Assembly (NCBI GenBank): GCA_964610305.1
Contig: CAZSVL010000001.1
Coordinates: 6,083-70,082 of the forward strand
Direction: 5' to 3'
Source: an uncultured Gammaproteobacteria bacterium
GTDB taxonomy: Bacteria > Patescibacteriota > Patescibacteriia > Magasanikbacterales > JBBTXJ01
Length of the DNA: 64,000 nt
In this document: positions 1 to 64,000 of the stretch, in pieces
How the letters are laid out: each line of letters begins with the position of its first letter
Position numbering within the stretch: position 1 is the stretch's first letter
Notes under the pieces: generated by a model
What the model was told of the DNA's origin: nothing
Databases searched by the model: none
What the model saw: the letters and a program-made list of their open reading frames with translations, nothing else
Made by a program: the position numbers and the translations under genes

Positions 1-21
1 CTCAAGCCATGATTGAATCAT
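1..21 (-). CDS. 5' end of a minus-strand gene running off the window (first residues M-I-Q-S-W-L-E); product unknown
   Basis: ATG at 21..19 on the minus strand, preceded by AAGGAGGT 8 nt upstream and a TATAAT-like box; only 7 codons visible. Confidence 0.3.
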
Positions 22-82
22 TCTCTGTCACCTCCTTTCTCCATGAGGATGCATTTATTTTCTGGCTTTATTATACCACATC

Positions 83-111
83 TTGACATTTAGTATGGTT
101 TTGCGTATAGT
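83..111 (+). promoter_or_regulatory. sigma70-like promoter, TTGACA-N17-TATAGT
   Basis: TTGACA at 83-88, 17-nt spacer, TATAGT at 106-111; no protein gene lies downstream before the terminator at 228-256. Confidence 0.4.
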
Positions 112-117
112 CTACCT

Positions 118-256
118 GAGGAAAGAAGCGGTCGTTTATTAGGATACTACCAGTTCCTCTTTTTAAGTTCCCAATCCACAGAGCGATATGAAAGATGAGC
201 TAGTAAGACTGCCACATTATCGCACTGAGCAGCATTTTTGGATGCTGCTTTTTTTA
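118..256 (+). ncRNA. candidate small RNA of about 140 nt, delimited by a promoter and an intrinsic terminator
   Basis: Transcription start predicted about 7 nt after the -10 box; GCAGCAT/ATGCTGC hairpin plus T7 at 228-256; the only ORF here is a non-conserved 56-codon reading that runs through the terminator. Confidence 0.25.
228..256 (+). terminator. rho-independent terminator
   Basis: 7-bp GC-rich stem GCAGCAT...ATGCTGC followed by TTTTTTT. Confidence 0.5.
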
Positions 257-420
257 TTGACAAAAGATATGATTTTGTGTAGCGTAGTAGAGAGGAAAGA
301 CGGTAGTAATTTAAAGACAAGGATCGTTCCTCATTTTGGGAGACAAGAAGTGGGCCTTAGATAAGATAGATCTCGCTCTCCCACATTTTTGTTTTCAGTT
401 CATAAAAATGGAATGAAGAC

Positions 421-474
421 ATGAGGGAATGAGGAGAACTCTGGTAATATGGTTCACGTTCCCTCATTTTTTTG
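421..474 (+). terminator. hairpin plus T-run (terminator-like)
   Basis: ATGAGGGAA...TTCCCTCAT 9-bp stem followed by TTTTTTT. Confidence 0.35.
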
Positions 475-619
475 CCGGCAAGACAAGGTGATGAGTAAGA
501 TCGAAGAACTCCGGCATTTTTTAAGAGCAAGAAGGTCAGCGTAGTAAGAAGAGCGTTTTGCTCGCTTTTTTGGGGATACGACGGGAATGATTTCAATGAG
601 CAGGAGTTTATCCTCAAAT

Positions 620-649
620 GCCAGTAGCCGTGGCTGCTGGCTTTTTTTA
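620..649 (+). terminator. rho-independent terminator
   Basis: GCCAGTAGC/GCTGCTGGC 9-bp stem (one G-U pair), 4-nt loop, T7. Confidence 0.5.
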
Positions 650-670
650 TTCAACGCAAGAAAATTCCAG

Positions 671-834
671 CCATAGCGCGGGCGTCATCCCGGAATTTGC
701 GAAGCAAATGTCCGGGATCTCACAGAAAAACGTATGCGGCGCAACGCTGCTGTTAGATTCTGAATCAAGTTCAGAATGACAAGAAGCGAAGCTTTGTAAA
801 AAAATATCACGGCCGTAAGGCCGTGGAGCTTCAT
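671..834. repeat. composite intergenic repeat, copy A (about 165 bp): type-1 hairpin, variable hairpin, conserved tail hairpin CACGGCCGTAAGGCCGTG; ends at the murJ stop codon
   Basis: Core GTCATCCCGGAATTTGCGAAGCAAATGTCCGGGATCTC at 683-720; the tail ...GACAAGAAGCGAAGC...ATCACGGCCGTAAGGCCGTGGAGCTTCATTTAAG is near-identical to 17341-17510. Confidence 0.7.
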
Positions 835-2466
835 TTAAGAAAGATGTTCCAGCGTCTCAGCTTCCTGCACGTTTTTCCATTTGAGATATCTTTTTTTAGC
901 GCCGTCTAAAATCTCTCTCATTTCTTGGCTTTTGAGCCAGAGCATTATGGCAGCATAAACAGCAAAGCCAACAATGCTAGCTCCAGAGAGTTTAAGCAAT
1001 ACACCCACAAACGTTTGCATGTTAACTATCTCCCCTAGGTAGTTTTTTGATATTTGTACAAAAAAGGCCATTATTACTCCTGCTATGCTCATTTTTATAA
1101 GAGAAACGATTATGACGCGTTCTTTAAGAGTACCCGTACGGTTATGAAGCCATACCCACAGCAAAATGGCGCTTACCACGCCTCCCAGCGCAAAAGACGC
1201 AGCAAGTGCTAATACGCCGTTTCCTGAGGCTGTTTGCTCAAAGAAAGGGATGGTTAATCGTGCAGTGCTAATAGTGACGGCTCCGCCGATAAGGCTGGCG
1301 ACAAAAGGTGTGGTGCTATCATGAAGCGCCCAGAATCCTCTAGAGAGAAGCGGCAAAAGTGCCTGCGCAAAAAGACCAATAGCAAAAAACGCTAGGCTGT
1401 CTGCGGTGCGTACGGTAGCCGCCCAATCAAAGGCGCCGCTGCCCAAAACAATGCGCACCAGCTCTGCTCTTAAAAGCAAAAAAAGTACCGTTATGGGTAC
1501 AATGAGAAGCAGTATTTTACGAACCGTGCCGGTAAGTGTTTCTATGTAATCGCTCATATTGCCATGCGCTCCAGAAGCGCAGAGTGAGGGAAACGCAGCA
1601 AGCGCAAATGAGATTCCCACAATGCCGATAGGAAAAAATTGAATGTTGTTGGCAAAATTAAAGACCGCAACGGAACCCACCGCCAAAGTGGTAGCCATGA
1701 CCGTAAGCATTAAAATAACACCCTGATAGACCAATAGGCTTGCGGTGCGCGGAACCATCATGCGTAGCAGCTTTTTTAAAGAAGGGCTCCAGCGCATCCT
1801 TGCTTGCAGAGAAAAGCCGCTGTGGTAGAGGGTAGGAACCTGAACCAATAAATGCAGTAGTGCGCCTAGCACTACCCCGTAGGCTACACCGGTTATTCCC
1901 CAATACTTTGAAAACCACAGCGCGCCAATAATAATGCCGGTGTTATACATTATGGGGCTCAGCGCGTAAACCAAAAAATATTTGAGTGATTGAAGTACGC
2001 CAGAGGCAATGGCAGAGATACCCAGGATGATAGGGCTCCAGAAGAGGATTTTTGAAAGAGAGGAAACAAGAAGTTGCTGATCGGCTGTAAATCCGGGAGC
2101 AATGAGCGCAGATAGGGGATCAGAGAAGAACATTAAAATAGCGCTGATGGCCACCACGGCGGTAAGCAGCGCGATAAAGACATTATTAGTAAATTCCCAC
2201 GCCTGCTTTTTGTTTTCTGTGTAAAGTTTGGTAAAGAGGGGGATGAAGCCAGCGGAGAGAGCGCCAGCGATAACAAGGTTATAAACAAGATCCGGAATCC
2301 TAAAGGCGGTAAAGTAAGCGTCTAGCTCAGGCCCTGCACCAAACGTGTGAGAGAGGGCGCGATCTCGTAGAACGCCCAAGAGCCTGGAGACAAAAGACGC
2401 GCCGGCTAGCAAAATGGCCGCACCCGTTATAGAGCTGGATTGTGCAGTGAAAATGCGTTTAATCAT
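835..2466 (-). CDS. murJ: lipid II flippase MurJ (MviN family)
   Basis: 543 aa, polytopic; N-terminus RIFTAQSSSITGAAILLAGASFVSRLLGVLRDRALSHTFGAGPELDAYFTAFRIPDLVYN is the canonical MurJ signature. Confidence 0.9.
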   Translation of the reverse strand: MIKRIFTAQSSSITGAAILLAGASFVSRLLGVLRDRALSHTFGAGPELDAYFTAFRIPDLVYNLVIAGALSAGFIPLFTKLYTENKKQAWEFTNNVFIALLTAVVAISAILMFFSDPLSALIAPGFTADQQLLVSSLSKILFWSPIILGISAIASGVLQSLKYFLVYALSPIMYNTGIIIGALWFSKYWGITGVAYGVVLGALLHLLVQVPTLYHSGFSLQARMRWSPSLKKLLRMMVPRTASLLVYQGVILMLTVMATTLAVGSVAVFNFANNIQFFPIGIVGISFALAAFPSLCASGAHGNMSDYIETLTGTVRKILLLIVPITVLFLLLRAELVRIVLGSGAFDWAATVRTADSLAFFAIGLFAQALLPLLSRGFWALHDSTTPFVASLIGGAVTISTARLTIPFFEQTASGNGVLALAASFALGGVVSAILLWVWLHNRTGTLKERVIIVSLIKMSIAGVIMAFFVQISKNYLGEIVNMQTFVGVLLKLSGASIVGFAVYAAIMLWLKSQEMREILDGAKKRYLKWKNVQEAETLEHLS

Positions 2467-3181
2467 CTGAATATTCTATATCCATAGTGACATCCTTAGT
2501 TACACCTTCTGGAGCTTCCACTATGAGAACAGTTCCATTTAAGTTTTCATTATCAAAGGTGATTTTTCTTTTCGTAGTGTCCAAAAATTCTCTTTGAACG
2601 CGTAAGCCCGCATCTAGCATTTGTGCCTGATACCAATCATCTATAAATTGCGGCTCAGCCGTGAGTCCCAACCATTGCAAGGTTGCTTTGTTTCTATATT
2701 CTCTAAGAGGTTCTTTTACAATTCCGCGGAAGGCATGCCACGCGGATTTTCCAGCATCTTTTCCTGGCGTAGTGGTTGCGGTCTCGTCGGGTTCTTCTAG
2801 GGCTAAAAATACGGGAGCCAGCAGGATTTTTGGTATGAAAGCAGCAGTTTCTGGCCCTCTTTGTTGCCGTTTTGCACTTATATACTCAATTTTTGTTGCC
2901 GATTTTATTTTGTAAACAGGCAGATCTGTTGGAAAATCGCTTGGAATTACGTTAACTTCTTTGGGTAGTGGTGGAGCAAAAATCCAAAAGCCCGCAACAA
3001 TTATAATGGCAAGAACGAAAAAACAACCACACCCGGAAAAACAGGTGCGGCGTACGCACGAGCGCGTCCGGCGAATCTCTTTCATGGCCGGACCTTGAAT
3101 TTCTATGTCATCATCTTCGTAATCTTCGTAATCGTCCTCAAATTCCTCTTGTTTGCTCATGAGCACTATAATATCACGCAA
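2459..3181 (-). CDS. hypothetical membrane-anchored protein with an acidic Tyr-rich N-terminus (EEFEDDYEDYEDDDIEIQ) and one TM helix
   Basis: 240-aa ORF, 8-nt overlap with the murJ start; no recognisable catalytic motif. Confidence 0.45.
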   Translation of the reverse strand: MRDIIVLMSKQEEFEDDYEDYEDDDIEIQGPAMKEIRRTRSCVRRTCFSGCGCFFVLAIIIVAGFWIFAPPLPKEVNVIPSDFPTDLPVYKIKSATKIEYISAKRQQRGPETAAFIPKILLAPVFLALEEPDETATTTPGKDAGKSAWHAFRGIVKEPLREYRNKATLQWLGLTAEPQFIDDWYQAQMLDAGLRVQREFLDTTKRKITFDNENLNGTVLIVEAPEGVTKDVTMDIEYSDD

Positions 3182-3215
3182 ACGTCACTGGGGGAAGATG
3201 TGATATAATGCCGCT

Positions 3216-4571
3216 ATGAAGATTTCATTCTATGGGGCCGCAGGGCAAGTTACGGGATCTTGTTTTTTGGTAGAAACAAGTAGCGCCAAGGTTTTGGTAG
3301 ATTGCGGCATGTTTCAAGGATCAAACTTTAATGAAGGGCGAAATCACGAGAAATTTGAATTTGATCCTTCTAGCATAGATGCTGTTTTTGTAACGCATGC
3401 TCATGTGGATCACAACGGACGCATACCCAAGCTGGTACACGACGGTTTTAAAGGAAAAATCATTGCCACAAAAGGCACCAAAGATCTCATGCATATAGTA
3501 TGGGCAGATGCGCTTAAAATAATGACGTACAACAAGCGTAAATACGGCATGCCCCTGCTTTATCACGGAGAAGATGTGGCCGTTGCCGTGGCTGCGTGTA
3601 AAGGAGTGGATTACAAGAAAAGTATAACCATTAAAGGGGTTACAGCTACATTTCATGACGCAGGGCATATACTAGGATCCTCTTTTGTGGAGCTGGAGGC
3701 AGACGGCAAGCGTATAGTTTTCTCTGGTGATATTGGAAATGAGAACGTCCCTATTTTGCAAGATACCGCATCAATAAATGAGAAAGTAGACGCACTTATT
3801 ATTGAATCCACGTACGGAGACAGGATTCATGAAACCACCACGGAGCGCAGAAAAATAATAAAAGACGCCGTATCAAAAGCGCTGTGCTGTGGTGGCACAC
3901 TCATGATTCCAGCTTTTTCTATAGAGCGAACGCAAGAGCTTTTGTATGAGTTGAGCCAACTAATGGGAAGCGATAAGAGCATTCCGCGCGTACCGTTTTA
4001 TTTGGACAGCCCCATGGCTATTGCGGCACTAGCCGTGTATAAGAGATATCCACAATATTATGATGCGCAGGCCGAGGAGCTTACTAAAGCGGGAAATGAT
4101 TTTTTGAAATTTGAAGGTCTTAAGCTAACGCGCACCACCTCAGAATCTAAACGTATTAATAATGATAGGGGTCCTAAGGTTATTATTGCAGGATCGGGTA
4201 TGATGACGGGCGGACGCATTTTGCATCATGCCGTGCGCTATCTTACGGATCCGCGTAATACTCTTTTGTTGGTGGGCTACACGGCGCGTAATACACTCGG
4301 TAGAAAATTATATGAAGGGAAAAAGCGCGTAACGGTTATGAACAAGCGCATTACGGTAAAGGCAAAGGTTAAAGCTCTCGGTGCGCTTTCAGCTCATGGT
4401 GATCAAAAAAAGCTTCTCAAGTGGGCAAAGACGGCAAAAGGCGCACCAAAGCATATTTTTGCGGTACACGGAGAAGATCATTCTTTGGGAGCGTTATCTA
4501 AAAAATTGAAAGCGCAGTTTAAAAATTCTAACGTAATAATTCCAGAAGAGGGAGATAGTTTTGAGATATGA
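3216..4571 (+). CDS. MBL-fold beta-CASP family RNA-metabolising hydrolase (CPSF73/RNase J-like)
   Basis: HAHVDHNGRIP (HxHxDH) motif, further His/Asp motifs, beta-CASP-length insertion; 451 aa. Confidence 0.75.
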   Translation: MKISFYGAAGQVTGSCFLVETSSAKVLVDCGMFQGSNFNEGRNHEKFEFDPSSIDAVFVTHAHVDHNGRIPKLVHDGFKGKIIATKGTKDLMHIVWADALKIMTYNKRKYGMPLLYHGEDVAVAVAACKGVDYKKSITIKGVTATFHDAGHILGSSFVELEADGKRIVFSGDIGNENVPILQDTASINEKVDALIIESTYGDRIHETTTERRKIIKDAVSKALCCGGTLMIPAFSIERTQELLYELSQLMGSDKSIPRVPFYLDSPMAIAALAVYKRYPQYYDAQAEELTKAGNDFLKFEGLKLTRTTSESKRINNDRGPKVIIAGSGMMTGGRILHHAVRYLTDPRNTLLLVGYTARNTLGRKLYEGKKRVTVMNKRITVKAKVKALGALSAHGDQKKLLKWAKTAKGAPKHIFAVHGEDHSLGALSKKLKAQFKNSNVIIPEEGDSFEI

Positions 4572-5158
4572 GAAATTTTAAAAAGTGGGGGGCATACGGC
4601 GCTCTTTTTTGTTTTTTTGGATTTGTGACAGTGGTGGGTACTATTCGTACCACCTATGTAGATAAAATGTATGCTGAGCATCCAGATTTAGACGCTCATA
4701 TTATGATTTTAGGTGGCAAAGTTGAGGCTGATGGTAGCGCTTCTGATTGGTTGGCAAACAGAGTAAGGGCAGGTGCCGTTCTAGCACAAAAGCAAGGCAA
4801 GCCGGTTTGGCTCAGTGGGGACAGTGGTTGGAAACGAAAAAATGAGATTGTGGCTATGGCAGAAGTGCTTGAGTCTTTCCACCTAGATTATATTGTTGAT
4901 GGAAGAGTTGGAAGAACCATAGATTCTTGCTGGAGAGCAAAGCACGTGCATGACATTGAAAGTTTAATTATCGTGACACAAAAATTCCATATGGCTAGAG
5001 CACTTTATCTTTGCAATAAACTGGGTATAGATACATACGGGGTTGTAGCAGAAAACGGAGAGAGCGGTTTGGCTACTACTTATCTAAGAGATTATGCGGC
5101 AAGCGTCTTAGCCTGGAGAGATATACAATTTGGTTATACGCCAGTGTACACGCAATAG
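4568..5158 (+). CDS. DUF218 (YdcF/SanA/ElyC) family protein
   Basis: N-terminal TM, then LSGDSGWKRKNEIVAMAEVL...DGRVGRTIDSCWRAKHV, typical of the DUF218 fold; ATGA overlap with the upstream gene. Confidence 0.65.
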   Translation: MRNFKKWGAYGALFCFFGFVTVVGTIRTTYVDKMYAEHPDLDAHIMILGGKVEADGSASDWLANRVRAGAVLAQKQGKPVWLSGDSGWKRKNEIVAMAEVLESFHLDYIVDGRVGRTIDSCWRAKHVHDIESLIIVTQKFHMARALYLCNKLGIDTYGVVAENGESGLATTYLRDYAASVLAWRDIQFGYTPVYTQ

Positions 5159-5174
5159 TGTTTTCAATATTTAT

Positions 5175-5207
5175 GTCATCCCGGGCTTGACCCGGGATCT
5201 CAAGAAC
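5175..5207 (+). repeat. type-2 hairpin repeat GTCATCCCGGGCTTGACCCGGGATCTCAAGAAC, immediately upstream of the GIY-YIG start codon
   Basis: Same GTCATCCCGG...CCGGGATCTC ends as the other copies; its reverse complement occurs at 17422-17454. Confidence 0.7.
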
Positions 5208-5504
5208 ATGAAACAATATTACGTCTACATCTTAACCAACCATACTAAAACGGTACTATACGTAGGTGTAACAAGTGACTTGATAAAAAGAGTGTGGCAA
5301 CATCGGCAAATGGTCGTAGAGGGATTTAGTAGAGAATACAAATTAGGGACCCTTGTTTACTTTGAAGTGCATCAAAATGTAAAAGAGGCCATCAAAAGAG
5401 AGAAGAGAATCAAAAAGTGGAAGCGTAAGTGGAAGGAGGAATTAATTGCGAGAGATAATCAAAATTGGGAGGATCTCTATCAGAGATTGCTGGATAGGCG
5501 TTGA
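5208..5504 (+). CDS. GIY-YIG nuclease-domain protein (about 98 aa)
   Basis: KQYYVYILTNHTKTVLYVGVTSDLIKRVWQHRQ matches the GIY-x(9-11)-YIG...R...H/E pattern; the ORF-track start at 5130 would read through the repeat hairpin, so the ATG at 5208 is preferred. Confidence 0.8.
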   Translation: MKQYYVYILTNHTKTVLYVGVTSDLIKRVWQHRQMVVEGFSREYKLGTLVYFEVHQNVKEAIKREKRIKKWKRKWKEELIARDNQNWEDLYQRLLDRR

Positions 5505-5516
5505 TTCTTGAGATCC

Positions 5517-5560
5517 CGGATATTTTGCTCTGCAAAATTCCGGGATGACAGTATTGGTGT
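5517..5560 (-). repeat. type-1 hairpin repeat in inverted orientation, 12 nt after the GIY-YIG stop
   Basis: CTTGAGATCCCGGATATTTTGCTCTGCAAAATTCCGGGATGACAG is the reverse complement of the core at 683-720, 17355-17394 and 41545-41584. Confidence 0.7.
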
Positions 5561-6567
5561 CTTATATGACGCAAAAATAAGAGCCCCAAAAAAGGAGCTG
5601 GGACTATCCGAATATCGCGTAAATGAGCAGAAAAGCTGCAAAGAAAATACCGTGCGAGGCTAGCCAGAATTTTACTGATTCGCGTAGCAGGCTTGATTCT
5701 GGGTGATCAGTCAAAGTAGATCAGTGACAAGGTGGTTTTCACGGTTTCCTCCTGAAAAAGAACTCCTAAGATGATATCACCGTGAATTGCTCGTGTCAAG
5801 TATTGACGCGTATTTTGGTAGTTGCTACATTATGGTCATAGGAGGTTGCTCATTGCGCAATATCAGGAACGTAGCAATAATTAAGAAACCAAACGGCAGC
5901 GCCTACGCTCTAAGATGCGGGCAAGGTGGTGTAAGAAAGGAGCGGGTACCACCAGAGCATACGGTAGTCTTTGAACTTCTTGCATTGCGGGGAGAAGACA
6001 TTGTTGCCTTTGAAAATAGAGCGGGCAGTATTGCTCGTCGGGAATTTGGACTTGGCTACATAGACGGCTTGGATATCTAAGATTTTAAATGGCTGGCTTG
6101 CCAGTCTTTTTTGATACAAAAAAACCGGCAAAAAAGCTCGATATTAATTAACTTCCTGCTCATGCCGGAAAAAAAGGGTGGACCACACGACCATCCACAT
6201 AAATGAGAGATCTTCTCTTGGGTCCACCTAAAGTCAAATTATAGGAGAAATTATGACAAGCGTTAGGTCTCCTTTCATGAAAAACCATGTTCTACTGCGC
6301 TTGCCAAAGATGGGGTGAGGGTTGATCACTTGCAACGTCTTATAAAAGAACCCTGTCATGCCCTCAGTAATAGGCTAGCATTTGTTGTGCTGCTTGTCAA
6401 CCCGTGTGGATAACCAGCCTTGATCATCCCTAATAAAGCGTGTAGAATGGGTTGTAGTGGGGAAAAGTGGGGAAATCTAAAGATGACCCCGAGTTTTAAT
6501 ATAAGTTGGGCAGTGTGCCCGGGTGTTGCGCTAAAACTTTAAAACGGCTGTCAAGTCGCTGCATAAA

Positions 6568-6999
6568 ATGTTTTTAGGCGAGTATCACCACAACTTAGAT
6601 GACAAGGGGCGGCTGGCTATACCAGCTAAATTTCGCGTTGCATTGAGCCGTGGAGCGGTGGTTACACGAGGCCTTGACAATTGTTTATTTATTCTTCCAA
6701 AAAAAGAGCTAGAGCGTCTTGCTATAAAGCTTGCAGAGCTTCCATTAAGCCAGTCAAAAACACGTGCGTATGCGCGTCACATGTTGGCCGGCGCCATGGA
6801 AAGCAAACCAGACAAGCAAGGACGCATTGTTATTCCGGACTATCTCCAAAACTTTGCCAAGATTAAAAAATCTGTAGTTGTTGCTGGGCTGTATAACCGC
6901 ATAGAGGTGTGGGATAAGACGGCGTGGGAGCGCTACGCGGCAAAGAATGAAAAAGAGATAGACGCCATTGCAGAAGCCCTTGGAGAATTTGGCATATGA
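6568..6999 (+). CDS. mraZ: transcriptional regulator MraZ
   Basis: MFLGEYHHNLDDKGRLAIPAKFR... duplicated MraZ/SpoVT-AbrB fold; 143 aa; TGA stop overlaps the rsmH ATG. Confidence 0.9.
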   Translation: MFLGEYHHNLDDKGRLAIPAKFRVALSRGAVVTRGLDNCLFILPKKELERLAIKLAELPLSQSKTRAYARHMLAGAMESKPDKQGRIVIPDYLQNFAKIKKSVVVAGLYNRIEVWDKTAWERYAAKNEKEIDAIAEALGEFGI

Positions 7000-7880
7000 G
7001 ACACCAGCCAGTACTAACACAAGAGGTACTGGAGGGATTGCAGCTACAGCCAGGAATGGTTGTTGTTGATGGCACGCTAGGAGACGGTGGACACGCGCTA
7101 ACCATGCTTGAGCGCATAGGTCCAGAGGGAAAACTGATCGGCATAGACGCTGATTCAGAAGCCATCCTGCGAGCCAAAAAGATTTTATCAAAGCACAAAA
7201 ACGTGACCTTTGTGCGAGATAATTTCAAAAATCTCAGTCAGATTCTAAGGGGGGAGCTGGTAGATGCAATACTGCTAGATCTTGGGTGGTCTATGCCGCA
7301 ATTTAAAGAGCGCGGCAGGGGTTTTAGCTTTGAGGGTGATGAGCCGCTGGATATGCGGTTTGATCCAACAGCTGGAAAAACGGCAGCAGAGCTTATTGCA
7401 GGAGCAAAAGAATCAGAGCTGCAGCGAATACTTCATAAGTATGGAGAGGAGCCGCGGTCAAAAGCCATTGCAAAAGCTATCCACAAAGCTCGGCCCAAGA
7501 CATCAGCCAAGTTGGTAGAAGCGGTAATGTCCGTCTATAAGGGGCGTGGCAAAACGCATCCTGCTACGCGGACGTTTCAGGCAATCAGAATTTGGACTAA
7601 TGACGAGTTGCAGGTGCTAAAAGACGCGCTTGCAAGTGCACAGCAGTCTTTAAAACCGGGTGGCAAACTAGCCGTCATCAGCTTTCACTCGTTGGAAGAC
7701 AGAATAGTTAAACAATTTTTCAGGGGCTCAGACATCTTTATTCAGGCAGCTAAAAAGCCGATTACTGCAAACCCGCAAGAGCTAGCAGAAAATCCGCGCG
7801 CACGAAGCGCAAAGTTGCGAGTGGCCCAAAAAAAACATGCCCCGTTTGAAAGGAGTAAAAAAGTTTTGCAAAAAATGTAG
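6996..7880 (+). CDS. rsmH: 16S rRNA (cytosine1402-N4)-methyltransferase RsmH (MraW)
   Basis: HQPVLTQEVLEGL...VDGTLGDGGHA, SAM-binding motifs; dcw position after mraZ. Confidence 0.9.
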   Translation: MRHQPVLTQEVLEGLQLQPGMVVVDGTLGDGGHALTMLERIGPEGKLIGIDADSEAILRAKKILSKHKNVTFVRDNFKNLSQILRGELVDAILLDLGWSMPQFKERGRGFSFEGDEPLDMRFDPTAGKTAAELIAGAKESELQRILHKYGEEPRSKAIAKAIHKARPKTSAKLVEAVMSVYKGRGKTHPATRTFQAIRIWTNDELQVLKDALASAQQSLKPGGKLAVISFHSLEDRIVKQFFRGSDIFIQAAKKPITANPQELAENPRARSAKLRVAQKKHAPFERSKKVLQKM

Positions 7881-7884
7881 CCGT

Positions 7885-8181
7885 ATGGCAAGCATTTTAG
7901 GAAAAAGTAGCGTACTTAAAGGCCTCATGGTGGTCCTCATATTAGTATTGGGCGTGGGGTATATAGACATGATTAGCGATACGGCCACAAAAGGGTATGT
8001 GATTGCAGATTTAGAAGATACGCTGGTAGATCTTCAAAAGGAAAATCAACTACTCTCTATAGAAGTGGCAGAGTACTCTAGTATGAGCACGGTGCGCGAT
8101 CGCCTACAAAAATTAGGCATGATAGAGGCAGACGATGTTGAATATCTAACGCCTGTGGGTAGCGTGGCTAGCAGAAGATAG
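7885..8181 (+). CDS. FtsL-like / septum-formation-initiator-like bitopic membrane protein
   Basis: Short cytoplasmic tail, one TM (VLKGLMVVLILVLGVGYI), coiled-coil (LEDTLVDLQKENQLLSIEVAEY); sits after rsmH; the ATG at 7885 directly follows the rsmH stop. Confidence 0.5.
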   Translation: MASILGKSSVLKGLMVVLILVLGVGYIDMISDTATKGYVIADLEDTLVDLQKENQLLSIEVAEYSSMSTVRDRLQKLGMIEADDVEYLTPVGSVASRR

Positions 8182-8216
8182 AAGGACCGGCTTAAAAATG
8201 ATATAATAGCTCTACG

Positions 8217-8576
8217 ATGAGCTTTTTTGTTATAAAAAGACTTCTGTGGGAAACGGCTACCAGTCCGTTTGAAACAGCTGTTTGGTGGTATACCAAAGGG
8301 CTTTCTTCTGTTTCTCATTGGTATAGGTTTGTCATTGTTAGGGGTAATGCACGCTTGGGTGTATTGCTTTGGATAAAAAATATTTTTGTGCCCATGTACG
8401 GCCAGAGAGATTGGCAGGGCAGAGCCGTAAGTATTGGTGTGCGCATAGCGCAAATAATTGGGAGGGGTTTTGTTTTTATTTTATTGATAATAGGCATGAC
8501 GGCGCTGCTGCTGCTTTGGGTGGTGGGGCCGGTTCTTATTATTATGGGTTTGGTTAGTAGCTTACTTGGACTGTGA
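8217..8576 (+). CDS. hypothetical small membrane protein
   Basis: 119-aa ORF with a C-terminal TM run; its stop overlaps the GTG of the next gene (GTGA). Confidence 0.35.
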   Translation: MSFFVIKRLLWETATSPFETAVWWYTKGLSSVSHWYRFVIVRGNARLGVLLWIKNIFVPMYGQRDWQGRAVSIGVRIAQIIGRGFVFILLIIGMTALLLLWVVGPVLIIMGLVSSLLGL

Positions 8577-11191
8577 GATATCAAGAGAATCCAAAATTAG
8601 ATGTTGGCATTGAGGGGAGTATGGCTGGTATTGCCCACGAGGGAGGGAGGCTTTTGTGGAAGCGCCCGCTTACCGCAAATGCGGTGGCTCTGAGAGGTGC
8701 TCGAGCGCGTGTTAAACACATTAAATTAGTTGTGGTGCTTGTTGTTGCTATTGCGTGTATTGCCTTTTTTGTATACGGAACGCTTCTCGCGGCAAAAACG
8801 CCGGCGCTTACCATTTTGGCAGGTGCGTGGTGGTTTTCTGAGGCTGCTCGGCTTTTGTGGATTGGTTTGGCGTTTGGCGCATACGGAATATCGCTTTTGA
8901 TGAGACATAAAGACGCCGTGTATCAAGTTGCGGATATCTTCAATCAAGAAGTAGAAAACATTGAGCTTGCCTTTAACGAGGTCTTGCTTGAGATTATAGA
9001 TGAAAGTTATAAGTTAGCAGTAAAGCATGGAAGCAAAGAGTTTGCCGTAGAGCATCTGCTGGCAGGCTTGGGGGCAGATAAGCGGATAGAGAATATGCTT
9101 ATTAGGCTCAGACTTAATCCAAGCACTATTGCTGATTTTGCCACGCACGCTGTGGCAAAAGACGGATCGCCTAAGATGCATGTGCCAGCACAAACGTACA
9201 AGCTGCTGTTTGCTGCCTTTCTAGAGGCTCACCAGACTCATCAATTTCATGTAAGAGCAGAAGATTTGCTGCTTGTTTGCATTCGGGCATTGCCTGAATT
9301 GCAAGATGATCTTTATGAGGCGGGAGTAACAATGGAACAAGTAGAAAATGTGGTGGGATGGTTGCAAAGCTCAGCACAATTGCAGGATCAGCGAGATCTT
9401 TTTGCAAAAGCCGCCAGATCAAGGCCTACTACTGGTTTGGACAGAGCTATGACCGCCATTGCAACGCCACTGCTCAATAGCTACAGCAAGGATGTTACGC
9501 TAAGCGCTCAGTTTGGCTATGTTGGATCAATTGTAGGAAGAGAGCGGGTGATAGAGGGTATCCTTCAGAATTTTCAGGGCGGCGCGCCAGGTGTGCTATT
9601 AGTTGGAGAAGCCGGTGTTGGTAAAACAGCTATTGTAGAGGGGATTGCCCAGAGGATGGTTTTAGAAGATGTGCCAAAAAGTTTGCAAGACAAAAGAATG
9701 ATAGAGCTTCAGATAAGTGCGCTTTTGTCCGGTGCAAGTGCGTCTGAGGCAGGCGAGCGTCTTTTGGCTATGCTTACAGAGGTTCGGCAGGCCGGAAATG
9801 TAGTTATGTTTATTCCTGATATTCACACCCTAGTGGCTGCACGTGAAGGCGGTGAGGGCTCAATAAATGTAGCTGGAGTACTTAAAGAAGTGGTAGAAGG
9901 TAGCGGTATTCCCGTTATAGGTACCACGTCTCCAGAATATTACAGAAGAGTAATAAAAGGTTCAGTCTTGGAGAGTCTTCTTACTAGTTCAGACATACAG
10001 CCAATGGATGTGCAGCACACTATATCTGTGCTAGAAGCAAAAGTAGGGGTAGTAGAGTTCAAACAAAAAGTCTACTTTACCTATGAGGCCGTACAGGCAC
10101 TTGCCAAACACGCGCAGAAACACATGCAAAAGGCTCCACTGCCAAAAAGCGCTCTAGATCTCATGAAAGAGGTTGCGGTGGCTGTAAAAAATAAGAAGGG
10201 AGAGAAGAATATGGTTTTTGCAGAAGATGTGGCAGAGGTGGTGGCAGAGCAGACAAATATTCCTGTTACCGCCATAACAGCAGAAGAGGGTGATAAACTA
10301 CTGCAACTTGAAGAGCAAATGCACAAGCGTGTTATCGGTCAAGATGAGGCGGTTGCCGCGGTTTCTAACGCGTTGCGCAGAGCACGTGCAAAGCTTTCAT
10401 CTGGTAAGCGGCCAATAGCTAACTTTTTATTTGTTGGGCCCACGGGTGTTGGTAAAACAGAGCTTGCTAAGACCATCGCCAGCGTATATTTTGGAGGAGA
10501 AGATAAAATGCTGCGCTTTGATATGTCAGAGTATCAAGATAGCTCATCAATCTATAGGCTTATTGGCCAGCCAGACAAGCAGGGAAGTGGCGCATTAACA
10601 GAGGCGGTACGCGAGAATCCTTTTTCTTTGGTGCTTTTGGACGAGCTGGAAAAGGCGGACAAACAGGTTTTAAATATTTTCCTGCAGGTTATGGATGATG
10701 GGCGCATTACCGATAGCATTGGTCGTGTAGTAGATTTTACCAATGTCATTCTAATAGCAACTTCTAATGCGGCATCGCAATATATTGCGGATCAAGTAAG
10801 CGCTAAAGTTCCCTATGAGCAAGTGGTAGAGGGTCTTTTGCAAAAAGAGTTGCGTTCTCACTACGCTCCAGAGTTTCTTAATAGATTTGATGGCGTTATA
10901 GCCTTTCATCCTCTTTCTATTGAACATACCACGCAGATTGCAGATCTTATGGTACAATCGCTCGGTGCTACCATTGAGAAAGAGTACGGCGCTACGCTTA
11001 AGATTACAGAGGCTGCGCTCACCGAGTTGGCTCAGCAAGGTTTTGATCCTCAGTTTGGAGCGCGGCCTATGCGCAGAGCAATTCAAGAGCACGTGCAAAA
11101 CGCCGTGGCTAAGATGCTGCTGGAGCAGAGCGTTGGAAGAGGAAGTGTGATAACCTACGACAAAGGGGGAGTGGTTTCCGTAACCAATTAA
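8573..11191 (+). CDS. Clp/Hsp100 AAA+ ATPase with two nucleotide-binding domains (ClpC-like), possibly with an N-terminal two-TM extension
   Basis: Clp_N repeats, Walker A GEAGVGKTAIVEGIAQR and FLFVGPTGVGKTELAKTIA, sensor/arginine-finger regions; the alternative ATG at 8900 would give a soluble ClpC-length protein. Confidence 0.85.
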   Translation: MRYQENPKLDVGIEGSMAGIAHEGGRLLWKRPLTANAVALRGARARVKHIKLVVVLVVAIACIAFFVYGTLLAAKTPALTILAGAWWFSEAARLLWIGLAFGAYGISLLMRHKDAVYQVADIFNQEVENIELAFNEVLLEIIDESYKLAVKHGSKEFAVEHLLAGLGADKRIENMLIRLRLNPSTIADFATHAVAKDGSPKMHVPAQTYKLLFAAFLEAHQTHQFHVRAEDLLLVCIRALPELQDDLYEAGVTMEQVENVVGWLQSSAQLQDQRDLFAKAARSRPTTGLDRAMTAIATPLLNSYSKDVTLSAQFGYVGSIVGRERVIEGILQNFQGGAPGVLLVGEAGVGKTAIVEGIAQRMVLEDVPKSLQDKRMIELQISALLSGASASEAGERLLAMLTEVRQAGNVVMFIPDIHTLVAAREGGEGSINVAGVLKEVVEGSGIPVIGTTSPEYYRRVIKGSVLESLLTSSDIQPMDVQHTISVLEAKVGVVEFKQKVYFTYEAVQALAKHAQKHMQKAPLPKSALDLMKEVAVAVKNKKGEKNMVFAEDVAEVVAEQTNIPVTAITAEEGDKLLQLEEQMHKRVIGQDEAVAAVSNALRRARAKLSSGKRPIANFLFVGPTGVGKTELAKTIASVYFGGEDKMLRFDMSEYQDSSSIYRLIGQPDKQGSGALTEAVRENPFSLVLLDELEKADKQVLNIFLQVMDDGRITDSIGRVVDFTNVILIATSNAASQYIADQVSAKVPYEQVVEGLLQKELRSHYAPEFLNRFDGVIAFHPLSIEHTTQIADLMVQSLGATIEKEYGATLKITEAALTELAQQGFDPQFGARPMRRAIQEHVQNAVAKMLLEQSVGRGSVITYDKGGVVSVTN

Positions 11192-11196
11192 AGTTT

Positions 11197-12243
11197 ATGA
11201 TGTACCTGGTTGTGGTGGGGGGTGTTTTTACAACAACACTTATATTCACCTTGATAATACGCGCATTGGCGCGGCATTTTAAAATTGTAGATAGGCCTCA
11301 ACTTTCAGGGCGTAAAATTCACAAGAAAGCAGTTCCGCTCTTAGGTGGGTTAGCTCTTTATGCAAGTATTAGCTTGGCGATACTCTTGCTTTTGAAGTTT
11401 AGGCCCGGGCTTCTGACAGTTAATATCTCCTCTATAGAGATTCTTTTTGCTCTTGCTGGCGGAGCTGCAATCATCATCGGTGGAATTATAGACGATATTT
11501 ATGATCTTCCGCCCAGCAAACAAATGGTTTTTCCCATTGTTGCGGTTTTGATTACTTTTTTGGGAGGAATAGAGCTTCTTGAGATTACTAATCCTTTTGG
11601 TGGTGTTGTAAAACTAGACGCTTATAGTTGGGGTCCTTTTATAGTATTGGGCGATGCTTTAGTTGTTGCTTGGCTCTTTGGCATGACCTATACCACCAAA
11701 TTGCTTGATGGATTAGATGGTTTGGCTACGGGCGTAGTGGGAATTGGAGCGCTTATGATAGCGGGACTCTCTCTTTTTACAGAATATTATCAACCAGATG
11801 TGGCCATGCTTTCCCTTATTCTTGCGGCGGCATGCGGCGCCTTTTTGCTTTTTAATTGGCATCCAGCCAGTATTTTTTTGGGGGAGGGCGGAAGTTTATT
11901 TTTAGGATTCTTCCTTGGTGTTTTAGCGGTGATAGCTGGAGGAAAAATCGCAACCACTTTGCTTGTTATGGGGCTTCCGGTAATGGATGTTATTTGGGTA
12001 ATTGCTAGACGGCTGTGGTCTGGAGGAAAAGTGACCGTGGCAGATGCCGGACATCTTCACCATCGGCTATTAAAAGCGGGATTTTCACAAAAAGGAGCAG
12101 TGGGTTTTATGTATGGCGTGAGCATTCTCTTTGGTGGAGCAGCTTTGGTACTGCAAGGGCCCTATAAACTTATGGCACTCATTTTCTTGGTTATCTTTAT
12201 GATGTTGTTGGGCTATGCGCTTATAGAAGGAAAGAAAATATGA
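11197..12243 (+). CDS. glycosyltransferase family 4 polyprenyl-phosphate sugar-phosphate transferase (MraY/WecA family)
   Basis: About 10 TM helices, IDDIYDL and LLDGLDGLATG motifs (DDxxD, NxxDGxDGL); dcw neighbourhood favours MraY, but its size also fits WecA. Confidence 0.7.
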   Translation: MMYLVVVGGVFTTTLIFTLIIRALARHFKIVDRPQLSGRKIHKKAVPLLGGLALYASISLAILLLLKFRPGLLTVNISSIEILFALAGGAAIIIGGIIDDIYDLPPSKQMVFPIVAVLITFLGGIELLEITNPFGGVVKLDAYSWGPFIVLGDALVVAWLFGMTYTTKLLDGLDGLATGVVGIGALMIAGLSLFTEYYQPDVAMLSLILAAACGAFLLFNWHPASIFLGEGGSLFLGFFLGVLAVIAGGKIATTLLVMGLPVMDVIWVIARRLWSGGKVTVADAGHLHHRLLKAGFSQKGAVGFMYGVSILFGGAALVLQGPYKLMALIFLVIFMMLLGYALIEGKKI

Positions 12244-12719
12244 TCGGCTTTATTTCTAAAATGACAAAATCTTCTCAAGCACAGATCAGTGTTGCGTTTT
12301 TTGTCATTATTCTGGGTGCGGCAGGGCTTTTGTCTATTTGGCAGCGGGTGGATACAACGGATATTTTCACTATCAAAGGGGAGGTGCTAGAATTAGAATT
12401 AGCGGTTTTGCCTGAAGATAGGAAGAAGGGTCTTTCAGATAGAGAGCAGATAGGGTATGACGGAATGGCGTTTTTGTTTCCCACAACCGCTCAGCATGGA
12501 ATCTGGATGAAGGACATGCTTTTTTCTATTGATATTGTGTGGGTGAGGGGAACAGAAATTGTAGATATTGCACCAAGTGTGCCATTTCCAGAACCAGATA
12601 CTCATCCGTCAGAATTGCCGGTCTATTTACCTCGGCAGAGCGCCAATGTGGTAATAGAGTTGCCGGCGGGATGGGCAAAAGAGCATGATTTGCTCATAGG
12701 AGACACCGTAACAAGATAA
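12240..12719 (+). CDS. DUF192-family protein
   Basis: N-terminal TM plus GMAFLFPTTAQHGIWMKDMLFSIDIVWV, resembling the DUF192 (COG1430) core. Confidence 0.5.
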   Translation: MIGFISKMTKSSQAQISVAFFVIILGAAGLLSIWQRVDTTDIFTIKGEVLELELAVLPEDRKKGLSDREQIGYDGMAFLFPTTAQHGIWMKDMLFSIDIVWVRGTEIVDIAPSVPFPEPDTHPSELPVYLPRQSANVVIELPAGWAKEHDLLIGDTVTR

Positions 12720-12791
12720 GGGTTGACAGGATGTGGGCGCTATAGTACACTAGTGCCAGTTTCCTTTTCAAGATTGATATAAAAATTTACT

Positions 12792-13106
12792 ATGATTGCT
12801 GTTATTGAAACCGGCGGAAAGCAATATCTTATTAAAGAAGGCGATACCCTTGCTATTGAAAAGCTTCCCGTAGAAGCAGGGCAAGAGGTAGAGTTTGATA
12901 AGGTTTTGCTGACCGCGCAAGCTGACGGGACAGATCTCAAAGTAGGAGCGCCATATTTGGATGGTGTGACTATAAAAGCAGATCTGACGGATCAGTACAG
13001 AGCAAGAAAAATTAGAGTGATTAAATACAAAGCAAAGGTGCGCTATAAGAAAGTCTACGGACACAGGCAGCACCAGAGCAAGGTAAAAATCAAATCTCTT
13101 GCATAA
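12792..13106 (+). CDS. rplU: 50S ribosomal protein L21
   Basis: MIAVIETGGKQYLIKEGDTL... and a basic C-terminus; 104 aa. Confidence 0.9.
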   Translation: MIAVIETGGKQYLIKEGDTLAIEKLPVEAGQEVEFDKVLLTAQADGTDLKVGAPYLDGVTIKADLTDQYRARKIRVIKYKAKVRYKKVYGHRQHQSKVKIKSLA

Positions 13107-13107
13107 G

Positions 13108-13129
13108 ACACGCCTACGCGTGTTTTTTG
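13108..13129 (+). terminator. rho-independent terminator after rplU
   Basis: ACACGC-CTAC-GCGTGT hairpin plus T6, 2 nt after the stop. Confidence 0.6.
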
Positions 13130-13173
13130 CTTGTCAGAGCAGCATAAAAAAAGCCCGGCATCCCACCAGGCTT

Positions 13174-13767
13174 TTATATTTGTTGTCTACCTTGCAAGGC
13201 GTCCGTTAGCGTCATCTCATCGGCATAGTCTAAATCTGACCCGAGAGGCAGGCCACGCGCTAGCCTGGTGATTTTTATGTCCTTTCCCTCAAGTTGTTTC
13301 TGAATATACATGCTGGTAGTTTCTCCGCGCATGTCTGGGTTGAGGGCTAGTATTATCTCTCTTATTTCATTGCTTGAGATTCTGCTGAGCAGGGCAGATA
13401 TGGTGAGATTGTCTGGCGAGATGCTGCGTGCTGGATCTAGGGTTCCACGCAAAACATGATACAGGCCTTTATATGCGCCGCTGCGCTCTAGTGCCTGCAC
13501 GTCTTGAGGGTCTGCAACCACACAGATGGCATTTTTTTCTCTTTGGGGGTTGCTGCAAATAGCACACGTAGGCTGATCGCTAAAATCAAAACAAATACTG
13601 CATGAGCGTGCAGATTGTAAGATTTCCTGCAACGCCGTGGTAAGAGTATTTACTTCTCGCTTTCCTCTTTTCAGCAGATAAAAAACAAACCGCTCGGCTG
13701 TTTTTGGTCCTATGCCGGGCAGTTTGCAAAAAGCGTCAATGAGTTTTTGAATACTTGGTGAGTACAT
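13174..13767 (-). CDS. recR: recombination protein RecR
   Basis: MYSPSIQKLIDAFCKLPGIGPKTAERFVFYLL (HhH), C4 zinc finger CSICFDFSDQPTCAIC, Toprim region. Confidence 0.9.
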   Translation of the reverse strand: MYSPSIQKLIDAFCKLPGIGPKTAERFVFYLLKRGKREVNTLTTALQEILQSARSCSICFDFSDQPTCAICSNPQREKNAICVVADPQDVQALERSGAYKGLYHVLRGTLDPARSISPDNLTISALLSRISSNEIREIILALNPDMRGETTSMYIQKQLEGKDIKITRLARGLPLGSDLDYADEMTLTDALQGRQQI

Positions 13768-13807
13768 TTATTGTTACCCCCTGTTACGAGTTACCAGTTA
13801 CGAGTTA

Positions 13808-14104
13808 CTAATTTTTAAACATATCCATGCCACCAGATTCTCTCATTTTCTCCGCCATGATTTTTTGGATTTTCTTTTGCGCGTTGTTAAATGCGTCTTT
13901 GGTGGATTCTTCAATCTGTTTTGCGTTTTCTGGGCGGAGCATTTCTGGATCAATGCTAAAATCTTGAACGCTCATGTTGCCATCCATTTTTAGGCTGATG
14001 CGTCCACCAAATTCTGATACTTCAACAGATTCATCTGCTAATTGATTTTGTAGCGTCTTAGCCTGGTCTCTGATGTCTTTAAATTGTTTGAGTTTGTTGA
14101 ACAT
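13808..14104 (-). CDS. ybaB: nucleoid-associated protein YbaB/EbfC
   Basis: MFNKLKQFKDIRDQAKTLQNQL..., 98 aa, upstream of recR. Confidence 0.85.
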   Translation of the reverse strand: MFNKLKQFKDIRDQAKTLQNQLADESVEVSEFGGRISLKMDGNMSVQDFSIDPEMLRPENAKQIEESTKDAFNNAQKKIQKIMAEKMRESGGMDMFKN

Positions 14105-14112
14105 AAAGTTTG

Positions 14113-15525
14113 TTAGAATTGAGGAGTTTTACTTGGTTGTGGAGTATTAGGGGCGGGCATGTGTTGTCTTTCCATATTTCTAAAACTAGCACGTTCTGCG
14201 TCAAAAATCAACTTCACCATGCCGGTGGGGCCGTTTCTGTGCTTTGCAACGTGAACTTCTCCAATGCGGCGCTCATCTGGCGGAATATCCTCCAGCCGAT
14301 AGTTTCTGTCTGCCGCCTTTCGGTATAAGAATATCACAACGTCGGCATCTTGCTCAATGGATCCGCTATCTCTAAGGTGAGAGAGTTTTGGAATGGCTGG
14401 CTTTGTTGATTCAACGGCGCGGGATAGCTGAGAGAGTGCTAGAACCGGAATATTAAGCTCTCTGGCAATTCCCTTCAGGCCACGGCTTATTTCTGCAATT
14501 TCTTGCACACGATTCTCGCTGCTAGATTTGCCGCGTCCTTCCATAAGTTGCAAATAATCTACTACTATCATACTCAGACCATGCTCTGTTTGTAGTCTGC
14601 GCGCTTTTGCACGGATCTGCATTATATTTACATTGGGCGTGTCATCAATAAAAATAGGAGATTCAGAAAGGATACCCATGGCATGGCCAATTCTTGGGAA
14701 ATCATCGTCTTCTGGTTTGTCTGAGAGTCTGCCTGTCCTCATGCGCCATAAATCCACGTTGGCTTGCGCGCATAAAAGTCTGTCTACAAGCTGCTCTTTG
14801 CTCATTTCAAGTGAGAACATGCCAACTGCCTTTTTTTGTTTGACCGCAGCGTGGCGCATAATGTCTAGCGCAAGGCTGGTTTTTCCTACCGATGGACGCG
14901 CAGCCAGTATAACTAAGTCTGATTTTTGAAAACCTGCTAAAATGTTATCCAGCGCAACATAACCACTAGGGATGCCACGCATCTCTCCCTTGTTTTTATG
15001 CATTTCATCAATGCGCTCAAACGTGTTGGCCAAAACGCTGCGGATGGGGGTAAACGCAGCTTTAAGAAAATTAGATGAAACATTGAAAAGTTTTTGCTGT
15101 GCCTCATCTAAAATAGCCTCTAAATCATGCTCTTCATCAAATCCGAGCTCTGTAATTCTTGCTGATGCAGAAAGAAGCCTTCTAAGCGTAGCTTTTTTAT
15201 GTATAATACGCGCATAGTTGACGGCATTGGCTGTGCTGGGTACGCTGTTGGTAAGCTCTGCCAGATATGATTTTCCGCCAGAATCTTCTAGTTGCTTTTT
15301 TTCCTCTAGGCGAGCGCTTACGGTTAGCAAATCTACCGCTTCATTTTTTTCGGAAAGTTCTAAAATGATATTATAGATATTGCGGTGCTTTTCTAAATAA
15401 AAATCAGCCTCTTTTGCAACATCAAGTACTCTAAAGAGAATATCTTTGTCCAGCATAAGCGCGCCCAGCAGAGAGCGCTCTGCCTCTATATTTTGCGGCT
15501 GAATTTTTCCTGCTTGTTCTGGCAT
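14113..15525 (-). CDS. dnaB: replicative DNA helicase DnaB
   Basis: N-terminal ERSLLGALMLD, Walker A ARPSVGKTSLALD, RecA-like C-domain; 470 aa. Confidence 0.9.
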   Translation of the reverse strand: MPEQAGKIQPQNIEAERSLLGALMLDKDILFRVLDVAKEADFYLEKHRNIYNIILELSEKNEAVDLLTVSARLEEKKQLEDSGGKSYLAELTNSVPSTANAVNYARIIHKKATLRRLLSASARITELGFDEEHDLEAILDEAQQKLFNVSSNFLKAAFTPIRSVLANTFERIDEMHKNKGEMRGIPSGYVALDNILAGFQKSDLVILAARPSVGKTSLALDIMRHAAVKQKKAVGMFSLEMSKEQLVDRLLCAQANVDLWRMRTGRLSDKPEDDDFPRIGHAMGILSESPIFIDDTPNVNIMQIRAKARRLQTEHGLSMIVVDYLQLMEGRGKSSSENRVQEIAEISRGLKGIARELNIPVLALSQLSRAVESTKPAIPKLSHLRDSGSIEQDADVVIFLYRKAADRNYRLEDIPPDERRIGEVHVAKHRNGPTGMVKLIFDAERASFRNMERQHMPAPNTPQPSKTPQF

Positions 15526-15592
15526 GGATGGTTATCTTAGCGCAGCAAGCGGACCCTGGCAACCAGATAAGGGGATAGCATGTGCACTGACT

Positions 15593-16669
15593 GTGAAAAT
15601 ACTCATAATTTCAAATTTATATCCTCCTTATGAGCGCGGTGGCGCCGAGCTTGTGGTACGAGAAGAAGCAAGAGAATTAAGAGATCAAGGGCATAGCGTT
15701 TTTGTTCTAACCAGTACGCCTTTTTCTGGTTTAAAGTCACTTTTGCCAAAGGCAAAAATAGAAGACGGCATTGCCGTGCTAAGATACTTTCCGCTCAATA
15801 TATTTTGGTATCGCCATGATTGGAAATTTTCAAAAGTGATACGCCTGCTTTGGCATATTTTTGATACCTTTAACATCCATAGTTATTTTGTAACGTTGCG
15901 TGTTCTCAGAGAGTTAAAACCTGAGCAGGTAAGAACTCATAATTTAAAGGGCGTTGGTCTAACTACAGCCTTGGCTCTGAGAAAGAGAGTAAGGTCTCAT
16001 TGGACTCATTTTATTCACGACGTCCAGCTTTTTGAGCCTAGTGGGCTGCTCTATAAAAAAAGTACTCTGGGAGCCGGTTTTTATACGGCTATGTGCCGAT
16101 GGCTTTTTGGATCGCCTGCTTGTGTAGAGGCTCCATCTTTTTGGGTAATTAATGAGCATAAACAGCGCGGTTTTTTTAAGGAAAGTACCTTTAGTGTGGT
16201 CAAATGGTATCCAGATCCTCAGCCGCTTCTGGAATCAGATAAAAAAAAGAATCCAAAGTTTTTATTCGTAGGTCAACTTGCGGAGCATAAAGGTATTATA
16301 TTTTTGGCAGATGTACTTGCCGATGTGCCGGCCGGCTATACTCTTGATGTAGTTGGCGGAGGGCCACTGGAGCAGACCGTGCGTAAGCGTTTTTCAGGAA
16401 ATCCGTGGGTGCATTTTCATGGCCGCGTAACACAACAGGAAGTGCGCGGACTTCTTGCTGATGCAGATTATTTGTTGGTACCATCGCTGGCCGCAGAGAA
16501 TTGTCCAACGGTGATTGTAGATGCGCTTAATCTGGATGTTCCGGTGATTTCCAGCACCGTGGGAGGCATTCCGGAAATGATAAATCACGGCGTAAATGGT
16601 TTGTTGGTAGAACCAGCAGATCAAAAGGCGTGGAAAGGTATCCTAGAGGAATTATTGACAAACGTCTGA
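15593..16669 (+). CDS. glycosyltransferase family 4 (GT-B, RfaB-like)
   Basis: ILIISNLYPPYERGGAE N-domain; C-domain LVPSLAAENCPTVIVDALNLDVPVISSTVGGIPEMINHGVNGLLV. The ORF-track ATG at 15524 would overlap the divergent dnaB start, so the in-frame GTG at 15593 is preferred. Confidence 0.75.
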   Translation: MKILIISNLYPPYERGGAELVVREEARELRDQGHSVFVLTSTPFSGLKSLLPKAKIEDGIAVLRYFPLNIFWYRHDWKFSKVIRLLWHIFDTFNIHSYFVTLRVLRELKPEQVRTHNLKGVGLTTALALRKRVRSHWTHFIHDVQLFEPSGLLYKKSTLGAGFYTAMCRWLFGSPACVEAPSFWVINEHKQRGFFKESTFSVVKWYPDPQPLLESDKKKNPKFLFVGQLAEHKGIIFLADVLADVPAGYTLDVVGGGPLEQTVRKRFSGNPWVHFHGRVTQQEVRGLLADADYLLVPSLAAENCPTVIVDALNLDVPVISSTVGGIPEMINHGVNGLLVEPADQKAWKGILEELLTNV

Positions 16670-16699
16670 TTTCTGACTATGCTTAAATAGGAGGTAAGC

Positions 16700-17005
16700 A
16701 TGAAACACATAGGACTGGCGATTTTGTGGGCATGTCTACTTGTGCTTGTTGTTCCTTTTACCGTTGTAGCTCTACCTTTTGTTGCAATTGCGTATTGGGC
16801 GGATAAATGGGCAGACAATGCCTATGAGCTGGCCGCTGAGCGAGAAGATTATCAAGGTTATGATTATGAGCCGTGGCCGGAGGGCACTTTGTTTTATTTT
16901 GTAGTTCAAGTGTTTTCCCTTATGGTTATGAGCGCTGGCATTGGACCTCTGAGGCATAGTATGGACAAAGTTTCCTATTATGGTGTTAGGGCAATGCAGT
17001 CATGA
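16700..17005 (+). CDS. hypothetical small membrane protein with an acidic Tyr-rich segment (EREDYQGYDYEPWPEG)
   Basis: 101-aa ORF with N- and C-terminal TM helices; tandem with a similar ORF. Confidence 0.4.
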   Translation: MKHIGLAILWACLLVLVVPFTVVALPFVAIAYWADKWADNAYELAAEREDYQGYDYEPWPEGTLFYFVVQVFSLMVMSAGIGPLRHSMDKVSYYGVRAMQS

Positions 17006-17295
17006 GAGAGTTAGGAAAGATGCTCTTTTGGGGAGGATGTACTGCCGCTTGCACTCCGCTTGCCGTTGTTTACAGCCCCATCTCATTAACCACATGGCTA
17101 TTGGCCCGTGAGCTTTTTGATGAGGACGATGATGAGATTGACTATGAAGAAAAGTACGGCGACATGGGAGGTTTTGTTGTCTTGTGGGAGTTTGCCGTGA
17201 AAGTCGCGGTGGGCGGCATTATGCTCTGGGGTGTTGCCCCTTTGCTTGCAAGTGCTACTAACACCAAAGAGAGTTTTGATAGATTGCGCAGATAG
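17002..17295 (+). CDS. hypothetical small membrane protein with an acidic Tyr-rich segment (DEDDDEIDYEEKYGD); likely paralogue of the upstream ORF
   Basis: 97-aa ORF, same TM-acidic-TM layout, 4-nt overlap. Confidence 0.4.
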   Translation: MRELGKMLFWGGCTAACTPLAVVYSPISLTTWLLARELFDEDDDEIDYEEKYGDMGGFVVLWEFAVKVAVGGIMLWGVAPLLASATNTKESFDRLRR

Positions 17296-17340
17296 TACCC
17301 CAGTTTCTGGGGTTTTTTTATTCATCGCGAGAAAAACCCG

Positions 17341-17503
17341 GCCGCGGCGCGGGCGTCATCCCGGAATTTTGCGCAGCAAAATATCCGGGATCTCAAGAAC
17401 GCTTTGCCGCAGGTGTTTTTACTTGAGATCCCGGGTCAAGCCCGGGATGACAAGATGCGAAGCATTTTAGAAAAAGATACCACGGCCGTGAGGCCGTGGA
17501 GTT
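17341..17503. repeat. composite intergenic repeat, copy B (about 165 bp), twin of 671-834; ends at the dinB stop codon
   Basis: Type-1 hairpin 17355-17394, type-2 hairpin (rev) 17422-17454, tail ...GACAAGATGCGAAGC...ACCACGGCCGTGAGGCCGTGGAGTTTCATTTAAG. Confidence 0.7.
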
Positions 17504-18820
17504 TCATTTAAGAGGTCTCGCTAGAAGAGGAATTCCAATACGCTGCCTCAACGTTTCTCCTTTAAAGAGGGTTTTTTTACGCAGGCCAGACTCATGGCGT
17601 TCGTGCGTGCCGTCTGGTCCTTTTTGCACTTTTTGTGCGGCGCCCATAAAGACGGTGTGTTTGCCGTATTTTTTGTCTAAATCATCCACGGCGTCAAAAA
17701 TCCTATCTAATTTATGGGTGCGATTAGTGTCAGAGAATAAATCTAGCTGCACCGTTTTCTCATCTTTTAGTTTGTGAAGAGCTACGCTGGTGGATCTATA
17801 AAAGGTGTCTTTTTTAAAGAGTTTGTCATACGCTGCTCGTGCAGCGGCTATAACATCTACGGGGTTATTGCTGGCATGGGCCAATGTAACAGATGCGCCG
17901 CGTCTACTAAAGTTTTTTTTGTGGAGCGCAAAGGTAACCTTTGGGCATACTAAATTCATGCGCCTGGCTTTTATACACGCGTTTTCTATATTTCTACATA
18001 GATGCGCAAAGACCAGCTCTTTATCTGAGCTGCTAGGAGAGAAGGTTTTTTTCTTACGAATAGATTGGCGTGGCTTGGGTGGCGCATCGGTAACGGAGTA
18101 TATCAGCCGTCCGTTAAGCTCATGCCAAATTTCCTGGTGAGGTTTAGTAAGATAGCGCATGACCCAGTCTTCATCCTTTTTTGCGAGAGTTAGTGCGTCG
18201 CGAATGCCCATAATACGCAGATATTCATGTGTACGCGGACCAATGCCCCATATATCTTTTGGATGTGTGTCTTTAAGGAATTCATGAATTTTGCGGCCGG
18301 GAATTTGCGTGATGCCAAAAGGTTTTTTCCACTTGCTGGCCACTTTTGAAAGTACTTTTGTGGGAGCCAAACCTAAGGAAAACGTCATGCCCAGCTCTTT
18401 GTAAAGTGTATCCTGCAGCGTTTTAAGAATTTTAGGAAAGCTCATGCGTAGTGGTCTGCGCATGCCGGTGAGGTCCGCAAAGCATTCATCTATGCTGTAT
18501 TCTTCAACGGTGTGTGTGTACCGGCGGACAATATCAAAAAAACGCTGAGAAAAGAGGCTGTAACTTTCATAATCTGAAGGAACAAAAATAACATCGGGGC
18601 AGAGCTTTTTAATAGTGTGATATGGCATGGCGCGCGTAACGCCCGCGGCTTTTGCCTCATAAGAAATAGAGGCTGCAATACCGCGTTCTTTTCCGGTAAT
18701 AACGGGCTTACCCTTCCACGCAGGATTAAGCGCTTGCTCGCAAGAAGCAAAAAAAGCATCGCCATCTATATGCAAAATGGCGCGTGGATAAGAGCTAAGC
18801 ATGAGTGGTTGGGTAGGCAT
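17504..18820 (-). CDS. dinB: Y-family DNA polymerase IV (DinB)
   Basis: ILHIDGDAFFASCEQALNP catalytic N-terminus, SIDECFADLTG, little-finger region; start taken at the MPTQPL ATG. Confidence 0.85.
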   Translation of the reverse strand: MPTQPLMLSSYPRAILHIDGDAFFASCEQALNPAWKGKPVITGKERGIAASISYEAKAAGVTRAMPYHTIKKLCPDVIFVPSDYESYSLFSQRFFDIVRRYTHTVEEYSIDECFADLTGMRRPLRMSFPKILKTLQDTLYKELGMTFSLGLAPTKVLSKVASKWKKPFGITQIPGRKIHEFLKDTHPKDIWGIGPRTHEYLRIMGIRDALTLAKKDEDWVMRYLTKPHQEIWHELNGRLIYSVTDAPPKPRQSIRKKKTFSPSSSDKELVFAHLCRNIENACIKARRMNLVCPKVTFALHKKNFSRRGASVTLAHASNNPVDVIAAARAAYDKLFKKDTFYRSTSVALHKLKDEKTVQLDLFSDTNRTHKLDRIFDAVDDLDKKYGKHTVFMGAAQKVQKGPDGTHERHESGLRKKTLFKGETLRQRIGIPLLARPLK

Positions 18821-18915
18821 GTTTTCCACTTGACAGATGGTCGAAGGTGAAGTATATTGGATACACAAATGGCTTCGGCCTCCGAGACCTCGCACACCCG
18901 TGCGAGGATCGTTTT

Positions 18916-19314
18916 TTATATAAAACTTTTAATTTTTTTCTTTATTTCTTCGAATTCATCTTTTGGTAGCGTACGGATTTTTCTTAATAAACGTTTGGTG
19001 CTGATTAGTTTTAATTGCGAGAGGATAAGTGTGTAAGTCTTATTTTTGTATATCGTTTCATGATAATATTTTCCTTGTTTAATTTTAGTACTTAACGGGA
19101 TTACCCATAAAAGATGCGGATTAAAACCTTTTAGAACAAGGGCAGGTCTTTGAAATGAGGCACCTTTTCCGTCCTGCTCGTGGCCCAAGTTTACTCCAAA
19201 ACTACACCACCAAATTTCTCGTTTTTGATAGAAGATAGTAGATCCTTTAATTTTTTGTTGCAGTCGTATTTTTAGCTTTGTCCATTGAACTATCTCATTT
19301 ATTTTTTTACTCAT
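18916..19314 (-). CDS. PemK/MazF-family endoribonuclease toxin-like protein (132 aa) with no adjacent antitoxin
   Basis: REIWWCSFGVNLGHEQDGK...RPALVL, then IPLSTK and a C-terminal helix, parallel the PemK/MazF motifs (GEIWLVSLDPTAGHEQQGTRPVLIV...P.T...); lies between lexA and dinB. Confidence 0.6.
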   Translation of the reverse strand: MSKKINEIVQWTKLKIRLQQKIKGSTIFYQKREIWWCSFGVNLGHEQDGKGASFQRPALVLKGFNPHLLWVIPLSTKIKQGKYYHETIYKNKTYTLILSQLKLISTKRLLRKIRTLPKDEFEEIKKKIKSFI

Positions 19315-19319
19315 ACCAG

Positions 19320-19880
19320 CTAGTACTTCCGCACCACACCAATAACCACCGCTGCAATATTAAGCTCTTCTTCTGGAATTATATTTTCAAATGATTTATT
19401 TTCTGCTTGCAGATACACTTTTTTTCCAGACTTGCGTAGGCGTTTAAGGGTCCATGCGTGGTCCACCTCTGCAATAACAATGTCTCCGTCTGTGGCGCTG
19501 CGCCCGCGCTCTGCCAGCACCATATCTCCTGGCATAATGCCCGCCTCAGACATACTCATGCCCGATACTTTAAGCATAAACGTACTCTCTGGACGCTCCA
19601 GTAGCCATTGATCCAAGCTAAGGGTGTCCACGAGCTCTTCTTCTGCGGCAGAGGGAAATCCTGCTTCTATGGATCCTAAAACCGCCAGCTCTCCCAATCG
19701 ATGGGGGAGCAGCTTGCCTTGCGTGTCCTTTTTTAAAAACCCTTCATCTAAAAGTTTGCGTACCACCTTATAAGCCGCGTTTTTAGATTTAAACCCAAGC
19801 AGCTGCGCAATTTCACCGTAGCTGGGCATGCGTCTGTTTTTTTTATAAAACGAATGAATTTTATGAAGATGTTTTGGCAT
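19320..19880 (-). CDS. lexA: LexA repressor (S24 peptidase)
   Basis: N-terminal winged HTH (SYGEIAQLLGFKSKNAAYKVVRKL), AV^LG cleavage region, Ser (VSGMSMSEAG) and Lys (WTLKRL) catalytic dyad. Confidence 0.9.
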   Translation of the reverse strand: MPKHLHKIHSFYKKNRRMPSYGEIAQLLGFKSKNAAYKVVRKLLDEGFLKKDTQGKLLPHRLGELAVLGSIEAGFPSAAEEELVDTLSLDQWLLERPESTFMLKVSGMSMSEAGIMPGDMVLAERGRSATDGDIVIAEVDHAWTLKRLRKSGKKVYLQAENKSFENIIPEEELNIAAVVIGVVRKY

Positions 19881-19970
19881 AAAAAAGTCCGTGCTAAGTT
19901 TACGCAGGAGCGGGGTGGCCCTTTGGCGCCTGCGTAAATTCAGAAAGGAGTTGAAAAAGGAGCTAAAAAT

Positions 19971-19999
19971 AGTATAGTAAACGATCGTTCACCATGCAA
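19971..19999 (-). promoter_or_regulatory. putative lexA promoter (-35 TTGCAT, 17-nt spacer, -10 TATACT) with a Cheo-box-like palindrome in the spacer
   Basis: Minus strand reads TTGCAT GGTGAACGATCGTTTAC TATACT; TGAACGATCGTTTA matches 7/8 of GAAC-N4-GTTC; the leader holds a 10-bp inverted repeat TTTACGCAGG...CCTGCGTAAA (19898-19938). Confidence 0.35.
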
Positions 20000-20019
20000 G
20001 TGGATAACTCCCCAAGGTA

Positions 20020-20048
20020 TTGACAAAAAAGCGTATATATGCTATACT
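20020..20048 (+). promoter_or_regulatory. cspA promoter TTGACA-N17-TATACT, followed by a roughly 135-nt 5' UTR
   Basis: TTGACA at 20020-25, TATACT at 20043-48; the long leader is typical of cold-shock mRNAs. Confidence 0.45.
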
Positions 20049-20188
20049 CTGCGCAAGCAAAAAGTGATGCCTTTTGGATAGAAATGTAGTCAGTTTCGTC
20101 CCGGTAGTCGTTTTTGCCGGATTTACTCATTTCCGTTTTGAGCAGAGGGTAGGAAACTGCCGTTTGGTCAAAGCGCCATTATCAAAAT

Positions 20189-20389
20189 ATGGCACAAGGA
20201 ACCATTAAGAAGCTTACCGACAAAGGCTTTGGTTTTATCACCCAAGAGGGTCAGGACCAGGATCTTTTCTTCCACCACAGTGGACTTCAGGGTATTACCT
20301 TTGAAGAGCTTCGTGAAGGTGACGCAGTAACCTTTGAAGTCGAAGAGGCTGAAAAGGGACCTCGCGCAGTAAACGTTGCGCGCGCGTAA
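20189..20389 (+). CDS. cspA: cold-shock protein (CspA family)
   Basis: GTIKKLTDKGFGFITQEGQDQDLFFHHSGL... (RNP1 KGFGFI, RNP2 FFHHS); 66 aa. Confidence 0.9.
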   Translation: MAQGTIKKLTDKGFGFITQEGQDQDLFFHHSGLQGITFEELREGDAVTFEVEEAEKGPRAVNVARA

Positions 20390-20400
20390 CACTTTTTCAA

Positions 20401-20423
20401 AAACCGGCTTAGGCCGGTTTTTG
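20401..20423 (+). terminator. rho-independent terminator after cspA
   Basis: AAACCGGC-TTA-GCCGGTTT plus T-run. Confidence 0.6.
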
Positions 20424-20429
20424 GTTTAT

Positions 20430-20453
20430 AAAAAAAGCGGCTGGTAGGCCGCT
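20430..20453 (-). terminator. terminator for the convergent minus-strand gene
   Basis: AGCGGC-TGGTAG-GCCGCT hairpin with an A-run on the plus strand (T-run on minus). Confidence 0.5.
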
Positions 20454-20458
20454 GAGAG

Positions 20459-21160
20459 TTACGCACGCACAATCAGATGCTGCTTGCGCTTTCCAAAACC
20501 TGAGCTTTTGATTTTGAAAATCGCTTCTGTGCTGCACGCTGTATTTGGACACGCGTGAACATATCCTCTTTCTCCCAATCCAATAAAACTTAGCCACCCA
20601 ACAGCTTTGGTTCCTCTAAACTCAAGTTCATGTTGGGTTTGTGTCCTTCCGCCAAAAGGATCGGTGTTTATGCCACCGCAGTCAGGATTGCCGCAAAGAG
20701 GCTCAAGATTCATGATATCATCAAGCAGTGCAAGCATGACATGGTCACTGATTTTTGGCTCAGGACACTTGTGCCTTGGCTCTTCTGCCCACCTAGCAAA
20801 TCCTCTTTTGGGATCGCTTTCTGAATGGATGGGGACATAGATTTTGCCACCAACATAGACGCCGTCTTTGGGCAGGGGGCCTGCAGCACGGCATCTGATT
20901 TCATCAAACAGAATCCAGACGTGAACTCCCACAGACATTACAAGTGCAAGCCAAGCGTACATTTCAAAGTCGGGGCTCCACTGTCTTTCTTTGATAAGTA
21001 CCTGGCCTACATATTCCATACCAGAAAGCAGCGCAAATATTAAAGCAAACGCCAATACCGTACAAACGCCAATCATCTTGAGCAGGTATGTAAGCTCTCC
21101 CTCGTGGAGTTTTTTAATTGCGGTGACCAAAATGACCTCCTGTTGAATTAAATTAAGCAT
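20459..21160 (-). CDS. hypothetical membrane protein with two C-x4-C pairs (CGNPDC, CPNTAC)
   Basis: 233-aa ORF, two N-terminal TM helices, Cys-rich C-terminal region; family not recognised. Confidence 0.45.
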   Translation of the reverse strand: MLNLIQQEVILVTAIKKLHEGELTYLLKMIGVCTVLAFALIFALLSGMEYVGQVLIKERQWSPDFEMYAWLALVMSVGVHVWILFDEIRCRAAGPLPKDGVYVGGKIYVPIHSESDPKRGFARWAEEPRHKCPEPKISDHVMLALLDDIMNLEPLCGNPDCGGINTDPFGGRTQTQHELEFRGTKAVGWLSFIGLGERGYVHACPNTACSTEAIFKIKSSGFGKRKQHLIVRA

Positions 21161-21233
21161 AGCGAATTTTCAGTACATTGTCAAGGCTTGACAACATACT
21201 GTTGCTGTGTCACCCTATCTGCAGGAGGTTCGT

Positions 21234-22223
21234 ATGGAAAAAGTATATCCGGCTAAATTGAAGCAGGGAGATGTAGTAGCGGTGGTTGCGCCGTCTAGGT
21301 CCTTGTCTATTGTTTCATCTGAAAATAGGCATATTGCAAAGCGCAGGTTCGCAGAGGAACTGGGTTTGGGAGTGGAAATTAGCTCCCTTACGAGAGATTG
21401 CGATGATTTTTTGTCTACCCCGGTTGTAAAGCGTATCGCCAACTTGCATGGCGTTTTCAGAAATTCAAAGGTTGGTGCTATCTTTACCGCTATCGGCGGA
21501 TTTAGCTGTAATCAGCTACTAGATTATCTGGATTGGGATCTTATTGCCGCAAATCCAAAGGTGTTGTGCGGTTACTCAGACATTACGGCGCTTCAAAATG
21601 CCATTTTTGCTAGGACCGGTTTGGTGACGTATTCTGGACCGCACTTTTCTACGTTTGGCCAGGAGCATATGGACCCTTATACGGTTTCCGCCTTAAGAGC
21701 TTGTCTGTTTGAAGAAGAGCCCATTACGGTTCAGCCTTCCGATCACTGGAATGATGACCGATGGTGGGAGGACCAAGAAGGCAGAACCAGCAGACCAAAT
21801 GAGGGTTGGTGGGCTATGCAATACGGAAGAGCGCAGGGAACGCTTTTGGGCGGAAATCTGGGCACCTTTGCGCTGCTCTTTGGAACAAGATACATGCCAC
21901 CCCTGAAAGACAGCGTGCTTTTTTTAGAGGACGATGAGATTGAGACACCTGCAATGTTTGATAGATATCTGCAGGCGCTGATCCATCAGCCGGGTTTTGA
22001 TGGCGTGCAAGCATTGGTTATTGGACGATTCCAGATTGGAAGCAAAATGACCAGAGAGCTTTTGGCACAGATTATTGAGAGTAAGCCAGAGCTGCGCGGT
22101 TTGGCCGTCATTGCCAACGTAGATTTTGGCCATACCAATCCCATGATTACCTACCCCATTGGAGGAGAGGTATCTGTGTTTGCCTCCTCAACAGAAGCAA
22201 AGATTGAAATTCTAAGGCATTAG
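21234..22223 (+). CDS. LD-carboxypeptidase (peptidase S66, LdcA-like)
   Basis: VVAVVAPSRSLS, GYSDITALQNAI (nucleophile Ser), C-terminal His/Glu region; AGGAGG then the ATG at 21234. Confidence 0.8.
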   Translation: MEKVYPAKLKQGDVVAVVAPSRSLSIVSSENRHIAKRRFAEELGLGVEISSLTRDCDDFLSTPVVKRIANLHGVFRNSKVGAIFTAIGGFSCNQLLDYLDWDLIAANPKVLCGYSDITALQNAIFARTGLVTYSGPHFSTFGQEHMDPYTVSALRACLFEEEPITVQPSDHWNDDRWWEDQEGRTSRPNEGWWAMQYGRAQGTLLGGNLGTFALLFGTRYMPPLKDSVLFLEDDEIETPAMFDRYLQALIHQPGFDGVQALVIGRFQIGSKMTRELLAQIIESKPELRGLAVIANVDFGHTNPMITYPIGGEVSVFASSTEAKIEILRH

Positions 22224-22226
22224 AAC

Positions 22227-22251
22227 CAGCGTCCTTTTGGGCGCTTTTTTA
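22227..22251 (+). terminator. rho-independent terminator after the LD-carboxypeptidase gene
   Basis: AGCGTCC-TTTT-GGGCGCT hairpin plus T6. Confidence 0.55.
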
Positions 22252-22282
22252 ATAAAAAAACGACCCGATTGGATCGTATATG

Positions 22283-22951
22283 TTACGCTTGCGCTTTTGC
22301 GCCCAGCACGTCTTTTTCAAACTCTTTAATAGCAGCACGGAACTGTTCATCTGTTGCGTGCTCGCCTCTATTATGCTGTTCTTTAAACTTATCACTCATG
22401 AATCGGGAAAAAAATTCCACGTGCTGCTCTGTTTCCAGTTTTCTTGTAAAGAGTTCAACCATGTTTCCCTGGGCAGGGCTGCAAATATGAATTTTATGAG
22501 TCCTGTTGTCTTCCTGCAGCTGATTGAGTTCATTGTTAAAGATTCCCGCAAACATGGCACCTAAAATGGTATGCATAAACGCGGTAAGAAATGCAACAAA
22601 GATGGAGAAGAGAGGCTCGTTTTGCCCAATCTCTCTTGCACTCTTTGGCACATGCTTTTTGCTCATGAGCTGCGGCGTAAGCGCCAAAAAGACTGCAATG
22701 ATGGCCTCTGCCATGTGATCAAAGTATGGGCTTATTAGCTTGTACTCATCAAAATCAAAGGCGATAGGCGCGGATACGTCCCAGTTGCCATAATCACGAG
22801 CGCTACGCAGTGCGTAATACACATCTAGCTGAGAAACCTTTTTTTTGAAATGAGTAACATCAGCTTCATCCATCTGAAGCGGCCGCTCTATCTGCTCTGA
22901 AATGCTCTGATTCACACCCTCTACAAAATCTTTACCAGACCAGGTTATCAT
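22283..22951 (-). CDS. hypothetical protein (222 aa) with a central hydrophobic segment
   Basis: Long ORF with coding-like composition; no recognisable motif. Confidence 0.4.
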   Translation of the reverse strand: MITWSGKDFVEGVNQSISEQIERPLQMDEADVTHFKKKVSQLDVYYALRSARDYGNWDVSAPIAFDFDEYKLISPYFDHMAEAIIAVFLALTPQLMSKKHVPKSAREIGQNEPLFSIFVAFLTAFMHTILGAMFAGIFNNELNQLQEDNRTHKIHICSPAQGNMVELFTRKLETEQHVEFFSRFMSDKFKEQHNRGEHATDEQFRAAIKEFEKDVLGAKAQA

Positions 22952-23120
22952 GTCACCTCCTTTCTTTTGAGGGTAGCATAGGGGATTTTGGTGGGTTTGT
23001 CAAGGGTGACAGGATCTTGGTACGATAAAAAATGATCGAATGAAAAAGAGTAACACTATAAAAGGAAAATTATGGATGCACGGCGGCAAACACGCGCCGG
23101 GCTCATCCAGCACGCAGCAG

Positions 23121-23375
23121 ATGAAAGGCGCGTGGTATTTTTTTGCGTTGCCAAGGGGGGTGTCCGCACAGATTAAAAAAGCGTACGCGCCAGCAGCTCG
23201 CGGCTGGGGATCCATCCGTGTCACCGCCACTATCGGTAGCACCACATGGAAAACATCAATTTTTCCTGATAGCAAGTTGGGAGCTTACGTGCTGCCCGTG
23301 AAGGCGGCGGTTCGGAAGGCGGGGGGCGTGGGGGATGGGGATAGGATTAGTGTGAGATTGCTGATAGGTGTTTGA
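23121..23375 (+). CDS. DUF1905 (YdeI-like) domain protein
   Basis: MKGAWYFFALPRGVSAQI...GWGSIRVTATIGSTTWKTSIFP matches the DUF1905 beta-barrel pattern; start moved to the internal ATG at 23121. Confidence 0.55.
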   Translation: MKGAWYFFALPRGVSAQIKKAYAPAARGWGSIRVTATIGSTTWKTSIFPDSKLGAYVLPVKAAVRKAGGVGDGDRISVRLLIGV

Positions 23376-23419
23376 ATTAAAAAAGCGATCCGAGCGGATC
23401 GCTGATGTGCTTAAATAAT

Positions 23420-24712
23420 TTACAGCAGATGTACAACGGGAGCTGTCATGTGGGTCTTATTTATGTGGTGATTTTCAACGAAAGGCCACTGTGCAAGCTG
23501 CCATCGTGGTATGTCGGGATAGATTATTGAGCAAAAATCAATGCCTGTATCTACTCTATAAGGCAATCCACTCATTTGAAAGCTGTATTCGCCGCTAGAG
23601 GCGCGCCATGGATGTTGGGCCATCATCATGATAATTTCCAGGCCGGCCGCATTAGGGCCTATATCTTGCTTTAGGATGCCGCCAGGATTTGCGCACGTGT
23701 CAACAATTGCCCACTGCAGTCCCGGAATCCATGGAGTTTTATGATGGGGCTGCAGATTTTTTAGGTCAAAGTCGCTAATAAGCGAGAATGCCGGCGGTCC
23801 GGTTGCCGAAAAGCTCCATATTCCGGGTTTGGGAAGATGTGCCCAGCGAAAGTATGCCTGCATGGTTCGATGATACCCAGATACGCCATCTTTGTCTGGG
23901 AGTCGCGTGATGAGGATTACACTTTTGCTTGGATCAGAGACAGCCGGTGGTTTCTTCAGCGATTCAAACCAATGATTTGGTATATCCCATTCATCTATTT
24001 CGGCTCGGTGCCTGATCAGTTCCGGAAGATGCTCTGCAAGAGTATCTTTCATGGCCTCTGCATCCTGATTGCCGCGTAGATTTTTTTCATCTAGGCTGAT
24101 GCCAACCTTTACAACGCGCAGCGCCACGTCTTTTGTAGGATCGTCTAAGGTGTGCACGATACGATTTCGTAAAGAGCGCATAGATAGGTGAATGTCGCGA
24201 TTGGCGTAAATGACCATTACGGCTTGGAAACGCTCTGCGGCATCTTCGCTAGAAGCCTGTTGGCGTAAATGTCTCCAATTTAGTTTTACAGGAGCGCTTG
24301 TATGTTGCGTATTTTGTTGCCGCTCAATGTCCCAACTCTCTGAAGGAACAATAAATTTGGGATTGTCAAAATAGCTACAAAGGCAGTGGTAGATTTCTAC
24401 TGCCTGCCTGGCCTCCTGTTGCGTGGGCTCGTAGGCGTTATGAACCACGTGGGCGCGAAAGTCAATAACCCAAGATAAGGCGTTTTTTGCAGTTTCGCTC
24501 CATCCACCAGCAAGTGTAGTGTGACCCACATCTACAAATGACTTAAACACGCTCATTTTAGGATCGGTGATCCACGCAATTGGATCGTCAACGGTATCTG
24601 CGTACTGTCTGCATAACGCCTGTTCAAAGAGCACGCTGGCCTTTACTACGGCGCGATAGCGGTGTGCTGGGTTGTCACTCTGAGCATTAGCTAGCAGTTG
24701 CTGCCATGTCAT
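23420..24712 (-). CDS. predicted defence/abortive-infection-type protein with two HEPN-like Rx4H motifs (N-terminal DUF4145-like domain) and an unassigned C-terminal domain
   Basis: FRAHVVHN and LRNRIVHT (R-x4-H) inside helical domains; N-terminal 120 aa resemble DUF4145; about 430 aa from the MTWQQLL start. Confidence 0.45.
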   Translation of the reverse strand: MTWQQLLANAQSDNPAHRYRAVVKASVLFEQALCRQYADTVDDPIAWITDPKMSVFKSFVDVGHTTLAGGWSETAKNALSWVIDFRAHVVHNAYEPTQQEARQAVEIYHCLCSYFDNPKFIVPSESWDIERQQNTQHTSAPVKLNWRHLRQQASSEDAAERFQAVMVIYANRDIHLSMRSLRNRIVHTLDDPTKDVALRVVKVGISLDEKNLRGNQDAEAMKDTLAEHLPELIRHRAEIDEWDIPNHWFESLKKPPAVSDPSKSVILITRLPDKDGVSGYHRTMQAYFRWAHLPKPGIWSFSATGPPAFSLISDFDLKNLQPHHKTPWIPGLQWAIVDTCANPGGILKQDIGPNAAGLEIIMMMAQHPWRASSGEYSFQMSGLPYRVDTGIDFCSIIYPDIPRWQLAQWPFVENHHINKTHMTAPVVHLL

Positions 24713-24810
24713 TTTGCCTCCTTTTTGTCTGTGGTGAGTGTATGCGGTTTTTGGGGGGTTGTCAAGGGGTTTTTGTGGCTTGTCGGTTTCTTCGTGATAT
24801 AATATTCGGC

Positions 24811-25479
24811 ATGGAGGGTGCCCAAAAATACACAATAAAGCAGCTACCGCGTGTAGAAAGGCCGCGGGAGAAGTTGATTGCCTATGGGCCGGGGAAGCTT
24901 TCTAACTCTGAACTTTTGGCGATTTTGTTGCGGACGGGGAAGAGGGGGGAGAATGTTGTTGAGATGGCGCGGAAGATTTTGCAGCGGTTTGGTAGCGGCG
25001 GATTGCATAATGCGTCTTTTAAAGATTTGGTGCAATATGTCGGGCTCGGTCCGGCAAAGGCATGTGAGATTGTGGCGTGTTTTGAGCTTGGAAAACGTTT
25101 GCTCAAAGACAAAAAGACGGTTTTGATAATGTCCGCGCAAGACGTTTGGTAGCAGGTGGCGGATATTCGAGGCAACAAAAAAGAGCATTTTGTAGTTTTT
25201 TATCTGGATACGCGGAATCAGCAGATTAAAAGGGAGATAATTTCAGTCGGAACGTTAAACGCCAGCCTGGTACACCCACGTGAAGTATTCGAACCGGCAA
25301 TCCGTTACAACGCCGCACACGTTATCGTCGCGCACAATCATCCGTCAGGAGATCCGGAGCCGTCACAAGAAGATTTCACTTTAACTCGGCGGCTTGTGGA
25401 TGCGGGGAAAATTCTAGGAATTGCACTGTTGGATCACGTGATTATGACAAAAGAATTTTATTTTAGCATAAAATTATAA
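24811..25479 (+). pseudogene. radC: radC (RadC/UPF0758 JAB-domain protein) interrupted by one in-frame TAG (25150-25152)
   Basis: N-half LSNSELLAILLRTGKRGENVVEMARKIL (HhH) and C-half HFVVFYLDTRNQ...HPREVF...AHNHPSGDPEPS (JAMM motif) are in the same frame, separated only by TGG-TAG-CAG. Confidence 0.6.
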
Positions 25480-25481
25480 TT

Positions 25482-25510
25482 TTGTTACCTATTGACATGA
25501 TAGGTAACAA
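25482..25510 (+). promoter_or_regulatory. 11-bp perfect inverted repeat TTGTTACCTAT-N7-ATAGGTAACAA overlapping a TTGACA -35 box; putative antitoxin operator/promoter
   Basis: TTGACA 25492-97, 17-nt spacer, TATACT about 25515-20, then ATG 25530. Confidence 0.5.
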
Positions 25511-25529
25511 AATATATACTTACTACATT

Positions 25530-25793
25530 ATGAAACAGACAGATAAGCCGTATCTTTCAACCGCGGAGCTCGCAGATTTGCTTGGCATAAGTAGGGTAGA
25601 GGTTTTTCGAAAAATTAAAAAAGGTCTTATTCCCGCTGAAAAAAAAGGTAGGAATTTTTTGATTCTTAAAAAAGATATTGAAAATTTGTTGAGTGGTACA
25701 TTGACCGCTGGTAAAAAGCGTCAAATCGATATTGCGGTTGATAAGACTTTAGCGGAATATGGAGAGACTCTAAAGCTACTTGGGCAAGAATAG
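25530..25793 (+). CDS. HTH (excisionase/MerR-like HTH_17) DNA-binding protein; putative antitoxin
   Basis: LSTAELADLLGISRVEVFRKIKKGLIPAEKKGRNFLI helix-turn-helix; 1-nt gap to the Doc gene. Confidence 0.55.
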   Translation: MKQTDKPYLSTAELADLLGISRVEVFRKIKKGLIPAEKKGRNFLILKKDIENLLSGTLTAGKKRQIDIAVDKTLAEYGETLKLLGQE

Positions 25794-25794
25794 C

Positions 25795-26226
25795 ATGGCT
25801 AAAATATCGTCTATAACAGTTGCAGATATAGAGCATCTTGCTCATCGGCTTGCTAAAAAGATGTTTGAGTGGAACGAGCCGATTCCTGATTTTGGGACGC
25901 GTTACCCTAATAAGCTTGAAAGCTGTATAGCTGTGCCATTTCAGACATTTTCGAAGCGGATATTATATAAGGGTCTTTTGGAAAAAGCAGCCATACTTTT
26001 CTATCTGATGATCAAAAACCATCCGTTTCAGAATGGTAACAAGCGTATTGCCATGACGACGTTGTTTGTTTTTCTTCATATAAATGGCAAGTGGTTGGAG
26101 GTTGATAATCAGAAATTGTATAATTTTGCAAAGTGGGTTGCTGCGAGTGACGCAGAAGTAAAAGATGCGACCGTGTTAGCGATAAAGGATTTCTTGAAAA
26201 AGCATCTGGTTAATTTAGAGAAATAA
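25795..26226 (+). CDS. Fic/Doc-family toxin (death-on-curing type)
   Basis: HPFQNGNKRIAMTTLFVFLHINGK matches the Fic/Doc core HxFx(D/N)GNKR. Confidence 0.75.
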   Translation: MAKISSITVADIEHLAHRLAKKMFEWNEPIPDFGTRYPNKLESCIAVPFQTFSKRILYKGLLEKAAILFYLMIKNHPFQNGNKRIAMTTLFVFLHINGKWLEVDNQKLYNFAKWVAASDAEVKDATVLAIKDFLKKHLVNLEK

Positions 26227-26229
26227 TTT

Positions 26230-27678
26230 ATGTTCGAACAATCATTTAAAAATATTGATAACGCGCTCCGTAAAGACGCGGGGGTGAGCAGTGAGCTTGA
26301 TTATGTGGAGCAAACCTCATGGGTTTTGTTTTTGAAATATCTTGATGATTTGGAGCGGGACAAGGAGAAAGAGGCTGCGCTTGCTGGGAAGACGTATGAG
26401 TATATTATTGATCCAAAGTATAGGTGGGAGGCGTGGGCTGTGCCAAAGACGGCTGATGGCAAGTTGGATCATAATACCGCGCTCTCTGGGGATGATCTTA
26501 AGGACTTTGTGGATCATGAGTTGTTTCCGTATTTAAAAAAGTTCAAAAGTGAGGCAGAAAGTCCGGATACCATTGAATACAAAATCGGGGAGATTTTTAG
26601 TGAGCTTAAGAATAAAATACAAAGCGGGTATACGTTGCGTAGCATTTTGGATATTGTTGACGGCATGCGTTTCCGATCGCAAGAGGAAAAGCATGAGCTC
26701 TCTCATCTCTACGAGGGCAAAATCAAGAACATGGGCAATGCTGGCAGAAACGGTGGGGAATACTACACGCCGCGTCCGCTTATTAAGACGATTGTCAAAG
26801 TTGTTGCTCCAGAGATTGGCAACACAATTTATGATGGTGCTGTTGGCTCAGCGGGTTTTTTGGTGGAAGCGTTTGAGTATTTGAAAGAAAGCAAAGATCT
26901 TTCAGTTAAAGATTTTGAAACACTTCAGAAAAAAACTTTTTACGGCAAAGAAAAGAAATCGCTTGCGTATATCATCGGCATCATGAATATGATTTTGCAC
27001 GGCATTGAGGCGCCGAACATTATCCACACAAACACACTTGCAGAAAACATCGCTGATTTTCAAGAAAAAGATCGATACGATATTGTCCTTGCTAATCCGC
27101 CGTTTGGAGGAAAAGAGCGCAAAGAGGTGCAGCAGAATTTTCCAATCAAAACCGGCGAGACTGCTTTTCTGTTCCTCCAACATTTCATAAAAATCCTCAA
27201 AGCTGGAGGTCGGGGTGGTGTGGTTATAAAAAACACTTTCCTTTCCAATGCCGATAACGCCGCCATTTCACTCCGCAAAATGCTTCTAGAAAGCTGCAAA
27301 CTTCATACCGTTTTAGATTTGCCCGGCGGAACATTTTTGGGCGCCGGAGTAAAAACTGTTGTCCTTTTTTTCGAAAAAGGCACACCAACAAAAAAAATCT
27401 GGTACTACCAACTAAACCTCGATAGAAACCTAGGCAAAACAAACCCACTCAACGAAAAGGACCTTGCAGAATTTGTAGAACTACAAAAAACCAAAGCCGA
27501 CTCTGAAAATTCCTGGACTTTGGATGTGAAAGATATTGATCCGCGGATTTTTGATCTGTCAGTAAAGAATCCGAATGGTGGTGGGGAGATTGAGTTGAGA
27601 AGTCCAGAGGAGATTTTGGAGGAGATGAGGGGGTTGGATAAGGAGAGTAGTCGTATTTTTATCGATATTGAAGAATAG
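26230..27678 (+). CDS. hsdM: type I restriction-modification N6-adenine DNA methyltransferase subunit HsdM
   Basis: N-terminal HsdM_N, SAM motif I, motif IV LANPPFGGKE; 482 aa. Confidence 0.9.
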   Translation: MFEQSFKNIDNALRKDAGVSSELDYVEQTSWVLFLKYLDDLERDKEKEAALAGKTYEYIIDPKYRWEAWAVPKTADGKLDHNTALSGDDLKDFVDHELFPYLKKFKSEAESPDTIEYKIGEIFSELKNKIQSGYTLRSILDIVDGMRFRSQEEKHELSHLYEGKIKNMGNAGRNGGEYYTPRPLIKTIVKVVAPEIGNTIYDGAVGSAGFLVEAFEYLKESKDLSVKDFETLQKKTFYGKEKKSLAYIIGIMNMILHGIEAPNIIHTNTLAENIADFQEKDRYDIVLANPPFGGKERKEVQQNFPIKTGETAFLFLQHFIKILKAGGRGGVVIKNTFLSNADNAAISLRKMLLESCKLHTVLDLPGGTFLGAGVKTVVLFFEKGTPTKKIWYYQLNLDRNLGKTNPLNEKDLAEFVELQKTKADSENSWTLDVKDIDPRIFDLSVKNPNGGGEIELRSPEEILEEMRGLDKESSRIFIDIEE

Positions 27679-27684
27679 GATTTT

Positions 27685-28737
27685 ATGATTTCTGATTCCT
27701 CGCTAAAGGAGTTGCTGAGGCTCAAGAGAGGTGGATATTTATACCATCGTGAAAGTCAAACCTTGGAATTCAAAGAGTCGTTTAGTCTTAGTGCGTTAGC
27801 AGATTACTTTCGCGATTTTGCTGCTTTTGCAAATAACAAGGGTGGTTATTTGGTTTTTGGCGTTAAGGATAGTCCAAATACGCTCGTCGGGCTGACCCCT
27901 AAATCTCAAAAGCAATTTGAAAAAGTAGATCCGGAAAAAATTTCCGGGTACCTTCTAGATATTTTTTCTCCAAATATCGATTGGCTTCAGAGGTCTATTA
28001 AAATTGCCTCTAAGCATTACGGTGTTTTTTACATACACGAAGCTAAAGTTAAGCCCGTGATAGCCAAAAAAGATGAGGGTAAAGACCAGGTCATAAAAAA
28101 TGGGGAAGTATATTACCGGTATGGTGGGAGAACGCAGAAGATACAATTTGCCGAGTTGGAAAATATTATTCAGAAAAGGTTAGAGTCACAGACACAGCAG
28201 TGGCAGAATCTCATTTCTAAAATTGCCAAGGCGGGCCCTTCGAATGCCGCGGTACTCGATACCGAAAGAGGTTTGATAGAAAAAAGTGATACACAGGTTC
28301 TGCTAATGGATGACAAGCTTGCCAAGAAGATAAAATTTGTAAAGGAGGGTGAATTTAGCGGCAAGGAAGGTGATTTGGCGTTACGGCTGGTTGGCGATGT
28401 GCTGCCTGTGAATCCCGTTGAGATTACAAAAATCAAGAAACAAAGACTCACTGAGGAATATCCGTACTCAGCTTTAGAATTGGTCGAGGAAGTTAGAAAG
28501 AAGTTGTCCGGGGCAATGCAAGGTGATGTATGGAAAGTGATTGCGGAAAACAGCCTAAAAAGTAACACAGATTATTCTGCTTACAATTTTCGCAACAAAA
28601 GGCAAGAGGATAAGTTCAAGGAATCTGGAGAATTACCTAAATCAATTCCCAATATATATAATGATGATGCGGTTGATTTCATAGTAAAAGTTTTGAAAGA
28701 CAAAAAGAATGAAAATAGAGAAGAAACAAAAAAATAA
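27685..28737 (+). CDS. AlbA_2 / Schlafen-like (divergent AAA, putative DNA-binding) domain protein inserted between hsdM and hsdS
   Basis: RESQTLEFKESFS...AFANNKGGYLVFGVKD matches the AlbA_2 (PF04326-type) N-terminal signature; C-terminal 200 aa unassigned. Confidence 0.55.
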   Translation: MISDSSLKELLRLKRGGYLYHRESQTLEFKESFSLSALADYFRDFAAFANNKGGYLVFGVKDSPNTLVGLTPKSQKQFEKVDPEKISGYLLDIFSPNIDWLQRSIKIASKHYGVFYIHEAKVKPVIAKKDEGKDQVIKNGEVYYRYGGRTQKIQFAELENIIQKRLESQTQQWQNLISKIAKAGPSNAAVLDTERGLIEKSDTQVLLMDDKLAKKIKFVKEGEFSGKEGDLALRLVGDVLPVNPVEITKIKKQRLTEEYPYSALELVEEVRKKLSGAMQGDVWKVIAENSLKSNTDYSAYNFRNKRQEDKFKESGELPKSIPNIYNDDAVDFIVKVLKDKKNENREETKK

Positions 28738-29842
28738 CTGGCAAACAAAAAAGCTTGGAGATGTGATCAAGTTAGAATACGGAAAGCCGCTCCCAAAATC
28801 TAAAAGGAGATTAGATGGTCTTTATCCAGTGTATGGCGCTAATGGAGTAAAAGCCAAAAGTGATGAGTATTATTTTTACAAACCGAGCATTATTGTTGGT
28901 AGAAAAGGTACGGCTGGAGCATTAACCTTGACAGAGGAAAGATTTTGGCCTCTAGATGTTACGTATTTCGTGACGTTTGATGAAAAAAAGTATGATTTGA
29001 AGTTTCTTTTTGGTCTTTTGAGCACACTGGATTTGCCGCGTTTTGCGAAGGGTGTGAAGCCTGGAATAAATAGAAATGATATCCACGCATTGAGCGTCAA
29101 AGTACCGACCCTCCCAGAACAAAAACGCATTGTAAAAATTCTTGATCAGACGTTTGAAAAAATAGAAAGAGCAAAAGAGAATACGCAAAAGAATCTACAA
29201 AATGCACGAGAGCTTTTTGAGTCATATTTACAGGAGGTTTTTGCAAATCCGGGGGAGGGTTGGGAAGAGAAACGGTTGGGCGCGGTGTATGATGTGCGTG
29301 ATGGGACGCATGCCTCACCAAAATATCACAAAGAAGGATATGCTCTGATTACTTCAAAAAATTTAAAGAATGATACTTTAAATTTTGATAAAATAAGATA
29401 TATTTCAGAAAAAGATTATTTGAAGATAAATGAAAGGAGTAAGGTTGATGTTGGGGACGTTTTGTTTGCCATGATTGGTACAATTGGTAATCCTGTTGTA
29501 ATTAAAGATGAGCCTAATTTTGCGATAAAGAATGTTGCTCTGTTTAAGGTTCCACAAGATCAGGATAGTTTTTTCTTAAAGTACTACCTGGATTCTAAAT
29601 TTGTGGGAGATAAAATGTCCAAGGAGGCAAAAGGAACTACACAAAAGTTCGTTGGGTTGGGGTATCTAAGAAATTTTGAAATTAAAATACCCAAGAAGCC
29701 AACACAGAAAACCATCGTCAATAAACTTGACTCTCTCTCAGAAAAAACCAAAAAACTAGAATCAATCTATCAAAAAAAGCTGGATAATTTGGAAGAGTTG
29801 AAGAAGTCTGTGCTCAAGAAGGCGTTTAGTGGGGAATTATGA
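28709..29842 (+). CDS. hsdS: type I restriction-modification specificity subunit HsdS (two target-recognition domains)
   Basis: Duplicated TRD plus conserved helices (LPEQKRIVKILD..., C-terminal LKKSVLKKAFSGEL). Confidence 0.85.
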   Translation: MKIEKKQKNNWQTKKLGDVIKLEYGKPLPKSKRRLDGLYPVYGANGVKAKSDEYYFYKPSIIVGRKGTAGALTLTEERFWPLDVTYFVTFDEKKYDLKFLFGLLSTLDLPRFAKGVKPGINRNDIHALSVKVPTLPEQKRIVKILDQTFEKIERAKENTQKNLQNARELFESYLQEVFANPGEGWEEKRLGAVYDVRDGTHASPKYHKEGYALITSKNLKNDTLNFDKIRYISEKDYLKINERSKVDVGDVLFAMIGTIGNPVVIKDEPNFAIKNVALFKVPQDQDSFFLKYYLDSKFVGDKMSKEAKGTTQKFVGLGYLRNFEIKIPKKPTQKTIVNKLDSLSEKTKKLESIYQKKLDNLEELKKSVLKKAFSGEL

Positions 29843-30072
29843 GAATTAATCTATAAATATATGAACCAAAATAAAACATGCCAGACTTGTGGGGTGGAAT
29901 TAAAGCACTCTAAATTCGCCAGAAGAACGAATGAGGGTCAGGATTTCGTGAGCGCACAAGAGAATCTTGCTTGCCGAAACTATCCAGAATGTCCAAGGGC
30001 AGAGAAAGAAACGGAAGGGGATATGGATTTTGATTGACAAAATCGTAGTTTTGTGCTAAGTTAAGGCGATTT

Positions 30073-32403
30073 ATGAACGAAGCCGAAACAAGAGCAGAAT
30101 ACACTGACCCCAAGCTAAAGGAGGCTGGCTGGGGTGAAATTGAAGGATCGAAAGTTTTTCGGGAGTTTTATATTACTGAAGGGCGGATTCAGGCTGGTGG
30201 GGGTCGTGCAAATCCGGAGAGGGCTGATTATGTTTTGGCATACAAAAATCAAAAGCTTGCGGTGATTGAGGCAAAGAGCGATGAGGAGGAGCCAACAGAG
30301 GGTGTGCAGCAGGCAAAGAGTCAGGCAGAGAAACTGCACTTGGATTATGCCTATTCAACAAACGGCAAAAAGATTTATGAGATTTCAATGGAGACGGGGA
30401 GAGAAGATTTTGTTGATTCGTTTCCTGGTCCGGAAGAGCTGTGGAATAGGATAAACGCAAAATCTAATGAGTGGAAAGAAAAGTTTTCTTCTGTGCCTTT
30501 TGAAAATGTGGGCGGCAGAATGGGTGCGCGGTATTATCAGGAAATTGCGGTGAATAAAACAATGGATGCAATTGCAGATGATAAAAAGCGAATACTCCTT
30601 ACGCTTGCAACGGGGACGGGAAAAACGTTTATTGCCTTTCAGATTGCGTGGAAGCTTTTTCATTCGAGATGGAATTTGAAACGCGATGGAAAGCGTCGGC
30701 CGCGGATTCTGTTTTTAGCTGATAGAAACATCTTGGCAGATCAGGCGTTTAATGCGTTTTTTGCTTTTCCAGAAGATGCTTTGGCGCGTATCAGCCCGCT
30801 GGATATTCGCAGACAAGGAGCGGTGCCCACAAACGCAAATATTTTTTTCACAATCTTTCAGACCTTCATGAGTGGGCCAAAGGGCACGCCGTACTTTGGC
30901 GATTATCCGTCTGATTTTTTCGATTTTATTGTTATTGATGAATGTCACCGTGGTGGCGCAAATGATGAATCAAACTGGCGTGCTATCATGGAGCATTTTT
31001 CTCCCGCAGTGCAACTTGGTCTTACAGCAACACCAAAGAGAAAGGATAACATCGATACATACAGATATTTTGGCGAGCCAGTGTATATTTATTCGCTCAA
31101 AGAGGGTATTAACGATGGCTTTTTAACGCCATTTAAGGTAAAGCGTGTTCAAACAACGATTGATAAGTATAGGTATGTGTCTGATGATCAAATTATTGAA
31201 GGAGAGATTGAGGAGGGGAAGCTTTATGAAGAGCCAGATTTTAATAGGATTATTGAGATTAAAGAGCGGGAAGCAAAGCGTGTGCGTGTTTTGTTGGATG
31301 AGATAGATCAGAATGAGAAGACCATTGTTTTTTGCGCCACGCAAGATCATGCGCTGGCAGTTCGTGATTTGATCAATCAGTATAAAGAGAGTAAACAACC
31401 AAACTATTGTGTGCGTGTGACAGCTAATGATGGCGTGCGTGGGGAACAGTATTTGCGAGAGTTTCAGGATAATGAAAAAACAATTCCAACGATTTTGACT
31501 ACATCACAAAAGCTGTCAACCGGAGTGGACGCGCGGAATGTGCGCAATATTGTTTTGATGCGGCCGGTTAATACCATGGTTGAGTTTAAACAGATTGTGG
31601 GGCGTGGAACGCGGCTTTTTGATGGTAAAGAATACTTTACTATTTTCGATTTTGTTGATGCGTATAAACATTTTTCTGATCCGGAATGGGATGGTGAGCC
31701 TATTGATGAGACTGCGGAGAAGAAGTATAAGAAGCCCAAAAAGGGTGCGGGAGAAGTAGCTGATCGTGCTGAACGAGAGTACGGCGAGGAGCAAGAGAAA
31801 AGAAAGAAAATCAAAATTAAATTGCGTGATGGGAAAGAGCGCGAAATTCAGCATATGATCTCCACGTCATTTTGGAGTGCAGACGGTACACCAATTTCTG
31901 CAGAGGAGTTTTTGCGCAACATGTACGGGGAGTTGACTGAGTTATTCAAAAATGAGGCGGAGCTGAGGAAGATTTGGTCTAACCCAACTACACGTAAGAC
32001 ATTTTTGGATCAGATTGCAGAGCATGGATACGGTAAAGATGTGCTAGAAACTTTGCAAAAAATGATTGACGCGCAAGAAAGTGATCTGTTTGATGTGCTG
32101 GCGTATGTTGCTTTTGCGATGCCGCCGATTACACGTGAGGAGCGCGTTGCCGGTTCTAAGAAGAAGATTTTTGATGGCGTGGATGAAAATCAGCAAGAAT
32201 TCTTAGAATTTGTTCTCGCTAAGTATATTGACGATGGTGTGACGGAGTTGGCTGAAGATAAGTTGCCGATTTTGTTAAATTTGAAATACCATGCAATCGC
32301 GGACGCTGAAAAAGAAATGGGTGGCGTTGAGCAAATTCGATCTACGTTTTTTACTTTTCAAAAGAAGTTGTACAAAAAGGCGCGATTGCGTCAAGTGGCT
32401 TAA
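30073..32403 (+). CDS. hsdR: type I restriction enzyme R subunit HsdR
   Basis: N-terminal NEAETRAEYTDPKLKEAGW nuclease domain, helicase motif I LATGTGKT, motif II DECHRG, motif VI QIVGRGTR. Confidence 0.9.
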   Translation: MNEAETRAEYTDPKLKEAGWGEIEGSKVFREFYITEGRIQAGGGRANPERADYVLAYKNQKLAVIEAKSDEEEPTEGVQQAKSQAEKLHLDYAYSTNGKKIYEISMETGREDFVDSFPGPEELWNRINAKSNEWKEKFSSVPFENVGGRMGARYYQEIAVNKTMDAIADDKKRILLTLATGTGKTFIAFQIAWKLFHSRWNLKRDGKRRPRILFLADRNILADQAFNAFFAFPEDALARISPLDIRRQGAVPTNANIFFTIFQTFMSGPKGTPYFGDYPSDFFDFIVIDECHRGGANDESNWRAIMEHFSPAVQLGLTATPKRKDNIDTYRYFGEPVYIYSLKEGINDGFLTPFKVKRVQTTIDKYRYVSDDQIIEGEIEEGKLYEEPDFNRIIEIKEREAKRVRVLLDEIDQNEKTIVFCATQDHALAVRDLINQYKESKQPNYCVRVTANDGVRGEQYLREFQDNEKTIPTILTTSQKLSTGVDARNVRNIVLMRPVNTMVEFKQIVGRGTRLFDGKEYFTIFDFVDAYKHFSDPEWDGEPIDETAEKKYKKPKKGAGEVADRAEREYGEEQEKRKKIKIKLRDGKEREIQHMISTSFWSADGTPISAEEFLRNMYGELTELFKNEAELRKIWSNPTTRKTFLDQIAEHGYGKDVLETLQKMIDAQESDLFDVLAYVAFAMPPITREERVAGSKKKIFDGVDENQQEFLEFVLAKYIDDGVTELAEDKLPILLNLKYHAIADAEKEMGGVEQIRSTFFTFQKKLYKKARLRQVA

Positions 32404-32406
32404 AAT

Positions 32407-33099
32407 ATGAAAAACAAAGAAGGACTTTGGAAACTTTCGCCCAGCGGACTGTACGGATTCACCGAATGCAAATCCTGTTTTTGGGTAGATAATCACTACA
32501 GACGCGCGCCGTCTTTGCCTTGGCTTTTGAATAGCGCGATGGATAGTATTTTAAAGCATCGGTATGATAAGTATCGCAAGAAAAATACGTTTCCGCCGGA
32601 GGTTTTGGAGCTTGAGGAAGAGGGGATTATTCCGTTTGCGGATTTGGATACTTTGAATGAATGGCGTGAGAAGGTGAATGTTTTGCGTGTTGTAGATGAA
32701 AAAGCCAGTTATGAATTGCGCGGCAAAATAGATGATGTTTTGGTGGAAAAAGATGGTCGGCTTGTTCCGGCTGACTATAAATCTTCCGGAAACGCGCCAA
32801 AGGAGGATAAGCAGAAATATTATATAGATCAGCTGACGGCGTATGGTTTTATGTTTAAAAAACATGGCCATGAAGTTTCTGATCGCGCTTACTTGCTTCA
32901 TTATTTCCCGCGCGACAAAACCAACCCATCAACAAAAGTACAATTTGACGGCCACGTGGATTTTGTAAAGATAGATTTAAAAAGGTTTGAGAAAAAGTTA
33001 AAAGACATGGTGAAATTGCTTAATGGCGAATATCCCGGGCACAACCCTGAGTGCAACAAGTGCGCGTATTATGAGGGGCGTGGGGAGCGGGTGAAGTAG
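32407..33099 (+). CDS. PD-(D/E)XK nuclease-like protein with N- and C-terminal CxxC pairs (Cas4/DUF83-like), directly downstream of hsdR
   Basis: GKIDDVLVEKDG...ADYKSS (D...D/ExK), TECKSC and ECNKC cysteine pairs; 3-nt gap from hsdR. Confidence 0.5.
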   Translation: MKNKEGLWKLSPSGLYGFTECKSCFWVDNHYRRAPSLPWLLNSAMDSILKHRYDKYRKKNTFPPEVLELEEEGIIPFADLDTLNEWREKVNVLRVVDEKASYELRGKIDDVLVEKDGRLVPADYKSSGNAPKEDKQKYYIDQLTAYGFMFKKHGHEVSDRAYLLHYFPRDKTNPSTKVQFDGHVDFVKIDLKRFEKKLKDMVKLLNGEYPGHNPECNKCAYYEGRGERVK

Positions 33100-33118
33100 A
33101 TCAAAACACCAAGCTTTT

Positions 33119-33162
33119 CTTGAGATCCCGGATATTTTGCTTCACAAAATTCCGGGAGACAG
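33119..33162 (-). repeat. solo type-1 hairpin repeat (variant ...CCGGGAGACAG)
   Basis: CTTGAGATCCCGGATATTTTGCTTCACAAAATTCCGGGAGACAG; followed by a terminator-like hairpin at 33176-33203. Confidence 0.65.
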
Positions 33163-33202
33163 GTGCGCTACGAATAAAAAAGCGGTCCGAAGACCGCTCA
33201 CT

Positions 33203-34141
33203 TTACTCAGGCCGCTTGTTTGCAGCCATAAATTCTGTAACTGTGGCTATTATGCCTGCAGACCCGACGGGGTTATTTTTTTCTAGCTCTGCAATGACAT
33301 TGCTTGCTCCGCGGTGGTCTCCTAGGCATAACAAGTACATGATCAGGGCTTGGTAGAACTCTACCATGGATGTTCTGTTTACAAAGGGTCGGCCGGCGTA
33401 GTCTAGGTATTCAAGAGGTTTGCCCATTTTGTCTGAAAATGATTCGTGATAATTGATCCGATTTGTGTACGTATAGGCGATGGTTCCAAGAGGATCACCA
33501 ATGTGCACTGGTGCCTGCAGATCCTCCCTGTATGCGGATATGGCCGATTCAACAAGGAACAGTCCGGCAAGCGCATCCAATAGTCTGATAATCATACGCT
33601 CTATGCTAATGCGTAGTGGTGGTTTTTCTGGCAACAGAGAAATGGTGTGGTCAATGCAGCTTATGTAGCAGTCAGTCAATCCGTTGTATGCATTGCGCAA
33701 ATCAGCAAGGGTGGAGTTGTGGGTGATACTGCCCGATGCAGCAGAAACCTCTAGATGTTGAGCGTCACGGCTCTGAAAGAAGGCTGTGCCTATGAGTCCT
33801 TCAACACTTCTTATGAACACGGCTTGTGTTTCTGTAAACAGGCGCAGGGCAAAAAGAGAATCTCTGCCAAGAGTGGCTCTTACGCTCTCTACGGCATCCC
33901 ACATTGCTTCTTTTTTTCTACTATCTGCCCTATCTCTGTGGAGTCCAAAGTGATGCAGTGTTTCATCTGGCGCAACCCTAAGCTGTTCAATAAGAAGCAT
34001 GGCCACGTTATATTCTGGCAGCGCTCGTCCAAGCATTTGCGCAATGCATATGTTCATCATCTGCACAGCTAGCCTTTCTGACCCTTCTGGCATAAGGACA
34101 CGCGGCTTTTCCTTAAGTATCCGGGAAAGTCTGTCTGACAT
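33203..34141 (-). CDS. hypothetical protein (312 aa)
   Basis: Long ORF, coding-like composition; no assignable motif. Confidence 0.4.
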   Translation of the reverse strand: MSDRLSRILKEKPRVLMPEGSERLAVQMMNICIAQMLGRALPEYNVAMLLIEQLRVAPDETLHHFGLHRDRADSRKKEAMWDAVESVRATLGRDSLFALRLFTETQAVFIRSVEGLIGTAFFQSRDAQHLEVSAASGSITHNSTLADLRNAYNGLTDCYISCIDHTISLLPEKPPLRISIERMIIRLLDALAGLFLVESAISAYREDLQAPVHIGDPLGTIAYTYTNRINYHESFSDKMGKPLEYLDYAGRPFVNRTSMVEFYQALIMYLLCLGDHRGASNVIAELEKNNPVGSAGIIATVTEFMAANKRPE

Positions 34142-34241
34142 GATACCTCCTTTTGTTTGATGGTAGACAAAAAAGGTCGCTTTGTCAAGAGTATTGACAA
34201 AAGTGGTATAATCGCTCTAATCTGAGAAACAGAACTAGGGT

Positions 34242-34535
34242 ATGAAAAGAAAATTCAAAACCGATAAATACCGACGCGCGCGTGGGGGGTACTCTCGCGT
34301 GCTTGAGATTTCTTGCAGCGCCTGCGATAATGTAGTTTGTGAGTATCAAAAGGACGGTCCAGGGCCGCTAAAGCGAATGTATGTTGATAGGATGATGGGA
34401 ATACTAAGCACAAAACAATTGCAATGCGGACCATGCGATAATTTGTTGGGTGTTTTGTATGTTTACCAAAAAGAAAAGCGGCCGGCGTTCAGGATGGTTC
34501 CGGGAAGTTTTAGAAAGAGGATCGTGAAATTGTAA
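34242..34535 (+). CDS. hypothetical zinc-ribbon-like protein (CSAC...C...CGPC)
   Basis: 97-aa basic ORF with two CxxC pairs. Confidence 0.35.
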   Translation: MKRKFKTDKYRRARGGYSRVLEISCSACDNVVCEYQKDGPGPLKRMYVDRMMGILSTKQLQCGPCDNLLGVLYVYQKEKRPAFRMVPGSFRKRIVKL

Positions 34536-34544
34536 TTTCGGTAG

Positions 34545-35642
34545 ATGGTAAAAAGAAAATTTCAAAAACGCTACAACGCCACAAAAGCATGGCTGCAAAA
34601 ACATGAGCGCGTGCTCATACCCGCCACGCTGGTTTTTGGTGTGGTGGTGGATGCTATTACGTTTGCCACCATAGATGTGGTTCTGGCTTTTTCTCTTTTG
34701 ATTGGCCATGTGCTTTTGGTGGGGTGGGCTATTGCGTTTTTGCAAGGATATGACGCGCGTGTTTTCTCGCATAAAAGCCGCGTTTTTCAGTATGGCAGGC
34801 TAATTGTGCCGTATGTAATTCAGTTTAGTTTTGGTGCGCTGCTCTCTGCGGTGTTTATTTTTTATGTCTTCTCTGGCTCTATTTGGGTAAGCTGGCCTTT
34901 TGTACTTTTGGTGGTGGTTCTGATGATCTCAAACGATGTCTTTAGAAAATACTACATGCGTGCCACCATCCAAATGGGCCTCTACTTTTTTATTTTGTTT
35001 GCGCTAAGCTCTGTGATGCTTCCGTACGTGCTGCAAAAAATGGGCGCGTGGCTTTTTGTGTTTTCTGGCGTTTTTGCCATTGGTCTTATTTGGGGTTATA
35101 TAAAATGGCTCGCCGGATTTGTTCCTACCATTTCTTTTGGTATAAAACGATTTGAAAAGCCCATTATTACTATTTTTATCATCATGAACGCGCTGTATTT
35201 TCTTAATGTTATCCCGCCGGTGCCGCTCTCTTTGCGTGATTCTGTGGTAGCCCATAGTGTTGCAAGAAGCTCTGCGGGCTATTCGCTTCAGGTTGAAAAA
35301 CAATCGTTTTTTCAAAGATTTGTGCCGGGGCAGAGGATTTATCGCCAAGATGGCGAGCCTGTGGTAGTATACACGGCCATATTTGCTCCGGGTAGCTTGC
35401 GTGCTCGCGTTTATCATAACTGGCAGCATAAAGAAAATGGCGCTTGGGTTTCTAAGGGAAGATTCTCTTATACCGTTTTTGGTGGTCGGCAAGATGGCTT
35501 TAGAGGATACTCTCAAAAATCTACCTTAGATCCGGGAAGCTGGCGCGTAGATGTAGAGACAGAGCGTGGTCAGGTTATGGGGCGAGTGAGATTTTCAATA
35601 AAAGAAGGGGATTTTGGAGAACTTGAGACAATTATTAAGTAA
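34545..35642 (+). CDS. polytopic membrane protein with a C-terminal extracytoplasmic beta-rich domain (possibly DUF2914-like)
   Basis: Six or more TM helices, then VYHNWQHKENGAWVSKGRFSYTVFGG...; weak family assignment. Confidence 0.45.
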   Translation: MVKRKFQKRYNATKAWLQKHERVLIPATLVFGVVVDAITFATIDVVLAFSLLIGHVLLVGWAIAFLQGYDARVFSHKSRVFQYGRLIVPYVIQFSFGALLSAVFIFYVFSGSIWVSWPFVLLVVVLMISNDVFRKYYMRATIQMGLYFFILFALSSVMLPYVLQKMGAWLFVFSGVFAIGLIWGYIKWLAGFVPTISFGIKRFEKPIITIFIIMNALYFLNVIPPVPLSLRDSVVAHSVARSSAGYSLQVEKQSFFQRFVPGQRIYRQDGEPVVVYTAIFAPGSLRARVYHNWQHKENGAWVSKGRFSYTVFGGRQDGFRGYSQKSTLDPGSWRVDVETERGQVMGRVRFSIKEGDFGELETIIK

Positions 35643-35650
35643 ACTATTCT

Positions 35651-35727
35651 GTGAGATCCCGGATATTTTGCTCCGCAAAATTCCGGGATGACGTGGCGGA
35701 TGATTCCCAAAATTTCGGGATGACAAG
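35651..35727 (-). repeat. type-1 hairpin repeat plus an adjacent partial second copy
   Basis: GTGAGATCCCGGATATTTTGCTCCGCAAAATTCCGGGATGAC, then GATTCCCAAAATTTCGGGATGACAAG. Confidence 0.65.
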
Positions 35728-35735
35728 ATAAAAGT

Positions 35736-36230
35736 ATGCAATTACCAAAAAGAAAACCAGGAAAATATACGCAGAGGGATTTTGATCCGCATATTACGCA
35801 GGCTAAATTTGATGAGCTCTCAGAAAAGCTCGCAAAGCTGAGAAAAAAGAAAATGCCAGCAGCCGCAGAGGTAAGGCGAACCGCAGCAAACGGGGATTTT
35901 TCAGAAAACGCAGAATATCAACAGGCAAAGGGTAGGTTGCGCGGGATCAATCGGCGTATAGATATTTTAGATAATCAGTTAAAGCGTGCCGTAATCATAA
36001 AAAGCGGTGGTGGAGATTTGGTGGCGCTTGGCAGCACTGTAACAGTAGAGATAAACGGAAAAGAAAAAAAGATAACTATTTTAGGATCCTCAGAAACCGA
36101 TCCATCAAAAGGAATAGTCTCCCAGAGCTCTCCCATCGGCAGCTTGCTCATGGGTGCAAAAGTGGGGCAGACGCTGCATTTAGAAAGAGGGGATAAAAAA
36201 ATTGAGTATAGAGTTCTAAATATAGAATAA
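35736..36230 (+). CDS. greA: transcription elongation factor GreA
   Basis: Coiled-coil N-domain (FDELSEKLAKLRKK...GDFSENAEYQQAKGRL) and FKBP-like C-domain. Confidence 0.9.
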   Translation: MQLPKRKPGKYTQRDFDPHITQAKFDELSEKLAKLRKKKMPAAAEVRRTAANGDFSENAEYQQAKGRLRGINRRIDILDNQLKRAVIIKSGGGDLVALGSTVTVEINGKEKKITILGSSETDPSKGIVSQSSPIGSLLMGAKVGQTLHLERGDKKIEYRVLNIE

Positions 36231-36258
36231 AAAGAGCGAGGACGAATCCTCGCATGTG

Positions 36259-38070
36259 CTAGTTGAGTTTAATGTCATCTACGCAGACCATGCCGTCATA
36301 GGGGTGCGCAAGTTTGATTTCAAACCCCCACATTCGCACAGGAGTTTCAGGGGGTCCTCCATCCCAGTGCAGTTCTTCACGTAGAAGCTCGCCTTCAAAT
36401 ACACGCATTCTTGGTGTTAGGTGAGAAAACGTGGTTTTTTTCTTTACCACATCCTTAGCTGATAGCTGCGCAAAGATCGTTCCGCCATAGACGGTTGCAC
36501 CATCATAGTCAACAATGGTGTTGTATCCCGTGATTTGCTTGCGATAATACGTGTTCATGATCCGCCCGTCTATGCACTTATCAATAAACGGGAAGATATC
36601 TCCTACATAGTCCCACCCATCGCAGTCTTCTTCTTTTTCATAAGGCACTGCTTCTCTCACGGCCCGTTGGTGGGTTCTCCTTGGCTCCCTTTTTTTTGCT
36701 AACCCTGCAGCTCGCAAACTGGCAGTAATGGTTTTCCATCCGGCAGAGAGCTTTTTTGGTTTTTGGGGTTTATCAACCCTTCTTTGTGTTTGAGCCCAAG
36801 AAAGGGGAGGTCTGTTACCTTCAATAACATTGTGATTAAGGACAACTCTGTTAGAGCTGGCTCCTGATGCCGCGTAAATTTTGTTATTGTGACTCACTGA
36901 AATGCGTACGTCTCTACCAAATACCGCAAACGAGAGCACGCGCATTCTTTGTTTCCACGTTAACTCCGTTTTTATGGGAATACGAATTGTTCCCTGTCTA
37001 TACACGCAGGCGCAGTGATTTCCGTCATAGCATTGAGTATTTTCTGGTAGCGCATCAAGCTTCCATCCGCCGGACATTTTTAGAACACCTTCACTGCCAC
37101 CTTCAAAATTGTGATGCAAAGGTAGCGCGGGTTTGAGATGATCTATCTTTGTAGGCGCTTGATGAGCTGCTTTAAGTTGAGCTGGCGCTGTCTTTATCGG
37201 TGTCTTCTTAGTTTCTGGCTCTCTTTCTTGTGGGGGAAGTGTAACTTTGCGCACCAGCGCTCTGGTTGCACTCTCACACGGCTGTCCTGTCTCAGGATTT
37301 CTAATGGGAATGCGGCTGTAACGGTATCCGCCATCTACCATCTCACAAAACCATACCGTTGCCTCGCCTGTATTGAGGTTAAAGAAAACCTCTGGTTTTT
37401 CGGCATAGTAAATAGGCGGCTTATTTTCTTTTGCATCGTTCAAATACTGAGCAACTTCTGGAATCATGTAGTGGCACTTTGCTCCAGTAGTGCGCTCAAC
37501 AGCGCCAGGAGAACCGCACCGTTTTACCTTGCCGTTATCCAGTAGCGCATAGCCAGATTTGGTTTTTCCATCAAGAGAGAAGGTAAGCTCATCCTCAATG
37601 AGATAGCGTGCAAGGGAAAAGCTAGCTACAGCGGCAAACCAAATGGCAAGGCCTACATTGCGCTTCCATTCTTGCGAGGAAAGTGAGAATTTAATGGCCA
37701 GTGCTGCCGGCAAAGCTGCTATGGCAGCAATGAAGGTAGCCAGGTTAAATGCAAGACCAAGCTCTGAGACAAGCTTGTCTCTAACGTAATCAAACGCATA
37801 AAATGCGTAAATAGTAGTTGAGGTGGCACTAAATCCCACGGTGAGTGTAATGAGGCCACCAATGACTAGCCATCTGGTAATAGTGCGCCGTTTAAATCTT
37901 TTTGCCAGCAGTTCAGAATCGACAGCGTCCTGCGCGTCTGTTTTTTCTTCAAAGATGTCAGCACGCTCTTGTAGTGTTGTCCAGATACCATAGCAAATAA
38001 GCAGCACAATAATAGCGGTAATAACCATGCTCATCTCCTTGTTGTCAAGGTTCAGATCCATTATGGACAT
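36259..38070 (-). CDS. hypothetical large membrane-anchored protein (603 aa)
   Basis: N-terminal TM helices, Cys-containing soluble region; no family recognised. Confidence 0.45.
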   Translation of the reverse strand: MSIMDLNLDNKEMSMVITAIIVLLICYGIWTTLQERADIFEEKTDAQDAVDSELLAKRFKRRTITRWLVIGGLITLTVGFSATSTTIYAFYAFDYVRDKLVSELGLAFNLATFIAAIAALPAALAIKFSLSSQEWKRNVGLAIWFAAVASFSLARYLIEDELTFSLDGKTKSGYALLDNGKVKRCGSPGAVERTTGAKCHYMIPEVAQYLNDAKENKPPIYYAEKPEVFFNLNTGEATVWFCEMVDGGYRYSRIPIRNPETGQPCESATRALVRKVTLPPQEREPETKKTPIKTAPAQLKAAHQAPTKIDHLKPALPLHHNFEGGSEGVLKMSGGWKLDALPENTQCYDGNHCACVYRQGTIRIPIKTELTWKQRMRVLSFAVFGRDVRISVSHNNKIYAASGASSNRVVLNHNVIEGNRPPLSWAQTQRRVDKPQKPKKLSAGWKTITASLRAAGLAKKREPRRTHQRAVREAVPYEKEEDCDGWDYVGDIFPFIDKCIDGRIMNTYYRKQITGYNTIVDYDGATVYGGTIFAQLSAKDVVKKKTTFSHLTPRMRVFEGELLREELHWDGGPPETPVRMWGFEIKLAHPYDGMVCVDDIKLN

Positions 38071-38101
38071 GTCTTGCTAAGCGTGTCAAGGGTTGGGGGA
38101 T

Positions 38102-38127
38102 AAAAAAATCGCCCGGTCAGGGGCGAG
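38102..38127 (-). terminator. terminator after the NUDIX gene
   Basis: TCGCCC-GGTCAG-GGGCGA hairpin with a T-run on the minus strand. Confidence 0.5.
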
Positions 38128-38131
38128 TTGC

Positions 38132-38797
38132 TTAATGCAGATCTGCCAGCAAAAGCGCAATGGCTGCTCTTGTTACCTGGTCTGGCGTAAGCTTTACGGC
38201 AGATTGCCACTTGAAAAATCCTAGCGCGCCTTCTGCATTGGGATTTTTTATGTGGTTGTCTCCCAGTCTTTTATAGGGCACTCTTCCTTGGTAATCGTAG
38301 TTGTAGTGCAGGAATCGTGCGGGGATCTCCATGGCGTAGACGGGTCTTCCTGCGCATCGGTCTGGCTCTGCTTGGCTCCATAGCCTATCCATTACCGAAG
38401 GAGCTCCAGAAAGCAGCCTTGCTTCCCGCATGTCTAGGCCAGATTCTTCAAAGGCCTCGCGCGCCTGCGCTACTTGCGGCTGCTCTCCTTCATCTATCAT
38501 GCCGCCCATGGCGTTCCAGATTGGCTTATCGCTTAGGTTGGGTCTGGTTTCTCGCACTAGGCCAACCAGTAGATTTCCGTCTTTGTCAATACAGTAAGGT
38601 AGTGTGGAAACGCCACCTTTGCCGCCCTCGCGGAAAATAATACTGTCATATCCTTCCGGCCTCAGACCGTAGATAATTTCTGCAAACCGAGAGGTAATAC
38701 GAACCATGCTGCATTTTACTGGCGCAAGCTTTCCGTCTAAATAAATTTTCCAATCTTGTTTGTGATCTTCTGGTACAGGAACGATTTTAAAGGTCAT
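38132..38797 (-). CDS. NUDIX hydrolase
   Basis: GGMIDEGEQPQVAQAREAFEESGLD matches the Nudix box Gx5Ex7REUxEExGU. Confidence 0.75.
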   Translation of the reverse strand: MTFKIVPVPEDHKQDWKIYLDGKLAPVKCSMVRITSRFAEIIYGLRPEGYDSIIFREGGKGGVSTLPYCIDKDGNLLVGLVRETRPNLSDKPIWNAMGGMIDEGEQPQVAQAREAFEESGLDMREARLLSGAPSVMDRLWSQAEPDRCAGRPVYAMEIPARFLHYNYDYQGRVPYKRLGDNHIKNPNAEGALGFFKWQSAVKLTPDQVTRAAIALLLADLH

Positions 38798-38891
38798 TGC
38801 ACCTCCTTTTTGTTTATACACGTTTACCACAATACTGATTTTTTTTCAAGAAAAAACCGCCGAGATCGCATTGATCTGGGCGGGGTTGTTG

Positions 38892-39605
38892 TTAGGCGGC
38901 CGTGACCATCTCCAGGTACTCATCCGCCTGCTGGCGGAGGATCCGGTGAACTGACGCCGTGCCCTCATACGAGACGGGGTTGTCTCCGTTGATGAACACT
39001 TCGCCCGTCAGGGGGTCAATCATCACGCTGTGAAACGGATGATCATCTGCCTTGAAGGTAAACGTCATCTGACCGGGCAGAAAGTCGTTCTCGTAGTCCA
39101 CGTCGGCGCTCAGCGAAATGCCCCAGTCCTCACGCAGCTTGTCAGGCAAGTAGTCGCCAAACTGCATCATGCTGTCCATCAGGGCGAGCGCCTGTCCGCG
39201 CAAAAGGGCAGCCTGAGCGCGCCTGCTAGGCAGGGGCTTGGCATGCAGCTTGAGGTCCTCGTGAAGATCCAGCGGCTCCACCCGCTCAAGGTGGCGTCCA
39301 ATAAAGCTCATGTCCCTGCGACAATCCGGATTCTTGAGCTCAACGCGGATAGTACGCTCCGGGCATGCCTGCCAGTTAAGCATCTCTGCAGCCTTTTCAG
39401 CCATGGGCAGATCCTGCTCATGGATCGTGATGTGATGGAAATAGTGAGTAGTCAGCAAATGCTTAACTCCTGTGATTCCATCTTCCCTGAAAACCAGAGC
39501 CGCTTTGAACACCTTTGGAAGGCGGCTCAGAAGAATGCTTACCGTGACTGTGTCCACGTGTGCCTCCTGTGAAATTGTATAAGGTCCGATACACAAGTAT
39601 AGCAC
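38892..39605 (-). CDS. hypothetical protein with markedly higher GC than its neighbours
   Basis: 237-aa ORF (possibly shorter from MAEKAAEM); GC-rich codons throughout (e.g. CTGGCGGAGGATCCGGTGAACTGACGCCGTGCCCTC) against an AT-richer background. Confidence 0.4.
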   Translation of the reverse strand: MLYLCIGPYTISQEAHVDTVTVSILLSRLPKVFKAALVFREDGITGVKHLLTTHYFHHITIHEQDLPMAEKAAEMLNWQACPERTIRVELKNPDCRRDMSFIGRHLERVEPLDLHEDLKLHAKPLPSRRAQAALLRGQALALMDSMMQFGDYLPDKLREDWGISLSADVDYENDFLPGQMTFTFKADDHPFHSVMIDPLTGEVFINGDNPVSYEGTASVHRILRQQADEYLEMVTAA

Positions 39606-39713
39606 ATTTCAGCACTTTTGTCAAGAGGTAAACGTCTTTTTTTGGCTTAAATTAGCCAAGTTTTTGATCACTCTTTGACCTCGCCAGCGGGGTGTGAAAC
39701 AATACCCATACTC

Positions 39714-41507
39714 ATGCAAGAATTACTTAAAAAACACTTTGGTTTTGATGATTTTCGGCCGCTCCAGAGAGACGTTATTGATGCGGTGATGGAGGAGAAG
39801 GATTGTCTTGTTTTAATGCCCACTGGCGGCGGCAAGTCTTTGTGTTATCAGTTACCTTCTTTGGCACTGCCGGGAGTAACGCTGGTGATATCTCCTTTGG
39901 TGGCGCTGATGAAGGATCAGGTTGATGCGCTTGTGCAGCTGGGGATTCGCGCAGCGTGCATAAATAGTACCATGACCGCAGCGCAGAGCAGGGCGGTTCA
40001 TGCTAGGGCAGAGGCGGGGGAGCTAGATTTGCTCTATTGCGCGCCAGAGCGGCTTGCTAGTGGATGGTTTCAAGGGTTTGTGTCCCGGCTCAATGTCAAT
40101 TTAATTGCCATAGATGAGGCTCATTGTATCTCTCAATGGGGACATGAGTTTAGGCCGGAGTATCGCAATTTAAGAATTCTGCGTCAGCTGTTGCCGCAGG
40201 TTTCTGTTATTGCGCTCACGGCAACTGCCACACCTCAGGTTCAAAAAGATATTCAAGCGCAACTCATTCTCAGGGATCCTGAGATTTTTATTTCTAGCTT
40301 TAATCGTGAAAACTTGCGTTATTTGGTGCAGCCTAAAAGGGATAGTTTTGCCAGACTGCTCACGGTTTTGGATCAACATAAAGGAGAGAGTGTTATAATT
40401 TATTGTTTTTCAAGAAAAGATACAGAAAAGCTAGCAAAAAAACTTCAGGAGCAGCTTATAGATGCGCGGGCTTATCACGCGGGGCTGCCAGCAAAAGAGC
40501 GCACGTCCGTTCAAGAGCTTTTCATAAAGGATCAGATACCTATTATTGTGGCTACTATTGCTTTTGGTATGGGAATAGATAAGCCAGATATCAGGCTTGT
40601 GGTGCATTTTAATCTGCCCAAAACCGTAGAGGGTTATTATCAGGAGACCGGGCGTGCTGGGCGTGATGGATTGCCGGCAGATTGCGTTTTGTTTTATTCA
40701 TATGGCGACAGAAGCAAACACGAGTTTTTTATAAATCAACTAGAAGATGAGAGAGAGCGGCTTAAGGCAAAGCAAAAACTGCAGGATGTTGTAAGGCTTT
40801 GCGAGACCACCACCTGCCGCCGCGCATATGTGCTTGAATATTTTGGAGAAGAGGTTGATTACAGCAATTGCAAGTTGTGCGATACCTGTTTGTGGCCAAA
40901 AAAGGAGTTTGACGCAACGGTAGTAACACAAAAAATTCTCTCAACTATCTTAAGAACCGGCGAGCGTTTTGGAGCGGCGCACATTGTTCGTGTGTTGGCC
41001 GGTTCAAGCGACAAAAAAGTCTTAGAGATGGGTCATGATAAATTATCTGTTTATGGAATAGAAAAAGACTACTCAAGAAAACAGCTGCAGGAGATCTTCA
41101 GAATGATTGTAGATAAAGATCTTATTGAAAGGGCGAGTTTAGAATTTCCTACCTGGAGGGTGAGCAATCAGGGAAGACAATGGCTTAATGACAGAGAAAA
41201 ACTCATGCTTTCTGAGCCGCAGCTGGATACGCATGTAAAGGCGCGGGAGAAAATTGAGGATAGCAATTATGACAGAGGATTATTCTCTGAGCTCAGAGCC
41301 CTCAGAAAGCAAATAGCAGATGAACAACAAGTACCACCTTTTGTAGTGTTTGGGGATAAATCCTTGCAGCACATGGCAGAGGCTCTGCCCAAGACGCTCA
41401 ATGAATTCTCGCTGATTTTTGGCGTGGGAGAGCACAAGCAAAAAAGATACGGCCCTGCTTTTACCAAAGCCATAGAAAAGTATTGCGCGCTTAATAATTT
41501 GGCTTAG
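39714..41507 (+). CDS. recQ: ATP-dependent DNA helicase RecQ
   Basis: FRPLQ, motif I LMPTGGGKSLCYQLP, DEAHCISQWGHEFR, zinc-binding and winged-helix regions, C-terminal HRDC; the ORF-track start at 39675 is also possible. Confidence 0.9.
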   Translation: MQELLKKHFGFDDFRPLQRDVIDAVMEEKDCLVLMPTGGGKSLCYQLPSLALPGVTLVISPLVALMKDQVDALVQLGIRAACINSTMTAAQSRAVHARAEAGELDLLYCAPERLASGWFQGFVSRLNVNLIAIDEAHCISQWGHEFRPEYRNLRILRQLLPQVSVIALTATATPQVQKDIQAQLILRDPEIFISSFNRENLRYLVQPKRDSFARLLTVLDQHKGESVIIYCFSRKDTEKLAKKLQEQLIDARAYHAGLPAKERTSVQELFIKDQIPIIVATIAFGMGIDKPDIRLVVHFNLPKTVEGYYQETGRAGRDGLPADCVLFYSYGDRSKHEFFINQLEDERERLKAKQKLQDVVRLCETTTCRRAYVLEYFGEEVDYSNCKLCDTCLWPKKEFDATVVTQKILSTILRTGERFGAAHIVRVLAGSSDKKVLEMGHDKLSVYGIEKDYSRKQLQEIFRMIVDKDLIERASLEFPTWRVSNQGRQWLNDREKLMLSEPQLDTHVKAREKIEDSNYDRGLFSELRALRKQIADEQQVPPFVVFGDKSLQHMAEALPKTLNEFSLIFGVGEHKQKRYGPAFTKAIEKYCALNNLA

Positions 41508-41544
41508 TTGTGGTATAATAACGGCACGCTCAAAGGGTGCGACT

Positions 41545-41584
41545 GTCATCCCGGAATTTTGCGAAGCAAAATATCCGGGATCTC
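41545..41584 (+). repeat. solo type-1 hairpin repeat
   Basis: GTCATCCCGGAATTTTGCGAAGCAAAATATCCGGGATCTC, essentially identical to 17355-17394. Confidence 0.7.
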
Positions 41585-41634
41585 CCAGAAAATAAAAAAT
41601 CAATTTTATCTTCAAAAAGAAAGGAGGTGCAAAA

Positions 41635-41841
41635 ATGAAAAATCTACACATGCTCACTTGGCTGTTGGTAGTAATTGGTGCGCTCAACTGGGGAGTTTAC
41701 GCTCTGTTTGGTTGGGAAGTAGGCCAGCTGTTTGGTGGAATGGACGCAACGGCGTCTAAGGTAATTTATATATTGGTAGGTGCGTCTGCGGTACTGGAGC
41801 TCATGGGACACAAAAAAGGCTGCAAAGCGTGCTCAAAATAA
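41635..41841 (+). CDS. DUF378-family small membrane protein
   Basis: LTWLLVVIGALNWGVYALFGWEVGQLFGG...KVIYILVGASAV, two-TM DUF378 pattern. Confidence 0.65.
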   Translation: MKNLHMLTWLLVVIGALNWGVYALFGWEVGQLFGGMDATASKVIYILVGASAVLELMGHKKGCKACSK

Positions 41842-41908
41842 GGTTATTTGCAAAATCGGCCGCCAGCCGATTTTGTTTTTTACATATGATCAGGTAAACT
41901 ACAGCTCT

Positions 41909-42775
41909 ATGCCCGATAAATACACCGCTACGTGGACATCTCACAGTTCTATTTCTGATTTTTTGCAGTGCCCTAGAGCTTATTATTTAAAAAATGTTTA
42001 TAGGGATCCTAAGGCTAATGTGAAAGTAAAGCTGATGACTCCTGCCTTGGCACTGGGGAGTGCCGTGCATGAAGCACTGGAGAGCTTGTCTGTGGTAAAA
42101 ACTGAGGATCGTTTTAAAATTCCTTTGCAAGAGCGTTTTGAGATGGCGTGGAAGAAAGTGAGTGGGAAAAAGGGTGGTTTTTTTGATGATCAGACGGAGA
42201 ATCAGTTTAAGAATCGCGGGCGCGAGATGATTAGGCGCGCAAATGAGCACCGCGGCCCGTTAGAGCGTCTGGCAGTAAAGATAAAAAAGGACCTCCCATA
42301 TTTTTGGCTATCAGAAGAAGAGAATATTATTTTGTGCGGCAGAATTGACTGGCTTGAATATTTAAAAGAGAGCGACAGCGTAAACATCATTGATTTTAAA
42401 ACCGGGAAAAATAAGGAAAAGCAGGGATCTTTGCAGCTTCCTATTTATTTGCTTTTGGTAAAGAATTGCCAGGGCAGAAAAGTGAGCAAGGCAAGCTATT
42501 GGTATCTTGCTACCGATGACGCGCCAGTAGAGCAGCCTTTGCCAGATGAAAAGGAGGCGTTTGAAAAAGTGCTAGAGGTGGCGCGGAAAATAAAATTGGC
42601 ACGGCAACTGAAAAAATTTGATTGCCCACGCGGTTCTGAGGGATGCTTTGCTTGTGCTGACATGGAGGCCGTCATTGCCGGAAAGGCAGAGCTGGTTGGA
42701 GAAGATGATTTTGGCGCTCAGGTATATGTTTTGGCAAGTAAGCCAGAAGAAAAAGAAGAAAGCGTTATTTTATAG
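41909..42775 (+). CDS. PD-(D/E)XK (RecB/Cas4-like) nuclease with a 1+3 cysteine cluster
   Basis: N-terminal Cys (FLQCPRAYY), GRIDWLEY...IIDFKTGK (D...DxK), C-terminal CPRGSEGCFAC. Confidence 0.55.
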   Translation: MPDKYTATWTSHSSISDFLQCPRAYYLKNVYRDPKANVKVKLMTPALALGSAVHEALESLSVVKTEDRFKIPLQERFEMAWKKVSGKKGGFFDDQTENQFKNRGREMIRRANEHRGPLERLAVKIKKDLPYFWLSEEENIILCGRIDWLEYLKESDSVNIIDFKTGKNKEKQGSLQLPIYLLLVKNCQGRKVSKASYWYLATDDAPVEQPLPDEKEAFEKVLEVARKIKLARQLKKFDCPRGSEGCFACADMEAVIAGKAELVGEDDFGAQVYVLASKPEEKEESVIL

Positions 42776-44893
42776 TCCGGGTGTTATCCAGCCCTGAGTA
42801 GAGCTGGCGTGTTGCCAGGCAAAAATATTTATAGCCCCGCCATCTATGGTTGTCCACCAGTCGGCGGTTTTTTTAGCTTCTAGGGCAAGGCGATAATCGC
42901 GCCACCAATAGTTGTTAAGCACTAGGTACACGCGGTCTAGATCTGCCCGCTCTATCACTTCATCTGCAATAACATCGCTAGGCGTCTCATCTACCATTTG
43001 CAGAAAATATTCGTAGAGCGGCCCTCCGGTGGGTATCGGGTAAAAATAGGCCGGGCTGCCTTTTATAGTTATCTCTCTTTTGAAGCCAATCTGAGAGAGT
43101 GCTGCGGCGCTTACGGATTGGTTGGCAAGGACGGCATAGTTATTGTTTGCTTTGGCATTTTGTCCCTCAATAAATTCTACGGCTGTCAAATCTGATAGTC
43201 CCGTGCTATAGCCTCTGTGGTTGACCATTTTATCTACTCGCGGAAAGAGCAAATAAGCGTTTACTATTGATCCGCCGACAAAAGCAGCTATAAGTAATCC
43301 GTGAGTATATTTTGTATGATTTTCTGATACGTGTTTTAGGAAACTCAGGCCGCCAAACCAGAAAAAGGGAAGGGCTGTGATGCCGGCAAGCCAGAGCGTG
43401 CGCAGCGCGTAATCAGACTGCTCATATGAGATGACAAGCGGCTGCTGATTAAATAAATATAAGAGGGAGGCGCTGATAAACAGGGTGATAAGTGTGCTTA
43501 CATAAGGCGCAAAAAGGGCTCTTTTTCTTAGTTCTTTAACGCCGTATGCCGTTAGCAGGGCTGCAAAAATAAGGATGATAATTCTGGCAGTGTAGGTGGT
43601 ATTGGCAAGGCCATAGAAACTGTTAATGAGAAGGGAAATATCCTCAGGAAAAAGCGTTCTGCTCAAAATACGATCAGTAAAGTCAGATAAAGAGGGGATT
43701 ATGCCGGTGGCGCGCCATTCGTTTGCCAAAAAAAGAGCCGGCAGAAGGGTGGAGGCCGCTGCTATGCTGAGAGCTCGCCATTTTTTTGAGATGCCCAATC
43801 TACTGATTTCTGAGAAGACAATGAGCAGTGCACCAGCCGCTGCCGCCACGGGATGAAGTGTAGCGGTTGCCGCTGTGGTAATAAGCACTACCCACAGCGG
43901 CAGTTGTTTTTTGTGTAGTAGGGGTAGTTGTAAAACGAGGATTAAATAGAGCAAATTGGCAATCCCCTGGGGTGTGGTGGCTACAAACCAGCTGATTATT
44001 GGTAAAAGAAGAAATAGCAGCATTCGGCGCCTCCAGCTTTGCGGGGCTACAGCATAGAGCCAGCCGGGGATAAGGAGCGCGGCAAGGGCGGGAAGGAGGA
44101 TTTTGTCTATTAGATTAATTCCCAGCCCGGTGATATGAGAGAGCGCCACTACAAGCGTGTGTTGACCCAGATACCACAGCGGTTTGGGAGTGATGAGCCC
44201 ATTGTCCAGTATGTGTTGCTCTGTGGCACGGTGGACAAATGGGTCAAATCCGTACCCTACTTTGAAAATAAGAAGTCCCGCGCTTATCACAAGAAGTAGT
44301 AGAGCAGAGAAGGCGAGCGGCTTAATGTCTATGCTTTTTTTCCACGCAAGGATCCAGGCAAGACCAAAAAGTGCAGCCAGACCACCAAAAAATAGCGGCT
44401 GATCAATAAATTTCCATGGGGTTCTTATGGAACCAAGCGTGCCGCTGATGTATAGGTGATACAAAAGGGCGCCGCATATCGCAATAAAAACAAGGCTTAT
44501 ACTATTACTCTTCCAATCTAGAAAAAAAGTTCTTAGGTGTTTTGTGAGCGCCTGTGATTCTGCCTTCCGCTTTAGGATGAGGGTGGCAGCAGTTAAGATG
44601 CTCAGCACCCCAAGACTAACGGTGGCCGTGAGTTTATAGGGTAGATAAACGGCAGTCAGCAGTAGCATCGCACTAGCTAGCGCAATGGTAATGCCGGCGG
44701 AAAATTGCGCTGCAAAACGTTTGGTGGGAATGGCTCGTTTTCCAAGCTGGCTCGCTATTAGGAAAATTAAAAAAAAGAGCACGGTTGAGCGAAAAACAAC
44801 CGGCCATTGTTCCAATTGACCTATCCAACAAAGGGCTAGTAGGCCAAGGGTTGCTATGTTATACTTGAGCACAGAAATAGTCTTATATGGCAT
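42770..44893 (-). CDS. large polytopic membrane protein (about 700 aa, more than 15 TM helices) with a C-terminal soluble domain; GT-C-like glycosyltransferase or polymerase candidate
   Basis: Continuous hydrophobic helices; N-terminus uncertain because the ATG lies 1 nt from the divergent ATG at 44887. Confidence 0.45.
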   Translation of the reverse strand: MPYKTISVLKYNIATLGLLALCWIGQLEQWPVVFRSTVLFFLIFLIASQLGKRAIPTKRFAAQFSAGITIALASAMLLLTAVYLPYKLTATVSLGVLSILTAATLILKRKAESQALTKHLRTFFLDWKSNSISLVFIAICGALLYHLYISGTLGSIRTPWKFIDQPLFFGGLAALFGLAWILAWKKSIDIKPLAFSALLLLVISAGLLIFKVGYGFDPFVHRATEQHILDNGLITPKPLWYLGQHTLVVALSHITGLGINLIDKILLPALAALLIPGWLYAVAPQSWRRRMLLFLLLPIISWFVATTPQGIANLLYLILVLQLPLLHKKQLPLWVVLITTAATATLHPVAAAAGALLIVFSEISRLGISKKWRALSIAAASTLLPALFLANEWRATGIIPSLSDFTDRILSRTLFPEDISLLINSFYGLANTTYTARIIILIFAALLTAYGVKELRKRALFAPYVSTLITLFISASLLYLFNQQPLVISYEQSDYALRTLWLAGITALPFFWFGGLSFLKHVSENHTKYTHGLLIAAFVGGSIVNAYLLFPRVDKMVNHRGYSTGLSDLTAVEFIEGQNAKANNNYAVLANQSVSAAALSQIGFKREITIKGSPAYFYPIPTGGPLYEYFLQMVDETPSDVIADEVIERADLDRVYLVLNNYWWRDYRLALEAKKTADWWTTIDGGAINIFAWQHASSTQGWITPGL

Positions 44894-45462
44894 CAAAACC
44901 ACAAATATTTACGCACGATAAAATTTTTAACGCTCTTATCGTACGCTTTATTCCGCGTCGTGTCCAACCCAATCACGTCACGATCCTCAGAATGGTGCTT
45001 ACTCCCATTATTTTCTTTCTCATTTTGAAAGAGCGATACGATATTGGTGTGCCTCTTTTTTTGTTTGCTGCCCTTACGGACGTGATAGATGGCACCATGG
45101 CACGTGTTCGTAATAAAATTACACAGTGGGGAATAATGATGGATCCGCTTGCTGATAAGTTTTTGATTGGCTCCATTTTAATATTACTTGCTGTTCAGTA
45201 CGTGCATCCATTGCTAGTGTACGCGGTTATCGGCATAGAGGTGGCATTTATAATCTCTGCTGCGATTCATAAATACAGAGGTGGGCAGGCAAAAATGGCC
45301 AATTTGTGGGGGAAGATTAAGATGCTTTTGCAGGTGGTCGCCGTTTTCTTAATTCTTTTAGGATTGCTTATTGATTATCCAAGTCTTATTCATACCGCAA
45401 GCTTTGTGTTTGGGGGCGCATTGGTTTTTGCTATTATGAGTTTGTTTAGTCATGGAGTTTGA
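44887..45462 (+). CDS. CDP-alcohol phosphatidyltransferase family protein
   Basis: AALTDVIDGTMARVRNKITQWGIMMDPLADKF matches DG-x2-AR-x8-G-x3-D-x3-D. Confidence 0.8.
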   Translation: MASKPQIFTHDKIFNALIVRFIPRRVQPNHVTILRMVLTPIIFFLILKERYDIGVPLFLFAALTDVIDGTMARVRNKITQWGIMMDPLADKFLIGSILILLAVQYVHPLLVYAVIGIEVAFIISAAIHKYRGGQAKMANLWGKIKMLLQVVAVFLILLGLLIDYPSLIHTASFVFGGALVFAIMSLFSHGV

Positions 45463-47020
45463 TTTTACTAATAATAAACGATGGTGGATCGCAGGGGCGG
45501 TCATTTTTTTTCTGTCTACGGTGCTTTTGTATAGCGCAAGCGGATCTGTTTTTAATTCTCCGGATGAGGCTAGCGCTTATACGGTTATAGAGTCTTTTTG
45601 GGAAAATGGTGGGTGGTATAAGTCTGCAGCTCAGGTAAATACGCCTGGCGTGAAAGAGTTAATCTATCCCAGATCTATGTTTGTTTTGGGAGATAAAATT
45701 GTTCTGCGCGGGTTTTGGGGGCTTCCGGTGCTCTATAGTGTTATCAGCTGGCCCTTTACTCAGATTGGCTTGGGGGGCATTGTATTTGCTCTGACACCGT
45801 TGTTTGCTTTGGCCGGGCTTTGGGGTTTGTTTCAGGTTGTGTCGCGGTTTTTTGATCGGCGATATGCGTTTTGGAGCGTGGTACTACTTTCTATTCACCC
45901 AGCTTTTTGGTATTACACTGCCCGTGGCATGTTTCATAATGTGCTGTTGGTATCGCTGCTCTTGATTGGAGCAGGGGTATTGGTAAGATATAAAAAGCCG
46001 TGGGCACTTGCAGTGGCTTGCTGCAGTGTGCTGCTTGCTTTGATGATAAGACCAAGTGAGATTTGGTGGGTGGGAGTCTTGTCTTTGTATTGGCTTTATA
46101 AAAATAAGAAGGACTTGAACACAAAAAGTGTTCGTAATATCGGGGTGATTGCGGTACTCGCGGTTGTTGCGTACTATGGCGTGACTCACACTATTTATGG
46201 AGATTTGGGGGCGCTTACGGCGTATTCAGACGGCGCTGAGAGTTTTGAAAAAGGATCGCTCATGAAATGGCTGCTGCCGTTTGGCTTTCATCCGCGCGTT
46301 ATATGGTGGAGTGTGTCCAATTGGTATATAAAGTTACTTGCGCCGTTTACTTTTCTTGCTATTGTTGGGATGGTTCAGAGTAGGTATGATAAACGGGCTC
46401 GCAGATGGCTGATAATCTACGGGGCAGTAACGGCGTGGCTCTTCATATTCTATGGTAGCTGGAAAATCTTTGATAATCCCAATGAACACATAACTATTGG
46501 GAGTGCTTATTTGCGGTACTGGCTACCCAGCTTTGTTCTGTCAGCTCCATTTATGGCTAAAGCAATTCTAACATTTATTGAATCGTTTAAAACGAGGCGT
46601 ACTCTTGCGGCTGGCGTCGTTCTTTTGATTCTAGGTGGTTTCTCATGCCAACAGGCAGTAATTGGCAACGACGGCGTAATGCAAACGCATCAGGCAACTC
46701 AGGTGGGTCAGGTGATAACAGATGCTCTTCATACTCATGACGGCGGTATAGCAGATAATGCCGTTATTCTCTCTGATCATCAGGATAAGTATTTGTTGCA
46801 AGATTGGCAGGTTATGCAACCAGTAAAAAATGCCGACATTTTATTAGGTGTTCGTGCTCTTATAGAAGAGGGTGTGCCGGTATACATGGTTACTCATAGG
46901 CGGCACATAAATGAGTGGAAGGATCTAAAGGATAATTGGTTTGCTAATGCTGGAATTATGTATACGTACTGGTTTTCCGTAGATGATTTTTATGAGGTAC
47001 ACGCGCTGCGCGCTTTGTGA
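45452..47020 (+). CDS. polytopic membrane protein, GT-C-like (ArnT/PMT-type) candidate
   Basis: 522 aa, about 12 TM helices, short loops; no definitive motif. Confidence 0.45.
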   Translation: MEFDFTNNKRWWIAGAVIFFLSTVLLYSASGSVFNSPDEASAYTVIESFWENGGWYKSAAQVNTPGVKELIYPRSMFVLGDKIVLRGFWGLPVLYSVISWPFTQIGLGGIVFALTPLFALAGLWGLFQVVSRFFDRRYAFWSVVLLSIHPAFWYYTARGMFHNVLLVSLLLIGAGVLVRYKKPWALAVACCSVLLALMIRPSEIWWVGVLSLYWLYKNKKDLNTKSVRNIGVIAVLAVVAYYGVTHTIYGDLGALTAYSDGAESFEKGSLMKWLLPFGFHPRVIWWSVSNWYIKLLAPFTFLAIVGMVQSRYDKRARRWLIIYGAVTAWLFIFYGSWKIFDNPNEHITIGSAYLRYWLPSFVLSAPFMAKAILTFIESFKTRRTLAAGVVLLILGGFSCQQAVIGNDGVMQTHQATQVGQVITDALHTHDGGIADNAVILSDHQDKYLLQDWQVMQPVKNADILLGVRALIEEGVPVYMVTHRRHINEWKDLKDNWFANAGIMYTYWFSVDDFYEVHALRAL

Positions 47021-47556
47021 TTATGAAGCTTAAGGCTTGGCACATTCATGTTTTTCTGGGTCTGCTTGTTATCAGCAGTTTTGTGGTTCTATATTTGGCA
47101 AATGCAGTGCGTTCTGGAAGCATAACGTATGAGTATGATTTTGAAGACAGAAGTCCCTTCTTGTCTGATTTTTGGCCGCCTGAAAGATTTGATTCTACCA
47201 TACCAACCATTGGTGGTGTTGTCCGGCCTGTTGTTGAGACGCCGGTTACTTTTTTTGTTCATCCAACACGTGAATTTAGAAACGCCCGAGTACAAATGGT
47301 GTTCAAGTTTGCACAAGAGGCTCCGCTTATGCTTTTTTATAAATCGGGAATAAGAGATGATGACTACAAGCCGTTTGAGATTGAGCAGGTAGAGGCCATG
47401 GAAAACGGTTTTTGGAAGGCAACGGCAGCAGTAGACATGAATGATTGGTTTAGATCTAATGCGGGTAGGTATACCGCAAAAATTGATAGCCCGCTTTTGC
47501 TGGAACATAGAAATACTCTTTGGGTGAAACACATAAGCGTATCTTTGAAGGATTAA
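47017..47556 (+). CDS. hypothetical membrane-anchored (signal-anchor) protein
   Basis: 179-aa ORF in a tight operon with its neighbours. Confidence 0.4.
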   Translation: MIMKLKAWHIHVFLGLLVISSFVVLYLANAVRSGSITYEYDFEDRSPFLSDFWPPERFDSTIPTIGGVVRPVVETPVTFFVHPTREFRNARVQMVFKFAQEAPLMLFYKSGIRDDDYKPFEIEQVEAMENGFWKATAAVDMNDWFRSNAGRYTAKIDSPLLLEHRNTLWVKHISVSLKD

Positions 47557-47557
47557 T

Positions 47558-47740
47558 ATGTTAATTTTTTTGAAAAAAATAGCTGGACCTGTGGCATTTT
47601 GGTCTGGTTTATGGTTGCTAGTCTCTGGCATTGCTGAGCTTGCGCAAAAGGGGTTTGTGGTGCATCATATCAACACACGCTGGATTTGGCTTTTGTTTGG
47701 TTTTAGTGCTCTAGCATGGTTAATTTCTAAAAATAAGTAA
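47558..47740 (+). CDS. hypothetical two-TM small protein
   Basis: 60-aa ORF positioned operonically. Confidence 0.3.
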   Translation: MLIFLKKIAGPVAFWSGLWLLVSGIAELAQKGFVVHHINTRWIWLLFGFSALAWLISKNK

Positions 47741-47741
47741 T

Positions 47742-48155
47742 ATGGATTGTCTTTTTTGCAAAATTGCCTCTGGCGAAGTGTCAAGTAGTAAAATTTATGA
47801 AGATCAAACTGCCGTTGCTTTTCTGGATATAAATCCACTCTCAAAAGGGCACACGGTGGTAATTCCAAGGGAGCACGGAGGGACTATTTTGGATTATTCC
47901 AAAGAAGTTATGGAATCTTTTTTTGGATCAGTACAGGCGGTGGTGGCGCGAGTGAAAGAAAGCATTAATCCAGACGGCTTTACTATTGGAATTAATCATG
48001 AAATAGGTCAGGCCGTGCCGCATCTGCATGTTCATGTGATACCGCGATGGAAAGAAGATGGTGGTGGGGGAATGCATAGTGTTCATGGAAAGGATGCGGA
48101 TACGATGCTTGAGGACGTGGCTGCTTTGTTTAAAAAAAATAACCCGTCACTGTAG
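47742..48155 (+). CDS. HIT-family (histidine triad) hydrolase
   Basis: CLFCKIA... and HLHVHVIPR (HxHxHxx). Confidence 0.85.
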   Translation: MDCLFCKIASGEVSSSKIYEDQTAVAFLDINPLSKGHTVVIPREHGGTILDYSKEVMESFFGSVQAVVARVKESINPDGFTIGINHEIGQAVPHLHVHVIPRWKEDGGGGMHSVHGKDADTMLEDVAALFKKNNPSL

Positions 48156-48194
48156 TGACGGGGCTGCCAATATTGAGGCGCGCAAAATTACGTA

Positions 48195-48300
48195 TCGGAT
48201 CCACAGCAACGCCGTTGCTCCGCACTCCCTGTAAGTCACGAAAGTGAAGGAGGTCTGCGGCACGCGCAAGTGAGGCTGACTGAATCCACGTCTACCGCTC
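48195..48300 (+). ncRNA. candidate structured RNA; SRP (4.5S)-like GNRA-capped irregular hairpin
   Basis: CCGCACUCCCUGUAAGUCAC-GAAA-GUGAAGGAGGUCUGCGG resembles the SRP domain IV core GUCAGGUCC-GGAA-GGAAGCAGC; outer GCGCGC/GCGCG pairing; GC-rich 195-nt spacer with no ORF. Confidence 0.25.
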
Positions 48301-48350
48301 ACGTGTCTCATATTTGGCAACGAGCATAATCATAATACACTTTAATTGAA

Positions 48351-49382
48351 TTGGCAAGTATGAAATTGTTAGTAACAGGGGGAGCAGGATTTATAGGATC
48401 AAATTTTATTAGATATTGGCTTTCTGAGCATCCTCAGGATGATGTTGTTAACGTTGATTCTCTTACCTACGCGGGAAATCTAGAAAATTTGTCAGACGTT
48501 TCTGATAATCAGCGATATAGTTTTGTAAGAGCAGATATTGGCGATTACTCTGCCATGATGGAAGCGCTGCAAGGAGTAGACGCAGTGGTAAATTTTGCAG
48601 CAGAATCCCACAATGACCGCGGTATTTTGGATCCCAGTATTTTTTTAAAGACTAATGTTTTAGGAACGCAGACTTTGCTTAGAGCATGCAAAGACGCGGG
48701 TGTGGCGCGTGTGCATCATATCTCTACCTGCGAGGTTTTTGGGGAGTTAGAGCTTGATGAAGACAGGTTATTCACCGAGGGAGACCCTTATGAGCCCAAG
48801 ACGCCATATAACGCCAGCAAAGCTGCGGCAAATCATGTGGTGCAGTCCTACTTTCATACGTTTAAGCTGCCTGTGACTATCAGTCACTGCGCTAACAACT
48901 ACGGGCCTTACCAGTTTCCAGAAAAAGTGATCCCCGTTTTTGCCACTAACGCTCTTGAAGACAAGGAACTACCGCTTTTTAAGAGTAGTCAAAATAAAAG
49001 AGAGTGGATTCATGTTGATGATCATTCCCGGGCCATTGATCTTATTTTGCGCAGCGGTAAAATTGGGCATGATTATAACGTGGGAACGCTAACAGAGAAA
49101 ACCGTAGAGGATATCGCTGATGCGGTGCTTAAACATTTAGAAAAGCCTCATACGCTTAAAACCTACGTTCCCGATAGACTGCAGCACGATAAACGCTATT
49201 TGCTTAATCCCACCAAAATAAAGACAGAGCTGGGCTGGGAGCCACAAATAGATTTTGACCAGGGAATCCGCGACACCATCCATTGGTACCGCGATAATCC
49301 GCAATGGTGGCAGCGGTGCAAAAGCGGCGAGTATCAGCAGTATTACAACAATTACTATAGAGAAAAAATAGGACAACTTTAA
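48351..49382 (+). CDS. rfbB: dTDP-glucose 4,6-dehydratase
   Basis: MKLLVTGGAGFIGSNF (Rossmann), YxxxK region (YNASKAAANH), typical length. Confidence 0.9.
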   Translation: MASMKLLVTGGAGFIGSNFIRYWLSEHPQDDVVNVDSLTYAGNLENLSDVSDNQRYSFVRADIGDYSAMMEALQGVDAVVNFAAESHNDRGILDPSIFLKTNVLGTQTLLRACKDAGVARVHHISTCEVFGELELDEDRLFTEGDPYEPKTPYNASKAAANHVVQSYFHTFKLPVTISHCANNYGPYQFPEKVIPVFATNALEDKELPLFKSSQNKREWIHVDDHSRAIDLILRSGKIGHDYNVGTLTEKTVEDIADAVLKHLEKPHTLKTYVPDRLQHDKRYLLNPTKIKTELGWEPQIDFDQGIRDTIHWYRDNPQWWQRCKSGEYQQYYNNYYREKIGQL

Positions 49383-49384
49383 TT

Positions 49385-50062
49385 ATGTACACCATTATTT
49401 CATTAGGAGGGTCAATGGTGATCCCAAAACGCGGTTTTGATATTCGTTTTTTAAAAAGTTTTAAGAAGCTTATCGAGGGTGAGATTAAGAAAGGTAAAAA
49501 GTTTGTTCTTATTGTTGGCGGGGGAGCTACGTGTAGAGCTTATCAGAACGCCTTGGGCAAAGTAACCAAAGTAGATGATTCTATTTTAGATTGGATGGGA
49601 ATTCACACCACTTATTACAATGCACAATTTGTAAGGCTTATGTTTGGGGATCTTGCTTACAAAGAAGTGGTAATGAATCCAACAGGGAAAATACGCACAC
49701 GTAAGCCGATAATTGTTGGATCTGGATGGAAGCCGGGCTGTTCATCTGACAAGGATGCTGTTTTAGCCGCAAAGACCTATGGATCCAACTCTGTTATAAA
49801 TATTTCCAATGTTTCTCATGTTTTTGATAAAGACCCAAACAAGTATAAGAGTGCAAGGCCAATAGAGCGTTTGAGCTGGGATGAGTATTTAAAGAAATTC
49901 GGCGTAAAATGGAAGCCGGGCATGAGTGCGCCCTTTGGCATTCCTGCTGCAAAATTGGCAGGCGCAGGGAAAATAGTGGTGAGTATTGTTGACGGCGGGG
50001 ACAGCAAGGCTCTAAGTGCAGCTATCGCCGGAAAGCCATTTGAAGGAACACTCATAGGTTGA
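49385..50062 (+). CDS. amino-acid-kinase-family protein (archaeal-type UMP kinase-like)
   Basis: IISLGGSMV...FVLIVGGGATCRAYQ...; 225 aa; specific substrate not assignable. Confidence 0.55.
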   Translation: MYTIISLGGSMVIPKRGFDIRFLKSFKKLIEGEIKKGKKFVLIVGGGATCRAYQNALGKVTKVDDSILDWMGIHTTYYNAQFVRLMFGDLAYKEVVMNPTGKIRTRKPIIVGSGWKPGCSSDKDAVLAAKTYGSNSVINISNVSHVFDKDPNKYKSARPIERLSWDEYLKKFGVKWKPGMSAPFGIPAAKLAGAGKIVVSIVDGGDSKALSAAIAGKPFEGTLIG

Positions 50063-50112
50063 CAAAAACCGTTTTTTGTGGTGTACTGGAAGTAAGGAAA
50101 TTAGGAGGGTTC

Positions 50113-51108
50113 ATGCCAAAGGTAGTCACCGTGGGTGGGGGCTCAGGGCAATCAGTACTTTTAAAGGGGTTGGTGAATGTGTTGCCGCAAGCAGTAGAGC
50201 TTGGGGCTATTGTTACCAGCTCAGACTCTGGCGGATCAACGGGAGAGCTGCGCGATCAATTTGGTGTTTTGCCGGTTGGCGATTTGAGGCGGTGCATTAC
50301 GGCGCTTGCACAGACGCAAAATCCGATTTTGCGTCGTGTTCTCCTTGATGAGGAGCGCCCTACAGGACACCCCATGCTTAATTTTGCTCTGGCTCACCAC
50401 GTAAGTGGGAACCGTGGTGAGATTAAGGCCAGACTCAAGGACATTCAGGATCTTTTGGAAACACGCGGCTATGCTTGGCCTGTAACGTTGTGCCCCGTTG
50501 ACTTGAAAGCAACGTTTGAAAATGGGGAGCCGGTAATAGGAGAGCACCTCATTGATACCGGGGATCACGCTGGCAAGGGTAGAATCATCAAGTTGGAGCT
50601 TTTGCACAGCGAAAACGAGCATAACCATTCTCACAAGAAGGGTAAGAAGAAGATTTTCGGGGCCGCTAGGGGTGAAATTCTATCCGCAGATTTTGTGGTG
50701 GTGAGCCCTGGGGATCTGTATACCAGCATCATCCCCAACGTGTTGGTCTCCAAGATGAAGGCTGCGCTGCAAAATTCTGGCTGTAAGCTGGTCTTTGTGG
50801 TGAATGTCATGAGCAAGAGAGCCGAGACGTTCAAATATAAGGCTCACGAGTTTGTTAGGGAGTTTGAAAAGTACGCCGGCAAGAAGGTAGATGTTGTCAT
50901 CTGCAATAATGTTCGGCCGGCTCGGTCAGTCCTCAAGCGATATGAGAAGGAAGGCAAGCACTTTGTTGAGCCCATTAAAGTAAGCTCTTGGGATGGTCGC
51001 CGCGTGGTCAGCAGAGATTTGATTGTCTTTGATGATGATCACCGAATTCGACACGATGGCGACAAACTTGCTGCGCTTATCTATCAGATCATGTGCGGCG
51101 TTGCGTAA
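50113..51108 (+). CDS. CofD / YvcK (UPF0052) family protein
   Basis: MPKVVTVGGGSGQSVLLKGL N-terminus after AGGAGGG; the ORF-track start at 50059 overlaps the upstream gene. Confidence 0.65.
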   Translation: MPKVVTVGGGSGQSVLLKGLVNVLPQAVELGAIVTSSDSGGSTGELRDQFGVLPVGDLRRCITALAQTQNPILRRVLLDEERPTGHPMLNFALAHHVSGNRGEIKARLKDIQDLLETRGYAWPVTLCPVDLKATFENGEPVIGEHLIDTGDHAGKGRIIKLELLHSENEHNHSHKKGKKKIFGAARGEILSADFVVVSPGDLYTSIIPNVLVSKMKAALQNSGCKLVFVVNVMSKRAETFKYKAHEFVREFEKYAGKKVDVVICNNVRPARSVLKRYEKEGKHFVEPIKVSSWDGRRVVSRDLIVFDDDHRIRHDGDKLAALIYQIMCGVA

Positions 51109-51136
51109 AGGTCCGAGTTATCTCGGCCTTTTTTTG
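51109..51136 (+). terminator. terminator after the CofD-like gene
   Basis: GGTCCGAG-TTAT-CTCGGCC hairpin plus T7. Confidence 0.5.
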
Positions 51137-51142
51137 TTTATC

Positions 51143-51171
51143 TTGACAGAAATACGCAGCCTTGATATAGT
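51143..51171 (+). promoter_or_regulatory. rplJ promoter TTGACA-N17-TATAGT
   Basis: TTGACA at 51143-48, TATAGT at 51166-71. Confidence 0.5.
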
Positions 51172-51177
51172 ATGCGC

Positions 51178-51295
51178 ACCACAGACTGCAGCAGCCTTTT
51201 AGGCTTAATATGCTGCATAGGTAAAAATACTCGCCAAAGTGGCGAGACGGTCGATTTTTTGCCAATCTGTGTATTTCCACAGATTATTTTAATTT
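51178..51295 (+). ncRNA. ribosomal protein L10 (rplJ) leader, candidate autoregulatory structure
   Basis: About 118-nt 5' UTR with hairpins CGCCAAAGTGGCG and CAATCTGTGTATTTCCACAGATTATT. Confidence 0.35.
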
Positions 51296-51820
51296 ATGGC
51301 TAAAACAAAAGAGCAAAAAGAGCAGATTGTAGCACGTCTCAAAAGTGATTTTGAGCGGGCCAAGTCTGTTGTATTTGCGAATTTTCAAGGACTTAGTGTA
51401 GCTGAGGCTGAAGAGCTTCGCGGTAAGGCCAGAGAGTCTGGCGTTGGCGTATATGTTGCCAAAAAGACACTGCTTGAGCGCGCTGCTAAAGAGGCAGAGC
51501 TAGGAGATGTTTCTCCACGAGCTTTTGCTGGTGGAGTGGCAACCTTCTTTGGTTTTGAGGATGAAGTTGCTCCTGCCCGAATCGTTCATGAATTCTCTAA
51601 GGATCATGAAGTGGTTGAAATTGTGGGCGGAACCATGGAAGGTTCAGCTATTGCCGTAGAGCAGATTAAGGCACTTGCGTTGCTGCCAGGCAAGCAGGAA
51701 TTACTTGGCAAGCTTGTGGGCACACTTAACGCGCCGGTATCTGGCTTTGCCAATGTGCTCGCCGGAAACGTGCGTGGTTTGGTAACGGTTCTTGATGGAA
51801 TTCGCGATCAAAAAGCTTAA
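51296..51820 (+). CDS. rplJ: 50S ribosomal protein L10
   Basis: [42 protein letters not shown]. Confidence 0.9.
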
Positions 51821-51830
51821 TAACAATTAT

Positions 51831-52304
51831 ATGTCAGATGATCAAACAACCGCTGTAGCAGAGGAGCAAAAAGAGGAAACTGTTGCTCCTGCGCCTGCAG
51901 CTGAAGAAAAAAGTGATGTAGAAGTTCCTGAGAAATTTAAGGGGCTTGTAGAGCAGATTGAGCAAATGAGTGTGCTTGATCTCTCAGAGCTTGTTAAGAT
52001 TCTTGAGGACAAATTTGGTGTGAGCGCAAGTGCTCCTGCCATGATGATGGCTGGTCCTGCTGCTGGTGGCGACGCAGCTGCCGCAGAGGAGAAGTCAGAA
52101 TTTAACGTAGAGCTTTCAGGATTTGGTGATAACAAAATTGCGGTGATCAAAGCCGTTAAAGAAATCACTGGTCTTGGTCTAGCAGATGCTAAAGGTTTGG
52201 TAGACGGAGCTCCATCTATGCTAAAAGAAGCGGTAAAGAAAGAAGAAGCAGAAGAGATGAAGAAAAAGATTGAAGAGGCAGGTGGAAGCGTAGAGCTTAA
52301 ATAA
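51831..52304 (+). CDS. rplL: 50S ribosomal protein L7/L12
   Basis: Ala/Glu-rich hinge and C-terminal [27 protein letters not shown]...[10 protein letters not shown]. Confidence 0.9.
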
Positions 52305-52310
52305 GATTCA

Positions 52311-52335
52311 AAAAACCAGCTGCGGCTGGTTTTTT
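52311..52335. terminator. bidirectional terminator, A5-hairpin-T5
   Basis: AAAAACCAGC-TGCG-GCTGGTTTTTT between the convergent rplL and the 720-aa gene. Confidence 0.6.
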
Positions 52336-52342
52336 GGTACTC

Positions 52343-54505
52343 TCAATTTATGTGCGAGAGCGTAAAGGATTGAAGATTTTTGTCAGTAATAAAGTATGCT
52401 GTTTTTCTCTCTTCATGCACGTGAAAATCTGTAGCAAGGGCAAGTTCATCGCTCAAATATTGGGCGACAAGCTTTCCGTCTTTGCTGTAAGCCATAATGC
52501 GGTTTTGCGAGGATTCAAGAAAATATAAGTATTGCGAATCAATGTTTGACCAGATGGCATTGATATTATCAATAGCCGGCTGGGCTGGCGTCAGGGTGAA
52601 AGGTACCACTTGTCCCTTTTGTAGTTTTGTTACAGAGCCGCCGGTTCCTATTATGTAGATGGACCCGTCAACTACAATATAGCGAGCATTGAGAGGGAAA
52701 AGGACAGAATTCTGTAACCACGGATTTCCCTTTTGAGAGAGTCCTGTGTTTGAGAGTCGGTGAGTTTCAATTCGCCCTGAAGCAGCGTATAGGGTGTAAA
52801 CGCGATTAGAAAAAAGCGCAAAGTCTGTAAGATTTTCAAGAGATGTAAGTTTGCTAGCCTTTGGTGGCGAAAATTCAAACAGGTCATTGCCTGATCGTCC
52901 TATAAGATTTTGCTCTCCTTGTTGGGCATTGATCAGGGGCGCAGAAGTGTCTTGCGGTTGCCCAAGTTGGCCAGACAGTGTGGAGGTGATGCTTTTTGAT
53001 TGGGTAGCGCTTGTAATGAGAAGCTGATCTTCATAAAAGGTGAGGGATCTGCTGCCGGCGATGAGAGTGTCTGGAATATCAGCTAAGCGCTGAGCAATAA
53101 TAGGCACTTCCTTTCGGAGTCCTTTTTGTGCATCCTTGATAATTGCCAGCAGATCTTCGTGGGCAATTCTTTGTTGCGATCCGCGTGGCTTAATTTCAAG
53201 AAGATTCTGATGGGCTTGCTCTAAAAGCTGGTGTGCCTGAGCTTGCGCGCCATAGATAGTTGCTGCATTAGCTTCTTCCAGAAGGGTAGAGGCAGATGTA
53301 ATCGCCTTGTCAAAAAGTTCACCCTTTTTTTGTCCATAAGCAGACCATGACCAAACACTGCCGCCAATGATTCCGACAAGAAGCAGTACAGCCATTGCCC
53401 CATACCACACTCTTTTTTTTCTTGTGAGGGCGGTATACCTATTCCTAAATCCCTGCATGGTGCTTCCTACATTCTGGCCTAAAGCTGCACTTGCCTTGCT
53501 TCTGCCTGATGGCGAGCTTTTTATCATGGCAGTGGTAACGCGTCCTACGCGCCATATAGCAACAACTGATGACTGGGCCAGGCGAGTAATCAGAATTCCC
53601 CCAGTGCGCAGAAGGTATACAAGCGTGTGGCCAAATAAAAAGCTGCTCTCTGTTTCTGGGCGCATTGCTCTTGGAGTGTGTGATTTTTTGTGCGATGCAT
53701 TTGGTCTTTTTCTCCACTGCTCCTTAAACCATACGCGGGTATTTTTTATCACGGTGGGCTCCAAAAGTTCATCTGTTATGTCTTGTCCACGCAGCAATGT
53801 TTCTATTGAAGCATGAGATCCGCCACGCGGCTTTTCTTTAGTTTTTACCACTGCTGCTGGTCGTGCCTCTGCAAGTACACCGGCAAAAGACAGACTACTG
53901 CCCAGCTCTGAGATAGATCTTTGCAGGTGGCGTGCTATTTCAGCCCCATTGTGCCCGTGCACAATTTTTGCGAGGCGATCCGATGTGTAGTAATCCTTAA
54001 CATGAGAGCTTGAGAGAAAAATAACGTCCTGAACCCCCAGTGTTCCTTCTACCAATTCTCCAAAAAAAGTTTCTGTGTCTTGATGTTCTGCGCTGAGGTG
54101 ATGCACTTGTCTGGATCGAGCCAAAAAGAGCCAAACATCAGGAGAGCCGTGAGTACTGAAGGCAATATGTGAGCCGGTGAAAAGTCCAATTATGGCATGC
54201 ACGTCTGCTTGCTCCGCATCTGCAAGATGTTTGAGTAGTCCGTTGGCGTGCATGATAGTATCTTCAAAATGGTTTCGCTCTGGAATGTGTTGTTCGTAGT
54301 AGTATTCACCAAGAAAACGAGCTAGATCTGTGTATTGTTTTATAAGTGACTCAGATGAATGCTCCAGTTCAAATAAAGTAAAAAAACGTCCCATTTCTTG
54401 CTGTGCAGACGTGGGTTGGTGCAGGTCTAAAATGCACAGCGATCGCGCGTCAGAGCGACCGCTCACGGCAATGGTGTGTAGTTGTGTATTCAAAATAGGC
54501 TTCAT
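52343..54505 (-). CDS. hypothetical large protein (720 aa): N-terminal cytoplasmic domain, central TM, C-terminal repeat-rich extracytoplasmic domain
   Basis: Long ORF; TM at VWYGAMAVLLLVGIIGGSVW; no firm family. Confidence 0.45.
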   Translation of the reverse strand: MKPILNTQLHTIAVSGRSDARSLCILDLHQPTSAQQEMGRFFTLFELEHSSESLIKQYTDLARFLGEYYYEQHIPERNHFEDTIMHANGLLKHLADAEQADVHAIIGLFTGSHIAFSTHGSPDVWLFLARSRQVHHLSAEHQDTETFFGELVEGTLGVQDVIFLSSSHVKDYYTSDRLAKIVHGHNGAEIARHLQRSISELGSSLSFAGVLAEARPAAVVKTKEKPRGGSHASIETLLRGQDITDELLEPTVIKNTRVWFKEQWRKRPNASHKKSHTPRAMRPETESSFLFGHTLVYLLRTGGILITRLAQSSVVAIWRVGRVTTAMIKSSPSGRSKASAALGQNVGSTMQGFRNRYTALTRKKRVWYGAMAVLLLVGIIGGSVWSWSAYGQKKGELFDKAITSASTLLEEANAATIYGAQAQAHQLLEQAHQNLLEIKPRGSQQRIAHEDLLAIIKDAQKGLRKEVPIIAQRLADIPDTLIAGSRSLTFYEDQLLITSATQSKSITSTLSGQLGQPQDTSAPLINAQQGEQNLIGRSGNDLFEFSPPKASKLTSLENLTDFALFSNRVYTLYAASGRIETHRLSNTGLSQKGNPWLQNSVLFPLNARYIVVDGSIYIIGTGGSVTKLQKGQVVPFTLTPAQPAIDNINAIWSNIDSQYLYFLESSQNRIMAYSKDGKLVAQYLSDELALATDFHVHEERKTAYFITDKNLQSFTLSHIN

Positions 54506-54621
54506 GGCTAGAACCTCTATACATAATTATACTGCAGGGAGGCATTGTATTCAAACGCGCGTTGTGCCTGCACAGGTGAGCCCTTTACAAATGAGTACAA
54601 ATTGTGTACAGTAGACACCCT

Positions 54622-55194
54622 ATGCTAGATCAATTATTTGGGTCAAAAACAAGAGTAAAAGTGCTTGATGTTCTCTTTTCTGCTCCACAAAAGCCTTTTT
54701 TTGTGAGAGAGCTTAGTAGAGCGGCAGGTGTTCAAATTAATGCCGTAAGACGAGAGCTGCAAATACTGCTTAATACGGGTTTGGTGCAAGAAAAAGACAT
54801 GGAAGACAAGCAAGACGTGCGCAGAAAATTTTATGCGCTTAATGAGCAGTCAATCATTGCAAAAGAGCTCTCTGCACTTCTCGCAAAAAATCAGCTACTC
54901 TGCGAACAGGCCTTGCTGCGGGAATTACGAAATTTGCCCGGAGCGCAGCTCATCTTAGCTAGTGGCATTTTTGTGGGAGATGCTGATTTGCCAGTGGACT
55001 TGTTGGTGGCGGGAGATGTATCTGAGGCTCAGCTAAAAAATGTGGTGTCAGGTTTTGAAGAAAAACTATCTGAACCGCTGCGTTACACCCTCTTTAGTTC
55101 AGAGGAGTATCAAGACAGAAAAAAGATTATGGATAAATTTTTATACGATATATTGGATAGTCAATACGTAATTATTGCAGGCGAGAGAGTATGA
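54622..55194 (+). CDS. hypothetical winged-helix (HTH) protein
   Basis: TRVKVLDVLFSAPQKPFFVRELSRAAGVQINAVRRELQILLNTGLV. Confidence 0.4.
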   Translation: MLDQLFGSKTRVKVLDVLFSAPQKPFFVRELSRAAGVQINAVRRELQILLNTGLVQEKDMEDKQDVRRKFYALNEQSIIAKELSALLAKNQLLCEQALLRELRNLPGAQLILASGIFVGDADLPVDLLVAGDVSEAQLKNVVSGFEEKLSEPLRYTLFSSEEYQDRKKIMDKFLYDILDSQYVIIAGERV

Positions 55195-55556
55195 GTGTTT
55201 TGGTATTAGATCAGGAGCCAGAAGGAATTGTGGTGCAGATACGGGGTGTGGAAGGAACGCTCAGCAGCGTTGTGGCAGAGAAAGACAAGCTACTTGCTGT
55301 AATAGATGAGCTCTTGCAAGAAAATAATACTGCTCTGAAAGAGATAAAATCAATTGTAGTACGTTTGCAGCAAGGAAGGTTTAGCGCAACGCGCATTGCT
55401 ATTGTCACCGCAAACGCGATTGCATATGCCGTGGGCGCGAAAGTCCACACCATGATGCCTGGTGAGCAGCCAGAGATAGCCCTTGATAGAGAGGCGGATC
55501 GCTATGCGCTTGCTCAATACAGCGCGCCACCGTCAATAAGTAAACCAAAGGTTTGA
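55191..55556 (+). CDS. hypothetical protein (121 aa)
   Basis: ORF overlapping upstream by 4 nt. Confidence 0.35.
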   Translation: MSVLVLDQEPEGIVVQIRGVEGTLSSVVAEKDKLLAVIDELLQENNTALKEIKSIVVRLQQGRFSATRIAIVTANAIAYAVGAKVHTMMPGEQPEIALDREADRYALAQYSAPPSISKPKV

Positions 55557-55563
55557 GTACATA

Positions 55564-57063
55564 TTGTATTCAATTATGAACGATTACACACGCTACAGAA
55601 TGTATGAAATGTTACCCGGGTTTCTAACGTGGGGCGTTTTGTTTTTGGGTGTAATCTTGTCCTTTTTGGCTCCGCTTTGGGTGGTATATTTTATGATAGT
55701 TTTTTCCGTGTACTGGGTGGCACGAGTGATGTATTTTAGTATATTTTTAATTCACGGATGGTTTCAGTACAAAAAAGCAGAAAAAGTTAATTGGCGCGGC
55801 TCAGTAGAGAAGATATTAGGATGGGATCAAATTTATCATCTAGTTTTCTTGCCCATGTACAACGAGGATGTCCAGGTGGTAAGAGATACGCTGGAGAATC
55901 TTAGAAAAAGCGAGTACCCACTTGATAAAATGATTATTGTTCTTGCGGGTGAAGAAAGAAAGGGTGAGCATTTTGATAGTGTGGTAGCCGCGGTAAAAGA
56001 GGAGTATAAAGACGTTTTTTACAAGTTTTGGACGACAAAACACCCAGCAGGATTGCCTGGCGAGATTGATGGCAAGGGTTCTAATCTGCACTTTGCCGGC
56101 AAGGAAGTACAAAAGCGCATTGATGAGTTGGGAATTCCCTATGATAGAATAATTGTGTCTTCTTTTGATGTTGATACCATCTCTCATCCTCAGTATTTTG
56201 CGTACGTTGCGCATGAGTATTTGAATCATCCAGATCCAACACATACCGCCTTCCAGCCATTGGCGCTTTACAACAATAATATGTGGGAGTCGCCGGCAGT
56301 GCTGCGTATCATGTCTTTTGGTACCACTTTTTGGCTTATGTTTGCCTTGGGAAGGCCGGACACCATTACCACGTTCTCTTCTCACAGTTTTAGCTTTAAG
56401 GCGCTTGTGGATGTTGGTTTTTGGCAGAAGGATATTGTCTCAGAGGACTCTAGAATTTTTTTGCAGGGATTTGTTCATTATGGCGGGAAGTATCGCGTTC
56501 ATCCACTGTATATTCCTGTTTCTATGGACACCGTGCGTGATGACAGTTGGGCAAAGAGCATAAAAAATATCTACAAACAGCAGCGAAGGTGGGCGTGGGG
56601 CGTGGAGCACGTTCCGTATTTGCTTTGGGAGTTTAGAAAGAATAAGCACAGAATTCCCTGGCAGCTTAGATGGCGCCAAATGTGGTATCAGCTAGAGGGA
56701 AAGTTTTCCTGGGCAACCACGGCTTTGATTATTCTTATTTTTGGAAGGTTGCCTCTGTGGGTAGCCGGTGAGAGCGTAGAGAAAGCTGCCCTATTTCAGA
56801 ATACACCTCATATATTAGAATGGCTTATGGGAATTGCGATGGTTGGTATTGTGGTATCTATGACGCTCAGCCTTACTTTATTGCCACCGCCGCCAAAACA
56901 TGTAAAAAATCATACTTTGCTGATGATGATAGCTCAGTGGATATTGCTGCCGGTTTCACTTATTCTGGTAAGCGCCATACCGGCCATAGACGCTCAGACG
57001 CATTTGATGAGAGGTAAATATCTGGGATTTAATGTGAGCCAAAAGAAACGAGCTGCAAGCTAG
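55564..57063 (+). CDS. membrane-embedded family-2 glycosyltransferase (processive, cellulose-synthase-like)
   Basis: N-terminal TM helices, FLPMYNEDVQVV (D...DxD region), QQRRWAWG (QxxRW), C-terminal TM helices. Confidence 0.75.
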   Translation: MYSIMNDYTRYRMYEMLPGFLTWGVLFLGVILSFLAPLWVVYFMIVFSVYWVARVMYFSIFLIHGWFQYKKAEKVNWRGSVEKILGWDQIYHLVFLPMYNEDVQVVRDTLENLRKSEYPLDKMIIVLAGEERKGEHFDSVVAAVKEEYKDVFYKFWTTKHPAGLPGEIDGKGSNLHFAGKEVQKRIDELGIPYDRIIVSSFDVDTISHPQYFAYVAHEYLNHPDPTHTAFQPLALYNNNMWESPAVLRIMSFGTTFWLMFALGRPDTITTFSSHSFSFKALVDVGFWQKDIVSEDSRIFLQGFVHYGGKYRVHPLYIPVSMDTVRDDSWAKSIKNIYKQQRRWAWGVEHVPYLLWEFRKNKHRIPWQLRWRQMWYQLEGKFSWATTALIILIFGRLPLWVAGESVEKAALFQNTPHILEWLMGIAMVGIVVSMTLSLTLLPPPPKHVKNHTLLMMIAQWILLPVSLILVSAIPAIDAQTHLMRGKYLGFNVSQKKRAAS

Positions 57064-57086
57064 ACAAAATTAAACACAGTTGATCC

Positions 57087-60000
57087 ATGTCCAACTTTGT
57101 TCACCTGCACGTCCACAGCCACTTCTCATTGCTGTCTGGTCTAACAAAAATTAAACCGTTGGTAAAAACTGCTAAAAAGCGGGGTTTTAATGCGCTTGCT
57201 TTGACGGATTATGGCTCTCTGTACGGAGCAATAGAGTTTTACAAAACCTGTAAGGCGGAGGGGATAAAGCCCATTATAGGTTTTGAGGCTTTTTTGGCGC
57301 CAAACGGCCATCTTTCGAAGAGACCGCGAGTAGATAATAAAACCAGCCACCTTGTTTTGTTGGCGGAAACCTATGAGGGGTATAAAAATTTAATGAGGCT
57401 TTCAACCATCGGTCATATTGATGGTTTTTATTATCGTCCCAGAATTGACAAAGAATTGCTGCGAGCTCACAGCAAAGGAATTATTGCGCTTTCTGGATGC
57501 ATGGCGGGGGAGTTGTCAGGATTGATCAATGGCGAAGCCACTAAAGAGCAGCTGCATTCAGTCATACAAGAGTATGTGGACATCTTTGGAAGCGATAATT
57601 TTTTTCTTGAGCTTCAAGATCATCCAGAAATTAATGGTCAGATTAATGTAAACTCTGCTTTAATTGCTGCCGGGAAAGAGCTCGGTGTTCCGCTTGTTGT
57701 AACAAGAGATGTGCACTATTTAAATCCTGAAGATGCTCAGGCTCAGGACATTCTTACGTGTATTAAAGACGGAAAGACGGTAGATCAGCCCAACAGATTC
57801 TCGCTTGCTCATGTTGATAGATCACTGTGCACAGCAGAAGAGATAGCAGGCAGATTCTCACACATTCCGCAGGCGCTTGAAAATACGGTAAAAATTGCGG
57901 ACAGAATTGATGTAGAAATTCCATTGAACAAATGGCATTTTCCACCCGTAGACATACCAGAGGGTAAAAACGCAGATGAAGAGCTGCATGATCAAGTCTA
58001 TGCCAGAATTAAAGATTTGGTAGAGGTGACACCAGAGATAACAGAGAGGATAGACTATGAGCTAGATGTTATAAAGACCAAAGGATACTCGCCTTACTTT
58101 ATTGCGGTTGCCGATTTTCTTAAATTTGCAAGAGATAATGATATTGTAGTGACCACCCGCGGGAGCGCCGCCGGATCTTTGGTGTCTTATGCTATGGGGA
58201 TTGTATCGGTGAATCCGATGTTTTTTAGATTGCCGTTTGAGCGGTTTTTAAACCCATACAGGCCGTCTCCTCCAGATGTGGATATGGATTTTGCTGATGA
58301 TCGTAGGGATGAGGTTATTGCCTATGCAACGGAGAAGTTTGGGAAAGATGCCGTAGCTCAGATTATAACGTTTGGTACCATGGCAGCGCGCGGTAGCGTA
58401 AGAGATGTGGGACGAGCCCTTGGATTTTCTTATAATTTTTGCGATCAGGTGGCAAAGTTGATTCCTTTTGGAGCGCAGGGATTTCCTATGACCATAGAGC
58501 GCGCGCTTAAAGAAGAGCCAGAGCTTAAAAAGTTGCATGATAGCAATGCTGATGTAAAACGGCTTCTGGAGGCGGCTCAGAAAATAGAGGGCTGCGCAAG
58601 GCACACCTCTATCCATGCCGCTGGCGTGGTGATCTCTCCCACCACTCTTACGGATTTTACGCCGGCACGCAGAGAAAGCGGAGGAGATCGCATCACCACG
58701 CAGTATGAAATGAAATCAGTAGAAGCGGCAGGGCTCCTTAAGTTTGATTTTTTGGGGATCAGAAACTTATCTATTTTGGGCCATGCCGTTTCTTTTGTAG
58801 AGGCTACCACCGGAAAGAAAATAGATATTACCAATCTGCCATGGGATGATAAAAAAGTATATGAGATGCTTGCCAAAGGCCAGACCATGGGTGTCTTTCA
58901 GCTCTCAGGCTCTGGCATGACGCGTTGGCTAAAAGAGCTGCGGCCCACAAACATCCACGACATCATGGCCATGGTTGCACTTTTCAGACCCGGGCCGATG
59001 GAATCCATCCCACAATATATTGAGAGAAAATATGACGCAAGCAAAGTAGAGTTTTTAGATCCGCGACTTGAGAAAATTTTGGAAATGTCATACGGTCTTT
59101 TGGTCTACCAAGAAGACGTTATGCTTACAGCAATAGAGCTCGCCGGGTACGATTGGCTTGAGGCCGACAAATTTAGAAAAGCCATGGGAAAGAAAATTCC
59201 AGAGGAAATGGCCAAGCAAAAAATTCAATTTTATGATGGATGCAAAAATCACGGAAAATTGCCAAAGGAAAAAATAGACACGCTATGGGAACTCATTGAA
59301 CCTTTTGCCGCCTACGGTTTTGGAAAAGCGCATGCTGCCAGCTATGCGGTGGTGGCGTATCAGACGGCGTACATGAAGGCAAATTATCCCGTGCAGTTTA
59401 TGACTGCTGTGTTGACCGCCGAGAGCGGGGATTTTGATAAAATTGCCAACGTTGTACATGAGTGTGAGAGCATGGGAATTCCGGTTTTGCCGCCGCATAT
59501 AAATGAGAGCTTCAGAGATTTTGCCATGATAAAGGATGAGAGCGGGAAAGAGGCGCGTATAAGATTTGGTTTTAACGCGGTGAAAAATGTGGGGGCGCAC
59601 ATTGCAGATGTTTTGTATCGGGAGCGAAAAGAAAATGGCCCCTACAAAAGTTTTGAGGATCTGCTAGAGCGTGTAAAAGATAAAGATTTAAACAAGAAAT
59701 CTATTGTAGCGCTCACCCAATGCGGCGCGCTGGATGTTTTTGGTTATGATAGAGGTGTGATAATTGCAAACATTGAGACCATTTTGTCTTTTGCCAGAGA
59801 AATGCAGGCGGAAAAGCTCAATGAAAATCAAGGATCTCTATTTGGAGCAGGGCAGCTGCAAGCGCCTAAATTGCATTTTGCAGATGCGCCTCCTGCATCC
59901 AAAGAGGATAAGTTGCATTGGGAAAAAGAACTCTTAGGGCTCTACATTTCCGCGCATCCTTTTGACCCCATAGCCGCGCGCATGGGAAGCGCCATAACGC

Positions 60001-60566
60001 CTATTGCCGCTACAAAAGATATCGGCGCGTCTCAGTGGGTGGTTATTGGAGGTATTATTGATAAGCTGCAACGAAAAATTACAAAAAAAGGAAAACCCAT
60101 GATGTTTGTTACGCTTGAGGACAAAAGCGGGACGTCTGAGCTTCTTGTTTTCCCGAAAACATTAGAAAAAACGCAAGATAGTTGGCAGGAGCGAGCAACG
60201 GTTTGCATTATGGCCAGATCTAGCGATGAAGAAGGAGATGACAAGCTTTTTGTAGAAAAAGTATATCCGGTAAGTGTTGAGAGCGCGGAACATTTGGCGC
60301 GGCAGTTTAGCGGTATAGCGCCGCCCACATCAGCAAAAGGAGCGGTACCGCCAAAACAGCCACAATCCAAGACTGCAACTCTGAACATAGAAGGTGCTCT
60401 TGGTGAGCGCGCGGGTCAGCTTAAGCAGCTTTTTGAATCTCATCCGGGAGATACTCAAATGTTGCTCAGTGTTTCTCAAAACGGCAGCACGCAAACAATA
60501 AAAACACCCTTTAAGGTAGATTGGGAACTCATAGCGCAGCAGGCAAGCGACATTGCTCAGGCTTGA
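57087..60566 (+). CDS. dnaE: DNA polymerase III alpha subunit (DnaE)
   Basis: PHP domain FVHLHVHSHFSLLSG, palm/fingers regions, C-terminal OB-fold; 1159 aa. Confidence 0.9.
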   Translation: MSNFVHLHVHSHFSLLSGLTKIKPLVKTAKKRGFNALALTDYGSLYGAIEFYKTCKAEGIKPIIGFEAFLAPNGHLSKRPRVDNKTSHLVLLAETYEGYKNLMRLSTIGHIDGFYYRPRIDKELLRAHSKGIIALSGCMAGELSGLINGEATKEQLHSVIQEYVDIFGSDNFFLELQDHPEINGQINVNSALIAAGKELGVPLVVTRDVHYLNPEDAQAQDILTCIKDGKTVDQPNRFSLAHVDRSLCTAEEIAGRFSHIPQALENTVKIADRIDVEIPLNKWHFPPVDIPEGKNADEELHDQVYARIKDLVEVTPEITERIDYELDVIKTKGYSPYFIAVADFLKFARDNDIVVTTRGSAAGSLVSYAMGIVSVNPMFFRLPFERFLNPYRPSPPDVDMDFADDRRDEVIAYATEKFGKDAVAQIITFGTMAARGSVRDVGRALGFSYNFCDQVAKLIPFGAQGFPMTIERALKEEPELKKLHDSNADVKRLLEAAQKIEGCARHTSIHAAGVVISPTTLTDFTPARRESGGDRITTQYEMKSVEAAGLLKFDFLGIRNLSILGHAVSFVEATTGKKIDITNLPWDDKKVYEMLAKGQTMGVFQLSGSGMTRWLKELRPTNIHDIMAMVALFRPGPMESIPQYIERKYDASKVEFLDPRLEKILEMSYGLLVYQEDVMLTAIELAGYDWLEADKFRKAMGKKIPEEMAKQKIQFYDGCKNHGKLPKEKIDTLWELIEPFAAYGFGKAHAASYAVVAYQTAYMKANYPVQFMTAVLTAESGDFDKIANVVHECESMGIPVLPPHINESFRDFAMIKDESGKEARIRFGFNAVKNVGAHIADVLYRERKENGPYKSFEDLLERVKDKDLNKKSIVALTQCGALDVFGYDRGVIIANIETILSFAREMQAEKLNENQGSLFGAGQLQAPKLHFADAPPASKEDKLHWEKELLGLYISAHPFDPIAARMGSAITPIAATKDIGASQWVVIGGIIDKLQRKITKKGKPMMFVTLEDKSGTSELLVFPKTLEKTQDSWQERATVCIMARSSDEEGDDKLFVEKVYPVSVESAEHLARQFSGIAPPTSAKGAVPPKQPQSKTATLNIEGALGERAGQLKQLFESHPGDTQMLLSVSQNGSTQTIKTPFKVDWELIAQQASDIAQA

Positions 60567-60895
60567 CATCACGTCTTTTTGGGTGCATGATGAGATTACA
60601 ACTAGGAGGAACCATGATCTTTGACACCAGTTTTTTTTGGCGGGGATGGAATGAACCTGAGCTGCCAAAGAATTGGCTGTTTGGGGTTATTTTTTCGTCT
60701 GTTGTGGCAATAGTGGGTTTTGTCGTGATGTTCTTTTTGTTCTATCGGGCCGTGCAGCGGGAATTGTGGATTGTAAGTTTAATGCAAGCTGCTATTTTGA
60801 TCTATTGGAGTAGGCTGATGTACATAGTGCTTTCTTTCTGGCACACCTTCTGGAAGGCAAAACAGCGACAAAGCGCAAAGTCGTCTTCGTCATGA
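60521..60895 (+). CDS. hypothetical small membrane protein
   Basis: ORF with two TM helices; start uncertain. Confidence 0.3.
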   Translation: MGTHSAAGKRHCSGLTSRLFGCMMRLQLGGTMIFDTSFFWRGWNEPELPKNWLFGVIFSSVVAIVGFVVMFFLFYRAVQRELWIVSLMQAAILIYWSRLMYIVLSFWHTFWKAKQRQSAKSSSS

Positions 60896-61281
60896 GTGAA
60901 TTTTTCACCACGGTAGTACCCTTTGTCTTAGTGCTCCTTCTGCTTCATTTTATAGGTTTTGCGTGGGATCTTCATAAGCGTAGAACATTTGTACCTTTTG
61001 AAATATCCTCTAGCGACGCCATTCACCTAAAGAGAGTGTGTATGCTAGAGAAGAGCGCGCACGGGTCTGTTGTGGGTTCTGGCGGACGTGTGGATATGGT
61101 GATGGGCCTTATTGAAGATGGAGATAATTCTGTGATTTTCCCCAAAGGTACCAGAGCCTTTAGGGTGGCATCAGATCACGTGGAATACCACATGCCAAGT
61201 GGAGATATTATTGTTTTGTATGAAAACGACCACGGAAAATCAAAAATGTGGCTTAAAAAAGATTTAAAAAAAGCTGCATAG
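60892..61281 (+). CDS. hypothetical protein with an N-terminal TM
   Basis: 129-aa ORF with a 4-nt overlap. Confidence 0.35.
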   Translation: MSEFFTTVVPFVLVLLLLHFIGFAWDLHKRRTFVPFEISSSDAIHLKRVCMLEKSAHGSVVGSGGRVDMVMGLIEDGDNSVIFPKGTRAFRVASDHVEYHMPSGDIIVLYENDHGKSKMWLKKDLKKAA

Positions 61282-61312
61282 GCAACTTTATGCAAGCGTC
61301 TTCGGGCGCTTT

Positions 61313-62467
61313 TTATAATGTTTTAAAGCCTTGCTCTGTAAAACGGTACCAGCCACGCTTAAGGGTTGGGGTTTCGCTTTGATGCATTTCTATCATTACC
61401 TCTGGGATAGTGATAACGCTGTCAGATTCTAAACAAAAATCTAATGAGAAGTGATCTGCTCCGGTGCTTGAGTAAATAAAAGGAGATCTCCCCACGCCGC
61501 ATGGTGCTTCTTGGGTATCGGGAACAAAAGCAAAACACAAAGATCCGCTGCACTGCTGCTCTGGAATGTAGTTAATGACGCCGGGAACCTCTGGGGTGGT
61601 GGTAAGCGCGGCAACAGAGGCATCATCAAGCACCACGCCTAGCCGGATAGCGCGCGTCCCTTCTGTAACATGAGGGGATGGGGGATAGGCGCCGGTTTCC
61701 ATCCACCAGGTAACTAAAATGTTTAGATATCTTTTGGCTAGGATTTGCCTATAAATGTCACGGAGCTGCTGGTCTATATCTCTGCGAATTCTGGCGGAGA
61801 GCTCTATGCCAGAAACCGTAAAGCGCGCCTTGTTGGTAGAGAGCGGTGGCACGTCTAACTCAGTAAGTCTTGTTTTTGCGGTTATTTGTGGTCCAAATTG
61901 GTATTCATAGAAGGGGCCATCTTTTAAAACAAAAATTTGCTTTGTCCAGTTTGCCCCAAACCAAAGCGCGGCCACTTGTTCGTTTTCAATGTAGCGCAAT
62001 AATCTTCCCATAGTGGCAACGTATACTTTGGGATCGTTAGGCCTTTTTATGAGCGATCCTGGCGCCGGCAGCACACTTCCACGGGCCGCCGTGTTTTCTA
62101 TGGCCGCATCAGAGAAACGGCGAACCTGCGTAAAATCTGGAAACCATGTTTTAAAAAGCCTCTCGTTTTTAAAAACAAGGCGCTCTCCTACAATTTTTTT
62201 CTGCACTACTTTTCCCTTAATCAGATACACAGCATCTCCAGACCCTTTTGCTAAAAACATAGTGCCGCCATCCAAGCCTACACTGGCGCGCACATCTGGG
62301 TGCGCATCTAAAACGCGATAGAGCAAACTTATTTTTCCACCACCAAAAATATCTGCGCGCGGTGCGGCAGATGGTGCAAGTTTTGCGCTGGCTGGCACTG
62401 GTAGCGCAAGCAGGCCTGCAATAAGAAATGTTACGATAAATTTATTCATCACCGTTAGTATTTTCAA
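61313..62467 (-). CDS. hypothetical secreted protein (signal peptide ...ALPVPASA)
   Basis: 384-aa ORF; start may be the ATG at 62449. Confidence 0.45.
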   Translation of the reverse strand: MKILTVMNKFIVTFLIAGLLALPVPASAKLAPSAAPRADIFGGGKISLLYRVLDAHPDVRASVGLDGGTMFLAKGSGDAVYLIKGKVVQKKIVGERLVFKNERLFKTWFPDFTQVRRFSDAAIENTAARGSVLPAPGSLIKRPNDPKVYVATMGRLLRYIENEQVAALWFGANWTKQIFVLKDGPFYEYQFGPQITAKTRLTELDVPPLSTNKARFTVSGIELSARIRRDIDQQLRDIYRQILAKRYLNILVTWWMETGAYPPSPHVTEGTRAIRLGVVLDDASVAALTTTPEVPGVINYIPEQQCSGSLCFAFVPDTQEAPCGVGRSPFIYSSTGADHFSLDFCLESDSVITIPEVMIEMHQSETPTLKRGWYRFTEQGFKTL

Positions 62468-63467
62468 CTCTCCAGTTTGGGTTTACTTTCATTTGTTTTG
62501 GATCCGTAAATTTCTTTTGTTCAAACATAAAGTAGCCGGCAACAGCAATCATCTCTGCGTTGTCTGTGGTTGCAGAGAGTGGGGGGAGTATTACGTTTGC
62601 GTCTGTGATTGTCGCCGAGAGTTGTTCCCTGAGTTGAGTATTAGCCGCCACACCCCCACCTAATAAGACGGTTTTTGGATTAAATTCTTCCACTGCTTTT
62701 TTTGTTTTGAGCACAAGTGTTTCTACTATTGCCTGCTGAAAACTGGCGCAAATATCAGCCACATTTTCTTTTCCGTTGTCTCTTACCCAATAGAGCGCGG
62801 CAGTTTTAAGTCCGGCAAATGAAAAATCGTAGGTATCTTTTGTGCTGAGCGGTCGCGGAAAGTCAATCGCTGCTGGGTTACCGCTCTGCGCCATTTCTGC
62901 TATTTTGGGTCCCCCCGGATACTCAAAGCCAAGCAGCTTTCCCACTTTATCAAAAGCCTCTCCCGCAGCATCGTCCCTTGTTCTTCCGATAAGTTGAAAA
63001 TTAAAGTGATCTTTGACTAAAATAAGCTCAGTGTGGCCGCCGGATACAATCAGACAGAGCGCAGGAAAAACAATTTTGTTACTTGTTGCTTGCTGCTTGT
63101 CACTTGCGCAAAGCCAATTTGCATAGATGTGGCCGGCTATGTGATTTACAGAAACAAAAGGGATATCCCACGCCATCGCTAGTGTAGCGCCAGCTTGAGC
63201 GCCCACCTGCAGGGCGGTAACAAGGCCAGGCCCTGTGGTGGCAGCAATCAGGTCTGGTTTGCTTCCATCAAGCACCTGTTCAATAAGTGGCATTATAACG
63301 CTGGCGTGCTCGCGCGCTGCTACTTCTGGTACCACACCGCCGTACTGCGCATGGATATCAATCTGGGAAGACCGCAGTGTTTTGAGCACTTTAAAAGAGC
63401 CATTTTTCGCTTCTAATAGCGCTACGGCGGTATCATCGCAGCTGGTTTCAATTCCTAGTATTGTCAT
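62442..63467 (-). CDS. tsaD: tRNA N6-adenosine threonylcarbamoyltransferase TsaD (Kae1/Gcp family)
   Basis: TILGIETSCDDTAVALL, metal-binding HxxGH-like AGHIYANW region, ASKHA fold. Confidence 0.85.
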   Translation of the reverse strand: MTILGIETSCDDTAVALLEAKNGSFKVLKTLRSSQIDIHAQYGGVVPEVAAREHASVIMPLIEQVLDGSKPDLIAATTGPGLVTALQVGAQAGATLAMAWDIPFVSVNHIAGHIYANWLCASDKQQATSNKIVFPALCLIVSGGHTELILVKDHFNFQLIGRTRDDAAGEAFDKVGKLLGFEYPGGPKIAEMAQSGNPAAIDFPRPLSTKDTYDFSFAGLKTAALYWVRDNGKENVADICASFQQAIVETLVLKTKKAVEEFNPKTVLLGGGVAANTQLREQLSATITDANVILPPLSATTDNAEMIAVAGYFMFEQKKFTDPKQMKVNPNWRVENTNGDE

Positions 63468-63598
63468 GAGAGGCCAGCATATCAATTTGACAAGTATATT
63501 TCAAGTATGTAATAGTCTGTGGAAGAAACCATTTGCCCTAAGAGCGCAATAGCGCTACCCTAGGGCTATAAGCGTATTTTTATTTAACTAGCTAAATT

Positions 63599-63844
63599 AT
63601 GCCAAACGCAGCATTGAGCAAACCGCTCACACTTTCAGCTGAACTGCAGGCCGTAGTAGGTGCTGGGCCAATGCCCCGCAGCGAGGTTATTAAGCAGCTC
63701 TGGGTTTACATCAAGGGAAACAACCTGCAGAATCCAGAGAACAAAAGAAACATTTTAGCTGACGATAAGCTAAAGGCCGTCTTTGGAAAAGACGAGGTGA
63801 CTATGTTTGAAATGGCTAAGCTGATTAGCCCACACTTGTCATAA
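63599..63844 (+). CDS. SWIB/MDM2-domain protein
   Basis: PRSEVIKQLWVYIKGNNLQNPENKRNILADDKLKAVFGKDEVTMFEMAKLISPHL matches the SWIB consensus. Confidence 0.7.
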   Translation: MPNAALSKPLTLSAELQAVVGAGPMPRSEVIKQLWVYIKGNNLQNPENKRNILADDKLKAVFGKDEVTMFEMAKLISPHLS

Positions 63845-63906
63845 TCACACTAGATTGCCCTCCAGACTCTGTCGCTGCGGCGCTAGAGTGTGGGGGGTTT
63901 TCTTTT

Positions 63907-64000
63907 ATGAAACCATTCTTAATACTACAATCTAGGCCTGAAGATGCTGCATCGGACAATGAGTTTGAGGCCTTTTTAAAGTACGGTGGACTACGTGAGT
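63907..64000 (+). CDS. 5' end of a gene running off the window (MKPFLILQSRPEDAASDNEFEAFLKYGGL...), glutamine-amidotransferase-class-I-like N-terminus
   Basis: ATG at 63907; only 31 codons visible. Confidence 0.3.
   Translation, partial: MKPFLILQSRPEDAASDNEFEAFLKYGGLRE

Follow-up and report, generated by a model that had tools for sequence, protein, structure and literature searches.

Within a window of 64 kb, the whole stretch of DNA analysed here, a composite repeat with three hairpins occurs at two loci and abuts, at each, the 3' end of a convergent gene: murJ in one case, a dinB-like polymerase gene in the other. The arrangement raises the question of what kind of element would come to rest exactly at the stop codons of two unrelated genes. 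Both copies are very probably non-autonomous, tnpA-less derivatives of the IS200 group (IS200/IS605 family; of the mini-IS/PATE kind) with nested Ssn-related hairpins. Two known kinds of single-strand-DNA hairpin element are combined in the composite as a mosaic.

Structure of the two copies

The limits of the composite repeat are positions 651-834 (copy A, 184 bp) and 17322-17507 (copy B, 186 bp), the sole two copies in the window. The initial annotation had described a near-identical repeat at 671-834 and 17341-17503. The repeat is real, with 83% column identity between the copies in a pairwise alignment, and the homologous region proved to be longer than those limits. The tail hairpin, the left-end motif and the block GACAAGA(A/T)GCGAAGC are each present exactly twice in 64 kb, where 0, 0.37 and 0.06 occurrences, respectively, are expected by chance. 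As single-stranded DNA, both copies fold into three hairpins (-52.9 kcal/mol, z = -7.6, and -38.3 kcal/mol, z = -5.2). The shell is composed of a left-end remnant, approximately 20 nt of the tnpA 3' end, the right-end hairpin CACGGCCGTRAGGCCGTG and a terminal TTCAT, and the interior holds an inverted pair of Ssn-related-motif (SRM, NTS-like) hairpins. The top strand of both copies lies on the G-rich strand of the window, whose GC skew is uniformly positive; this orientation agrees, at n = 2, with the lagging-strand-template bias of IS200/IS605 elements.

Copy A (651-834, plus strand) is preceded by a host flank (620-650) that comprises a terminator-like hairpin identified by a terminator scan (620-641), a T7 tract (642-648) and the inferred target TTTAT (646-650). 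The left-end remnant (651-683) starts with TCAACGCAAGAAAA, is homologous to the left ends of copy B and of intact IS200 elements, and has a decayed hairpin. It is followed by the type-1 hairpin (684-722), an extended Ssn-related motif (GTCAT-CCCGGAATTTGC...GCAAATGTCCGGG-ATCTCA) with flanks of the NTS/SRM pattern (PMC11893778), and by hairpin 2 (753-780, minus strand), an SRM-like variant recognised by comparison with copy B and reading GTCAT-TCTGAAC-TTGAT-TCAGAAT. A relic of the tnpA 3' end (GACAAGAAGCGAAGCTTTGTAA) and the linker to the right end occupy 778-807; the homologue of this relic, GGACAAGCGAAGCTTG, encodes the TnpA C-terminus ...GQAKL.. in three other genomes (L075, L001 and L005). 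The right end (808-834) consists of the subterminal hairpin CACGGCCGTAAGGCCGTG (808-825) and the terminal GAGCTTCAT (826-834). It is directly adjoined by the TAA stop codon (835-837; TTA on the plus strand) of murJ (835-2466, minus strand; Pfam MurJ match, 4e-80).

Copy B (17322-17507, plus strand) was delimited by its alignment with copy A, its fold and a full-length IS200 at the same dinB junction of the relative L149. Its host flank (17297-17321) has the same layout: the terminator-like hairpin spans 17297-17313 and is followed by a T7 tract, with TTTAT at 17317-17321 as the inferred target. The left-end remnant (17322-17354, TCATCGCGAGAAAAACCCGGCC) has a weakened hairpin, and its first 22 nt closely match the left end TATCGCGAAAAAACCACGGCC of an Omnitrophota IS200. 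Motif search located a type-1 hairpin (17355-17395, plus strand) and a type-2 hairpin (17424-17452, minus strand, TGTCATCCCGGGCTTGACCCGGGATCT), the latter fitting the published SRM search sequence save for its last two positions. The tnpA relic and linker (17449-17479), recognised by alignment and from homologous elements, lead to the right end (17480-17507), with the hairpin CCACGGCCGTGAGGCCGTGG (17480-17499) and the terminal AGTTTCAT (17500-17507). The Y-family polymerase gene (dinB-like; 17504-18820, minus strand; Pfam IMS and IMS_C matches) overlaps this terminus: its stop codon TGA is the complement of TCA at 17504-17506, within the terminal TTCAT of copy B. The TTA at the end of the tail, previously read as the stop codon of both genes, is that of murJ alone, and the TTA at 17508-17510 is out of the dinB frame. 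Homologues of dinB have a C-terminus of equal length.

The inner hairpins are present in both copies, as first described, and are not unique to the composite, as the window holds six type-1 and two type-2 hairpins in all. The inner pair probably derives from a cassette at 5174-5550 (plus strand), in which a 98-aa single-domain GIY-YIG ORF (5208-5504, plus strand; Pfam GIY-YIG, 4e-15) lies between inverted SRMs located by motif search, type-2 at 5174-5200 (plus strand) and type-1 at 5509-5550 (minus strand). The encoded protein has no NCBIfam match and gives weak PDB matches to UPF0213 proteins. NTS/SRM elements are described (PMC11893778) as hairpins with oriented flanks, GTCAT on the 5' side and ATC on the 3' side; all SRM copies in the window carry a GTCAT 5' flank and an A(T/C)C 3' flank. 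The strict published sequence HGTCWYN(0-2)YYVSBRHN(0-5)WNVSBRGN(0-2)RNCYNB gave 0 matches in the window. Without its last two positions it recovered type-2 (2 matches) and, with a loop of up to 25 nt allowed in addition, type-1 (6 matches, 0.9 expected). The type-1 core is also found in 60 unrelated metagenome contigs (JGI). These 60 loci resemble the window over no more than ~40-50 nt, and none holds the composite or the right-end hairpin. In most of 62 type-1 metagenome copies, the hairpin is preceded by (C/T)GTCAT and followed by A(C/T)CCAG. A JGI metagenome scan with the composite-specific tail pattern GACAAGAWGCGAAGC...CACGGCCGT returned 0 matches.

Four compensatory transition pairs separate hairpin 2 of copy A from its type-2 counterpart in copy B; we rejected them as proof of selection. 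They are suggestive rather than conclusive because all eight changes are GC-to-AT transitions, the chance of perfect pairing given four changes per arm is by our own estimate about 1 in 15, and a similar variant, GTCATCCTGAACTTGATTCAGGATC, exists in another genome (L062); it is just as likely that another SRM variant took the place of the original.

Right ends and insertion sites in other genomes

The 21-nt right-end hairpin was found at 87 loci of other genomes, where about one is expected by chance, most of them in CPR bacteria, Omnitrophota or Gammaproteobacteria MAGs; a scan of viral contigs gave 0 matches. Matches to GTCATCCCGG in L078 were rejected as chance matches within genes. Among the right-end loci, similarity breaks off sharply 6 nt past the motif, at YTTCAY, and the signature of the clade's right end is written as ending in GGCCGTGGAGYTTCAT. 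The repeated unit within genomes carrying the hairpin measures 128, 164 or 574 bp. Y1_Tnp proteins (PF01797, ~1e-28) are encoded by the 574-bp unit and by elements in L005, L025 and L075, and in such transposase-encoding elements the tail hairpin lies 10-36 nt past the tnpA stop codon. The 64-kb window itself contains no tnpA or any other Y1 gene. The left ends of intact IS200 elements fold well (z = -4.7 and -3.3), compared with z = 0.06 for copy B, whose hairpin is weak, and 0.39 for copy A, in which it is absent and the left end on its own folds no better than shuffled sequence. Both copies retain an intact right-end hairpin (z = -5.7 in copy B, -4.1 in copy A). Decay of the left-end hairpin, read as having followed insertion, makes it probable that both window copies are fossils that can no longer move; the mobility of the composite must have preceded that decay.

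In 23 of 25 distinct right-end variants, the final base of the element changes in step with the base just 5' of the hairpin foot (A/T 14, G/C 9, exceptions 2; Fisher p = 8e-6 for the 2x2 table of 24 variants, with the T/T exception left out), counts that, like those of the right-end census, take the elements as independent and ignore kinship among them. This correlation fits what guide/cleavage-site pairing of the IS608 type would predict.

Comparison with close relatives bears on both insertions. The relative L150, whose MurJ is 85% identical, has an empty site, TAA-ACAAAAAA-hairpin, where the window reads TAA-(184 nt)-ATAAAAAAA-hairpin, with no target duplication. The window minus 651-834 aligns to it colinearly, through the hairpin and then TTTTTTGT, so that in L150 murJ runs straight into the host terminator hairpin. 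MurJ of L150 ends in the same C-terminus, ...ETLEHLS*, and on the comparison with the empty site the murJ stop codon is host sequence immediately beyond copy A. At the dinB junction, the relative L149 (DinB 91% identical) carries in the same orientation a full-length IS200 with a 142-aa TnpA (125 bits against NF033573, cut-off 55), and the right-end terminus of this element again makes the TGA of dinB. Its left end and far flank are not homologous to those of copy B, and either common descent or repeated insertion at this site may account for the two elements. The empty dinB site would read ...GGGGTTTTTTTAT joined to TTAAGAGG, with dinB then ending in AAA TAA.

The left-end junction follows TTTAT or a one-base variant of it in all 20 junctions. 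A terminator-like hairpin ends at most 14 nt upstream of the junction in 11 of the 20, versus 1.4% of random positions (p = 6e-16); terminator-like sequences are known to be strongly over-represented just upstream of IS200/IS605 elements. Read on the opposite strand, the target TTTAT becomes A-TAA-A and the right terminus TTCAT becomes A-TGA-A. Since both complement stop codons, insertion on the stop codon of a convergent gene regenerates a stop, as seen at dinB in the window and in L149, and the repeat can end on the stops of unrelated genes. A census of 66 right ends in other genomes found the stop of a convergent ORF at -4 to 0 nt in 13, and in 9 of the 66 the stop of the neighbour is the element's own TGA, against a background of 2.5-3% of all TTTAT motifs in the same loci that overlap such a stop (p = 4e-5 and 7e-8). 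The genes abutted in this way are genuine and include rplT, ddl, typA, uppP and a PBP1A. The original suggestion that the element inserts at or creates stop codons was therefore largely right, and its non-random placement at gene 3' ends is borne out. The gene-end position follows from target choice together with selection against intragenic insertions.

We postulate that the mosaic formed once, the transposase gene of a parent IS200 being replaced by an inverted doublet of Ssn-related-motif hairpins, and that it would then have been copied in trans by a Y1 (HUH) TnpA through the single-strand 'peel and paste' route. Insertion would take place 3' of TTTAT without target duplication, and the A-rich tetranucleotide 5' of the left-end hairpin, by analogy with IS608, would be the likely guide to the T-rich target. 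Such targets would sit in the T-tract directly past intrinsic terminators. Because TTTAT and TTCAT complement A-TAA-A and A-TGA-A, the element could land on or beside a convergent stop in a compact genome, with the gene still correctly terminated.

Terminator role and alternative origins

The initial annotation had offered a further reading, that of a portable transcription terminator or mRNA 3'-end stabiliser; serving the convergent genes in this way would be what the composite is chiefly selected for. We consider this unlikely. It draws on the minus-strand sites at 825-808 and 17499-17480, which fit the intrinsic terminator consensus directly 3' of murJ and dinB, with ATATTTTTTT following the right-end hairpin in copy A and TATCTTTTTC in copy B, and on the perfect preservation of this hairpin in both copies while the left-end hairpin decayed. 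However, IS200 elements that encode a transposase have this same hairpin as their right end across many phyla, the host hairpin comes straight after murJ in L150 with nothing inserted between them, and the placement of the composite is accounted for by its target motif. The terminator-like character proposed at the outset is thus retained as a prediction for the strand of murJ and dinB, and a dedicated module gives way to an IS200 remnant with nested Ssn-related hairpins. As a secondary effect, the right-end hairpin and its T-run may now serve as the proximal terminator of both genes.

An origin in which the whole unit was spread by the Ssn (GIY-YIG) single-strand nuclease system, its IS200-like ends being incidental, is very improbable, even though two of the three hairpins are SRM-like and the same hairpin pair recurs 12 kb away in an ssnA-like cassette. 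The insertion boundaries revealed by the empty site are the left and right ends of IS200 and not the SRM hairpins; elsewhere, the type-1 hairpin stands alone as a unit of ~40 nt, and its surroundings lack the right-end hairpin; and the available part of the Ssn description presents a nuclease, without describing it as a transposase.

The hairpin mosaic with its inverted doublet also resembles a REPIN, and RAYTs are Y1 enzymes related to IS200 TnpA, so that mobilisation of a REP/BIME or REPIN-type element by a RAYT (TnpA-REP) might be considered. We regard this as highly implausible: the linked transposases are IS200 equivalogs (125 bits, cut-off 55) that reach 29 bits against REP_Tyr_transpos (cut-off 80), a Y1 gene is absent from the window, and the inner doublet carries GTCAT...ATC, the signature of Ssn-related motifs, and the gene that it flanks is of the GIY-YIG type rather than a RAYT.

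No more credence is due to a coding role for the repeat, be it for a small RNA or a small protein. Both copies fold strongly, each stop codon overlaps an ATG (TAAATG in copy A, AATGA in copy B), and a 49-codon ORF runs through copy A (685-834, minus strand). Yet a 2-nt indel between the copies puts the ORFs out of frame past ~14 codons, on which ground the small-ORF reading was rejected, and the hairpins are accounted for as DNA-level sites. No Rfam family matches either copy, even at E <= 1. E-value searches of both loci gave chance-level matches only (including CRISPR-DR33, E = 0.59), the Rfam gathering search of the whole window found just an L10 leader, and a tRNA scan of the window found no tRNA or tmRNA genes.

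Least probable of all is a local segmental duplication or gene conversion in place of transposition, a cause that can be set aside, and with it the refuting condition of a local duplication named in the initial annotation, despite there being just two copies in the window with shared flanks (TTTTTTTAT and TTAAGA), since the similarity stops within a few bases on each side, the genes on either side bear no relation to each other, L150 has an exact empty site, and the copy boundaries are those of IS200 elements in dozens of other genomes. The host T-tract with TTTAT precedes both copies and TTAAGA follows both, a total of 15 nt that exceeds a 5-nt target. The two T's of TTAAGA are expected, the +1 base being T in 36 of 45 right-end flanks; the AAGA is explained neither by the target nor by this preference.

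Implications and comparison with known systems

Reading the composite as a tnpA-less IS200 derivative provides a checkable account of a repeat that ends exactly at the stops of unrelated genes, and leaves the current understanding of the IS200/IS605 and Ssn-related families unchanged. For annotators of CPR and other compact genomes, CACGGCCGTNAGGCCGTGGAG-YTTCAY is a widespread right-end hairpin by which IS200 elements, and relics of them that have lost the gene, can be recognised; their right end supplies the stop codon of essential genes such as rplT, ddl and typA among the nine cases noted above. Ssn-related hairpins and a candidate ssnA gene are extended to a CPR genome.

More speculatively, and with low confidence, the mosaic may be no accident, combining IS200 ends and Ssn-target hairpins as a cooperative hybrid element, or else forming a scarless safe-harbour pair of target and terminus. 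If the former were true, an SRM hairpin could stand in for the lost left-end hairpin, or nicking by Ssn could promote excision. In the latter case, the IS200 clade with the CACGGCCGTNAGGCCGTG hairpin would have evolved TTTAT/TTCAT to land on AAA-TAA-A stops by terminators, the element would re-supply both stop codon and terminator and so be 'scarless' in gene-dense CPR genomes, and host selection would retain the right-end hairpin once the element was dead.

Among known systems, the composite resembles mini-IS605 and mini-IS606 of Helicobacter pylori and the palindrome-associated transposable elements (PATEs), which are likewise short, keep two IS200/IS605 ends with the left end beside the family target (TTAT, the target of IS606), lack terminal inverted repeats and target duplications, and diverge by 10-20% between copies. 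It differs from them in its parent, a tnpA-only IS200-group element of CPR bacteria, in its decayed left-end hairpin, and in the foreign hairpin doublet that fills its interior, which goes beyond mere deletion. IS200 of Salmonella and IS1541 of Yersinia are, like the elements of its clade, minimal (0.6-0.7 kb, a single Y1 tnpA), with a left-end hairpin acting as a bidirectional terminator; unlike these, the window copies have no tnpA. The hairpin CACGGCCGTRAGGCCGTG, the TTTAT target and the regeneration of stop codons are characterised here for the CPR/Omnitrophota clade and not for the enterobacterial elements.

With IS608 and ISDra2 the clade shares subterminal hairpins and insertion 3' of a short target; the bias of IS608 and ISDra2 to the lagging-strand template agrees, at n = 2, with the orientation of the window copies. 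In those elements a guide tetranucleotide 5' of the hairpin foot reads the cleavage sites, and the A/T versus G/C covariation observed here fits this scheme. The targets differ (TTAC for IS608, TTGAT for ISDra2), and IS608 and ISDra2 carry tnpB as well; the composite's clade is described here from sequence alone. The inner hairpins agree with the Ssn-related motifs (NTS/dRS3-like) of Chenal et al. 2025 in their GTCAT 5' flank, their ATC 3' flank and their many intergenic copies, and the candidate cassette resembles those of ssnA GIY-YIG nucleases (cd10448) in having inverted copies flanking a single-domain GIY-YIG gene of ~95 aa. The inner hairpins depart from the published motif in that the type-1 stem and loop are much longer than the search sequence permits, neither type-1 nor type-2 fits the last position of that sequence, and the doublet is nested in an IS200 shell. 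Finally, REPINs and BIMEs with their RAYTs offer a parallel in inverted hairpin doublets, mosaic intergenic repeats and Y1-type enzymes acting on single-stranded hairpins; unlike these, the composite has no RAYT in the window, its related transposases are IS200 equivalogs, and its doublet belongs to the Ssn system.

Composite repeat and its insertion sites

The repeat that the initial annotation described at two loci is real, but its homology begins further to the left than had been stated. Copy A spans 651-834 (184 bp, beside murJ) and copy B spans 17322-17507 (186 bp, beside dinB). Alignment of 640-860 with 17310-17540 within the window yields 83% column identity, and the two copies are ~15% divergent from each other. 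At both loci, the homology starts in the T-tract 3' of a terminator-like host hairpin (620-641 and 17297-17313) at the end of the upstream plus-strand gene. The tail hairpin CACGGCCGTRAGGCCGTGGAG, the block GATGACAAGAWGCGAAGC and the left-hand motif TTATTCAWCGCRAGAAAA each occur exactly twice in 64 kb, against 0, 0.06 and 0.37 occurrences expected by chance, respectively. Folded as ssDNA, each copy forms three strong hairpins (-52.9 and -38.3 kcal/mol; z = -7.6 and -5.2 relative to dinucleotide-shuffled sequence).

Protein searches of ENA and Logan metagenomes yielded one close relative (MurJ 85%, DinB 91% identical). Its murJ 3' site reads ...TTATCC TAA ACAAAAAA-hairpin, compared to ...CTTTCT TAA [184 nt] ATAAAAAAA-hairpin in the window, and deletion of 651-834 in silico renders the window colinear with the relative across the murJ junction. 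This element-free site and the colinearity identify copy A as an insertion. By sequence comparison, it is a 184-bp insertion 3' of TTTAT in the host-terminator T-tract, without target duplication, as is characteristic of IS200/IS605 elements. In the relative, the dinB junction is occupied by a full-length IS200, oriented as copy B is, whose 142-aa TnpA scores 125 bits against NF033573 (cut-off 55) and falls under the cut-off of the RAYT model. The right end (RE) of this IS200 abuts dinB, and the dinB TGA is again made by the RE terminus; its left end (LE) and far flank have no homology to copy B. The dinB-junction elements of relative and window may reflect either common descent or recurrent insertion at that site.

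In the relative, an intact 120-aa gene lies between murJ and an MS-channel gene (L150, its murJ locus, 11738-12100); its counterpart at ~100-600 of the window is a decayed, frame-broken remnant, and two additional terminator-like hairpins lie there (about 424-470 and 551-563). Directly upstream of dinB, both genomes have genes for a PemK-like toxin and a LexA-like S24 peptidase (window 18916-19880; L149, the relative's dinB locus, 8990-9953). This upstream side is conserved, and on the opposite side synteny stops at the IS.

An IS200-group shell

When genomes, one for each species (596 Gb in all), were scanned for exact matches, the 21-nt tail hairpin was recovered in 87 loci, with ~1 expected by chance (estimated from 20 specified bases in 596 Gb). 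Between them, Patescibacteria/CPR MAGs, several Gammaproteobacteria MAGs and one Omnitrophota chromosome with at least 9 copies hold most of these loci. Motif-anchored alignment reveals a common core, (A)GA(A/T/G)(A/G)C-hairpin-GAG-YTTCAY, and similarity is lost abruptly 6 nt past the motif. The unit repeated within a genome measures 128 bp in a Paceibacterota MAG, 164 bp in a Peribacteria MAG and 574 bp in the Omnitrophota, where copies are ~100% identical. This 574-bp unit codes for a 142-aa Y1 transposase (Pfam Y1_Tnp, 1.6e-28), with the LE hairpin CCACGGCCATGAGGCCGTGG and the tail as RE. Intact elements at three further loci (L005, L025, L075) share the layout of LE, tnpA and tail as RE; in these, GGACAAGCGAAGCTTG 5' of the tail codes for the TnpA C-terminus ...GQAKL....

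As the tails of other genomes sit in IS200 elements after tnpA, we infer that the window tail combines a remnant of the tnpA 3' end with an IS200-group RE. Likewise, TCA(A/T)CGC(A/G)AGAAAA... is recognizable as the LE, and the LE of copy B, TCATCGCGAGAAAAACCCGGCC, closely matches that of the Omnitrophota, TATCGCGAAAAAACCACGGCC. No tnpA was detected in the 64 kb by tblastn. Two of the 87 loci are unrelated CRISPR arrays (L058 4765-5810 and L019 46-142, two Actinomycetota MAGs) whose repeats contain the identical 21-nt hairpin CACGGCCGTGAGGCCGTGGAG, and Rfam returns a weak CRISPR-DR33 match for the window RE (E = 0.59); this likeness has probably arisen by convergence on a stable GC hairpin. The 164-bp unit of the Peribacteria MAG MFYJ01 derives from this IS200 clade, lacks tnpA and occupies no fewer than six sites (L024, L038, L049, L074, L077, L082). 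The left flank there ends (T/G)TCAC and the RE ends CTTCAC; the target/terminus motif has moved from TYAT to TCAC and the guide base from A to G.

Copy B and copy A both retain an intact RE hairpin (z = -5.7 and -4.1, respectively). Their LE hairpins differ, that of copy B being weak (z = 0.06) and that of copy A gone (z = 0.39); intact LEs of other elements fold well. Both copies are best read as old relics, now immobile. Just 3' of both stop codons, the minus strand matches the terminator consensus in the form of the RE hairpin and the T-run that follows it, and an exapted terminator role for murJ and dinB would be plausible.

Inner hairpins and Ssn-related motifs

The window contains six type-1 and two type-2 hairpins; type-1 is present in both copies of the composite and type-2 in copy B. 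A candidate ssnA cassette at 5174-5550 consists of a type-2 hairpin, a GIY-YIG ORF (5208-5504; 98 aa, single-domain, Pfam 4e-15) and an inverted type-1 hairpin, with the hairpin order and orientation of the composite on the opposite strand. In the Ssn system of Chenal et al. 2025 (PMC11893778), ssnA genes are flanked by hairpins termed NTS or Ssn-related motifs (SRM), SsnA cleaves ssDNA immediately 5' of them, and the NTS consensus is CGTCATTCCCGCGMAVGCGGGAATCYRG. The window likewise has a hairpin pair bracketing a GIY-YIG ORF, and its type-1 and type-2 hairpins have the 5' flank GTCAT and the 3' flank ATC. Scanning metagenomes for the type-1 core gave 60 contigs, for the most part GC-rich and otherwise without relation to one another; almost all of these cores are flanked by (C/T)GTCAT and A(C/T)CCAG, and none adjoins an IS200 end.

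The window holds no strict match to the published degenerate SRM search sequence: the type-2 hairpin satisfies it save for the last two positions, and the type-1 stem and loop exceed the permitted length. Owing to this imperfect fit, we name the hairpins SRM-like; judged from sequence, the inner doublet would belong with the Ssn-related motifs. Metagenome scans of the composite tail pattern and the 60 type-1 loci found no other SRM doublet nested in an IS200 shell, and the nesting is most simply a lineage-specific accident.

Solitary type-1 SRM-like hairpins lie between genes, near gene ends or starts, at 33121-33161 (-), 35652-35693 (-), 35705-35725 (+) and 41544-41583 (+). Within 35652-35730, a degenerate second hairpin comes after the type-1 hairpin and ends in GGGATGACAAGAT, the junction sequence of the composite. 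In Logan, a contig assembled from this organism (L088) is broken exactly at the type-2 hairpin of 5174-5550. In the relative, a fully symmetric SRM-like hairpin, GTCATCCCGGATAATTCGCTTTGCGAATTATCCGGGATGAC, with GTCAT on both strands, adjoins a beta-CASP gene (L150 7822-7862). Elsewhere in the window, a ribosomal protein L10 leader at 51161-51300 (RF00557, 51 bits, above the gathering score) marks the rplJ region.

Gene ends and stop codons

TTA had been taken as the minus-strand stop of both genes. This holds for murJ (835-2466, minus; stop at TTA 835-837), but the stop of the dinB-like gene is a TGA, complementary to TCA 17504-17506, four bases deeper inside the repeat; the reading frame of this gene does not include TTA 17508-17510 as a codon. 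The reconstructed dinB end changes from AAA TAA before insertion to AAA TGA now, and the murJ stop, one base outside the insertion point, is unchanged. The C-termini of DinB homologues are equal in length, so the insertion neither shortens nor lengthens the protein.

In all 20 junctions with defined boundaries, the LE is preceded by TTTAT| or a sequence differing from it at one base, and in 11 of them a terminator-like hairpin ends at most 14 nt upstream of the LE (1.4% of random positions; p = 6e-16). Independently, a 2026 survey reports a strong excess of terminator-like sequences just upstream of IS200/IS605 elements. Covariation links the base immediately 5' of the foot of the RE hairpin to the element's last base (A-T 14, G-C 9, 2 exceptions; 25 distinct variants), with a Fisher p of 8e-6 for a 2x2 table of 24 variants that disregards kinship among elements. 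This agrees with IS608, whose cleavage site is recognized through a guide tetranucleotide; the covariation would follow if the same applied here, and AAAA 5' of the LE hairpin would then read TTAT. TTTAT and TTCAT are the reverse complements of A-TAA-A and A-TGA-A, so a convergent gene ending ...AAA TAA A that is hit on its stop keeps its last residue. The element can in this way land exactly on a convergent gene's stop, the RE terminus then supplying the replacement.

A census of 66 RE ends in other genomes, with kinship disregarded, supports this view: a convergent stop (ORF of at least 100 codons) lies within -8 to +60 nt of 24 ends, against a background of 8.3%, and at -4 to 0 nt of 13. 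Nine of the 66 use the element's own TGA as gene stop, which, together with the RE-derived dinB TGA, largely bears out the proposal that the repeat inserts at or creates stop codons. Bona fide genes concerned are rplT (twice), ddl, typA, uppP and those for PBP1A, an S1-domain protein and a response regulator. Such a stop coincides with only 2.5-3% of all TTTAT motifs in the census loci (p = 4e-5 and 7e-8), so that the motif alone is insufficient as explanation; the excess probably reflects purging of intragenic insertions combined with terminator preference.

The flanks of the two copies (n = 2 only) have 15 nt in common, of which TT is accounted for and AAGA is not. As a whole, the element is genuine and was worth spotting; known families account for it and give the stop-codon coincidence a neat mechanistic reason. 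Its closest precedents are PATEs and the mini-IS605/mini-IS606 of H. pylori, the latter keeping 100-150 bp of each end, with an LE adjoining TTTAA or TTAT and 10-20% difference between copies.

Follow-up and report, generated by a model that had tools for sequence, protein, structure and literature searches.

The 64-kb stretch of DNA analyzed here (the window) contains a 98-aa GIY-YIG open reading frame at positions 5208-5504 (+ strand), called ssn in keeping with the family assignment below, that is bracketed by two inverted hairpin repeats (5175-5207 and 5505-5549) abutting it with a gap of 0 nt on each side. The left repeat, GTCATCCCGGGCTTGACCCGGGATCTCAAGAAC, is a short-form hairpin on the + strand, in which GTC is followed by an 8-bp stem (ATCCCGGG/CCCGGGAT) around the loop CTTGA and by the tail CTCAAGAAC, and the ATG at 5208 comes directly after it. 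The right repeat is a long-form hairpin on the − strand, inverted relative to the left one, and combines the basal stem and flanks of the short form with a 7-bp AT-rich apical stem extension. A previous sequence-only reading had placed this hairpin 12 nt after the stop codon; the repeat in fact begins at 5505, the first base past the TGA, with its stem starting at 5513 and its end at 5549. DNA folding gave -9.4 kcal/mol for the short form (z=-4.0) and -14 kcal/mol for the long form (z=-6.3). The unit as a whole is very compact (~375 bp), and its ORF, the one ssn copy in the 64-kb window, has a G+C content of 38% compared to 44.8% for the window. No promoter-like site or obvious Shine-Dalgarno sequence was found before the ssn ATG, and an exact look-up of the 124-aa product called by NCBI returned no record. 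Rfam searches of the whole window at gathering thresholds, and of 5100-6700 at E<=1, identified nothing at the hairpins and produced one spurious snoRNA match. A tRNA scan of the sequence was empty, indicating that the cassette is not a tRNA-targeted element. We also considered an sRNA at 5575-5765 on the minus strand and rejected it, as its fold was no better than those of shuffled sequences (z=+0.56).

The 98-aa protein matched the Pfam GIY-YIG profile (PF01541; E=4e-15) over 77 of 78 profile positions (residues 3-77) and had no second domain. Together with the folding scores and with repeat counts above chance (see below), this match establishes that the hairpin-bracketed GIY-YIG ORF picked out by the sequence-only reading is real. 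Searches with the protein against NCBIfam profiles, PADLOC and, by tblastn, 50,697 phage records yielded no match, and a PDB sequence search returned only marginal matches to UPF0213 proteins, so that no solved Ssn structure was found. The Ssn family was defined by Chenal et al. (Nat Commun 2025) as ~94-aa single-domain GIY-YIG enzymes with blastp E<1e-10 against Neisseria SsnA and a query coverage of at least 75%, SsnA itself being assigned to cd10448 (GIY-YIG_unchar_3) in CDD (PMC11893778). As a stand-in for N. meningitidis SsnA (CAX49033.1) we used a N. gonorrhoeae gene from PLSDB (L091, 1498-1779), which we call its orthologue on the basis of its length (94 aa), its residues Y6/Y17/E64 and the 9 exact NTS in the surrounding 3.3 kb. 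The window protein is 46% identical to this orthologue over 89 aa (91% of the query; E=6e-32 in a pairwise comparison), and tblastn of a 7.3-Gb database retrieved the N. gonorrhoeae gene at E=1e-10. Thus, the homology to Neisseria SsnA, tested on the gonococcal orthologue, is within the family limits in both E-value and coverage, and a single GIY-YIG domain in 98 aa is close to the ~94 aa that typify the family and below 150 aa. Residues Y7, Y18 and E65 are invariant in a 20-sequence and an 8-sequence alignment of homologues and align with Y6, Y17 and E64 of SsnA, residues whose mutation abolished cleavage (PMC11893778). The motifs EGF..Y and KxWxRxWK are invariant in the Ssn group. The window protein is a member of the Ssn family, and the locus is a new example of the known Ssn/SRM system rather than a new kind of element; the proposal of a previously undescribed family is incorrect, this system, also named for its NTS repeats, having been described in 2025 (PMC11893778).

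In the published work, Ssn enzymes bind hairpin repeats (the Neisseria NTS or, in generalized form, SRM; core GTCAT-palindrome-C) only as single-stranded DNA and not as RNA, and cleave a few nucleotides upstream of the hairpin (PMC11893778). Cleavage depends most on the GTC directly 5' of the palindrome and binding on the palindrome itself plus the adjoining 3' C, and ssn genes are typically flanked by the repeats (PMC11893778). Cleavage of single-stranded DNA in vitro was shown for four homologues, while reduced transformation by NTS-bearing DNA, the sole in vivo role so far demonstrated, was shown in N. meningitidis only (PMC11893778). The window repeats are organized in the same way: oriented hairpins with GTC immediately 5' and C immediately 3' of the palindrome lie within 500 bp on both sides of ssn, and more copies lie elsewhere in the window. 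The strict published search string, HGTCWYN(0-2)YYVSBRHN(0-5)WNVSBRGN(0-2)RNCYNB, had 0 matches over the window. The short form fails it at the last position only (the A in GATCTCA) and the long form breaks the 5-nt loop limit; a relaxed string, with a loop limit of 30 and the last position dropped, had 6 matches in the window, among them the left hairpin of the cassette, compared to 1.2 in shuffled sequences. The same code detected the 9 exact NTS of the Neisseria locus, indicating that the script works. Since the strict string misses the window hairpins, their cognate recognition by Ssn is an assumption.

Besides the two repeats that flank ssn, the window holds 8 further SRM copies; the 10 together amount to about one SRM per 6 kb. 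All of them lie between genes, in most cases a short way downstream of one. With at most 1 mismatch, GTCATCCCGG occurs at 8 sites compared to 1.4 expected (0 of 100 shuffles reached 8), and CCGGGATCTCAAG, with at most 2 mismatches, at 8 sites compared to 0.9 expected. GTC, palindrome and C are kept in 10/10 copies, and the A after GTC is missing from one. Four of the copies form two ORF-less pairs. In the first, a long form at 684-727 (+ strand), inside a composite repeat of ~200 nt, is paired with a short form at 749-779 (− strand) whose stem, aligned with 17422-17452, is TCTGAA/TTCAGA instead of CCCGGG/CCCGGG; the change is compensatory, both arms having been altered together. The second pair is a miniature version of the cassette. 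One end is a long form at 17355-17401 (+ strand), 96% complementary to the right hairpin (17355-17399 against 5505-5549, 45 nt), and the other a short form at 17420-17452 (− strand), in which 31 nt (17422-17452) are 100% identical to the left end of the cassette. Read on the − strand, the miniature (17355-17452) thus has ends identical to those of the cassette at 31/31 and 43/45 positions, with 22 nt replacing the ORF, and the claim that an ORF-less copy carries the cassette ends holds. The sequence-only reading had the hairpin types in the same order at the ORF-less pairs and at the cassette, but on the + strand both pairs (684-779 and 17355-17452) run long then short, opposite to the cassette. 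It had also pointed to an AAGAAC shared between the miniature and the bases before the ATG; the identity is correct at 17395-17400 and is merely the conserved 3' tail of the repeat. We rejected a simple internal deletion of the window cassette as the source of the miniature, for which there was a weak trace only (GCGTT before the right end in both).

The remaining four copies were absent from the sequence-only reading. They are a slightly degenerate solo long form in a convergent intergenic region (33117-33161, − strand; GTC-TCCCGG, the copy that lacks the A), a solo long form between a DUF2914 gene and greA (35647-35692, − strand) with a third short form, GTCATCCCGAAATTTTGGGAATC, adjacent to it (35697-35724, − strand), and a solo long form downstream of recQ (41545-41590, + strand). 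The copies at 35647-35692 and 41545-41590 were each identified by repeat match, folding and the relaxed SRM pattern. Identity among the long-form copies is 95-98%. Two of the hairpin copies sit in composite units with terminator-like hairpins.

We then compared the cassette with homologous loci in other genomes, taken as the best 80 among at least 600 matches; the frequencies of architectures given here accordingly describe close relatives. These best 80 loci come from Patescibacteria, Pseudomonadota (alpha, beta and gamma), Desulfobacterota, other 'Deltaproteobacteria', Nitrospirota, Planctomycetota, Omnitrophota, Campylobacterota and others, many of them on MAG contigs, for which the assigned taxon may be erroneous. 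The published SRM pattern was present in the correct orientation within 150 nt at 52 of the best 80 loci, and SRM density was ~2.8/kb near the homologues compared to 0.03/kb farther off, a ~90-fold difference within the same set. A structure-aware scan found a hairpin upstream of 61, downstream of 61 and on both sides of 49 of the best 80 genes, with median distances of 17 nt to the ATG and, downstream, 10 nt from the stop codon. The structure-only detector has a high background (1.7/kb) and was used solely for these orientation-specific counts beside genes. The stem positions scored 0.329 for covariation compared to 0.167 in shuffles (0 of 500 as high), and slid partners scored at most 0.19. 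The bracket architecture and the hairpin are conserved across the homologues. The sequence-only reading had linked the hairpins to the GIY-YIG gene; this link is supported by the recurrence of the same bracket across many phyla, and we rejected their chance co-occurrence because the bracket recurs at 49 of these best 80 homologues.

In these comparisons, the cassette shows the behavior of a discrete unit that can be transferred. Of 117 homologous locus pairs, 112 share nucleotide homology only within the segment GTCAT...ATGAC; in one example, a Desulfobacterota and a Nitrospirota contig are 81% identical over 360 nt, ending at -4 and +1 of the unit. Terminal inverted repeats thus bound the unit at unrelated sites, as they do in IS elements and MITEs. 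In Collimonas, one cassette lineage is found between sucC and sucD; in Glaciimonas, the same lineage is flanked by ftsK and a cupin gene. The sucC-sucD position is common to Collimonas, Undibacterium and another Oxalobacteraceae MAG, which indicates that a cassette can be stable for long periods. At three syntenic loci of Magasanikbacteria type (beta-CASP, DUF218, [gap], mraZ, rsmH) ssn is absent. Relatives whose 9-11 kb of sequence around the locus contain no ssn nevertheless have SRMs there. For the neighboring gene, the nearest relatives are 46-49% identical; they lack ssn at the syntenic site and are too distant to date the event, and a metagenome scan for loci with the DUF218 neighbor returned relatives of 33-38% identity only. 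None of ~30 inspected cassettes was flanked by a direct repeat, and the target-site duplications suggested as a check were therefore not in evidence; the sole regularity of the flanks was that GTCAT is preceded by a pyrimidine and ATGAC followed by a purine. In one genome (L026/L038), two copies are 99.8% identical, with the identity running 47 and 91 nt past the unit. Pseudogenes of ssn with intact hairpins persist at two other loci (L054 and L037). On this evidence, mobility of the cassette is plausible.

The reading we favor, and consider highly probable, is an Ssn/SRM module in which an Ssn enzyme is encoded between inverted, presumably cognate SRMs, cleaves by a mechanism assigned to it by homology, and belongs to a unit of mobile origin. 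The mechanism is modeled on the four family members tested biochemically. When DNA becomes single-stranded, as transforming or conjugative DNA or as a replication or repair intermediate, an SRM would fold into its hairpin. Ssn would bind the hairpin in a sequence- and orientation-specific manner, and its GIY-YIG active site (Y7, Y18, E65 and Mg2+) would hydrolyze the strand a few nucleotides 5' of GTC. Top-strand cleavage is predicted at ~5170 and bottom-strand cleavage at ~5553, both slightly beyond the ends of the cassette. Neither duplex DNA nor RNA would serve as a substrate. By analogy with the family, the window enzyme probably shares this chemistry and specificity, both hairpin forms are putative substrates, and its cellular role, too, is putative. 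The SRM-ssn-SRM block would be a horizontally transferable unit of mobile origin, with the ORF-less pair and the solo copies as derivatives or dispersed sites.

Like the Neisseria system, the locus combines a single-domain GIY-YIG protein of ~95 aa, 46% identical and with the same catalytic residues, with an IS-like layout in which the gene lies between oriented GTC + palindrome + C hairpins and more copies are intergenic. It differs in its host, an uncultured Patescibacteria (Magasanikbacteria-like) genome, and in its repeat, which has the stem CCCGG and the tail GATCTCAAGAA compared to CCCGCG and GAATCYRG in Neisseria, and which comes in two forms, one short and one with a long stem, neither of which the published string finds. 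The arrangement also resembles the REP/BIME-RAYT systems, whose enzymes are Y1 HUH proteins similar to those of IS200/IS605: a small gene lies between inverted hairpins, the repeat is dispersed intergenically, the enzyme acts on single-stranded DNA hairpins, and a genome typically has one gene copy and many repeats. However, Ssn and RAYT are unrelated in fold and chemistry and have no sequence similarity. HUH/Y1 catalysis proceeds through a covalent 5'-phosphotyrosine intermediate and these enzymes are able to rejoin DNA, whereas GIY-YIG enzymes only hydrolyze it. Bacterial MITEs, for instance the Correia elements of Neisseria, are a further parallel, as the ORF-less pair at 17355-17452 is a short unit with the same inverted ends as a gene-bearing element; classical MITEs derive from an IS with a DDE transposase and have target-site duplications, whereas no duplication was seen at the cassettes here. 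Proteins of the UPF0213/YhbQ type (PDB 1ZG2 and 1YWL), the closest solved structures, are likewise ~100 aa long with a single GIY-YIG domain, but their similarity is marginal (E=0.023 and 0.05) and they lack the EGF..Y and KxWxRxWK motifs. We know of no association of UPF0213/YhbQ-type proteins with hairpin repeats.

Two accounts assign the cassette present-day activity. In one, the ~375-bp block remains active as a mobile element and represents a new mechanistic type, with the ORF-less pairs and solos as its non-autonomous progeny. The 98-aa single-stranded DNA endonuclease would nick just outside each hairpin end while the DNA is single-stranded, and host replication or repair would then bring excision, copying or homing into other hairpin sites to completion. 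Unit homology from end to end across phyla and a miniature copy with identical ends are the traces expected of such an element; we nevertheless judge this account unlikely. The other is an active autonomous IS-like transposon, with Ssn as a transposase acting on the hairpin ends and the ORF-less pairs and solos mobilized in trans in the manner of MITEs or REPs. It overlaps with the favored module and differs only in present-day Ssn-driven transposition. The TIR-like bracket, the compact 375-nt unit without a spacer between ends and ORF, the miniature with its 31/31 and 43/45 identical ends and the low G+C content of the ORF all fit a transposon, as do the end of cassette homology at the outer hairpin edges in unrelated genomes, the different sites of one lineage within Oxalobacteraceae and the syntenic loci without ssn. 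The 95-98% likeness of the long-form copies suggests recent spread or homogenization. The IS-like NTS-ssnA-NTS layout, the mobile-element idea and the analogy with REP/RAYT were already raised by the Ssn authors (PMC11893778). By contrast, the 64 kb hold a single ssn copy, the ~30 inspected cassettes lack target-site duplications, the sucC-sucD position is kept in three Oxalobacteraceae, the pseudogenes at L054 and L037 retain intact hairpins, and no excision or insertion event was observed anywhere. Furthermore, GIY-YIG enzymes to our knowledge hydrolyze DNA with no covalent intermediate, so that, unlike an HUH/Y1 transposase, Ssn would depend on host repair to rejoin the strands. We therefore regard an active IS-like transposon as possible but doubtful.

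A domesticated host system is a tentative alternative to which we give similarly modest credence. Here, Ssn would lower the integration of incoming SRM-bearing single-stranded DNA and so modulate transformation or recombination near SRM-flanked genes, the hairpins being a mobile relic. Some Patescibacteria are naturally transformable, and in the window ssn is single-copy and intact with all invariant residues present, while intergenic SRMs occur at about one per 6 kb. The SRMs at the same site in relatives without ssn are as expected of a lineage-wide repeat family. Among Ssn enzymes no other in vivo role has been demonstrated, but the demonstration comes from a single species, N. meningitidis (PMC11893778); in addition, the SRMs in the 64 kb do not visibly cluster near any class of gene, and PADLOC had no match. 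The hairpins could instead be ordinary REP-like terminators or mRNA-stabilizing elements that lie beside a GIY-YIG gene by coincidence, in line with the intergenic position of all copies, mostly just downstream of genes, and with the two copies in composite units with terminator-like hairpins. However, the hairpins lack a U/T tract, their oriented, non-palindromic flanks (GTC...C) are conserved, the same bracket with ~90-fold local enrichment is found at homologues in many phyla (best 80 of at least 600 matches), and tested family members bind the hairpin as single-stranded DNA and not RNA (PMC11893778), which makes this explanation very improbable. Still less credible is a nuclease acting on duplex DNA, either a free-standing GIY-YIG homing endonuclease such as I-TevI or T4 Seg or a housekeeping enzyme of the UvrC/Slx1 type. 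I-TevI and T4 Seg have the catalytic domain and the selfish-element flavor in common with Ssn, but they possess extra DNA-binding domains, cut duplex DNA and reside in introns or phage genomes, whereas the window protein is a bare catalytic domain of 98 aa, homologous to SsnA over its full length and without a match in the 50,697 phage records. The sequence-only reading had named membership in the UvrC/Slx1 clade, with a conserved position, as what would undo its proposal. The protein has neither the UvrC C-terminal domains nor the Slx1 zinc finger and no NCBIfam match, and the position of its gene is not conserved, as the three syntenic loci without ssn show.

The favored Ssn/SRM module extends the system to a Patescibacteria genome. 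Real SRM variants, with another 3' tail or a long stem, are missed by the published string, and counts of SRM-bearing genomes may therefore be underestimates. That the sequence-only reading rediscovered from raw sequence a system published in 2025 argues that a tiny GIY-YIG gene between inverted hairpins is a strong and general signal. Homology ending at the hairpins, different sites within one family and a miniature derivative provide evidence toward testing the published hypothesis that NTS-ssnA-NTS is, or once was, a mobile element, and new pairs of Ssn and hairpin are of practical interest as site-specific cutters of single-stranded DNA. Finally, the source genome of the window is present in Logan solely as short contigs, which break inside the hairpin.

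The ssn gene, which encodes a 98-aa GIY-YIG nuclease, lies in a compact block of 375 nt whose two ends abut the open reading frame without a spacer. As read from the sequence, the block consists of a left hairpin in the short form (5175-5207, plus strand; GTCATCCCGGGCTTGACCCGGGATCTCAAGAAC), the 98-codon ORF (plus strand, ATG at 5208, TGA at 5502-5504) and a right hairpin in the long form (5505-5549, minus strand), for which the top strand reads TTCTTGAGATCCCGGATATTTTGCTCTGCAAAATTCCGGGATGAC. A sequence-only reading of this stretch had the coordinates and strings essentially right and its observation is confirmed, except that the right repeat, which it placed 12 nt after the stop codon, instead begins directly after it at 5505. 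Both ends have GTC, a basal stem of ATCCCGG/CCGGGAT and CTCAAGAA as tail in common; above this stem the short form adds one base pair and closes with the loop CTTGA, whereas the long form adds a 7-bp AT-rich stem. Folded as DNA, the left end reached -9.4 kcal/mol (z=-4.0 against shuffled controls) and the right end -14 kcal/mol (z=-6.3). The G+C content of the ORF is 38% compared to 44.8% for the window. The product on record for ssn (P0001, 124 aa) starts at a TTG at 5130 that overlaps the end of the upstream DUF218 gene, and its extra N-terminal part translates the left hairpin (VIPGLTRDLKN). This start is probably wrong because all homologues begin at the position of the ATG at 5208. Short-read assemblies from SRR8146441 contain the window organism, and their contigs break within the left hairpin (loci L081 and L087), one stopping at about 5202 and the next beginning at 5177, showing how such repeats fragment assemblies.

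The window protein matched almost the full Pfam GIY-YIG profile (PF01541, E=4e-15) and had no other domain; no NCBIfam or PADLOC model matched it. Searching 5.8 billion proteins gave 1,928 relatives, almost all of them 90-110 aa long. The top non-self match had only 60% identity, and the lineages of the named matches lie far apart (Rhodospirillaceae, Micavibrio, Sulfurimonadaceae, Ignavibacteriaceae, Desulfobacterales and CPR2). Invariant in the homologue alignment are Y7, Y18, G20, R28, H32, E65 and a KxWxRxWK block. In a plasmid collection, tblastn matched the protein to two N. gonorrhoeae chromosomes (E=1e-10), both of 2.17 Mb and listed there as plasmids (NZ_CP119140.1, our locus L091, and NZ_CP119142.1). 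The gene found there encodes a 94-aa protein with Y6, Y17 and E64, the presumed SsnA orthologue, and nine exact copies of the NTS hairpin surround it in 3.3 kb. Compared pairwise, the two proteins are 46% identical across 89 residues (E=6e-32), and window Y7, Y18 and E65 fall opposite Y6, Y17 and E64, which places the window protein in the Ssn family.

The sequence-only reading considered that the element family could be undescribed; the Ssn system and its Ssn-related motifs (SRMs) have, however, already been published (Chenal et al., Nat Commun 2025, PMC11893778). According to that study, the NTS (CGTCATTCCCGCGMAVGCGGGAATCYRG) is a longer oriented element making up about half of Neisseria dRS3 repeats, and SsnA is a 94-aa single-domain GIY-YIG protein (CDD cd10448) that binds the hairpin only as ssDNA and cleaves a few nucleotides upstream. 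SsnA is inactive on duplex DNA, RNA and the opposite strand, and cleavage is lost in Y6A, Y17A and E64A. Three more Ssn homologues act alike on their own repeats, and in N. meningitidis SsnA reduces transformation by NTS-bearing DNA. Across many phyla, ssnA homologues are flanked by NTS-like SRMs, with one or more present for 71% of homologues and both sides occupied for 42%. The authors likened NTS-ssnA-NTS to an insertion sequence and to REP/RAYT, and offered domestication as a hypothesis (PMC11893778). The later papers we found only cite this work.

The window repeats agree with the SRM definition in substance, not to the letter. The published degenerate search string found none of the window copies because their tail, GATCTCA, differs from the Neisseria GAATCYRG and because the loop of the long form exceeds the string's limit. 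When the tail and loop constraints were relaxed, six window copies matched compared to 1.2 in shuffles. The Neisseria enzyme tolerates an extra stem at the loop position (PMC11893778), which makes the long form plausibly still a substrate of Ssn. The locus very probably adds a Patescibacteria member to the Ssn/SRM system, one whose hairpins are variants.

The link between gene and hairpin is real and deep. We compared 80 homologous loci from GTDB species representatives, the best 80 of at least 600 matches. The large majority carry GTCAT(T/C)CC-stem-loop-stem-GGAATCCAG 10-20 nt before the ATG and an inverted copy, CTGGATTCC-...-GGAATGAC, a few nt past the stop, with stem letters that vary by lineage (CCCGC, CCGGC, CCTGC, CCCAGC, CTGAA). 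The published SRM pattern was present in the correct orientation within 150 nt at 52 of the 80 loci (both sides at 16), and its density was ~2.8 per kb near the gene compared to 0.03 per kb beyond 500 nt. A structure-aware scan placed a GTC-tagged hairpin upstream at 61/80, downstream at 61/80 and on both sides at 49/80, with a median distance of 17 nt to the ATG and of 10 nt from the stop. Among 91 candidates chosen by position and GTC tag only, with no complementarity filter, the 8-bp stem was paired in 72.9% of cells versus 60.4% in shuffles. The covariation score was 0.329 versus 0.167 shuffled, a value equalled in 0/500 shuffles, and slid partners gave at most 0.19; one stem position alone had C-G 32, G-C 17, A-U 7 and U-A 5 times. 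At two loci (L054, 9998-10126; L037, 9547-9636) the ssn homologue has in-frame stops (42 and 29 codons) while the hairpin beside it, or coding similarity downstream, is retained, indicating that ssn decays in some lineages.

The hairpins are also dispersed through the window. The core GTCATCCCGG occurs with at most one mismatch at 8 sites versus 1.4 expected, a count reached in 0/100 shuffles, and the core CCGGGATCTCAAG with at most two mismatches at 8 sites versus 0.9 expected. All ten hairpin copies are intergenic and every one has GTC, a palindrome and C; they lie at 5175(+), 5549(-), 684(+), 779(-), 17355(+), 17452(-), 33161(-), 35692(-), 35724(-) and 41545(+). The sequence-only reading described ORF-less pairs in the hairpin order of the cassette, but on the plus strand their order is opposite. 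Read on the minus strand, 17355-17452 corresponds to the cassette, with ends 31/31 and 43/45 identical and 22 nt in place of AAC and the ORF; the pair at 684-779 is more diverged. A composite unit of ~200 nt is present in two copies (639-840 and 17310-17513, 80-88% identical), in the order T-run terminator, SRM(+), spacer, SRM(-), GC-rich hairpin CACGGCCGTnAGGCCGTGG and TTCATTTAAGA. Two unrelated genes on the minus strand, murJ (835-2466) and a dinB/IMS polymerase gene (17504-18895), take their stop codons from its last bases. The right-hand hairpin of the composite copies has CCCGGG/CCCGGG versus TCTGAA/TTCAGA, the two arms having changed in matching pairs, further evidence that the hairpin matters.

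Upstream of the cassette is a DUF218/YdcF-type protein gene. The best named relatives of its product, from Candidatus Magasanikbacteria and other Patescibacteria, are only 46-49% identical, which points to an uncultured lineage of Patescibacteria that has no close relatives among sequenced genomes. Three such relatives (L088-L090) keep the order beta-CASP nuclease, DUF218, mraZ, rsmH. All three lack ssn between DUF218 and mraZ, so its presence here is particular to the genome of the window, and all three have an SRM-like hairpin directly 3' of the DUF218 stop codon, indicating that the repeat family is lineage-wide. SRM-like hairpins of these ssn-less loci lie at 4870-4950 and 5671-5764 in L088 and at 5660-5690 and 6045-6090 in L089, with differing stems (GCTGAA, TCTGAGG). 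L088 additionally contains GTCATTCCGGG half-sites in tandem.

The block behaves like a discrete unit that can be transferred. When the 80 loci, including 1.5 kb of flank, were compared all against all by blastn, 117 pairs had nucleotide homology over the gene and both ends defined. Homology was confined to the GTCAT...ATGAC unit in 112 of them and covered the whole unit, with limits within 10 nt of its two ends, in 17; the exceptions were syntenic congeners and one intragenomic duplicate. Two Desulfobacterota contigs are 90% identical over 359 nt, the match ending at 0 and +4 relative to the unit; a Desulfobacterota contig is 81% identical to a Nitrospirota contig over 360 nt, with ends at -4 and +1, and 79% identity was seen between a Desulfobacterota and a Bipolaricaulota contig. 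The cassette occupies the gap between sucC and sucD in Collimonas, Undibacterium and another Oxalobacteraceae MAG. Glaciimonas carries this cassette lineage (80% nucleotide identity, ends at -1 and +3) elsewhere, with ftsK on one side and a cupin gene on the other; the site differs and homology stops at the unit, as anticipated for a transferable block.

Transferability and the ends of 17355-17452 make the earlier proposal of a selfish, MITE-spawning element reasonable and lend it partial support, but it is unproven, and we think it unlikely that the block is still actively mobile through its own nuclease. Speaking against ongoing classical transposition are the lack of a visible target-site duplication in about 30 cassettes inspected, the single ssn copy in the window, the long-stable cassette position in Oxalobacteraceae and the intact hairpins that the pseudogenised copies in L054 and L037 keep. 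Moreover, GIY-YIG enzymes hydrolyze DNA without a covalent intermediate, so rejoining would have to be performed by the host. At locus L031, the DNA flanking the cassette (~560-590 and ~910-925) forms an inverted repeat, with CCCTTAAC to the left and GTTAAGGG to the right; either insertion of the cassette into a palindrome or longer ends in that copy could explain this.

The ~1 kb from the cassette to mraZ (5550-6567) has no convincing ORF. A 36-aa hydrophobic ORF on the minus strand of this gap (5604-5714) is bracketed by a promoter-like site (5799-5771, minus strand, 11/12 matches) and a terminator-like site (5605-5582); the RNA fold of the minus strand at 5575-5765 was no better than shuffles (z=+0.56). 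About 95 nt before mraZ lies the direct repeat GTGGGG-N4-GTGGGG (6458-6473), which resembles an MraZ operator; L088-L090 conserve a similar block of 35 nt (77-80%) upstream of their mraZ. Finally, upstream of rplJ we found an ordinary feature, a ribosomal protein L10 leader (51161-51300; Rfam RF00557, 51 bits versus a gathering score of 44).

Follow-up and report, generated by a model that had tools for sequence, protein, structure and literature searches.

A conserved convergent small-RNA gene accompanies a PemK/MazF-type candidate toxin gene between lexA and dinB in a lineage of Patescibacteria

A gene encoding a MazF-like endoribonuclease, placed between the genes of an SOS repressor and a translesion DNA polymerase and lacking a recognizable antitoxin gene as neighbor, raises the question of how such a protein is kept in check. 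The locus is part of a stretch of 64,000 nucleotides of DNA which was analyzed as a whole and is referred to as the window. In a previous sequence-only reading, three minus-strand genes, lexA, a 132-aa PemK-type ORF and dinB, were described with gaps of 5 and 20 nt, and the toxin was interpreted as an orphan for which LexA acts as antitoxin on the transcriptional level. Profile scores confirmed the identity of all three genes. The unit is composed of the following elements:

19971-19999, minus strand: promoter of the lexA operon, with -35 element TTGCAT (19994-19999), 17-nt spacer and -10 element TATACT (19971-19976)
19979-19990, minus strand: LexA box GAACGATCGTTT between the -35 and -10 elements, from sequence reading and a pattern match
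19320-19880, minus strand: lexA, SOS repressor of 186 aa (TIGR00498, 128 bits, cutoff 110.95; Peptidase_S24 PF00717, 92 bits)
18916-19314, minus strand: PemK/MazF-fold endoribonuclease of 132 aa, candidate toxin (PF02452, 50.8 bits, residues 31-131)
17504-18820, minus strand: Y-family translesion DNA polymerase, DinB/Pol IV-like, 438 aa (IMS, 151 bits; IMS_C, 52 bits)
17480-17499, minus strand: intrinsic terminator of the operon, an 8-bp GC-rich stem followed by a T-run

The LexA protein has a winged-helix N-terminal part, and an Ala-Gly cleavage site as well as the Ser/Lys dyad of the S24 peptidases were recognized by reading the sequence. The best NCBIfam matches of the polymerase are Pol IV models. 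The layout lexA-pemK-dinB is common to one independent relative only (L081/L082), whose PemK is 77% identical at a dS of about 1; the LexA proteins of the window and L081 share 97.3% identity (dN/dS 0.016), and the stem of the operon terminator shows a compensatory change in L081. The spacing of 5 nt between the lexA stop and the pemK ATG was confirmed. The gap of 20 nt to dinB had to be revised, as it rested on the first in-frame GTG (18895), to which the maximal ORF extends and which is located inside a conserved RNA hairpin. For polymerase homologs encoded 3' of lexA in related loci, the alignment begins at residue 1, corresponding to the ATG at 18820; this ATG is therefore most likely the start, and the gap between pemK and dinB amounts to about 95 nt.

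For the definition of the LexA motif, 78 related lexA upstream regions were compared. Perfect GAAC-N4-GTTC was present in 30 and a variant with one mismatch in 23 of these 78 regions, whereas 0.14 perfect and 4.1 one-mismatch regions are expected from shuffles (53/78 observed vs. about 4.3). The box upstream of lexA in the closest relatives reads AGGTGAACGATTGTTTACTA, and in L081 the lexA promoter with its LexA box is 100% conserved. Within the lexA-pemK-dinB unit no second promoter-like site was seen on the minus strand and none specific to pemK. The short gap to lexA, the lack of an own promoter-like site, the LexA box and a layout kept at dS of about 1 make SOS control of the PemK-type toxin plausible in the lineage of the window. 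As a trait of the whole PemK family, LexA control was rejected, since LexA boxes are not enriched upstream of 78 other members.

The assignment of the 132-aa ORF to PemK/MazF was substantiated by the PF02452 profile (50.8 bits; cutoff 23.1). In a profile search against solved structures the top match was MazF of B. subtilis (E = 5.5e-6). The invariant R56-P57 aligns with R25-P26 of the B. subtilis enzyme and S75, which is Thr or Ser in the family, with T48; the E. coli equivalents of this catalytic pair are R29 and T52. The catalytic Arg and Ser/Thr equivalents of MazF are thus predicted to be retained. An AlphaFold model (pLDDT 88.6) adopts the SH3-like barrel fold of MazF/Kid, and the top 50 Foldseek matches in the PDB are all of the MazF type (MazF, YdcE/EndoA, MoxT; target-normalized TM-scores 0.62-0.83). 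An N-terminal extension had been put at about 40 aa; it is indeed present and conserved in the family, its length being about 30 aa. Residues 2-23 are modeled as a helix, which carries invariant Trp and Lys residues. In comparison with canonical MazF/PemK, an insertion of 4-5 residues precedes the catalytic Arg. The gene is under purifying selection (dN/dS 0.11 vs. L081). The subfamily is distributed throughout the Patescibacteria, with 429 clusters at E<=1e-30 and at least 512 genomic loci. PADLOC defence-system models gave no match for the toxin; the CptIN model reached 15 bits only (cutoff 90), placing the 132-aa protein outside the ToxN/AbiQ, CptN and TenpN families.

Comparison of flanking sequences clarified how the toxin gene became linked to lexA. 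Neither lexA nor dinB was found near the toxin in any of 80 other PemK family loci, and a PemK-type toxin was absent from all of the 80 related lexA loci. In 47 of 66 related loci dinB is located within 200 nt of lexA, and in related genomes the lexA-dinB junction has received insertions of different selfish genes. Judged from these loci, the adjacency of lexA and dinB is ancestral, and the lexA linkage of the toxin is a lineage-specific insertion; in these genomes, small selfish genes seem to use the junction as a landing site. The position of the PemK module varies between genomes, and it is found inserted into unrelated operons. Several copies per genome occur (L055, L077; L009 and L006 on one contig), and decayed copies exist as well.

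In agreement with the sequence-only reading, no conserved antitoxin-sized ORF is adjacent to the toxin gene, neither in the six frames of the window and L081 nor among the neighbors of 80 homologs. The 285 neighboring ORFs of these homologs fall into 261 unrelated clusters, so that a conserved protein neighbor is lacking, and the frame of antisense ORFs at the pemK locus is not conserved. A protein antitoxin of the MazE/PemI type was consequently rejected for this locus and the 80 related ones. UvrA genes were noticed as neighbors in three PemK family loci, which looks like chance.

The only conserved partner of the toxin gene is encoded on the opposite strand and convergent to it, with the following parts:

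18830-18858, plus strand: small-RNA promoter, TTGACA (18830-18835), 17 nt, TATATT (18853-18858), sigma-70 type with 11 of 12 consensus positions
18865-18917, plus strand: small RNA of about 53 nt with two hairpins, candidate RNA antitoxin (covariance model R2, 33.2 bits, E = 1.4e-4)
ACAAAUGG, plus strand: 5' motif of the small RNA, upstream of hairpin 2
18871-18880, plus strand: hairpin 2, GGC-UUCG-GCC, followed by the linker UCCGA
18886-18910, plus strand: hairpin 1, GA+CCUCGCAC/GUGCGAGG+UC
18912-18917, plus strand: U-run, overlapping the pemK stop codon, so that the terminator abuts the stop

This R2 match is the only one in the window. The small RNA is identical in 60 of 60 nt in L081, although dS is about 1, and its predicted fold (-21.9 kcal/mol) has a z-score of -4.1. 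An element of this kind is found 3' of the toxin in nearly all of the 80 family loci: R2 gave 65 matches at E<=0.01 in 644 kb, every one of them on the strand opposite to pemK, and 17 weaker matches in the remaining loci share position and strand. The 426 kb of control loci yielded no match at E<=1. Pairing is preserved in 98.0% of the cells of the alignment, compared to 73.7% in shuffles and 43-64% in slid controls, and 172 cells are compensatory vs. 42 in shuffles, with double changes in 13 of 13 pairs; these counts were made on a model-fitted alignment, which leans toward structure, and since hairpin 1 also serves as terminator, part of its covariation is that of any terminator. About 52 G-U cells favor the strand opposite to pemK. 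Tolerance of G-U pairs on one strand only points to a structure on the RNA level. An exact TTGAC-N16-18-TAnnnT precedes the RNA in 49 of the 65 matches, leaving 0-3 nt between its end and the RNA; the background at random positions is 11 in 20000 (0.055%). The single-stranded motifs ACAAAUGG and YCGAGA are kept phylum-wide. Orphan RNA genes adjoin remnants of the toxin C-terminus in L042 and L050, as is expected for antitoxins outliving their toxins.

No Rfam family matched the element (E<=1; window region and eight family loci). This holds also for RF02913, the pemK motif, a cis-regulatory structured RNA associated with pemK genes: its covariance model had no match in the same regions either (E<=1), and the element described here differs in being located downstream and on the opposite strand. 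The convergent small RNA beside the PemK genes is a previously undescribed RNA gene.

Several other explanations for the element were considered and dismissed. A GGAGG with a following TTG inside the element might have represented the ribosome-binding site and start of dinB and hence the origin of the element; the same sequence also occurs 3' of toxin genes that lack dinB, at a spacing which depends on how long hairpin 2 is, for which reason this origin was rejected, whereas a secondary use for dinB translation may occur in the lexA-pemK-dinB operon. A peptide starting at the AUG within ACAAAUGG is not conserved, since hairpin 2 contains indels that change the reading frame. Tandem RNA repeats resembling those of type III systems do not form an array beside the toxin; Tandem Repeats Finder returned a single result for 17300-20300, a 12-nt repeat of 2.2 copies in the lexA leader (19944-19969). 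Pairing of the RNA in trans with the ribosome-binding or 5' region of the toxin mRNA was rejected too, as complementarity was not specific for the cognate pair (duplex energies of -16.7 vs. -16.5 kcal/mol for cognate and non-cognate combinations, p = 0.41).

The toxin can thus no longer be called an orphan. The sequence-only reading itself had named a cognate antitoxin adjacent to the toxin in related genomes as an observation that would speak against it, and a conserved RNA gene takes this place. A true orphan toxin, silenced by LexA alone and followed by an element which is a mere hairpin of the operon mRNA, would be in line with the 5-nt gap to lexA, the LexA box in the sole visible promoter and the absence of a protein antitoxin. 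Nevertheless, the family occurs solo everywhere and is LexA-linked nowhere else, which excludes LexA as a general regulator of these genes, and the toxin has a conserved neighbor in the convergent RNA gene, which possesses a promoter and a terminator of its own. Moreover, the lexA promoter must be partly open for LexA to be made, which would leave basal toxin synthesis unopposed. We consider this explanation very unlikely, and the antitoxin role assigned to LexA is not upheld, given the conserved RNA partner and the lineage-specific insertion next to lexA.

Does the element act as RNA or as DNA? The module behaves like a mobile insert, hairpin 1 is a terminator, and certain transposons, such as those of the IS200/IS605 family, typically have subterminal hairpins at their ends. 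The element might accordingly be the end of a mobile element, a recombination site or a passive bidirectional terminator with an insulating promoter and without action on the toxin. This appears distinctly unlikely: besides the strand-specific G-U pairs, the promoter keeps a fixed distance from the conserved 5' motif, hairpin 1 is retained even in loci with a separate terminator between it and the toxin gene, no transposase accompanies the module, and among 2.9 million viral contigs neither copies of the module nor relatives of the PemK family were found.

An RNA gene beside a PemK-like gene could also be part of a housekeeping ribonucleoprotein or enzyme-substrate pair, in which the RNA serves the protein as substrate, ligand or guide and growth is not inhibited. 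The very wide distribution of the family in small, streamlined genomes, the invariant Trp and Lys of the N-terminal helix and the conserved RNA motifs, which a pure antisense regulator would not need, fit such a role. Variable position, multiple and decayed copies and insertions into unrelated operons, on the other hand, are the behavior of a selfish module and not of a core gene, and the catalytic MazF residues are predicted to be retained. We hold a housekeeping function to be unlikely.

The account we lean to is a toxin and RNA-antitoxin module which was inserted into the lexA-dinB operon, so that the toxin is driven by the SOS response and the RNA is made constitutively. The small RNA is probably the antitoxin of the PemK-type toxin. 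As far as sequence can tell, the 132-aa protein would be toxic, lexA and pemK would be co-transcribed and DNA damage would induce them. The whole module of about 490 bp (approximately 19319 to 18830) would have entered an ancestral bicistronic lexA-dinB SOS operon, by which the toxin came to be transcribed from a LexA-repressed promoter, and the small RNA would have kept its own promoter. Upon DNA damage the toxin mRNA, carrying the complement of the RNA, would rise relative to the RNA pool, and the shifted balance would free RNase activity in parallel with the translesion polymerase. Neutralization may proceed by binding of the RNA to the toxin protein, as in type III systems, or in the manner of type I systems, with the RNA base-pairing to the 3' part of the toxin mRNA that is complementary to it. 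The operon mRNA of the window must carry the full complement of the small RNA; some family loci have an intervening terminator. Protein binding is slightly favored, because sequence motifs are kept phylum-wide and hairpin 1 is kept despite a separate terminator. The single-stranded RNA motifs were not depleted in the toxin genes, which might have hinted at a cleavage site, and the 5-mers that are depleted look unrelated.

More tentatively, the family may represent a new architecture, neither classical type I nor type III, in which a MazF-fold RNase is neutralized by a single-copy, convergent, structured small RNA in hundreds of species of the Patescibacteria (CPR), and which in the window is wired to the SOS response through the lexA-dinB insertion, damage tipping the balance of toxin to RNA. 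It has the same toxin fold as canonical MazEF and PemIK (Kis-Kid) and the same predicted catalytic residues; it differs in lacking a MazE/PemI gene and in the extra N-terminal helix and the insertion before the catalytic Arg. The type III systems ToxIN, CptIN and TenpIN (PMC3401426) likewise combine a Kid/MazF-related endoribonuclease with an RNA partner and no protein antitoxin, and the conserved RNA motifs found here would fit direct recognition by the protein. Their RNA, however, is a tandem-repeat array upstream of the toxin gene on the same strand, with a terminator in between, and is processed by the toxin, whereas the RNA described here is single-copy, downstream, on the opposite strand and under its own promoter, and its toxin belongs to Pfam PemK and not to ToxN, CptN or TenpN.

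Convergent antisense systems of type I, such as TxpA/RatA and BsrG/SR4 of B. subtilis and the par Fst/RNA II system of E. faecalis (PMC4147584), have an antisense RNA which overlaps the 3' end of the toxin gene or shares its terminator. A cis-encoded convergent RNA with promoter and terminator, whose transcription is predicted, corresponds to this layout; the terminator hairpin is located at the toxin 3' end, and a sequence complementary to the RNA would be part of the toxin transcript. In contrast, type I toxins are mostly small hydrophobic membrane peptides of under 60 aa and not soluble 132-aa proteins with a MazF fold, the RNA sequence is conserved in the phylum, which cis-antisense pairing does not require, and in some loci the toxin gene and hairpin 1 are separated by an additional terminator.

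Toxin modules under SOS control are familiar from E. coli, TisB/IstR-1 and DinQ/AgrB being examples. In SymE/SymR, a LexA-repressed toxin is buffered by a constitutive cis-encoded small RNA (PMC1891008), and the yafNO toxin module is transcribed as part of the dinB unit (PMC2814082). SymE folds like AbrB/MazE, its RNA partner SymR overlaps the symE mRNA at the 5' end, and yafNO is a type II protein-protein pair located 3' of dinB. In the window, a MazF-type toxin lies between lexA and dinB and the candidate RNA antitoxin at the toxin 3' end. The lexA-dinB insertion is a natural example of a selfish module under putative SOS control, parallel to SymE/SymR and yafNO.

In textbooks, MazF and PemK represent type II toxins that are countered by protein antitoxins, and genome annotations frequently contain "orphan" MazF genes. 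The authors of TASmania pointed out that such orphan toxins could have undetected RNA partners (PMC6504116). A phylum-wide MazF subfamily, whose only conserved partner is a structured small RNA under a promoter of its own, offers a testable case. If the RNA is the antitoxin, it would extend the antitoxin mechanisms for the most-studied toxin fold, add a new RNA family for the Patescibacteria, whose RNA biology is almost unknown, and provide a simple system for how RNA can inhibit a MazF-type RNase.

One further structured element was noticed in the 5' leader of lexA:

19899-19938, minus strand: hairpin TTTACGCAGG...CCTGCGTAAA, fold -26.5 kcal/mol, z = -3.5

In L081 this hairpin shows a compensatory change from A-U to G-C.

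Three minus-strand genes, each present as a single copy in the window (GC content 44.8%), and a terminator were located as follows:

19320–19880, minus strand: lexA, 186 aa (TIGR00498, 128 bits, cutoff 110.95; Peptidase_S24, 92 bits)
18916–19314, minus strand: pemK ORF, 132 aa (PF02452 PemK_toxin, 50.8 bits, cutoff 23.1, residues 31–131)
17504–18820, minus strand: dinB, Y-family DNA polymerase (IMS, 151 bits; IMS_C, 52 bits; top NCBIfam models are Pol IV)
17480–17499: intrinsic terminator 3' of the polymerase gene

The profile search confirmed the assignment of the 132-aa ORF to PemK/MazF, which had been made in the sequence-only reading. Its description of the three-gene unit was largely right, with 5 nt between the stop codon of lexA and the ATG of pemK. 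The pemK-dinB spacing of 20 nt had to be corrected: it relied on the first in-frame GTG (18895), but alignments to the homologous polymerases encoded 3' of lexA in related loci begin at Met 18820, so that the gap comprises about 95 nt. The polymerase (438 aa) exceeds the typical length of Pol IV, has a weak match to DUF4113 (UmuC C-terminal) and scores 164 bits with the UmuC model. In the clade its constant association with LexA, an S24-peptidase protein, resembles a umuDC-like arrangement.

Model and profile alignment show PemK, the candidate toxin, to be a MazF-fold protein with its predicted catalytic residues in place. In the structure model (mean pLDDT 88.6) the N-terminal extension forms a helix (residues 2–23), followed by a beta core of MazF type and a helix at the C-terminus, and the best structural matches are all MazF-type (S. 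aureus, B. cereus, B. subtilis, B. anthracis MoxT, M. tuberculosis and E. coli). The family-invariant R56-P57, preceded by an insertion of 5 residues, was aligned to the catalytic R25 of B. subtilis MazF, and S75, a position that is Thr or Ser in family members, to T48; W11 and K15 of the extension are conserved across the family. The protein has 82 close homologues, each about 130 aa long. Species-representative genomes yielded at least 512 relatives, of which the best 80 loci were kept; these come from Patescibacteria-type uncultured assemblies, some filed under other names. Among 1.84 billion library representatives, 429 clusters (50% identity) match the family at E ≤ 1e-30. The dN/dS of pemK, determined against a single close relative, is 0.11, and the protein is therefore constrained and not decaying. 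In a public NCBI record the protein is 90 aa long (99% identity, covering 68% of the ORF); its start is apparently an internal TTG, so that the N-terminal helix conserved in the family is missing, as is the first beta strand.

Neither lexA nor dinB occurs within 4 kb of pemK in the 80 best family loci, and no protein partner is shared: clustering of the 285 ORFs that flank these genes gave 261 unrelated groups, so that the family has no protein partner. What is conserved are about 60 nt 3' of the pemK stop codon, at the nucleotide level even where the proteins are only 43–58% identical. The element lies on the strand opposite pemK and consists of a promoter part, TTGAC(A/T) - 16 or 17 nt - TAnnnT - 5 to 7 nt, followed by ACAAAUGG - hairpin 2 - (C)UCCGAGA or AAYYGAGA - hairpin 1 - UCG - U-run, with the U-run extending to the toxin stop codon. 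In the window it comprises:

18830–18835 and 18853–18858, plus strand: -35 and -10 of the RNA promoter (11 of 12 consensus positions)
near 18865, plus strand: inferred transcription start
18871–18880, plus strand: hairpin 2, GGC-UUCG-GCC
18886–18910, plus strand: hairpin 1
18912–18917, plus strand: U-run, overlapping the pemK stop codon (18916–18918)

The gap of about 95 nt holds a member of a small-RNA family for which no earlier description was found and which is the partner of a large MazF subfamily. The toxin had been regarded as an orphan with LexA acting as its antitoxin; the first part is contradicted by the conserved, structured RNA gene adjoining the toxin in family loci, and the second is unsupported, as an RNA partner is present and lexA lies near pemK in none of the 80 best family loci.

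A covariance model (R1) was built from 12 sequences and rebuilt from its 34 matches (R2). In 644 kb (window and family loci) R2 gave 65 matches at E ≤ 0.01, all on the strand opposite pemK and nearly all directly 3' of its stop codon; the window contains a single match (18859–18920, plus strand, 33.2 bits, E = 1.4e-4). Weaker matches occur in 17 of the remaining family loci with position and strand unchanged, and 426 kb of control DNA (lexA loci, comparable genomes) yielded none even at E ≤ 1. The element or a variant also occurs in more distant members: it scores 32.6 bits at the P0074 loci and, by eye, takes a longer form at the P0082 locus and a degenerate one at the P0071 locus. In the 65-sequence alignment, the model-fitting of which favours structure, standard pairs fill 98.0% of cells vs. 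73.7 ± 1.0% in shuffles, all 13 base pairs are changed on both sides and compensatory cells number 172 vs. 42 ± 5, with the caveat for hairpin 1 that it doubles as terminator. For hairpin 2 and the conserved flanks, termination is no explanation. Sliding the 3' partner by 1–3 columns reduced pairing to 43–64%. G-U pairs occur in about 52 cells on the RNA strand and non-pairs in just 16, so that the folding strand is the one opposite pemK. In 49 of the 65 matches, compared with 11 of 20000 random positions, the model is preceded at a distance of 0–3 nt by the end of an exact TTGAC-N16-18-TAnnnT, and 94% of the matches have a T-rich tail. No Rfam family, the pemK motif RF02913 included, matched the element in the window and eight family loci, and the literature searched describes no MazF/PemK toxin with a small-RNA partner, which is no proof of novelty. 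Judged by comparative sequence analysis, this conserved, structured, promoter-bearing convergent RNA is the toxin's only conserved partner.

We infer that the RNA is the toxin's antitoxin, because no other partner exists and because two loci retain a second RNA gene beside a remnant coding for the last ~10 PemK-like residues (EIKQKLRSFL*). RNA genes with their own promoter and without intact toxin are:

L042, 4528–4588, minus strand (beside toxin remnant)
L050, 4487–4548, minus strand (beside toxin remnant)
L028, 566–624, minus strand

Toxin-antitoxin pairs usually end in this way, with the antitoxin retained beside a toxin remnant. On sequence grounds the pemK-RNA module behaves as a selfish element. 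Several genomes carry multiple modules, some less than 2 kb apart:

L055, 4001–4445 and 5629–6095
L077, 253–640 and 997–1593
L006 and L009, on one contig

Two modes of action have supporting points. The RNA may inhibit the toxin as a type III-like protein-RNA complex: primary-sequence motifs are kept phylum-wide, hairpin 1 is kept even in loci with a further bidirectional terminator that separates it from the toxin gene (L011, L023, L054, L068, L069), and the RNA shows no cognate-specific pairing to the toxin 5' region. Alternatively it may act in a type I-like manner as antisense on the toxin mRNA, in line with the convergent geometry; hairpin 1 is no terminator in toxin direction, and most toxin mRNAs should therefore carry the RNA complement.

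Among 66 related lexA loci with sufficient downstream sequence, dinB lies ≤200 nt from lexA in 47, often overlapping; inserts of 0.2–3.3 kb occur in 15 and dinB is absent in four. No PemK gene was found at these loci. The inserted genes are other small selfish-type genes, namely an IS200-like Y1 transposase, two 23S-rRNA-IVS four-helix proteins, a Bro-N protein, a PD-(D/E)XK nuclease and a DUF5680 protein; examples of inserts are:

L092, 4569–5288
L112, 4582–5004
L143, 890–1261
L115, 2324–3172
L148, 672–1025
L103, 2116–2973

The prevailing adjacency and the varied inserts elsewhere identify lexA-dinB as the ancestral operon, and its junction resembles a hotspot for insertion in the clade, or a site where inserts are tolerated. 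The pemK-RNA module, from about 19319 to 18830, is an insertion into this operon, and 10 nt separate the -35 of its RNA promoter from the ATG of dinB. The layout csp / lexA-pemK-RNA-dinB is common to one relative (L081/L082). Between window and L081 (dS 0.86–1.28), LexA is 97%, DinB 90% and PemK 77% identical, the RNA region is identical in 60 of 60 nt, and the lexA promoter and operator are unchanged.

The SOS elements upstream of lexA are:

19994–19999 and 19971–19976, minus strand: lexA promoter, -35 TTGCAT and -10 TATACT, 17-nt spacer
19979–19990, minus strand: LexA box GAACGATCGTTT, within the spacer

Within the window the 12-mer alone lacks significance (11 matches with one mismatch vs. 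18.5 expected), and the motif was therefore derived comparatively from 80 metagenomic loci encoding LexA 47–65% identical to the window's (78 usable upstream regions). GAAC-N4-GTTC is perfect in 30 of the 78 (0.14 in shuffles) and has one mismatch in 23 (4.1 in shuffles). The consensus can be extended to aGGTGAAC-N4-GTTCACCT; AGGTGAACGATTGTTTACTA is present in the closest relatives and tGGTGAACGATCGTTTACTA in the window. By inspection, LexA contains the Ala-Gly cleavage site and the Ser/Lys dyad. In a consensus promoter scan the sole minus-strand match was 17668–17697, inside dinB, and nothing promoter-like appeared on that strand from the lexA start to pemK; co-transcription of pemK with lexA would therefore be the simplest reading. 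SOS wiring, the half of the sequence-only interpretation that stands, is plausible, as a LexA operator precedes the unit. In the window the lexA-pemK-dinB mRNA would have to traverse the RNA gene; DNA damage would thus yield more toxin mRNA, the RNA would be titrated by its complement on that mRNA and its promoter possibly occluded. The logic of this proposed circuit is close to SymE/SymR, with LexA-repressed SymE and antisense RNA SymR (PMC1891008), and to yafNO within the E. coli dinB operon (PMC2814082).

The lexA leader (~84 nt) contains a 10-bp hairpin (19899–19938, minus strand, -26.5 kcal/mol, z = -3.5), with a compensatory A-U to G-C change in L081. Divergent from lexA is a cold-shock-domain gene (20189–20389, plus strand) with a near-consensus promoter (TTGACA-17-TATACT, 20020–20048, plus strand). 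Its leader of ~135 nt is 73–100% identical to L081 in 40-nt windows (>90% over most) and mostly more conserved than the adjoining coding sequence. Directly after the dinB terminator (17330–17475) lies a short repeat with internal inverted repeats (e.g., GTCATCCCGGGCTTGACCCGGGATC). It has the look of a miniature mobile element and recurs at ≥6 other window sites with 73–100% identity:

659–804
5174–5204
5505–5549
33117–33157
35647–35693
41545–41584

A group I intron match (94.6 bits) is located at L058 8089–8314 (plus strand), ~3.7 kb downstream of a PemK-family gene.
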